Shown here in pieces: positions 1-64,000 of a stretch of 64,000 bases of DNA. This DNA is from Tubiluchus corallicola. Taxonomy: Eukaryota > Animalia > Priapulida. A model generated the notes under the pieces. That model worked only from the letters and a program-made list of their open reading frames with translations. It did not search any database and was not told the origin of the DNA. A program made the position numbers and the translations under genes. The stretch spans positions 620,001 through 684,000 of the forward strand of contig JAQGDQ010000048.1 in the NCBI GenBank assembly GCA_030141605.1, written 5' to 3'. Position 1 is the first letter of the stretch. Each line of letters starts with the position of its first letter.

Positions 1-764
1 GTTGAAGTCGTAGTCAAAATGGTAGTCAAAATAAGAAACTTGTTTATATGGCTATTTAAATATTAAATGGTTAATAGTTTTAAGTTAGCATTCGGAGACC
101 GCCAATATGTTGCTTGTGTTTAACTGCATCTGAAATAATGCTTTGATCATGAAAATGGCTATCAGCCATAAAATAACCTCTCCAATCTCCAGTAATTAAT
201 TGCAAACTAAACAGTGCAAGATCAGAAGAAAATTATCGAACAGAATTTTTGTACTGTAGATTAGTACGTATAAATATGAATTGATTTAGACTACTAAAAA
301 CAATTTATTAATATGCATTGGTATTACCATTTCTTTCAAGCCTGCATGTGGCTAATACATAGGTTTTTTTCACAAGTCGACCAATTGAATTAGTTTGCAT
401 AAGCATGCGTTAAAGAAAGAATGAGTTTTATTTAATTTGAGGGTGAAAGAAGAACTGAATAGTCTTGGTGCTTGCTCAGCTGCAAAGTTGTGCAGTGACA
501 GACTTGACTTACAACTGGATGGGTGACTACCTGTTTAATGTTCTAAGCAGTTTTTGCAAAGTGTGATACATGTCTCTTTTCAAGGACGTATTTACCTCTG
601 ATTGTGGATTAGACATTTCCGCCACTTCATTGTGTCATCTCAAATGATCATGTTTGATAACCAGGCATGTTCCAGTTCTTCTGCTACTGACTATATTAGC
701 AAATTGTGCACTTAGTGCTGGATACAGACTGTAACATACAAATAATGTGCTGTCTGTATTTTAG

Positions 765-25411
<24,647 letters not shown>

Positions 25412-28400
25412 GTAAGTGTTAATCGACCACAGTTTCTAATCCCTTTGTGAAATTTTCAGGGTTTTATGCATTTCTGCTTTCTGTTGTAGTAGAAAATCTG
25501 TAGCATTAAAATAGTTTCTGTTTGATTGTTTGAATTTGGCTGATTAAAGATTAGAAATCATTCTGTGTGTATAATTCAGCTTGTTTTGTAAGTATTACTA
25601 CTCAGCTAGATTTCTTAGAAGGAATATAATGCAAGAATTGCCACTTGGTGGATCAGATATCAGATTTATATATATGCATAGTATTCTCATTAACATAAGT
25701 GTAGTACAGTGATAATTGTAACAGTGTAACTTTTGTGTAACAAGTTTCATGATATGACAGAGCACAAAGAGATTTGTGGCTACCATCATAATTTTTGTTA
25801 ATTATACTGTTAGCTTGTTTACATTTGCAGTTCTTATTAACTAAAAGATAATATTAGTAAGATTAATAAAATAATTCCCAAGGGATGCAGAGAAGGAATA
25901 AATAACCCCAGTTTTTTAGTAGTGTTGCTGTGGTAAATAGTTTTTGTATAATGGCATTATCTTAATGTCCTTTTACCCCTGATGTTAATGAAAAAATGAG
26001 AAAATACAAAGTACATATTTTATTTTAACTTTTATTAGCATTATAAGACAAAAATAAACAATATAACCTGCCAATTATGTATATACAACAAATAGAAGCT
26101 ATAATTATAACACATATTAAACTATAACACACAATAATATTTTACTATATACACGAGGAAAGTAGAGTTATTGTAATAATAACATTTGAGCATATATTGA
26201 GCTGACAATAAGGGAAGGGAAATTATACATGTATGTCATTCAGTTTAAACCAAAGGATCAAAGGTACGTACAAAGGTAAAAGTTTAAAAATGCTAAGTTC
26301 AAAATCTAAGCCGCCACAGTGACACTTCCTTACATACGCTGTCATGATCACGCAAAATAACACGTTTTGAAGATTATGGCATAGTATAAGCATTGTATAA
26401 ACATTTGTGCTGATATTACTCCAAAAATCAGTAAAGGTCAATGGTTAAAAGCAAAGATGACATCCTTTTTCAAGAACTTGTTTTTTTGTGATTTCTTAAG
26501 AAAAAAAGTACAAGTACCCACACATAGACAAACATCTGTATTTACAATCAGTAAATGTGTAAACAGAAATATCTGTTTAATTGTGGGTGCTTGTGTTTGT
26601 TTTTCTGGTAAGGCTTTGATTCTCCAGTCACAGATCTGATGGTTTTTTTGGTTAAACTTTTTGCTTTTATTACTTTTGAATTTCTAGCACGTCACTCATT
26701 TTATTGTTTTCACATGGAGTAACAAAGCAGCAATAATTGTATCTACTTAGGTCTACGTACGTCGCAGTAAGATGTGTACTGTGTTTCGTGATTTCTTTCT
26801 AAGCTGTGGTTGTCTAGAAATGCTAATAATGTGTTTCTATGAGCAGCTTAACATCAGCTAGAAAGACTTTCCTTTTGTTGCTGCTTGCAGTACATGCGTG
26901 CTGTAATGTGTTTTAGTTGTTGCTTTTTGCACTTATTAAGCACCTGACAGGACTTACTGACTTGCTGTGTTGTGATCCCAAGATTAACTGACACGTAAAC
27001 AGGCCCCAGCTACAGAACTTTTTTAAATGTCATTACTATTAGTAAAACACAGACTGTCAAAACTGCAAATTCCAATATTCCACTGAAGCAGACAATGGGA
27101 TATGTGTCTAAGGACTGGTGGTACATTTAAAAGATTTTTCAAATACAAGCATAAATTTGAGGCAAGGAAAATAGGCGAATGTTTTCAGCATGTACTTAGC
27201 GACCGAAGTTTAGCCCCTCTCCCCCCAGAGCTAGCTCTTCAGTACAATGAATGGCTCATGAGAGCCTGAGTTCGACACTTCCTTTTTTTGCAGTTTCATT
27301 CATCATGCTGATTCTGACTTTTGATCTCATAGATGGTGTATGTTTTCACACGCTAATGTGGCAAAGACACCTCTGTCAGTTTAGTGTCTCATCTTGGGGC
27401 ACAGCTTTCATAATGAACCAGATTCCGATCTCTCCATAAACATCCTCATTCAGTAGATCCTGCTGTTTACATACTGGAATTCAGATTTGCAGTTTGCAGA
27501 ATTACGTATAAAAAATGAGTGTGTAACATTGCCAAAGTCGATGGTTTTCAGAACCCTTCCACCCAAAGCTGTTATAGTAAAAATGTTTTATGCTGAACTG
27601 TTTATTAGTGGAAAGTGGACATTTGTCAAAGCGTTGCAGGTCAGTAATAGTTTCAAAATAAGTAAGACGAGCATTGAAACTTGGGAATTTTTTAGACACA
27701 CTCAAATATAAATAAGTACAAATTGGGTAATAGACTGCCAAATCTAGTTCTGGTTCTGACTGGTTCATTTACAAACATTGGGTGCAAAAGAAGCTCTTCC
27801 CTAGAGTTGTGATGTTACTGATTTGCTGGGAAGGTTTTATTTTCTTGCTTTTAGTGGGACAGAAGTGATTGTTGGGCAGTAAAATAGATGTTCGGGACGG
27901 AACACAATTAGACAGGATACAGCAAATTAGAACAGGACATAAACACACTTGGGGAAGTTGTACTGAACTAACCAAGTTGTACTTAGAAAGTTATGTAGAG
28001 TGTTCTTGTAATTAACCATGCTTTTGCTACACCAGCCAGCAGTCTCTGGATCAGGCAGAGAAGTTACTGACTTATCCACTGCATCTTACACAAAACATTG
28101 AATGATATGACATTACACAATTGACTAAAACCTATTGGTAAGAAATGAGATTCGGAGAATTGCCCGTTTGCTCGATTTACCCATCCATCTAAGTGGAATA
28201 AGAGAGCTCAAAAAACTTCATTTAAAAAAATCGGGTTTTATTTCCTGAATTAAGTCTTGAACAGAGGTGTAAGTGACGTTTCATTGCAAAATAATTCGTT
28301 GTGGCATTGTGCTTTAATGTTTTTATTGGTTTCCTGGTAACCTTTAGGCTTAATGATCTTACTGTGCTTAAACGTGAGAGTTGCTGGACTGTGGCTCTCA

Positions 28401-30097
28401 CAATTGAAGCTCACCCGACCAGCCTAATTAGGTTAATATACTTTTCCCATTACTGTGCATTCTTAAATTCTTCATTTTCTACTTTCTGATCTGGTTGATT
28501 TATTGTTATTGGCATCTTGTAAAATAAGGTGCTTGTTTCGATTGTGTTCATGCACGTCTGACACAAATCCCAGAATATGTTGCATATAAATTAATAAATA
28601 TTAGGCAGCAGCTTTGCCAAGTTTGTCAGCAGTGCTGGAAAATTAGCTTCATTTTGTCATATTCACACAAAGATGTTTTTAGGAGAATTAATGTGCCATG
28701 ATAGCTATTAGTTGCCTGAGTGTGCCTGCCCAGTGTATGTGCGCGCATGTGAAATGTGTATGTGTGTCCATTAATTGCCTTAAAAGCTCAAGTTGTTGGG
28801 TCACAATTTTTTCAGCGCCTCGTTTAGGATACCTGTAAGCCGGATGTCTTTCTTAATACGTGTCTTGGATGTCTTACAAAAAGGTGCAGCTTCTAAGTCA
28901 ACTACTCTGTTCAAATGTAGTGACATATTACTAGTAGAGGGTTGTTGGCTGTGACCGATTGTGTAGCACTGTACTAGAGTGAGAACTCTTACCAGCTTTG
29001 TCAAGTTGAATCAGCAGCTTAAACTTCTGAGTATGTGTCATGAAAGCACTGGTTCTGGGTTCAAATCCTGGTTTATTCATAATTTTTCAGTGTCTCTTTC
29101 TTCAGTTAATTACCCATTATGGCTAATTTTTGTCAGCGTGATGTCTTTAGGTGTGTGCGCCTGTTGGTTGAGGAGGAGAATTGGAAGTAGCCTACATATT
29201 TCATCACTTTGCTGTACCATCTACCATATTACCATGTTAAAATTGACGAAGATCATAAGTTCTAGCCTTTATCCTTCCACTCGTTTAATGTCTCACAGAT
29301 CTTTTTGTTTTTATGAATGATAGTTTAATTTTTTCAGAAGCTGCTATCTGAGAGGAGTTATTGTGCTATAAGAAGTGAACCTCTTTTCACTGTTATATGA
29401 TGTTCTAATGTGTAATAGAAGGCGATACTCGAATTACTGCAATTAATTTTGATGACTATGTCTCCTCTTCAGCTTCTGCAAAATTTTCACCAAAATTAAC
29501 TAATAAAAGATTAGGAAATAATTAATGTGGAAGCGCACTGCTTTAAAACCACATCATTAGGTATGGCGCTGTTTGTGCAGCACATCTGTTAATGAGGCAC
29601 GCTGCTAAAACATTGTTATTGAAACGGTAAGCTAGTGCAATGAGAGAAACGTAATGAAGACTGTTGAGCAAAATAAAGAACTAATTATCTTAAGCGAGGT
29701 CACAGCAATTTGTCAAGTTGTGAGCTTGTTGAAGATAACTGTGTTCGCTAATTTTTAGGAGCACACTTAGCAAACCAAGCATGGTAATTTGTGCAGGCAT
29801 TCTCATTAGACGCACTATTACTCATACATACTCGTATTTAGTTCTTCTCATATGTGTGGTGCAGATCTATGAGTAATACCATTAATGCCTGTTGTAATAT
29901 GTTGACAGATCGGTCGGGTCTATTATAGAATTTTCAATGTACGCAACTTTCAAACTGCAAATGTCATTAATAATGGAAATGTTATTAGTAACTAGACATA
30001 GTTGCCTAGTATTATGTAAGTGTCATACGTGCTTTGCAAAATCAATGTAACACGGCAATTTCAGTTAGTGGCTGTTCTTTCTGTACGCGACTAACTT

Positions 30098-32059
30098 GGT
30101 CATTCCGCTTAAAATGGACTAAATTTAGAAAAGGTTGAGTTGTGACCATGATGAATTTGGCTGAAACTTCTAGGATAAGTTGCACGAGTATTATATAGAA
30201 AGTCTTTGAAGTATTACGTTCATACAATTAATAGTTTCAAGTTATTAACTAATTAATGAAGAAAGGTGGTTACCTTTTTTCATGCCTCGCGAGTGTGTTT
30301 TTCTGAGAGCAAACTTTAATTAGCTACATCTTTCTTACCAAACTAGTTGCAGGCCTGAAATTTACAGCATGAACTCTCTATGTGTATGTACACATGTGCC
30401 AATTACAAAACTCCAAATTGGTGATCAAGTTTTTGTGCAATAGAGTGACAAAAACCCTAGCAAAAATGGCGTTAATTGTTTCGGGCCTCATTTGGCAGCC
30501 CTTTAGGCCCTGAAGGGATACTCCTATAAATTTAAGTTTCTATATGAAATCCTTTGTCACTTGCTTGTTTCAATTGTACAATTTACAGTTCATGCAGGTG
30601 CAAATTTTTTGAGCTAAGAGTCTTTCAAAATTAAAAATTGAGATTTTGGGATGTTTCAAGTCGTTATAACCTGGCTTTTACAATACTGAACAAAATATAA
30701 ATAGCACCATTAGAAAGAGCATCTAAGAATTAACAGAAACCTAAAATACTGTTGTGGTACTCTTATACATAATATGTTTTTTTATGTTCATTAATGCCAT
30801 ATATGCGAGTTCATCATGGCTGACCAACAGCCCATACACCCCTTATTAGACAATGCAAAGCATTGCAGGCATGAGTTACATGACAGTGAATGCTGTACAC
30901 GTATTGTTTGAACAGTAGCGGTGAAACCTTCAGTTTAGCTTTTTAAGTTATAGACAGTTATTTAAGTTATAGTGTTTTTGGCTTGTCCTATTTTTTAATG
31001 AAAACTAGTAGATAGTCATGGCAGCTGGTTTGACTTCATGCACTGTTGGAAAGCTACTAAAGTGTACATCTGGTTGTCATAGAAAAGGCTACACAAGAAG
31101 CGTAACAAGTCATGACTCCTTCTTTCAGCTGTTGAAATCTTTCAAAATTTCTGATTGTAGAAAAATCAAATGCTTGTATTCAGTTAAAATGAATTTTAAC
31201 CAATACGAGAAGCATTCTCTGCCGACTGCTAGAATATTTCACTATTTAATCAATGGCAGTCATAAATGAGCATGATAAGACAGTGACTATCGTCATTAGT
31301 GAAGGGGGCATTGCTATTATGGTGCTATTATGTAGTAGCAACCTGGAAAAATGTCAGCTTGAGCTTTCGTACTGCGGCAATATTTCTAAATAATAAGCAT
31401 GTAAACATTTTCTGGTGTTCAGATATATAGCAAATCTAAACATATTTTCAAACTACAAAAAATACGTTTTTTGTAACAGTACCACAACAGTATTTTAGGC
31501 ATTTGTTAATTTTTCGATGCTCTTTCTAATGGTACTATTTTACTCCACGTTGTGGTAGCAATCTGGAAATACCAGAGCCAGGTTTATAATGACTCGAAAT
31601 ACATGCAAAAATCTCAATTTTTAATTTTGGAAGACTCCTAGTTCTGAAAGTTGCACCGGAATCAACTATAAATTGTACACTTGAAACAAGCAAGTGACAA
31701 AGGATTTCACATAAAAACTTAAACTTTTAGGAGAGTATCTCTTCAGGGCCTAAAAGGCTGCCAAATAGGGCCCAAAACAATTAATGCCATTTTTGCTAGG
31801 GTGTTTGCCAGTCTATTTCATAAAAACTTGACCATCCATTCTGAGTTTTGTAATTGGCACATGTGTACATACACATCGAGAGTGCATACTGTAAATTTCA
31901 TGCCCGCGGCTAGTTTAGTAAGAAAGATGTAGCTAATTAAAGTTTGCTCTGAGAAAAGTGCATTAGGGAGGCACCAAAAAGTAGAACATATTTTGAAAGT
32001 ATGAAGCAAATCTGAGATGGTCACAACTAAAGACTTGGTTCATTTGAGATGGAATGACC
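30098..32059. mobile_element. ~2 kb non-autonomous foldback DNA transposon with very long inverted repeats
   Basis: ~30283-30760 is the reverse complement of ~31478-31973 (e.g. agagcaaactttaattagctacatctttcttac / gtaagaaagatgtagctaattaaagtttgctct). Outer termini GGTCATTCC...GGAATGACC. No transposase ORF. Confidence 0.85.
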
Positions 32060-33201
32060 TAACTGCAAATTCAGTAAGTTTAACTTAATTGCCAAATAAA
32101 GCAACTATTAGAATAACATCACGTCCAACTTAAAATAAAAGCATTTTTAAGTTGGTCTTACATTAGCTTCACTTTGTCAAGTTTAAGCCAACAAGTTTAA
32201 CGGAAAATGAACGGCAGAAAAGTCGAGGTGACAGTTAAAATGGTACCTGAAGGAATGCATTTTAATGTAATTGAAATAAATAAACAATTAAGCTAATCTG
32301 AGGCTGGAAATTTCAGCACCTATGCCAATAAATGCATTCCTTTAAGTTTAAAAACAAGTTCTGGAATTGAAGAACAAGTCAAAGACAAATGCAATATTCC
32401 CTGCTGAAAAAGGACAGTATCACTCTAATGCTAATTTAAACTCCATGTTAGACGGTAAATTTTCAAAATGTAGTTTCAAAAGCAGTTCTTTGTAGCTGTT
32501 GATGGTCTCAGACTGGAATTACATCATTATTCTTATCGCCTTGTTCTTCGTGCTTACATGTTACTTTAGGAAAAGCGGATATTTACAGGTTCTACGATTC
32601 TATTTGCGTAATTAAGCACTTGTCAAATTCAATCACAGATAATGCATTACATATATACGAGCAGGCTCAAATCGATTCAGCTCGCAGCGATAACGCCCCT
32701 CGGCAGCACCAGTTACATAATCCACTTCTTATTAATTAGGAAAATTTGCGCAATTTGCTTTAGACCTTGCTAACCATTAATAAGTCGTGTTTTCAGAGGT
32801 TTAATTTATCAGGTCCCACAATGAACTTCTTTGCACTTCTACGTGAATAACTTGCTGTTACCAAGGAAATTTTTAATAAACTAATGATTTCTGCTGAGTT
32901 TTAAATTCAGTAAGATATACTGTCTGATGAAAAAAATTCTATTTGCGTATATTTTTAGAAAAAACGTATTGTGAAAATTGCTTAGAAATGATAAATTTCT
33001 GACGTGATTCGGCTGGCATTAAACGAACTACTTGGCGAACTAAAAACTTGTCAATAATAGATGGTTATAGCAAGGAAGGCTTCACGATTCACGCTTATAA
33101 CTCACAAGCATTAAACCGGCTACCTAACTCAGTTTCCTTGGTTTAGTGGTTTCCTAATTTTTTGAAAAGATTAAATTCAGTTTTTTTGTCAGTCATATTG
33201 T

Positions 33202-33207
33202 TTTATT
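33202..33207 (-). terminator. Candidate polyadenylation signal of the GPCR
   Basis: AATAAA on minus strand ~155 nt after the second (TAA) stop; AT-rich context makes chance occurrence plausible. Confidence 0.3.
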
Positions 33208-33360
33208 ACATTTTTTAGAAATCTACTTTTTATAACACAATCTAGAGATTTTAATTTTTGTTTATAAAACTGAATAGGTAATTCTGTTAATTACAGAAAA
33301 TGGAGTTCTTAAATTTTTGTCAAGTGTTAGGATCTCTGCTTTGATATGATTTTACTACAA

Positions 33361-33639
33361 TTAGAAATTTGTTGAATTGAATTTTACAACGTGGTTGTGA
33401 TTGCATAAAGAATCCTTGACACTTCCGCTTTCACTGTGTATGTATCTGGTAACAGCATTTCGGTGAATTTGAATCTCCCCCTCACTGCTTGCACTACCCT
33501 GTACAAATCGTACCACTTGAGGTAGATTTCGAGGTGCGTCCCCTCCACTTCCACTCCGCCGAGCCCCACCCAAATGCTGCATTTGGTGCTCCCTTTTGCG
33601 CTCGCTACTGCTGGATCGCTTTGGGCCTGCTGCTGGTTG
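33361..33639 (-). CDS. Putative stop-codon readthrough extension of the GPCR (92 codons + TAA)
   Basis: In frame after TGA: CAA CCA GCA ... QPAAGPKRSSSSERKREHQMQHLGG...KFNSTNF*. GC-richer than flanking non-coding DNA; CARYYA context. Confidence 0.6.
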   Translation of the reverse strand, partial: QPAAGPKRSSSSERKREHQMQHLGGARRSGSGGDAPRNLPQVVRFVQGSASSEGEIQIHRNAVTRYIHSESGSVKDSLCNHNHVVKFNSTNF

Positions 33640-34737
33640 TCATTTATACCTATATGATTGTGTCCTAAATTCTCCTGCTCCTAATTTTTCCTTCAGGAGT
33701 CGCAGAAGGGCACGTCGAAAATTTATCCCGCACATTGCATACAGTATGAAATTAATTGAGAAGTTTGTATAATATAAAAGATTAAAGAACCCTTGTAAAA
33801 GAGCCTCGAGGTCACTAACTTGAATCTCACTAATGTCTTTACCGTCTATAGTTCGTATAAACATTAGCATGCGAATGACGTAACTGGGTGTATTCAGAAT
33901 GATGAAAATGGTGGATATAAGTAGTAACAGCTTAGCTATGCTAATATGTGTCTTTGAGCTGACAATTGATGTATGCTGAATTTCTTTCGGTTCCAAGTTC
34001 AGACATTGTCTGTTGAACTCTATGATCTGCTTTGTGATGAGCACGTTCAGTATTAACACAGATATGAATGGCAAGATGAGCGTGAGCAGGGTGTCCACAT
34101 GGTTGAACACAGACTGCACGTACTTCCACTTTGGTAGCAAGTCGCAGACAAGTTCGTCTCCTTCACCACTTTCAACCATGCCGGCCGTCCACATGGTGTA
34201 ACTATATAGCACCATGGCTAGTAGGGTCAACCCTGCAATGACCGATTTCGCCCGCGACACCGTGCACATTGCTGGCCGATGCAGCGGGTAGCATACCGCC
34301 ACAAATCGTTCCACGGTGAAGGCAACAATGAACCAAACTGACAGAAAACTGCACGTAGAAGACATGTAAATTAGAATCTGACAAGCACCGTTCTTGTCAT
34401 ACATGTTGATGCCTAAGCCGTTCAACCACACCATAATTAGCGTGATGAGGAAACCCGTGTCAGCGATAGCTAGAGCGGCTAAGTAGTAACTGGACGAGCG
34501 CGTCCTTAAATAAGTGAAAATAAATACAACAAACGAGGTTAGATTGCCAAGAATCCCGACGATTATAATGATCGGCACGAAATATAGATCCATCAGTCTA
34601 AGTATCTCAAAAGCGTTCTCGTATGGCAAGAGTGTATCGTTGTAGAATATATGCGAGCCGTGCGACCGCACCTCACTAGTGATAATGCTGTCATTGTTTT
34701 CCTGCATTTCAGTAACATTGCCTCCTATTCTTATCAT
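33640..34737 (-). CDS. Class A neuropeptide GPCR, CNMamide receptor-like (FMRFamide-receptor-like group), single coding exon
   Basis: 365 aa with 7 hydrophobic segments. N-terminal N-glycosylation sequons (NVT, NDS, NDT); TM1 GN; TM2 SSSYYLAALAIADTGFL; TM3 SFLSVWFIVAFTVERFVAVCYPL..MCTVSRAK; TM6 LNTP; TM7 NFSINFILY; helix 8 FRRAL; candidate TM3/ECL2 Cys pair. These motifs match arthropod CNMa receptors as recalled. Confidence 0.9.
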   Translation of the reverse strand: MIRIGGNVTEMQENNDSIITSEVRSHGSHIFYNDTLLPYENAFEILRLMDLYFVPIIIIVGILGNLTSFVVFIFTYLRTRSSSYYLAALAIADTGFLITLIMVWLNGLGINMYDKNGACQILIYMSSTCSFLSVWFIVAFTVERFVAVCYPLHRPAMCTVSRAKSVIAGLTLLAMVLYSYTMWTAGMVESGEGDELVCDLLPKWKYVQSVFNHVDTLLTLILPFISVLILNVLITKQIIEFNRQCLNLEPKEIQHTSIVSSKTHISIAKLLLLISTIFIILNTPSYVIRMLMFIRTIDGKDISEIQVSDLEALLQGFFNLLYYTNFSINFILYAMCGINFRRALLRLLKEKLGAGEFRTQSYRYK

Positions 34738-34802
34738 TTTGACGCCATTTTTTGTTTATTCTCACTTTTTGCTCTTCCGGTTTTTAAGTTTTTAGTGTCC
34801 AT
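34734..34802 (-). promoter_or_regulatory. uORF (22 aa, MDTKNLKTGRAKSENKQKMASK*) whose TGA overlaps the GPCR ATG
   Basis: Minus strand: aaaATGgac...aaaATGgcg tca aaA TGA ta. Two in-frame uATGs (34802, 34748); stop at 34736-34734 overlaps main ATG at 34737-34735. Confidence 0.6.
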
Positions 34803-34820
34803 TTTCTATTTCTTTTGCTT

Positions 34821-34840
34821 CCTGTAAGCAAAAAATTTGA
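34821..34840 (-). other. Probable splice acceptor of the GPCR coding exon
   Basis: Minus strand aatttttt gcttacag|G, 84 nt upstream of the ATG; implies non-coding 5' exon(s) further right in the window. Confidence 0.6.
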
Positions 34841-37800
34841 AGATGTGTTAACAAATTTGTCAAAAATTAATAACTAATATTCCTAAGTTTTGAACTTTTA
34901 ACATTGCCTTTTTTATAATTTTTAGCTGAGGACAAACTAACTGATGACTGGGCTGTAACAGTATTATGGGATTATGAGGTGACGACGAGTGTGAGAATAG
35001 GTTTTTTCCTCTTGAAAATGAGGTTGATTTATAAACTCGCAATTCCGGGTGGGAACGTATCTAGATGAGACTAACTGAGAGAACGAGGATCTACTAAGAA
35101 AACCTGTCTCTTAATACGTTGTTTTTTATCCCCAAATGCATGTGCAAACCTTGGCCAACCGTTATCCAGTTCCCAAGTAATTCTCCAAATACATATAAGT
35201 GCCGGCTTCCAGTTCTGAAAAAATCCGATCTTCTTAGCCACTGTCCGTCCCTTTCTTTGAAATTTCAGGGTTCACAACACGTACGTTTGACGTCATTTAC
35301 TTGCGGTTGACACAATTTTGGAACAGTCACTTCAAAGCGGAGTCGATTGATTACATTTCTGATAATTAATGACACCAGATTCTGTCATTATTGCTGCCTA
35401 TAATGAAGCCAGCAGTATTGATATTTTACATGCCTCTGGCATAAAGCGCCACAGCCAAAGCAATTAACTGGATAAACACTGCCGCTGCTCAATAATTTGT
35501 CTTGTTTATTACTACACTGACTAATTTAGGGCTTTTTGTTCGTCTTACCTTATGTATTAACTGTAGAAATTCATGGAAACCATGATCGAAGTTTACAGTC
35601 GAAGTTCGCTTATATAAAATGAAAAGTTTGTCGATTTTGACGGAATTTACTCACATTTTATTCATTACCTCCCCTAATTATCAGTGTTTAATAAAACATT
35701 AAATTGCGTAAATATTCGAGGGAAGCGCCATAGTAATTTATGCGTATCTGTAGGTTGGCATCATTTTATGTCATTTAAGTAAGCGTTTCTTTTTAAATTT
35801 TCACAACGTTACACAAATGTTCTGAATTTTATTACTTTGTTATAAAATCAGCAGATATGTACTTTTAGAACATTTTATTTCTTTTCAAATAAGCGAATAA
35901 ATGCTCGGAAGTAAAAAAAGCTTGATTCGTCTGCAAACGTAGTGCGCATAATATCGGTTATTCAGTCAGTGTTAAAAGAAATACAAATCCAGAATTTGTT
36001 GCTTAAAGAAGTGATTTAGGCACTCACGTTGTTTGGCGTTAAGGAGTAAGATATTGCTACATGAGATGGACCCATCGTTTTTTTGTATAAATGTCTGAAA
36101 ACAGCTGATATCACAGATAGTAATAAATAACACATGTACAATCAAGTGTATATGCATGCACGTCAGTGACATTCTCGGGAGATATAAAAGAATTTTAGAC
36201 GCTTTTCCTCAGTGAAGCAATGCATTTTTCACTTCGCTGGATTGATGCAACTCTAGCTAAAATTTTATTCTTCCCACGGATGAAATTCATCATCTCCGGA
36301 GAGAAAAAGCTATTTTGAACCCTCGAATCTATCATTCCGCTCGCTTTATGGAAATGCTAAGCTAGACCATTTGTTTGCGAGAAATTTCGGTGCCATAATA
36401 TAAAGAGTGCCACAGCTTCAGAAGTCACTCGAGCTTTCTTGATTCTATGATTCCATTTACTGTAAAAATATTACTAAATTCTTTAGTCCCAAGCAAGGCG
36501 AATACTAGGGTGTAATAGTCTTTTAAAGTGAGCAACGGTTCGTGCATTATGATGTTTGTATCCACATCGCAGAGTGACATACATTTGCAAGAGTAAAAAA
36601 GTTTTACCATGGTCTAAGGCTAAGAGCTAATTTAGAATGAGAGCTTCATCTTTTCAACAAAGTTTTAGTCCAAGGCACTTTTGAAATACAGGGCATTATG
36701 CATGTTTAATTTATGGCTGCGCTTAAGTAATATAAAGCAGCGATACATTTATTTTGTACTACACAAGATTCGTTCCCTCTTTTACATAACGGTGTTAGAT
36801 TTATTCAAATTTTTATAAGGATATATATTAATATTATATACATATAACTTACACTTAGAAAACGTTGATTGCTGGATGAGATTTAGAGGCGTTAGAACTA
36901 CTTTTTGCCAGAAAAACTCCCATTTTTGGACGTGTTAATGGTTATTCAGCATTCGGGAATGGGAGCGTGTCTGGAGTAGAGCCTGGGTTAATAGATTTAT
37001 AGGCCACCTGAGGCTGAACATTATAGGTATTCTGGGAAGTTCTCGGCTTTCTGCTGTCGGCTTTTTCCCTACCCACCTGCCCAACTTGTTTGTATTAGCA
37101 AAGGTTTCAGTAGTGTATGTAATGTATTATTAATATTATATTTGCAATCTATGTGTAAGCCACTTATTGAGCCACCGAATTATTTCTTATATTATGCCAT
37201 GTGAAGTATAACAATATTTATTCTTTACATGGCACAACTGATATTTCATACGTTGAGCCGATATAAAGTATTTATTCTATCATCCTGCCGCACAAAGCAC
37301 AAATGATCCAAAAAGATCACCGTTAATAAAAAAAGCGTTGTCTTTTTTGCATTTGACAGTGAGTCACGTGATCTAAATTAACGAGCTGCTTTTCAAAATG
37401 CTATCACTTCTTTGATTTGCTTTATCCTTTACTTTCATTACATCGCAGTTAGTTTAATCGATGTGGGATTATGCAACCGACTGGGGGCGCAACTAAATGT
37501 ATTACTCATGTGTGGTGGGTGGAGCGGTATCCGAAATTTGGGGTCTTTCGTTCTGCAGTCTTACAACCTGCAGTTTCTCAATTAGTCAGACAAAATTTGC
37601 GTCATGAACTAAAAGCCAGATTTGTTTTAACAGGTGACCATCTATTTTAACAAAACATCTCCTTTTTGAGATCCACCCCTCCAATTTCTTTGCCGGGTCG
37701 TTTTATAGCTTAACAATTTATATCCAATCGAATAAAGTCGAATTTCATTCTCTTCAGTTCTTCTTAGAATTCAAAATGGTCGATCGTATCCGCCAACGGA

Positions 37801-40800
37801 CTACCTTAACTCAGTACCATAATTTCTTATTCACTTCATTTTAAATAATTTTAAGTTATCATAACCAGGAAACTCTGCAAAAGAGTAATAAACTTAAAAT
37901 GAGAGCTGTGTGCGCAATAAGAGGACAAAGAGAGCTGTAGTGATTGCTTTCATCACGCATCCGCCCTGACCAGGATTTGCTTTTCTCTCTTTTGAGCGAA
38001 TTAAACAAGCGTTAAACGGGTTTATTTAATTGCGCCTTTGTCGCCTGAATTCACTATAGAGGATGCTCGTAAGTTGTGAAGCAATTCAATTCGGCAATAT
38101 GCAGTTTCGTTTCATGAGAAGAAAACTATTTTAGTTCATCAATTTCTACTATTAAATCTCGAATAAAATCGTCTAAAGTCACAGAAGTCATAGCCGCGCT
38201 TACCTTGGTCTGAAAAGCCATTATACTGTGACTAATGTATATAGTGTGATTTCAGACTCTTCTCTTCTCCCACTTTTCTTATTAAGTAAAATGCAAGTAA
38301 GTCATTAAGTAAGTAGAATTCAGCATCTTTAGTATTTTTCTGCGTAAGAACTTTTATTTTATCATCACTTTTTTAGTGTTAGAGTAACAAAAATAAAATC
38401 AAAAGATGCATTCACAATTGTTCGCTGGAAATGTGATATTATCAAATCTGTAAAAATATACATCACTGGTCTTGAATCCACACGTCTGTTCTTATGCGCT
38501 GGCAAAACGCGTTGATTCGATTGGAAGCCCTTCGTCCGATTAAACGAGAAACCTGTGAACCGCCAAGTAGGATAGACTGAATGTAAGTGTGCATCTATTA
38601 ACTTTTAGCGTTAATTAGTGCACTCCCAGATACCGCTTTTATCAGCTCACCCAGGAGACAGGGGAGTTTACTTAACTTTATCATTACTCTATTAAGTTAG
38701 GGTTTATTGTTGCAAGTCCATTAACCCATTAAGCAGTTGCTGCTAAGGTGCTTCTAATACAGGCAGGCCCTGCGTAAGACATTGATCCTTATGAAGTAGT
38801 GGGTAGTTTGCGATTCAAACACGTCAAGGTTATGATTACAAGGCTATTAATCCCATTAAATTTAATGATCAACAGTTTTTTGTAATCCTGATTTGATTAG
38901 TGATCTGCCAAATCCGCCATCTTGATTTTTAAAATGGCTACGGCAAAAATCTATTGCTTTTGTATACTAGGTCAGGACTACTTACACTTGTCTTACATTG
39001 TCGATTTCCATCTTAAAAAATATTTTTGGGGAAGGGATTATTCATTTGTGGTACTTAATATCCGATAGGATGAAGCCTTTTGGATTTTAGTATCGCAAAA
39101 ATGCTTAACAGCATGTAAAAGTAAAACAATAATTTCTGACAGACAGTCTAAAATTTAATTTACGGTTTTCTATTACGGTGTTTAAAAAAACCAAGCGACC
39201 AGAAATTTAATTTAGCTGCCGGTTAATTTAATTAAGAAAAATTAATACTATTAGAATTCATTAGTAGTTTTACTTGTGCCTTGAATGTAGATTTTTTTCT
39301 CTTCCTCTGCGTTTTCTCTCCCTGTGCAAACTTTATGTTGAGCAAAGCCAGATAGAATGTTAAGGCGATGAGAGGTTTAGTCGAATCTTTGTTAAGAAAA
39401 AGGTTCTGTGTATAATTACTTTGTGGGTGGCTTCATAAATGAAAGTTAATACATTAGTAAACTAAGATATTATTACAAGTATGCACACAAATATTAGTAA
39501 GGAATCATTGTTAGCGATGGATGGAGTACTTAAGGTTGGGCTTGACAATAGCCAGTTAGCTCTGTTAATAGATTACCTTGCAACAGTGTAAAGTCATTAC
39601 TGATTTGGTCTTGTATGTAGACGTATTGTGCAAATATTTTATATATATATGTAAATATTAGTACTTATTTTTTTCCAGTAATCCGGTCACAAATTATCAT
39701 TAATATTAATTTATTGACTAAATTTGCCAACTATTAAAAAATGTACATTTGTTTAATGAATTGTACGAAATAAAGATTTTATATATTCATAAAGCTAAGA
39801 ACAAAAGTGAAAGTGTTACTCTTTTGCAAACACAACCACATGTTACTTAAATTATGCCATATTACATGTAGTTCCAAAACAAATGACAAAGTTGATTTTA
39901 CAGCGTTTCTGAGACGTGGTATTTAATGTTTGAGTGGGGGAAGCCAAGTATTTTGGCAAATTAAAATCACACTCTTGACCTCTGCCGAACTACATATCAT
40001 ACTTTCTACTTCAAGTGAACATATTGGCCTATAATTATAGTCAAGCATTGATCCAATGACCTACTTATTAAAAATTTTGTGTTCAGTGACTGATCTACAG
40101 TCTAAGAGTCTAGATAAGAGTGCCAATCCAAGCTAGTGACTTTAAATTTTAGTGTTGTGTGTCTGAGGCAGCGCCCCACAGTAAAATTGTGGTCCGCATG
40201 GTGTTACTCAGAGCAGAAATATTACCCAGTAGTGATGCAAATGCTTCATTCAAACGATTGCCTTTGAAACACGATTCTTTTCATTGGACATTAAAAAGCT
40301 GCTGCTGGGCATATTAAACGTCGAGATTGATGTTCGCTACCATTTTTATGTTCTTTATTATTAGACAGACAATGATTACTGTATCCGATTGCTATTATCC
40401 GACTGAAAATGTAGTAGCATTTCGTGATTGCTTTCAGTCTCACTTTCATCTAGTTTTTGTTGTTTTGTAGATGAGCATGGACTCGTTTTTTAAGTCAAAT
40501 CAACTGAATAAAAAAACGTATTACTTTTGTTATTTTAAACATATGAGTATTATTCCTGGTTACGGGATTGATTTTGGTCCCTCCTCAACCACTTGAGCCA
40601 AAACCACGAGTAAATGCTGGATCTCACATTACGGAGTACTGAACTGTGTGAAAAGTTCTGTTTACAGTGGTCTAATGAATTTCCTTTTGGGTGGGCTGCA
40701 CTTTGAAATCCACGTAAACCAGTGTTGTATCAGAGACAAAATTGTGTGGAAATATTTCAAGAGCATAAAACCGATTCACGATTCACGTGTAAAATGATTC

Positions 40801-40889
40801 ATATGTAAAAACGATTCACGTTCAAACCAGTTAACGAGCATTTGTTTGATTGTTTTTGTTTTCAATGGTAAAAGTTTCTTGTAAATAAA

Positions 40890-42013
40890 CATGAGCTTTT
40901 ATCAAAACACTATTGCTTCCCTAAACACTATTCAACCATTGACGCCCTAATACACAGTACAGAAATTGGAGACATGGCTTAGATAACAAACATGACACTT
41001 TGACGGTATTTTTGGATTTAAGAAAGGCGTTTGAGAGTATTAATCACAAATTACTTTTAGATAACTTAAAAGCAAAAACAAATAGAAAACAACGAGTAAG
41101 GTTAGATACAAGCAACTTTTCAGACTGGGCCACATTAAACAGAGGTTTACAGCAGGGAATTGCTGGCTCCGTTATTATTTTGTCTTTATATAAACAATAT
41201 ATCCAATGTTCTGCAATCCTTGGATATCCTATACGTAGCTCACGAAGATATCCACACTGCACAAAATTGGGCCACACTTCTGTGGATGTACACTACTTCA
41301 AAAATCATCAGAGAAAATTATTAAAACTAAATCTCCTTCAGAACTATGCATTGAGATTGATAGCTGAGTTCTCATACACAGGTGTAAGGCAGGTAGACAA
41401 AAATTCAAGGCTTCAATAACTAACCTAAGCTAAACTTTTAACTTTCAGTCACCGAAGCACACAAAGACTTTTTTACTCTACTGTTTATATTTAAATACAT
41501 TGACAAGCCATTTCAAAATAACTGATTTAGCTTCCTACCAAATTCTATCGTCAATTTAAGAGCAAAAGTAATCTAAAAGAAATTAGGACAAATACCCACT
41601 GTGAAACCAACTCTATCATCAAGCAAGCAGTTTTACTTTGGAATTCTTTACCATTACAGGTTAAGAGAATCAGGTCCTTATCAGCATTTAAAACCAAATT
41701 AAAATCATTAATATTAATCATATATGAAATATCATCACACTAACATATACACCAATTCAGAATTTCTATATCTGCGGCCATATTAATTAAGTAAATCATG
41801 AATTTTAATCCTTGTAAACAGTTGTAAAAACGTTTTATTTTTATTCGTCAGTAATTTTTGTTTCCACTCTTTTCGTTAGTGCACAGTAGTTTAGATTGCA
41901 TTGACGCATTTGCCTTTAACAGTGTAAGTTTTTAATAACTAACACTGATTGATCATCATTTTCAGTGATTATCAATGTGTTTAATGTTAATGGCAAATAA
42001 AGATTATATATAT
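40890..42013 (+). mobile_element. Internally deleted L2/CR1-group LINE remnant
   Basis: TVFLDLRKAFESINHKLLLDNL, NRKQRV, ..RGLQQG, LQNYALRLI, later ..LWNSLP..; ends aataaa-gattatatata. Confidence 0.8.
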
Positions 42014-44042
42014 AATCCTGGTAAGCCCCCAGAGCGATTGATGAAAGTTTTCCAATAAGATATAGGCATCAATGATACAATATAGCTATTTCTTATACGT
42101 TTACATACCGTGTACATTGCGGGTCTGTAAACAAGTCGCGCTCTGATAACATCAGCACAGATCTCGGAGGAGTTCATCAGGCGGAAATTACTTGGACTAG
42201 CGAGTGGTTTAAAAATGACTAGCTGTTTTTTTTCGCTCGTTGGGAGGCTGTTAATTATCCCATCAGCTGAGACAGTTTTGATGTCTCTGGGAGTTCGTTT
42301 ACCTTGTCACTAGTAGCTCAGTCTTTACTTATTTATCACTACTGTCAGCGTTGAGGAAATCCTGTTTCCATTCTTAGAAGAGTGGATTCGCCTTTAGAAG
42401 CTTGGCTTCCTGGACATTGCAATAATTAGTGCTAAACTGAATTATGAGATAGTAAGTTGACAGTTCAATTAAAGAATTTACCGCAAGCCGTTTTCTGTAT
42501 TTATTTTGCTACAGTTTCCTTCTGTTTCGTGTGCCTTTTCAGAACTACTTTATTTATCTAATGTATATTCTACTGATTAAATGTCAGTATTCAGATATAA
42601 TAGGTAGATTATAAGCTGGATTATAGGTCTACGGCTTTTCGTAATATAGCTGTTTTCTACTACACCTCGAAACTCAGCGGCATTGAATTCGAAGATAAGC
42701 TATTAACTTTTTCTCTTTTGCTGTAATTTCATGCTATAGCAAACAAATATAGTTACGTATTACATTGAACATCTTTAAACTAGATTTAGTTCTGTTAGCA
42801 TGAGCAGCTTTACATAATAGAAGTATTTACAAACTATCGTGATCATGTATTTACATTAAAACAGGGTTCCTCTACTGAAGTGTAGTAGGAAGATTTTCCA
42901 ATTGAACTTTGAACTACATAGAATGTCGTCTAACTATTTTCGCATAAGTGCATTTAATAGTAGCCAAAATGTTATAGACTAAAGTCTGATTAAAATGATT
43001 AAAACGTATAAAGTTAAATCTATTTTTATCTTACTAGTCAATTTCTCTTTCATGTTATCGTAAAAAAGTATTTGTCATAACATTTTCATTCTGTGTTCTT
43101 GGTTTATATATAAATATTCTTCGTTCTCTTTACAGCGAGGCGAAAATGATCTAATCAGTACAGTAAACGCTAACACTTTAAACAAACATCGAAACCTTTA
43201 CACACTGAGCCAATTTTTACAGTTTAATGCTTTTCCAAAAATAAACAATCAAACTAGGGAAAATAAGATAAGTTTTGACAACGACTGAGTTTTTTGTCCC
43301 AATTCAGCGTACAAACTGAAACGGAAGCACTAATGTGCTTGGATCCGGCACACGTCACTTACATATGTATGTTACGTCACGTGGTTAAAATGTTATATAT
43401 TTTCGATACTTCTGGTATGACTTCCGCTTGATAAATGAAATTTCCGCCAGTGTTGGGTAAGCTATATAACTCTGTCATTTAGTTAAACAATGTATATTGT
43501 ATTTTTTGGGAAAAAAGGATTTCATGATAACATTAAAGGGTAATCTACATGGGCAGATCCAAAATCCATAACCAGCAAAAGAGAAACTACACCAATGTAG
43601 CAATGTAAAAAAGGCTGATGACAGAGTTTCCCAGTACGAAACGGTCAAGATCAGGTTACTGGCAAATTGCTAAGGAAACCGATGTCAGTGGGACACATGA
43701 GGGAAGAAGAGTATTTAAAAATTTGAAAAAATAAAATACGATAAATGAGTAAATGGATAAAATGAATAAAATTAAATTAACATGTCCATAAAGACAACAC
43801 AGTCACACTAATGTCTAGTGCTTTTCATTTTTATAGGTTTAATGATAATATCAAGCATAAAATTTACTTTTTAACTTTCTTAGCAGAAATTGGTGGAAAA
43901 TGTCAAAATATTTCTGTTTTACCCTGTAAATTTCAAATTGGATAAACATTCTTGGCTCTATAGGATTTTTAAGATGGGCTTCCTTTTTGTGTCCACCCTG
44001 TATTATAATATTTTGAAGGCCCAATGGTGATGTTGAACACGA

Positions 44043-44112
44043 AGATGATTACGGTGGTGATGATGGTGACGACGGTGACAACAGTGACAATGATGATAGT
44101 GGCGATGATGCC
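44043..44112. repeat. Degenerate (GAT/GGT/GAC)n trinucleotide tract
   Basis: gatgattacggtggtgatgatggtgacgacggtgacaacagtgacaatgatgat. Confidence 0.7.
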
Positions 44113-47100
44113 ACTATTATTATGTAATCTGGACTTCTTCCGATGTTCTTTGCAAAATTTTGTTAATGCTATTGTACAATTATAATCCAACAATTTTAGG
44201 CGTAAATCTGTTAATGACCTCAGGCATTTATTCCATTTTGATGGAAATGCCTAAAAAAGCGAGGAGATAGAGAACACAACATTTTCAATTTACTTTGCCA
44301 TCTGCGCACAACATTATAAAGTATTTCTATTTCTATTTCTTTATTATGAATTGACGGTGCTAGTTGTATTCGTACAGCGAATTTATTGTGATGGCGCGGA
44401 GAATTAAATATTATCTTACCAGATTATGCGAAACCCTTGATTTATTATGCAGAGGGGTGTCATGTGCAAATGTCTTATACAAACTACAAATGCTGTAACG
44501 TTTGAATGAAGCTACTGCTAACATTGTCAACCCGGTTAGGTATTTGTCAGTGTGATCGTTTCCTGGTGTTCCTTGTGAGGCATTGTTGGCTTTTAGCGCT
44601 CTGATATACGCTTTTAGCGCATCGTATATCAGTCCTACCCACCCCACGTCACATTTAAAATAACCACAATACCCAGGAGAGCAGCTTCGCAAATCCGAAG
44701 CTGTCCCAGTCGTTAATTCGCTATTTATGGGCGAAAAAGTCCATTTTGCTGTTCCCAGAAAGCTTCGCTGTTTTGCGCCGTTGCGGTTGCACAGTTTTAG
44801 CGTTTGGTAATGATTCTTTTAGCTGATAGAACTTTATAATGAAATTGCTTGTCCTGCTTGTAAATTAGTGTAAGATTGTTGCTAGATGTGGCGTACGTGA
44901 ATCGCGTGTGGTAATGAAATTGGTTGTCCTGTTTGTATAGGCACCATGTTTGTTGTAGTGTACCTAAAGACGAACCCTATTCTTGTAAACTGCTTTAATT
45001 ATCTACAATACAGGCTTCAGATAGGCGGAAACGATTACAGCAATTACAGCTCTTGGGAAAGAGGTCAAGTGTAGTTGTTTTGCCGCATAAGGAAGCATGC
45101 GCGTAAAGTTTTTAAGTTGCTAAATCTGGGTGTAAATCTTTATGTTCATAGCTTTTATTTTAGTGAATTTATAATACTAGCGCTTCTGCATAGCAGTGTA
45201 ATCTAGATTAGGAACCGAATTTTTCCTTTCATACTGCAGCAACAAGAAAACCTTGTAGCTTGTTTGTAATGTTGCACATCGAATAGCCGTAAAGTATGCT
45301 GTGTTCTAAGTACTCTTGCAAACTACTTCACACATTTTACTTGCATCTGTACATTATTATTAAAACACGGATAAACAAGCTGAACCTCACAAGCTGAACC
45401 TGTAATATGATAGCACAATAAACAAAAGAAATAAAAGCTTATTCTTGAAACAACAGTAACAACTATTCTTCTTTTATGGTATTATGTAAAGTGTGGGCTA
45501 TCTAAACGTTACTTGAGTTCTACTTTTAAGGTTATACGCTCTTCTGACTTCTGATATACATTTTTGGAATGCAGAAGGCCTGAGTGATGATTGCAGGCTC
45601 TACGTGTTATTAACTCGAAGCCTGTATACGTGTTAAAAGTGTTTTTATTTTTAGCAAAACTGTGTTGTTTGTGTTGTTCATGTCGGGGACAAAACTATGT
45701 CAGTGATGATGGAGAGGCACCTACTGTCAGGGCGATAGTGACAGGGGTATTTTAAATCGGCTTTATTTCAGTGTTTTTCTTTGGCAGTAGACTAAACTAG
45801 TTACTATATATCCGATTGCAAGTAAATGTTTACTTTTAGTCAATTTTGTAATAACCAGCGAGCTTAAGTGGAATGCATATATACGCTACTTAGTAATAAT
45901 TTTCACAACTATTACAAGAAAATTCCAAAACAAGCTTTGTGAAAGTGTGGAAACTTTTATGAAGTACTGAACCACTACATGGACATGAGTCATGAATGCC
46001 TGATTAGACGTTTTTAGGTATACCCTAACTCCGGTTCACTACATCGGTGCCCACGACGTGAGACCCGCATCCTCAGCACATGTCCACTCAGTGGAACACC
46101 AACGTTGCGCGTTTATTCGCGTAGCGTTTTACATGCGTAGGTTAAGTGAAGCCAACACGGATCACTGATTTCCTTGGCTTTAAACGACTATACTTAATTG
46201 CTTTATTTAGGACGTCTTATGCTGGAACAAACACGGGCAGCGCTTAGTGAAATAATAAATGCTGTTTACGATTTGTATTCAGACTGCATACTTCTTCAGG
46301 CTAATATTCTCTGCATTTATCTCAATCTTTTCTAAATCGTAAAGAGGATGATGACGCTGAGCAGGGAATGTTTGCTACATTGGCAAGTAATTAACCCATT
46401 ACTGCTCCCCTAATTACTTCATCCACATTGTCATTTAAACGCTTACTTAGCTGCGTAGAAAAACTGCATCTTCCTATCCATTTAAAATACGTAAAATTCT
46501 AATCAAGAATTTGTCTGATATTAGACATGGCTTGATGATTTTTAATTTAATATATTTCTTTATTTCAAGCTTTTGCTTATAGAATAATATTGTAAAATAT
46601 AACACTCATGATTACAATAATTAAAATTAACAGGAACTGCAAACCAAAAACAACTGCTACCGGAATTAAAAATATCACAATATCTGTAGTCTGCATTTAT
46701 TATTAACATTTTTACAAAATTACAAAATTCAAAACTCTTTGGTTAAGCTAATACCATAAACGGGCAAATAAAATAACAAAAGAATGGATGGATGAGCAAC
46801 TTACAGAACGAAAAGCAAGCAAAAACGTACGAACAGAGAAACAGTTAGCCGAATTTTTGAGAAACCTCCGGAACTTTTAATCTGAGATGCGAGTTAAAGT
46901 TTTTTCACATTATTTGTGTGCGCAAACACTAATGACTGAGTCATACAGTAGCATTGTTTTATTGTCCTTCATTGGTTGTAAAGTGACGCCGCTGCCATTC
47001 TATGATACGATGTACATTATTACTTTCGTGAATTTTTGATTATCACTTTAAATCACCGAGTTTCAGGTTGTGATAATTTTAGAGTTATTATAAAACAAAA

Positions 47101-49014
47101 TAGTAGCTAATATTTCAGTGATTATTGTTGCCGTTAAAGGAAGACAGGATAATTTTTCATATACTATCCCGTTTTCATATATTACCAAGTACGGTAAAAA
47201 TATGCACTTTAACAACAAAAATACTGGAAAAGCATTTCTGATAGTTAAATAATAAATTAAAACCATGATTAATGGCGGGCGAACGAAACTATTTGCTGAT
47301 ATCACAAACGAACATAATTTTCAACAGCAAAAATATTCCGCGTGTTGCACGTGTTTATGAAAGAAAAATGCAGCAAGTGCTACTGTAAGAGATTCAGTGT
47401 GTTGTAATAAAACTCAGCAAGTTTTAAGATAAAAATTCAAATTTCAAATTTGCCGCTGTGCTTACGCATGAGCTGTCGAACGTGTGCATATGCCATTAAC
47501 GAACACATCTGAACTGAGAGGTACGTGTTTTTTTGTGCAATGCGTTTTCGAAATGGAGGCGCTAGTCGCCATCTAACTAGAGAATGGTGAAATGTTATAA
47601 CAACGAAGAGCTAATGGGGCGTTCGCGCTATTTCGTTTGTGCGGTAATAATTCTTTCGCGTGATAGTATGTCTCTTTTCAATATTTTAAAGAGTAGATTA
47701 TTTTGACTTGCTGTTTAAGATTGGGTCCGCTTTTGCTTTAAATTTAACGAAAGGAGGTACTAGTTAACATCCTGAGTTAACTATTTTATAAGGCATCTTA
47801 ATTACAAAAATTTCCAGTTTAACGGTGAGTCGCGTAATGATGAGAATTTATATTATTTCGAAGCATTTAATGATTACATTTCAAAAGTGGACAGAGCTGA
47901 GCCCCATGATTGGGGGGTCAACATGTGATGTGCGGTTCAACAACGGAAAAAACAAGCTAGCTAGTAGCACAGCGGACTGAGCCGAGTAGATACTCGAGAC
48001 TGCACTGTCTGTACACTGTTACAAAATACATTGACTTTAATTTGGAATGTCAAAGTCATTGCCTCAGTGATCCCTGATCTCTTTATTATTCTTTAAAATT
48101 CAATAAGTGAAAACAATCCGTAAGCTAGTACACTCAGTTTTCATCAAAGGGCAGGTACAAGGCAGATTGTTTATTAAATATATGCAGTTCTCAGCACATC
48201 ATATTGTACGTGTGGGGGAGGGAGGGTGTAATGGTATAGATAACAGAAATTTTAGATTAAAAAGTCAAAACTTAGTCAGTGGCTCTATTTAACCTTAAAA
48301 ATTTTGATGACTTGAAAAACATAGAAACCTGTGCACTCACATTAACAAGGCAGACACTAAACACATCAAAGATGATGTTGTACCGGAACAATGCATTGGT
48401 CAAAAATTAAACACAGGGGAATTTGAAAAGTGCCAATTAGAGCATAGCAAAAGCTGAATAATGCATAATTTAACGTACGAACGAAGCTCTTAATATCCTT
48501 TGTAATCAGTCTGCTATGCATTGCCTGAAATGGTGCAGGCCAGGACTTCGCAAGCACGACTTGTTACAGAAAAACATACATTAATCGAGATGAAACTGCA
48601 TTCAAAGAATCAAAGTAGCAGCTGTGCTTCCATAATACGATTAAAGTATTGTAATGACGCACGTACAGAAAATTCCCAACTTGACATTAATCACTGACGA
48701 ATGTAATGGTATCAAAGAACGTGGATTAACCAGGATTTCAATGGTGAGAAAATATAATTACTGAAAAGCGGATATTTCTGTTCACGAGTTTTGCACCGAC
48801 AGGTTTGTATTTTTGTTGCTTACATGTATTATTAATAAACCTCAAACAAACTGTACATTAATATCAATATATTTTATTTAAAATTCGTGCGACATGCTGC
48901 ATGTCAGAGCTGACAAGCTTTTAGTTGCAGTATTTTTTAGTTGGGATAACAAATTACGCTCCTGTCTTTATGAAAAAAATCCTAAGTGTAAACTAGTAAG
49001 ATGGGTGGGAAAAT

Positions 49015-49400
49015 TTCTTAACACAGTACAAGGGAAGATGCAGTCATTTTTTTCAGTAGTGGACTTCTTCAAAAGTTTCTTCAAAACACTTGGATCTGAC
49101 AACACCTTGTCGCCAGCTAAATCATTCCTCAGTAACATAAATATTCCCTCTACAGAAAGAGTAGGCCTAACACCCACGGTATCAGGTTCTGTTAATATGT
49201 CTGATTTCAAGTATATGGTATGGAATGGCACTTTTAATAAGTTCATCCCTACACATTTTGTGAGTACATCTGTGTTTGCAGAAGACTTCAGACAAAGGTA
49301 AGACACTCTATAATAAAAGGGTCTGTGCCGCAGCAGTATCCCGCAAAATTTTAATAGGTCTTATCATTAATGGAAGATACAGTGTTTCCGTTAATACAAA
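49015..49400 (-). mobile_element. Gypsy (Gmr1-like) aspartic protease remnant
   Basis: Minus strand RPIKILRDTAAAQTLLL*SVLPLS, then frameshifted VPFHTIYLKSDIL..VGVRPTLSVEGIFMLLRNDLAGDKV..IFPC, matching LRDTGA..VPLH.V.L.S..VGVRP.LPV.GV..LLGNDLAG.KV. Confidence 0.75.
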
Positions 49401-49475
49401 AAGCTTAAACTGTTCTATAATATCAGACTCTAACAACAAATTGTGGCATTTCCGCACTGAATACATCAGAAATAA

Positions 49476-49554
49476 CCGGGGGCCAATTTCCCAAAACCAT
49501 CACTAAGTTAACGACGTCATTAACTTAGTGACGGCTTTGTAAGACCGGTCCCGG
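49476..49554. mobile_element. Tiny hairpin MITE, PIF/Harbinger-like
   Basis: ccgggggccaatttcccaaaaccatcactaagttaa / ttaacttagtgacggctttgtaagaccggtcccgg form an imperfect inverted repeat with an 8-nt spacer. Confidence 0.6.
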
Positions 49555-50295
49555 GTTTAAAGTTGTTGTGCATGCATTAGGGAATCTTTTAGAACATTTT
49601 TCTTCCTTTTTACATCGAGACCAACATTTAGAAGTCAAATGACCTTACTTTGTGCAGTAGGTACAAGTGGATACAGGCCTAAATGTTTTACCTTGGTCAA
49701 GTTTTGCAGAAAACTTTCAGTAAAGTTTTGTTTTACTGTTTCTTTCAGAAAAATCTGATTTGATGTCAGATTTATAAAATTTAGCGCCTGGCCTAGTGAG
49801 TCCAATGTTAGTGTTGGTGTGACTTAACTTGTGCGTGAGCGCATAATCATCTGTCATATTGGCTGCTTGACTGAATGTTTTTGTTTTGTGCTCATTTAAA
49901 TGTATCTTGTCAGAGTCTTAAACTCTTCTAATAAGATCAACTATTTATGATAATCAAATTTTTGTGAAGTATTCCTCCTGTCTAATAATTGTTTTTTCTG
50001 TCTTTCAAATTCAGCATGTGTTTGGTCAGTTAGTTTTTTCAGCCCGCGAAGCCGTGGTTTGTAGGCTTCTGGTACTAATTCATAATCTCCCGAAATTGCC
50101 TTTTTAACAGTATCATAATCACTACATTGTAACTGGACGTGGCATTTGACATGGCCGAATATACTTTATTGGCTCTACCAACTACATCACTTTGTATGTA
50201 GAAATAAAGTACAAAAAAATAGTAGCTGCATTTTTTCACAAGCGTTCGGTATATGTAACGAGTGAGAATTACGATGCCTGTCAATGCAGAAATGG

Positions 50296-50623
50296 CGTTG
50301 TATCCAAATGACTCATGTGTCAAGATATCTTTTGTCCAAATGACCTAAATGTCCAAATTGCCTTGTGTCCGAATTACCATGTGTCCATGTGGCCTAAGTT
50401 ACAAAATAGCCTTGTGTCCAAATGACCTGTTTCCAAATCGCTTGTCTCAAAAATTACTTGTGTGTCAAAATAGCCTTGTGTCCGAATTGCCTGTGTCTAA
50501 GTTGAGTGTGTGTCCAAGTCACTTTGTGTCCACATGACCTATGTGTCCAGCGTGCTTTGTGTCCAAATAACGTATGTGTCATGTCTTGTGGCGAATCGTC
50601 CTATATGTAAATGTCTGCCCACC
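50296..50623. repeat. Minisatellite-like array of 15-17 bp units (tgtgtccaaatgacc)
   Basis: Many degenerate tgtcc(a/g)aat(g/t)(a/g)cc units; probably the body of a non-autonomous element. Confidence 0.8.
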
Positions 50624-53600
50624 ATTTCAGAACACCCACACTAAAACACCCACAATGATGGTCTGCATTATTGAAGCTTTACCCTTGCATGACTATACAT
50701 TGTACTTTCCTTGCATTTTCTCGGCATAACTAATGTAATTATGACGTATTCGGTAACTGTGCTTCGGTCACTGATTACTGTTAGGTAGACCTGTGTAATA
50801 GTTATTGATTACACGTAGTCATTTATTAGTGAGCCTGCTGCTATGCTAAATTATGGACTGGGTTGATCCAGGATTAGTTAATTTACATACGGAAGCGGTG
50901 CTCGAATTGAATATATATGGGGGCATACGCCAAATATTGTAAAAAAATAAATGCAGATGTGTGACTAGTTTCACATGACATATAATAAGTAAAAAATTGA
51001 GTGCGAATAGAACACGCGTTAAGACTCTACTGTGTGTAGCCATCAAAATTATCACTTTTATTACAAGGCACCGCACCGCATGCAGAGAAGTATGTTTGAA
51101 GTTTGTAACTAGGCGGGTAGGCCCGCGAAAATTCAAAAAGTTGCTTCCTGAGTTTCAAGTGCGGAAAATGAACCTTCAGAGGTAGTTTCAGATGCGGATC
51201 AAATGCGGATCCAATGTTTATTGCCGACAAGCCAAACGTCAGACGCTAAGATAGTTTTGTCGCAGGGCTGTGTGAGAAATGAAGTTACAAATTAATAAGA
51301 AAACGCAAATGGTAAATGGGTGGCAATAATCAGTCCCACAAAACTCACCAATTTGTTCAGAATAGATTTAAAGATTTTTAGATTTAGATAACAAACTGTT
51401 ATTATTGTTGACAAAAATTGAAATAAAAAGAGTAATGAAACAAGTAGAATTGTGAAAAACTGTTTTAAGCTGTATAGTTTACTTTGTTAAAATTTTACAG
51501 TTTGAGCACTATGCTCAAGCTGCTGCGTCTGAGTCTTGTGACTCGTATCTGAAATCATGGTCATAGTCTAGAAATCAGTTTTATGTTTTTTGGTTGGTTT
51601 AGAAAGATTCGTCTAGAAACACAACATTAACAAAGCAAAATTGAAACCAATTTGTTTTTCAGTTTGGTTAGTGCATACCTAGTAAGTAACAGTACTACCT
51701 GGAAAATGCGAGTTCCTTAAAATATGACCACTACTTGGAATGTTTGTGCATCATTGACTGGGTTGAGCGAGTGGCTGTCAACGAGTAAGAGTTTGTGAGA
51801 CTGAGCAAGGGAGGTATGGCTTGAAAAAAGCAGGTTTGAAATGTTGTCCACAAACACGGGACTCTTGCCTTAGTAAATTGACCATTACATCCTAGTACGC
51901 ACACCTATTAGGCGTACAGTTATTTTGCAAACGTCAAGTGATAAATTAAGTATATCATTACAAATAAACAAAATGTTAGTTATCTGTTATGCAGTTTAGA
52001 TATTCTGTTAGATAAGCTAAGTACTTATCTCACTTAAGGCGTCAAATACATATATAATACAGAAACTTACTTCATTCATTTATTTTATGGTCGAATAACA
52101 TAAACAATTTCAGTTCGCTTTCAGAAGACAAGCAAAGCATAATGCCTCATTGGTGCATGTCATCAGTGGTTTATTCTGATAAAACTGAACAACTATGACT
52201 GCCGATCAGTCACAACGCTTTTTTACTATTTGCTAAGACAAATTCTTTTCTTCAATTTGTTTTCTATTTTTCATGGCCCATATAAACTGTGGTAGTGTTA
52301 TCGGGGCCATCCTCATTTAAAACACCTTTGTTTGATCATTTACTGGCTCTTTTTACACAGCTTCTGCTACTTTTAGAAGACAGAGGTTGCAGTCCAATGT
52401 TCTCAGAGCAACAGTAATAGCTGAGTGGTTCTTGACGCTAAGTTAACCAGTACTGGCCTGGCTAGTAAGTAAATGGGTGACAACCAAGAAAGCTCTGGGT
52501 GGGTGCGTCTGCCATCCCACAGCATTTTTCTAGTTTGGGGGGATGTATTGGCATCCGAACATGGATAAGACACGTCTGTCAGTTCAGTGTTTTATTTTAG
52601 GTAATTATTCTTGATAAATACACGATTCTAGTCCCTCATAACCAAACAAATTTCTTTGGTTTGCTTCCTGCCTTACAAATTGCTGAGTCAACTTCACGAC
52701 TAGATTGACCATTTCTGCATATTGGGTACAGCGCTTATTTATTGTGCAGTGCGTATGCTAGAAACAGGCATAGCAAAGTTATCTTTTAAGTAGGAATGCC
52801 TTTGAATATGTAACATTAAAATAGCCAATGGAACTGAGCTTCCGAGGTAATAAATCTTTAAACTAAATCATTTATAAATAACAATGCTTGAGCTTAAGTT
52901 CGTCATTTGTTTTCAAACTATGGTATAATGTTGGTCATTGTTTTCCTTTAAAATGGGGAAAAATATAGATGTCGTGCATGATTTATCATGCAATTTTTCG
53001 ATTGTGTGCTCATTTGTGAGCTCTGCTACGTTTGAGTGGTTCGCAGATATATGCTATTTTTCTCAATTCTGGCATTTTATAAGAATCGTGAGACGTTTGG
53101 CATTCAATTTAATGGTTGTTTCATTTTTGCAAGTGCGCGCTGTAAGGTAGTATGTTAATTATTAAACATCTGTTGCTGTCATATGACCCACAGTAACTGT
53201 AGTGACGTGCTGTGACTTGCCTTTTGTCGCAACATGGGAGTAATGGTATTGGTGACTTCATCACGTTTACTTGATGTGATGGCTGAAATGTAAATCTGAT
53301 GGTTTGATACAAAAAACGGCTTTACAGAAGCTGGGCCAGTCAAAAGGCCGTTTTAATTCTTCGTGTCAGCAAACTAGATAGCCATGTGTGTCGGAAATGG
53401 CTTTCCGATTATGATTAATGGTTTAACTTTGCTGTAACTTAGGATGGTATTGCGAACGTAAATGTAATGACAGGTTTAGCTAGAATAATTTAAAGCCATG
53501 CTCGAATAACATGCTTGCTATTTCTGTATGATAATGTTACAAGCCATTAACTTCGTAATTAGTCACAAAGTGGGTCTTGATTCTTGAATTCTTGCCAAAC

Positions 53601-54049
53601 TAGATTTTCTATGTTAGGACTACATAAGCTTAGTCAGTGAGAATGAGGGAGTTCCTACCTGAAAACTGTTATTATGGGATACAGGGCATATATATGTTTT
53701 CCCACTTGTATGTGCGCAGTAGGTAGTTACAGTAAACATGTAAAATGGTAGCGTTTAGATTATATAAACAGAAATGTTATTTACAGTTAAAACTTTGATT
53801 AAAACTTTAATTTAAAACTTTAAAACTTTGATATTTTGTACTAACTTGTACTGTGACGCCTAAAAAATTTGTTGTCGTCCGTCGGCATCATTTAAAAACC
53901 AGTAAAATTAGGAAAACTTCTCGACGATGTGTGAAATTTGAAAGTGCAGTCTCGTAGTGTGCGCACAGAACGTTAATCCATCCACAACTAAAAAGAAATG
54001 GCCGAATAGTCAGACACTCGGGACTAGCTGGGTAGTTGTTATGAGACAC

Positions 54050-54172
54050 TCACAATAGTATTGTTAAAATTTACTAGTTAGGGTTCCACAGTGTTGCGAG
54101 AATATTAAAAATCACAATAGTATTGGTAAAATTTACTTGCCAGGGTTTCTACAGTCATGCGAGAATATTAAA
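54050..54172. repeat. Tandem duplication (~62 bp x2)
   Basis: tcacaatagtattg.taaaatttact.g..agggtt...acagt..tgcgagaatattaaaa occurs twice. Confidence 0.85.
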
Positions 54173-57100
54173 ATAAGTCTTTAGTTAAACATATAATGAA
54201 ATCAAAGATATTGCTAGTGATTCCTGGCGTTATTAGTTTGAACAGTGAAGGTACGTTTGGAGTCGCAGCAAATAAGGAACGAATCATGCTATTTCTACCC
54301 TGTATACTTCCAATGTTGAAACCATATATAATAAGGGTCTAAGATATTGATTTTTATACATATTGCCTCAACCAAGACCCGTGGCGCTTGTGGCCAGCAA
54401 AGTTGAAAATATCCCAAGCCTACTGGGAGGTTATACTTAGATATGTTTCAGTGCTCATGAAAAATGTTAGCAGGATTTAGTAATAAAAGTGTGATAAACG
54501 TCTAGTGTAATTAGTAAAATCAATTTAAAGTCGCAATCATTTCATGGTTGGGCGTTCCCATTTTGAACGCCAATTCTTTCACCAATGACGTCATTCATTG
54601 GCTGAAGAAAAGCAGCCAACTGTCAGTTTCTGTCAAAAGTATAAAAAGTTTTTACATAAATAGATAGCTAATTTTGTGATATTTTTGCATGAACGTTAGG
54701 TAAGCTGGAGAAGTTTGAATTAGACGTGCGCTTACGGAAAGCCACGAATCCTTTACGAAAAGTCACGGAAGTCCGCCAGTGACGTCGTAATATTTAAGTG
54801 AATGGCGGCTACCACCGCGTCAGAAAATTTCTATATAGCGGTAACACAAATTAATTTTATGCTTTATAGACAGTTTCTATGAAAATTTTTTTGCTATATT
54901 TGTTTAAGTTTAAGTGATAATTGTAAAATAAACCTAACATGCTAAATGACTTGTCCCTTTTATAAAGAAAATTCTGTTACAGGATGAATGCATTCTGTCG
55001 AAAGAAGCTACTTTGAATTGAATAAGGTTGTAGCTAATATTTTCTGGTAAATGATTCCCCAGATAAGGGGTCCAAGAAAAAACTATATTATTAACCGGGT
55101 GTCTTGTATCAAGGAATGTCCATGGTAAAAGTGAGAGTAACTTTAACAGAACGAGTACTCAAGTACTCAAAGCAGAAACATGCCGAGAGCACCTTCCTTA
55201 AAAGCAGCAATAAATGGACTTAATGTATGACCTTCAATGAAAAGATCGCAGTACTGAGTCGTATAAACGTAAGACCTGAGTGGATTGACCATACGATTTT
55301 GCAATCTCTTAAGAGTATAAGGGCCAAGGTAAGACATTAAGGCAGCTGAAGCAGTTTGCGTGTGACTGTAGTACTTCTTGCAAGGTTGTTCCGATAGTGG
55401 ATTTGTTTTGCTTGGGACTATTGACATATTTCTCTGTGGGAAGTTAAAAACAGTGGGCAGCGGACTAGATGAAAATTGACGAATTCAGCCCAGATATTGT
55501 TAAAGAGATCCAGTGCTTTTAAACCGGCTTTGAGGGCTTACCACCTGAGCAGCTACTAATTACTTTAATAAGGTTGATTTCATCGTCTGCTAAACACCGT
55601 TTTTTATAATGATTTTCATCCATAACAAGATCAATATTGCCTTATTAACGGTGCTTTATGAACTTTGCCCGTATTAGGCATTCTGTTGCTACTCCTTGGT
55701 TGGACATAACAAACCAGCCAAGCTTCCCGAGGGAGTGCATCAGAGAGAAGAATATATCTAATTATAAGCTTTTTTTCCGATTGAAAGCTTTGAGCTGTTG
55801 CAAACACCTCATAGCGTTATGGAAGTTATATTAGCATGACCTTTGCGTCGCTACATGAACTTAGTTTTCGAAATGATGATGTCACTTGTTGCTGCAGCAA
55901 CGAACAACATTTTGCTTCAACAGCCAAAAGCTGACTTGCTTCGTCTACACTCCGAATAATACTTCGACCTGAGCGCTACACTGCAGATCAAAATTAGGTT
56001 TACGGTTTAAAAATTATTTCAAGTTTGACCACTAAAAACAGGAAACGTTGAAGCGACCTTGACCTAATAGTCTGACATGATTTGTCAAAAGATGTACTTT
56101 TTCGCATGTCCGCGCCAAAATTGCTTGTAAAAGAGTAATTGTCCGAATCTGCCATTATTGATCTTGACGGTTACAAAATGTTCATCTTCACTTCACAAGG
56201 CCTTCAAAAGCATAATCTTTAGTCAGAGCTATATTATGTGGTGTTATAATTATAAGATAACGTAAGTATTGTTATCTCAGTAAGACTCCCTGCTCTTTGA
56301 AGCCTGCGGCATGAAAGTAAATGAACCGGTACGGCTTCCGCAAAGCGAATAGGGCTATAATGTAAGATTGCTTCATGCAGTGTCAGCTTGCGTCCAAAAA
56401 TTCACCTATCCAATGAATTTGTAATAAGCCTAGCTCAAAGAGCATGATCATTAAGATTGTCACATCGGAAAAAAAACATCTGTTGCCTGACCTTCCTTTG
56501 CCAAACAGATTTTAAAAACACATTGAAGATTCGAAGCAGCTGGGTTGACTCGAGCCAACAGCATATTGCGTTGCTTTTAGCGTCTCTGGCTCATGCTTTT
56601 CAGATGCTCAAGCATTCGACACATCGAGATCTGATTCACTAATAGCTAAGCAATTTATGCATAAAGATAGTAATGTAATACAAGCGCTGCGTGTGTATCA
56701 AAATCCTTATACTTGGTGCAGACAGATCAGCTATTGGCTAGAGATACTCTGTTAATAACAATCATGAATTGCCACCTGGGATTTGATGAAGGCATTTAAT
56801 CCGAGATTAACATTTCGCCGTGACTATTGCTTTACTCATATGTGACGTTGAATACTCAAAGAAAGCATTTTAGTAAACTCCGAACTTCTGTTTACACCAA
56901 TATTAATTAAAATTACTTTACGACATATAATCAAGTGCATAATCGTCGTCTACACATGCAATTACAATTCATTCACGAACATGAGAAATAAAAATCAGTA
57001 ACAACCGCATTTGTTATATGTATATATAAGAGAAAGGAGCGAATGATGAAGCTGTTTTTGGAATGATTTGGGGCTCATAATCTAGTTATGTAACATGATT

Positions 57101-60100
57101 TACACTACTAGACAAAACTACTAGACACCTAGACAATTGTGGGTGTTTAGGTCATGGGCACAGAGTGAATGCTGAATTTACATGCAAGTTGATGCAACCA
57201 ACTGTGCGGGCAAATTATGCATGACCGGCCACTTATCCCAACCATAATTTAATTAAGTTTCTTTTGGATTTTATAGTTTTAATCCATTACCTATTAATAG
57301 CATACGTCATAGTTCTACTATTCACAAATTCGTACGAAGCTTACATTCACTCGTAGTCGGATATCTAGTAACTAGATTAACGTATAGTCAAAGAAAGGAA
57401 CTGCGATTGAATCTTATTAAAATACCCATTGGTTTTATAGCTCTGTCATGTGCGATTCGACCACTTGCTATATAGCCTTGAATCTCATAAACGCACACAT
57501 TGCGTTTTCAAAACTTTTAGACTGTTTCTTTGCTTGTCTATGATTACGTGTTACATTAAACTAATTATCTTCCATTATTTTTACTGGTTATACTTCTTAC
57601 TAACTACTTTCTCCCGTCATCGAGCTCATGAATAAACTCCGTACATGTGATGCAATGGATAATACCTGGGTTCAACCATTGAGTTCCGTAAATTGATGTA
57701 ATTGTTAAGGCAAGTATTCAACTATTAAATAGCTATAATTATTGCGAATGTCAAGAGGCAACCAGAAATTTGCAGTCGCTTTGTATTATACCATTTGCAG
57801 TTGGTAATTTTGTTAGTATTGACTGTCTGATGGCTTCTATTCGTTTTCAACAGTACGTATGTTTACTGTGGATCATATCTTCTATCATTAATTGTTTCAC
57901 TATTGAACAGGTTGTCACGCAAACCTGTATAGAAATAAACGATAGATTCTCTTTTTATCTGAGACTGTAGCTTAGCTTAGCGTGTAGCTTTGAGAAGAGG
58001 GCATATTAATAATGTGCTGCATATTGTATAATTCGCGAACTTATGAAAATGCGGGCTGCCTGTGAGTCACCATTTATTTTATTTCTGGTTTAATTTCCAT
58101 AAACCGCAAAGCGTGTGAGTCAGTCCTTTTGCTCACAGGTTTCAATAATGTATGATACTGAAGCAGCCTTACGTTGATTTCGCCATGTGCAAACCGCCAT
58201 TTAAGTTTTAATTTATGTTTTGGTTTGCTTAATTCCTTAATGAAAACCAATAACACTGTATGTATCTAATTTTAATTAACATTTTAAAGGATTCTTGCAC
58301 AAATTTCGGCACGCTTAACTGTAAAAATCTGAGTATCGTAAATAACGAAAAATGAATTGTGATTCCAATTAGAACTTTTCAGTCCTGATTTCCTTATTTT
58401 CGCACATCCAAGCAGGTAGATATTTACAAGTGTTTTGATAATGTATGCATTTTTAAATGATAAGAATTAATTTAATTGCGTACTAAAGCTTTTTATGCAG
58501 GTCGGCTCTTTACAAATAATGATCCAGTATCCATCGATACGGCGCTGGTGGCGGAACTGGAACGTAATTAATTGTAAATGACAATCTCTAAGATGTACCA
58601 GAGACAACAGATAGAGGTGTATTATACACGCTAAGATGTATGACGGGATGTATGTTGAAGTTTCAAGATCCGATTCCATATCAGAGCCAACAATGTTAAT
58701 GATTCGTTCCTGTATATCTGTTCAAATGTAGTAATTAAATGAAGTAAATGTAGTTAAATGAAGTAAGATGTCAGCACTTAGGAGCATTTACCTTTATATG
58801 ATAGCAATAACTCATACAGAAAACGGACAGAAAGACTTAAACTTTTAATTATATTAATACGTTTTAAAAGTAAATTAGGGTAAATTGCATGTGGAATAGA
58901 TATGAATGTACTCTATCACACCTACTTTGTAATTCAAAGTAGCTGGTTCAAATCCAAGCTCACTTCAGACTTTCCACATGTCTCTCCTACGGTAAAGTTT
59001 AATTTTAAAAATTCAGTAAATCTGGGTTTATTTCGTCACGCCAGCGTATAACGTAATCTGATAAATATTCTACTATTTTGTTCGCCTATTTTTTATTTAT
59101 ACTAAGTTTATCTATTTAGTTTTTGTTTACGTTATTTATATTCCTCACCGAAGTTCATTATTATAAACATTAATTAGGTATACTATTCACATATGCATAT
59201 GCATATAATATTATTCAAACATTCACATATTTATTTATTTATATTCATGTATGTAAATGTATGTTGGGTGGTGGGGAAAATGCGCAAAAGTTTAGACTAC
59301 AATAATTTTAAAATCAAGTAGTGTACCGTACAAAGTTGACATTTCAGAGCATGATATTACAATATATTAACTTTTGGCTGTGAAAGCTACAAATTTTAGT
59401 AGTCTTAAGTTATTGGGTGGGGGGGGGGGAACTATTTCATGTTAAAAAATAAATGCCAGAACAATGTCAGCTAATCATCCGTTGAAAAACATCAATACAG
59501 GACAGCAAAGCAATTAAGAAGTGAACATTTGTTGTCAAGAAAAAATGGGACTTAATCTTCCGAACTATCGTGTCTGGAATTTCCTTGAAGAGGTATATGA
59601 TTGAGTCGACGGCTGCACAAAGGCTGATGCAGAGGAATCGAATATTTTTTAGAAATTTTCAGAAATTTTCGAGCGCAGGGACTAAACACCCCTTGAAGAG
59701 TGAGAAACTGCAAATCGACTTTTGGAAGAAACACCTTCGTCTAGTTTGCATTGAAAATGGAAGACTCATAGCGCATTTGCTGTAAAATTTAACAATTACA
59801 ACATACAACATTTTTCCGACATTTATTTTTTATTTGTTAACTTATGTATCTCTCGAAAAATCTGAGGAAATGACCTAAAAATTTGGTGTTTTATACAAAA
59901 GCGACTGTAATGTCGGCGTGGTATTTTTCAAGCGACCCCGTTATTTTCTTTTAGTAGGGCTGTATCGTAATCAAAATTTCGACACATTTTTTGCTGCACC
60001 CGACATGCATATACTGTAACTATATATATATATATATAATTTTCTATATAAAGTTTACCCATATTGACGTTTACTAAAACTAAGCGTTGCTAAGTTTTAT

Positions 60101-63100
60101 AAAATATAGAGTACTTAAACCCAAAGGCATGTTTTTATGTCACAACACATTACTACATATTCCCCCATCCAAGACCATTAAGTGCAAGCTTCAAGGGCGG
60201 ATGTTTGCAGCTGCTCAGCTATTAAACTACTTACCGGAATTTTTCTCTTTGGTCTTTTGTTTGAAATTAACAATCGAACATGTCGTTATGAAGTTTAAAA
60301 CACTATCTTCTTACTTCACAACACTTTACAATACGACTGCGTTTTTCTGCAGAATTCTGAACACATTTTCAGCGACTACTGTAAAGAGGCAGTGAGTGTG
60401 AAAGAGCAGAGAGAAACTGTGCTTGACAGCCTAGCTACGCTTTATCACAATCAATATGATTATAGCTGCGCATCAGATATCGCCGACTCCATGGATCATC
60501 CTTGATAGCCTGTTGTACCACTAAGCTTCACCGGTGAGGTGGAAAGAAGCAGCATTCCCTTGTTTGGGGTTTGGTGGCTGGGTGGTCACGGTATGTGCTT
60601 GGTTGCGAAGTTTGCCAAAGCCAGGCTTGCACATTAAATAGATGATTGACCAATGGAAAAGTTTTTAAGGCAGTTTTATCTATCATGCTACTGTTGTCGA
60701 CGGAGGACGTGTAGGCGTCCGAATGTAGCTAACAAACCCGTCACATATTAGAGGATTATCATTGGTAATGAGGTAGATTTCAGTCGTGTCACAACCATTC
60801 AGCATTTGCAGTAAAGTTAGTCTTTGAATGCTGGATTTTGCTCGGAAAAAAGGATATACTTATTCCTCGCTGGTAATCAGCGCTAGTTATGATTTAGCGT
60901 AATGACTATGATACTGTGAGGAAAAGAGAGCAGCATTACAGGTTTCATTTGGGAAGAAGAGTTAATAAAAAGTGAACAACAGGCTTCATTTGGAAAGAAG
61001 AGTAAACACGAGCATAGCAGCTGGCGTCATTGGGTAAAATAAGGTAATAAGAGCTCAAGAATGCACTTCACTTGAGAAAAATAGTAAGCAAGCTCTCAAC
61101 AACAAGTTTCTTGATTAAAAAGAGCAAAAAGAGCAATACATGACTTGTATATAGCGACAACACTGAAAATGTGAAAAAAAACTCGCATTTTGCTCAATAT
61201 CTTGGGGTTGGGGTTATTTCTTTTTTTTCTGTAACTTTTCCCTGTGACTTTTCTGTGACTTTTTTTACCTGGATTCAATAAAAATGTATTGATAAAATTA
61301 CTAACAACGCACATGGTACTTTTATTAGCCTGCACATGGTATTTTTATTAGCCTGACTTTTATGCTCTTCTTAGTCTTTATATTAAAACAGTACATTCAA
61401 TGAGCTGAAAATATTGGTACAAGATTTGTAACAAAATAGCATTACTACAAATTTTTATTTCGGGGTATTGATAATGTACTAGCTCACTTTGAAGCCATAT
61501 AGAAAAAAATCCTTTCTTTTTATTTAAATGAAATGTTCTTTGCTAGTGTTCGTCTCTGAAGTCTGAATGTTCACTCAGATGAGGTTTTAGGGCATGCTTT
61601 TGAAGATTTTCTAGTTAAAAGTTATTTGAACTTGTTAATTTCAGCTTGCAATTTCGCCAAGAACCAACCGCAACATCATTTTTTGGTATTCGCTAAAGTA
61701 AATGATGTGGTAGGATGATATTAAATGGGTTGGTCCTGCTACATAGCAAACACAACAATAAAGTTTATTTTATGAAAGAAAACTTGTAATTGAGAAAAAC
61801 TAATATGTGCATGTTTCACACCAGATAAAAGCAACAAAAAACACTGACTGACTGACTGCACGCAATAAAAAACTTCAGAACTCGGTAACAAGTTTTGTTT
61901 TGAAAACAAGGAAAGAAAACAAGGAAAAACCTTGTGATTAACAGTACAACTTCTTTTAAAAGTGGTAAATTGGTGTGAGAAAAATGACACTTTATAAAAG
62001 CTCTCAAAAACTGGCTTCGTGGGAAAAAAATGTAGCAGTAGCATTGAGAAAAAATTCTTAGCATCGATATTCGTCATATGACTAAGGAGTGGAATCTTTT
62101 GTAAGAGGATCTCTTTGCTCCCTCTCAGCTGGTTTCCGATTTATGCGTTTTTGTGACATTTTCTCGTATTTCTGTTTCGACTGCGTCTTAAGTTTAGCAT
62201 ATTCCTAAGAACCAGAATGTTATTTTCTCTACAGCTGTTTTTCTGTGTCACATTAATTGGACAAGCATTGTATTTTCCCATTTATATTTTTATGTTTGTC
62301 TTTCGTCATTGAAAGCTTACTACGATCTGACTTTATTCACTGAGACGTTTGTAGAGCGGTGAACCAAAAAGTTTCAAGATTTCCTGTTACGTTTATATCC
62401 CTAGCATAGATAACGCGCCGGAAACCTATTTTCTTTTCCTGTTCTGAGAAAATTATAGTCCTTCACGTGGTAAGCATCTGGTTCCTGTAACAGTTTTACT
62501 AGAAGTTTACGTAATAACGCTTACGTGAATTAGTGAAAGTATTTTTGATGTCTCAACGGTCTTGTAACGAATTTTACGAGTTTAATTAAATAATTTAATT
62601 AAGTTTAGTCCGTTTCCCACCTGTTTGTTTAATAGTCAGGCAAAAATATCATGAGAATCTATTAGCCGTAGTGAGCGCCTTTCATGGAACAATAATTTTT
62701 CCTGTACTTTGCGAGATCGTCATAGTGTCCTAGGAATCTAGGACTAAGTCTACGCTTGGTAGTCGAAGCGTTACCTTTTCGTGTAACAAAAATGCAAAAA
62801 TTTAATGTGTGATTTACCATTATATTTTTAAAATGTCAGATCATATTAACGACATGCCAATCGGTTTATTTATGTGCTTTTACAAAAACACCACAGGTGT
62901 TGTAATACCACTTGTTTTTTTTTAGGATGATAGCTTTTAAGTAGGCTTCATTGTGCTGCGCTTATATCAGTTTTCTCCGCACTTAAAGTTTATTGCAGTA
63001 CATATCGTCAGTGACTCATAATTGAAACAGCAAATAAGCGTCAGTAGTATTTCTTAATGAGTAGTTTATTGACAGCGTTAACAAAATCCGAATTAATGCA

Positions 63101-64000
63101 CTCTCCAGCAGCAAAAACTATTTATTCTTCTACGATTGGTCATACATTGTCCTAGGTTATTGATTACGTTTACTCATCCTAGTTATCTATTATTGAGGCG
63201 CCTCTTGGGCTCTGATACTATCACTGATTGCACATAAGTAAACCTAGTGCTATTTGAAACGGCGTTATTAGTATTTAATTGGAAGTCTGGCCAAATAGTC
63301 TGGGAAAGTAGGCATATATAGAGAAAGCGATTGATTTAGAAAGCTAAATATTGCATTTGTGAAATCAGTCATTAATGTAGACCTGTCATAGGTATGCATA
63401 TATTATATATATATATATATGTGAGATCAATCATGAATGTATATATATATATTGTATTCATGAGAAGGAAGTTTGGTAGGTATATGATCGATTACCTTGT
63501 TTTTAAATACAAAACTAATGTATTGAACATTTTCATCAGGTGTAATGGTACCAACGAAGAGACTAAATAATATTCCATTAAATAATAAATACATAATGTA
63601 ATACACTGTATATAATATATTTAATGATGCAATCGAAGCCTTTTAATCAGGTCTAATCACCGTGGCAGTTTATCCGTTAATTTTACTCTGAACTAAGTCT
63701 AATTTTCCATTTAACTGAAAGTGAATGTGACTATTAATAACACATAAACGTCTGTGTGTCAGTTTGTCATCCACAGACGAGTTGCACCAGTGTTACCCAT
63801 AGAGTCTATTAATAAAGCAAGATTGCAATACTGATTCAAGTGCAGAGTCATTTAATGACACGTAATACACCCTTCATAGCCAAGCTTTTAAACCAAAATG
63901 ACCATCAGATTTTTCGTGATGAAAAAACAGCAAAAAATTCTTTGACAGTAACTCCGTTTTCATTACGCCCTATTAGCTATTAAGTTTCCCCCATCGTGGT

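What the first reader, a model, noticed from the sequence alone, without database searches (positions are those of the whole stretch)
33361..33642. Candidate programmed stop-codon readthrough in the CNMa-receptor-like GPCR (UGA-CAA-CCA plus 92 open codons)
Seen: the receptor ORF ends ...TAT AAA TGA CAA CCA GCA and the same frame stays open for 92 codons to TAA at 33361. The extension is GC-richer than the AT-rich DNA that resumes right after the TAA. Established: UGA-C is the leakiest stop context, and CAR-YYA is the TMV-type readthrough hexamer; CAA-CCA fits it exactly. Inference: two receptor isoforms, 365 and ~458 aa. The short form has a very short tail after helix 8. The long form adds Ser clusters (RSSSSE, SASSE, SESGS) that could be GRK/arrestin sites and ends in T-N-F, a possible class I PDZ ligand. 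A hairpin (CCAAAUG-CAG-CAUUUGG, ~33587-33571) lies ~50 nt 3' of the stop.
Basis: partly seen in the sequence, partly recalled or inferred. Interest (0 to 1): 0.85.

Follow-up and report, generated by a model that had tools for sequence, protein, structure and literature searches.

The report
Hidden tail behind worm receptor stop
A neuropeptide-receptor gene, likely from a priapulid (penis) worm, has a leaky-type stop codon followed by 92 more open, unusually GC-rich codons, so some ribosomes likely read on and make a longer receptor with extra predicted phosphorylation sites; this is about an even bet and untested, and the mechanism is already known from other animals.

Summary
A single-ORF CNMaR2-type GPCR (34737-33640, minus strand, 365 aa) ends in TGA-CAA-CCA, and the frame stays open for 92 codons. 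The TGA is in contigs of three runs from two samples. It is not a recent nonsense allele: the two nearest relatives (one from Priapulus caudatus) end RYK at the same place, and 32 of 112 homologues end R-Y-x there.

For readthrough: TGA-CARYYA, an open-frame chance of 0.3-2.7%, GC reached by 0 of 224 other windows, weak codon periodicity (P 0.03), and no polyA signal before the second stop.

Against: the +1 frame is also open for 84 codons, synonymous codon use gives no support, folding is unremarkable, and GC falls before the second stop. None of five arthropod loci has the motif, and an ant-like orthologue has a 71-nt intron at this junction.

The decisive test, priapulan orthologue DNA past the stop, could not be run.

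Odds: readthrough 0.5, ordinary 3'UTR 0.27, alternative splicing 0.17. At best this is a new member of a known kind (OPRK1/OPRL1, fly neuronal readthrough). Its value is as a test of readthrough outside insects and crustaceans.

The parts
33640..34737 (-). ORF1: CNMaR2-type class A neuropeptide GPCR, 365 aa plus TGA, no intron in the ORF
   Evidence: Pfam 7tm_1 E 2.5e-25; 67% BLAST identity to P. caudatus XP_014666195.1; tree; model with seven TM helices and helix 8 at residues 338-351
33634..33642 (-). First stop TGA with CAACCA (CARYYA) context, preceded by AAA
   Evidence: Sequence; unchanged in contigs of X1, X2, X3; UGA-CARYYA gave about 15% readthrough in an OPRL1 reporter in human cells (PMC4132726 passages)
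33361..33639 (-). Candidate readthrough extension: 92 codons to TAA; 16 Ser/Thr; Gly/Ser/Arg/His/Gln-rich; ends STNF
   Evidence: GC 0.49 (first half 0.57); pLDDT below 50 over residues 372-458 (no alignment depth there)
33628..33635 (-). CAGCAGCA 8-mer, enriched near dipteran readthrough stops
   Evidence: 6 copies in the window, both strands; 23% of Anopheles candidates vs 8% of other transcripts (PMC5100048 sections 7 and 12)
33644..33651 (-). Possible splice donor AG|GTATAA inside the Arg-Tyr-Lys codons (cut between 33650 and 33649); basis of the splicing rival
   Evidence: Sequence; an ant-like orthologue has AG|GTACAT opening a 71-nt intron at the same junction; use in this species untested
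33570..33586 (-). 7-bp hairpin with 3-nt loop, 54 nt after the stop; probably incidental
   Evidence: -7.0 kcal/mol; a perfect 7-bp stem in 1.4% of base shuffles; regional z 0.51 and 0.32
33384..33680 (-). Alternative (+1) frame, open 98 codons in all and 84 past the first stop, ending ITTTL; hydrophobic (0.38) and not tail-like
33202..33255 (-). First polyadenylation-type hexamers (ATTAAA 33255, AATAAA 33207), both beyond the second stop
   Evidence: use not tested
34734..34823 (-). Predicted 5'UTR intron acceptor (T-rich ...ACAG at 34823-34822) and a 22-codon upstream ORF from ATG 34802 whose TGA overlaps the receptor ATG
   Evidence: Sequence; not tested with RNA

Best explanation
The gene encodes a CNMaR2-type neuropeptide receptor whose ancient stop codon sits in a leaky UGA-CAA-CCA context, so a minority of ribosomes likely insert an amino acid at the UGA and would add a 92-residue, predicted disordered, serine-rich tail.

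Shown: the receptor, the real and ancient stop position, the motif, the open frame and the GC island.

Inferred: the mRNA is unspliced here and runs to a polyA signal beyond the second stop. A near-cognate tRNA (Trp, Arg or Cys; recalled) then competes with the release factor at a few to about 15 percent. The six-base context is the likely signal; no stable RNA structure or SECIS was found.

The short form has 14 residues after helix 8 and 2 Ser/Thr in its tail. The long form adds 16 Ser/Thr, including SSSS and SASS clusters. It would therefore be more open to GRK phosphorylation, arrestin binding and internalisation, while ligand and G-protein coupling stay the same. Readthrough is probably lineage-restricted, because arthropod orthologues lack it at this stop.
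For: The TGA is in three runs from two samples. The stop position is shared with P0002 and P0003, and 32 of 112 homologues end R-Y-x 41-44 residues after the TM7 motif, so the downstream frame is not a fresh remnant of a longer gene. TGA-CARYYA occurs 9 times among 2565 TGA triplets in the window. It gave about 15% readthrough at UGA in human cells, with all six bases mattering, and top-tier fly readthrough genes favour UGA, C at +4 and A at +5. The open frame has a chance of 0.3-2.7%. GC of 0.49 is reached by 0 of 224 non-overlapping 276-nt windows elsewhere, and the first half (0.57) by 0 of 449 138-nt windows; that is unlike the orthologous ant-like intron (GC 0.25). Codon-position periodicity P 0.027, tail-like amino acids in frame 0 P 0.03 (frames +1 and +2: 0.45, 0.92), low hydrophobicity P 0.039. 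No polyA hexamer lies before the second stop. CAGCAGCA lies just after the stop.
Against: No orthologous DNA past the stop was obtained from any close relative, so conservation is untested. The +1 frame is also open for 84 codons. Synonymous codon use does not resemble ORF1 (P 0.96; GC3 0.40 vs 0.51). The fly-derived QEDGA-minus-LKNIF score is unremarkable (P 0.31). The tail-like signal lies only in the last 45 codons (P 0.029), not the first 47 (P 0.70), a pattern splicing could also give. The P values near 0.03 are several non-independent tests, uncorrected. GC falls before the second stop. Folding is not above chance. None of 5 distinct arthropod loci has TGA-CARYYA; their second frames are 62, 4, 2, 40 and 18 codons, so long second frames occur without the motif. 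The prior outside Pancrustacea is low (PMC5100048 passages). One contig of X1 has 1-nt and 2-nt deletions in the extension; both are in homopolymers and are absent from X2 (same sample, depth 178) and X3.
Confidence: 0.5

Rival explanations
1. Ordinary termination at RYK. The GC-rich stretch is the start of a 3'UTR that happens to lack an in-frame stop; any leak is basal and without function.
For: Given its composition the stretch is open in 2.7% of dinucleotide shuffles and 6 of 219 GC-matched window-frames. Two of three sense frames are open, and the GC boundary does not match the TAA. A short R-Y-x end is the family norm (74 of 112 tails are 45 residues or shorter). Arthropod loci L001 and L005 show 62 and 40 open codons without the motif, and L001's stretch is not kept in its relative L004. 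The scan examined many genes.
Against: It needs a strong leak motif (9 of 2565 TGA), a long open frame, a GC island unmatched in the window and frame-0 periodicity all to coincide.
Confidence: 0.27
2. Alternative splicing. The donor AG|GTATAA, 7 nt before the stop, is sometimes joined to an acceptor in or beyond the GC island and removes the TGA, so the coding-like signal belongs to an alternative last exon (for example acceptor 33494 in frame 0, or 33499 into the open +1 frame).
For: In ant-like locus L002 a 71-nt GT-AG intron starts at the same Arg codon, and the spliced reading equals the RESVSP end of named ant proteins such as P0034. Twelve hymenopteran hits diverge or stop right after this Arg. 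The tail-like signal lies only after 33499. In-frame YAG sites exist at intron lengths 39, 42, 45, 156, 165, 204 and 216 nt.
Against: The would-be intron is 57% GC, 14% T and 62% purine, against 25% GC in the ant-like intron. All ten acceptors within 300 nt have at most 9 pyrimidines in 16. The donor matches 5 of 9 consensus positions (consensus recalled). Arg-Tyr is kept at protein level in Daphnia-like loci as CGA TAY with no donor, so GGTA can be a by-product of the dipeptide. The only P. caudatus protein found, and P0002, end unspliced at RYK.
Confidence: 0.17
3. Other routes to translating the stretch: A-to-I editing of UGA to a Trp-reading codon, selenocysteine insertion, or a separate 72-codon downstream ORF from ATG 33582.
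For: The stop is UGA, and an in-frame ATG exists at 33582.
Against: No SECIS family match in Rfam over 30000-36000 at E up to 5 and no SECIS-like pattern in 2.1 kb downstream. The stop is not in a stable duplex. The ATG has C at -3, and the GC island starts 60 nt before it.
Confidence: 0.05
4. Assembly error or recent nonsense allele in a once longer receptor.
For: CNMaR1-type paralogues have long tails (17 of 18 are 49-130 residues).
Against: The TGA is in two samples, both close relatives stop at the same RYK, and 30 arthropod hits stop at the aligned place.
Confidence: 0.01

Closest known systems
OPRL1 and OPRK1 opioid-receptor readthrough in vertebrates (PMC4132726; passages read)
   Same: Class A peptide GPCR, UGA followed by C, C-terminal extension on the cytoplasmic tail, a short 3' context sufficient without RNA structure.
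   Different: Their motif is UGA-CUAG, the extensions are 28-34 residues, conservation across vertebrates is shown and readthrough was measured (31%, 13%). Here the motif is UGA-CAACCA, the extension is 92 residues, and nothing is measured or shown conserved.
Conserved and neuronal stop-codon readthrough in Drosophila and Anopheles (PMC5100048 sections 7 part 1, 12, 13 and passages; PMC13278127 section 7 and passages; bioRxiv 10.64898/2026.07.13.738141 passages)
   Same: UGA-C, A at +5, raised GC with 3-nt periodicity after the stop, CAGCAGCA near the stop, polar Gln/His-rich, probably disordered and lineage-restricted extension.
   Different: Those were called by PhyloCSF or ribosome profiling. 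Here GC does not peak at third positions, no stable structure follows the stop, and the animal lies outside Pancrustacea, where PMC5100048 found no abundant readthrough among the species it tested.
TMV-type CARYYA readthrough signal (as described in PMC4132726)
   Same: Exact CAR-YYA hexamer directly after the stop.
   Different: The viral class uses UAG; this is UGA in a cellular animal mRNA.
CNMamide receptor CNMaR-2 (PMC8955854 passages; named hits P0020, P0028)
   Same: Same clade in the quick tree (SH-aLRT 97), same TM7/helix-8 motif, short R-Y-x end.
   Different: ORF1 has no intron here, whereas the six arthropod loci lose their frame just upstream of TM7, as an intron would cause. The ligand is untested, and no readthrough was found reported for the family.

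Membership tests
Programmed (functional) stop-codon readthrough | The first stop is real, not an error or recent nonsense change | tested here: met
Programmed (functional) stop-codon readthrough | Leaky stop context (UGA-C; CARYYA or CUAG) | tested here: met
   TGA-CAACCA; motif activity at UGA from PMC4132726
Programmed (functional) stop-codon readthrough | Stop identity and context conserved in orthologues | tested here: inconclusive
   Position conserved at protein level. No priapulan DNA obtained. Absent in 5 of 5 distinct, distant arthropod loci.
Programmed (functional) stop-codon readthrough | Coding-type evolutionary signature past the stop (PhyloCSF, dN/dS) | not testable with these tools
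   No orthologous DNA past the stop; X3 shows no variant in the 279 nt, but fewer than one is expected at its diversity
Programmed (functional) stop-codon readthrough | Single-sequence coding signal specific to frame 0 | tested here: inconclusive
   For: P 0.027, 0.03, 0.039. Against: P 0.96, 0.31, 0.70 and an open +1 frame.
Programmed (functional) stop-codon readthrough | Not explained by splicing, downstream ATG or selenocysteine | tested here: inconclusive
   No SECIS. Acceptors are poor but a donor is present and opens an intron in an ant-like orthologue. No RNA across the stop.
Programmed (functional) stop-codon readthrough | Stimulatory 3' RNA structure (in some cases only) | tested here: not met
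   z 0.51 and 0.32; thirteen 60-nt windows, best z -1.34. Not required for OPRL1-type cases.
Programmed (functional) stop-codon readthrough | Extended protein or ribosome footprints detected | not testable with these tools
   No ribosome profiling or proteomics available
CNMamide receptor (CNMaR-2 type) | Class A 7TM fold | tested here: met
CNMamide receptor (CNMaR-2 type) | Groups with named CNMaR-2 sequences | tested here: met
   quick IQ-TREE, 38 of 120 listed hits plus query counted, SH-aLRT 97, midpoint root, no outgroup of other receptor families
CNMamide receptor (CNMaR-2 type) | Activated by CNMamide | not testable with these tools

The most novel reading that the evidence does not exclude
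Priapulan worms use programmed readthrough as a neuronal isoform switch: this receptor makes a tail-less, slowly desensitising form and a phosphorylatable, arrestin-recruiting form from one mRNA. With other candidates in the same genome, this would mean frequent readthrough is not a Pancrustacean invention but dates from the ecdysozoan ancestor or arose twice.
Probability: 0.15. Interest if true: 0.7.

Novelty: new member of a known kind. Interest (0 to 1): 0.42.

Why it matters
Readthrough on GPCR tails is known (OPRL1, OPRK1), so the mechanism would not be new. Two things would be. First, it would be the first case I could find in a priapulan or in the CNMa receptor family (searches). Second, PMC5100048 places the origin of abundant readthrough after the split from centipedes; a confirmed case in a priapulan, with a genome-wide three-frame test, would directly test that boundary. 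The short and long forms differ almost only in phosphorylatable tail, which makes a clean natural pair for arrestin assays.

Tried and rejected
No own genome is held, so no genome-wide three-frame test or codon model was possible.

Homologues of the extension: none by word search among 50-161 aa proteins. The phmmer search over 1.84 billion representatives gave 3 hits, all repeat-rich proteins that look like SRCR repeats (label recalled) matched on about 36-45 residues, rejected as unrelated. No Pfam family, no usable Atlas hit. A search for short fragments of residues 262-458 gave 5 hits, four hymenopteran and one unnamed, none with a similar tail.

Priapulan orthologue DNA: none in metagenome contigs with P0003; the TM7 pattern gave 6 arthropod-like loci there, and 0 in genome and viral contigs.

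No RNA holder listed. Run X6 (RNA is a guess) has one 156-nt piece at 33680-33835 and X5 one at 34296-34657; neither reaches the stop, so they say nothing on splicing or conservation.

Hairpin as stimulator: rejected as unsupported. SECIS: not found. PDZ ending: uninformative, both open frames fit. X1 deletions at 33594 and 33540: treated as homopolymer errors.

CG33696/CNMaR was not found in 2 supplementary files of PMC5100048; file 1 could not be searched and may hold the candidate lists. One subgroup regular expression matched nothing and was not used. The careful tree did not finish; the quick tree was used.

Full report
Observation. On the minus strand an uninterrupted ORF runs from ATG 34737 to TGA 33642-33640 (365 aa). 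It is followed by CAA CCA and 92 sense codons to TAA 33363-33361. Contigs of three runs cover the stop without a variant: X1 and X2 from one sample, which may be the window's source, and X3 from a second. One X1 contig (depth 9) lacks 1 base at 33594 and 2 at 33540. Both lie in homopolymer runs, and X2 (same sample, depth 178) and X3 lack these deletions, so I treat them as errors.

What the gene is. Pfam gives 7tm_1. The best hits are an unnamed Logan protein P0002 (69%) and Priapulus caudatus XP_014666195.1 (P0003, 67%); the rest of the 120 listed (of 448) are mostly arthropod CNMa-type receptors. A quick tree of 38 rows groups the window with P0002 and P0003 (SH-aLRT 99), inside a clade (97) that holds thrips CNMamide Receptor 2, apart from CNMa Receptor 1. 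The animal is therefore likely a priapulan other than P. caudatus. The fold model shows seven helices and helix 8 at 338-351, leaving 14 residues in the short form. Residues 372-458 have pLDDT below 50, partly because no homologue aligns there.

The stop is old. P0002 and P0003 both end HRYK, aligned with the window's YRYK. Of 120 listed hits, 112 have the TM7 motif; 32 of these end R-Y-x 41-44 residues after it (2 priapulan-like, 30 insects and decapods), and 74 have tails of 45 or fewer. A recent nonsense allele is excluded. Any coding-like character past the stop must be maintained now, or be chance.

Is the extension more than chance? An open run of 92 or more codons follows 25 of 8557 stops in the window (0.3%), and appears in 0.5% of base shuffles and 2.7% of dinucleotide shuffles, and in 6 of 219 GC-matched overlapping window-frames. 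TGA-CARYYA occurs at 9 of 2565 TGA triplets; 9 is itself the chance level for the window. The stretch is a GC island: 0.49 overall and 0.57 in the first half, matched by 0 of 224 and 0 of 449 windows outside the gene. Frame-0 signals are modest: periodicity P 0.027, likeness to 33 homologue tails P 0.03 (frames +1 and +2: 0.45, 0.92), low hydrophobicity P 0.039. CAGCAGCA starts 5 nt after the stop, and the first polyA-type hexamers lie beyond the second stop.

Results against. The +1 frame is also open for 84 codons, and the GC change point (95% interval 33384-33502) lies before the TAA. Synonymous codon use is unlike ORF1 (P 0.96). The amino-acid score taken from fly readthrough genes gives P 0.31. 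The tail-like signal is only in the last 45 codons (P 0.029 against 0.70 for the first 47). Folding is at chance level; the 7-bp hairpin occurs in 1.4% of shuffles but is weak and 54 nt away. These tests are not independent and are uncorrected.

Orthologous DNA. No priapulan DNA could be reached. A TM7 pattern gave six metagenome loci, five distinct, all arthropod-like. Their stops and second frames are TAG-C 62, TAA-T 4 (twice), TGA-T 2, TAG-G 40 and TAA-A 18 codons. None has the motif, and the two Daphnia-like loci do not share an extension. Readthrough at this stop is thus not shared across these arthropods. This says little about priapulans, since fly extensions are reported to be lineage-restricted (10.64898/2026.07.13.738141, passages).

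The splicing rival. In ant-like L002 the Arg codon opens a 71-nt, 25% GC GT-AG intron, and the spliced reading equals the RESVSP end of named ant proteins. The window has AG|GTATAA at the same junction. But the Daphnia-like loci encode Arg-Tyr as CGA TAY with no donor, so the donor may be a by-product of a conserved dipeptide. The window's would-be intron is 57% GC and 14% T, all ten acceptors within 300 nt lack a pyrimidine tract, and the single P. caudatus model ends unspliced. No SECIS was found.

Mechanism (inferred). The mRNA likely includes the extension. At UGA-CAACCA a near-cognate tRNA would outcompete release factor in a minority of cases. In an OPRL1 reporter, UGA-CARYYA gave about 15% and all six bases mattered (PMC4132726, passages). 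Top-tier fly readthrough genes favour UGA, C+4 and A+5 (PMC13278127, section 7). The short receptor has 2 Ser/Thr in its tail; the long one gains 16, with SSSS and SASS clusters. From general GPCR biology (recalled), this would make the long form the one that is phosphorylated, binds arrestin and is internalised. The T-N-F ending fits a class I PDZ pattern (recalled), but so does the +1 frame's T-T-L, so it carries little weight.

Comparison and novelty. It would work like OPRL1/OPRK1 and fly neuronal readthrough; membership is unproven because conservation and translation were not testable. I found no paper joining readthrough with Priapulus or with CNMaR. None of the 20 listed of 426 papers in a broader search held the phrase 'stop codon readthrough'. 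The fly gene was not in two supplement files of PMC5100048, and a third could not be searched. That paper found abundant readthrough only in Pancrustacea among 52 species (passages); I did not see its species list. Earlier AI notes on this genome list two more candidates, Shaker and IDH1. I did not check them; they are leads, not support.

Verdict. A real, reasonably strong single-genome candidate. My odds are judgement, not computed: readthrough 0.5, ordinary 3'UTR 0.27, alternative splicing 0.17, other 0.06. New member of a known kind; interest 0.42.

Noticed in passing
window 34802-34734 (-): A 22-codon out-of-frame upstream ORF (second ATG at 34748) ends in a TGA that overlaps the receptor's first ATG (ATGA); it could damp translation or favour the in-frame ATG at 34707.
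   Followed up: no
L002 and L003, just after the TM7 match (about 2620-2700): Ant-like CNMaR2 has a 71-nt intron whose retention gives the RYI end and whose removal gives RESVSP; public ant and bee proteins carry both kinds of end.
   Followed up: partly
L001, about 199-390: A Daphnia-like CNMaR2 ends TAG-CAG-CCT with 62 open codons; not shared by relative L004.
   Followed up: partly
window 34262-34351 and 34483-34524: Diverged contigs (about 80% alike) in X1, X2 and X3 match these receptor segments, suggesting one or two paralogous receptors in the same species.
   Followed up: no
window 33691: X1 and X2 both read a different base from the window here, changing Lys349 in helix 8 to Asn; X3 matches the window.
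   Followed up: no
window 34296-34657 and 33680-33835: Runs X5 and X6, under the same species label as X1, match the receptor at only about 91% and 96%, hinting at a cryptic relative.
   Followed up: no
window about 40900-42000: High-copy repeat (summed depth above 1000 in X3) with a broken ORF at 40943-41419 that reads like a reverse-transcriptase remnant (label from recall, not searched).
   Followed up: no
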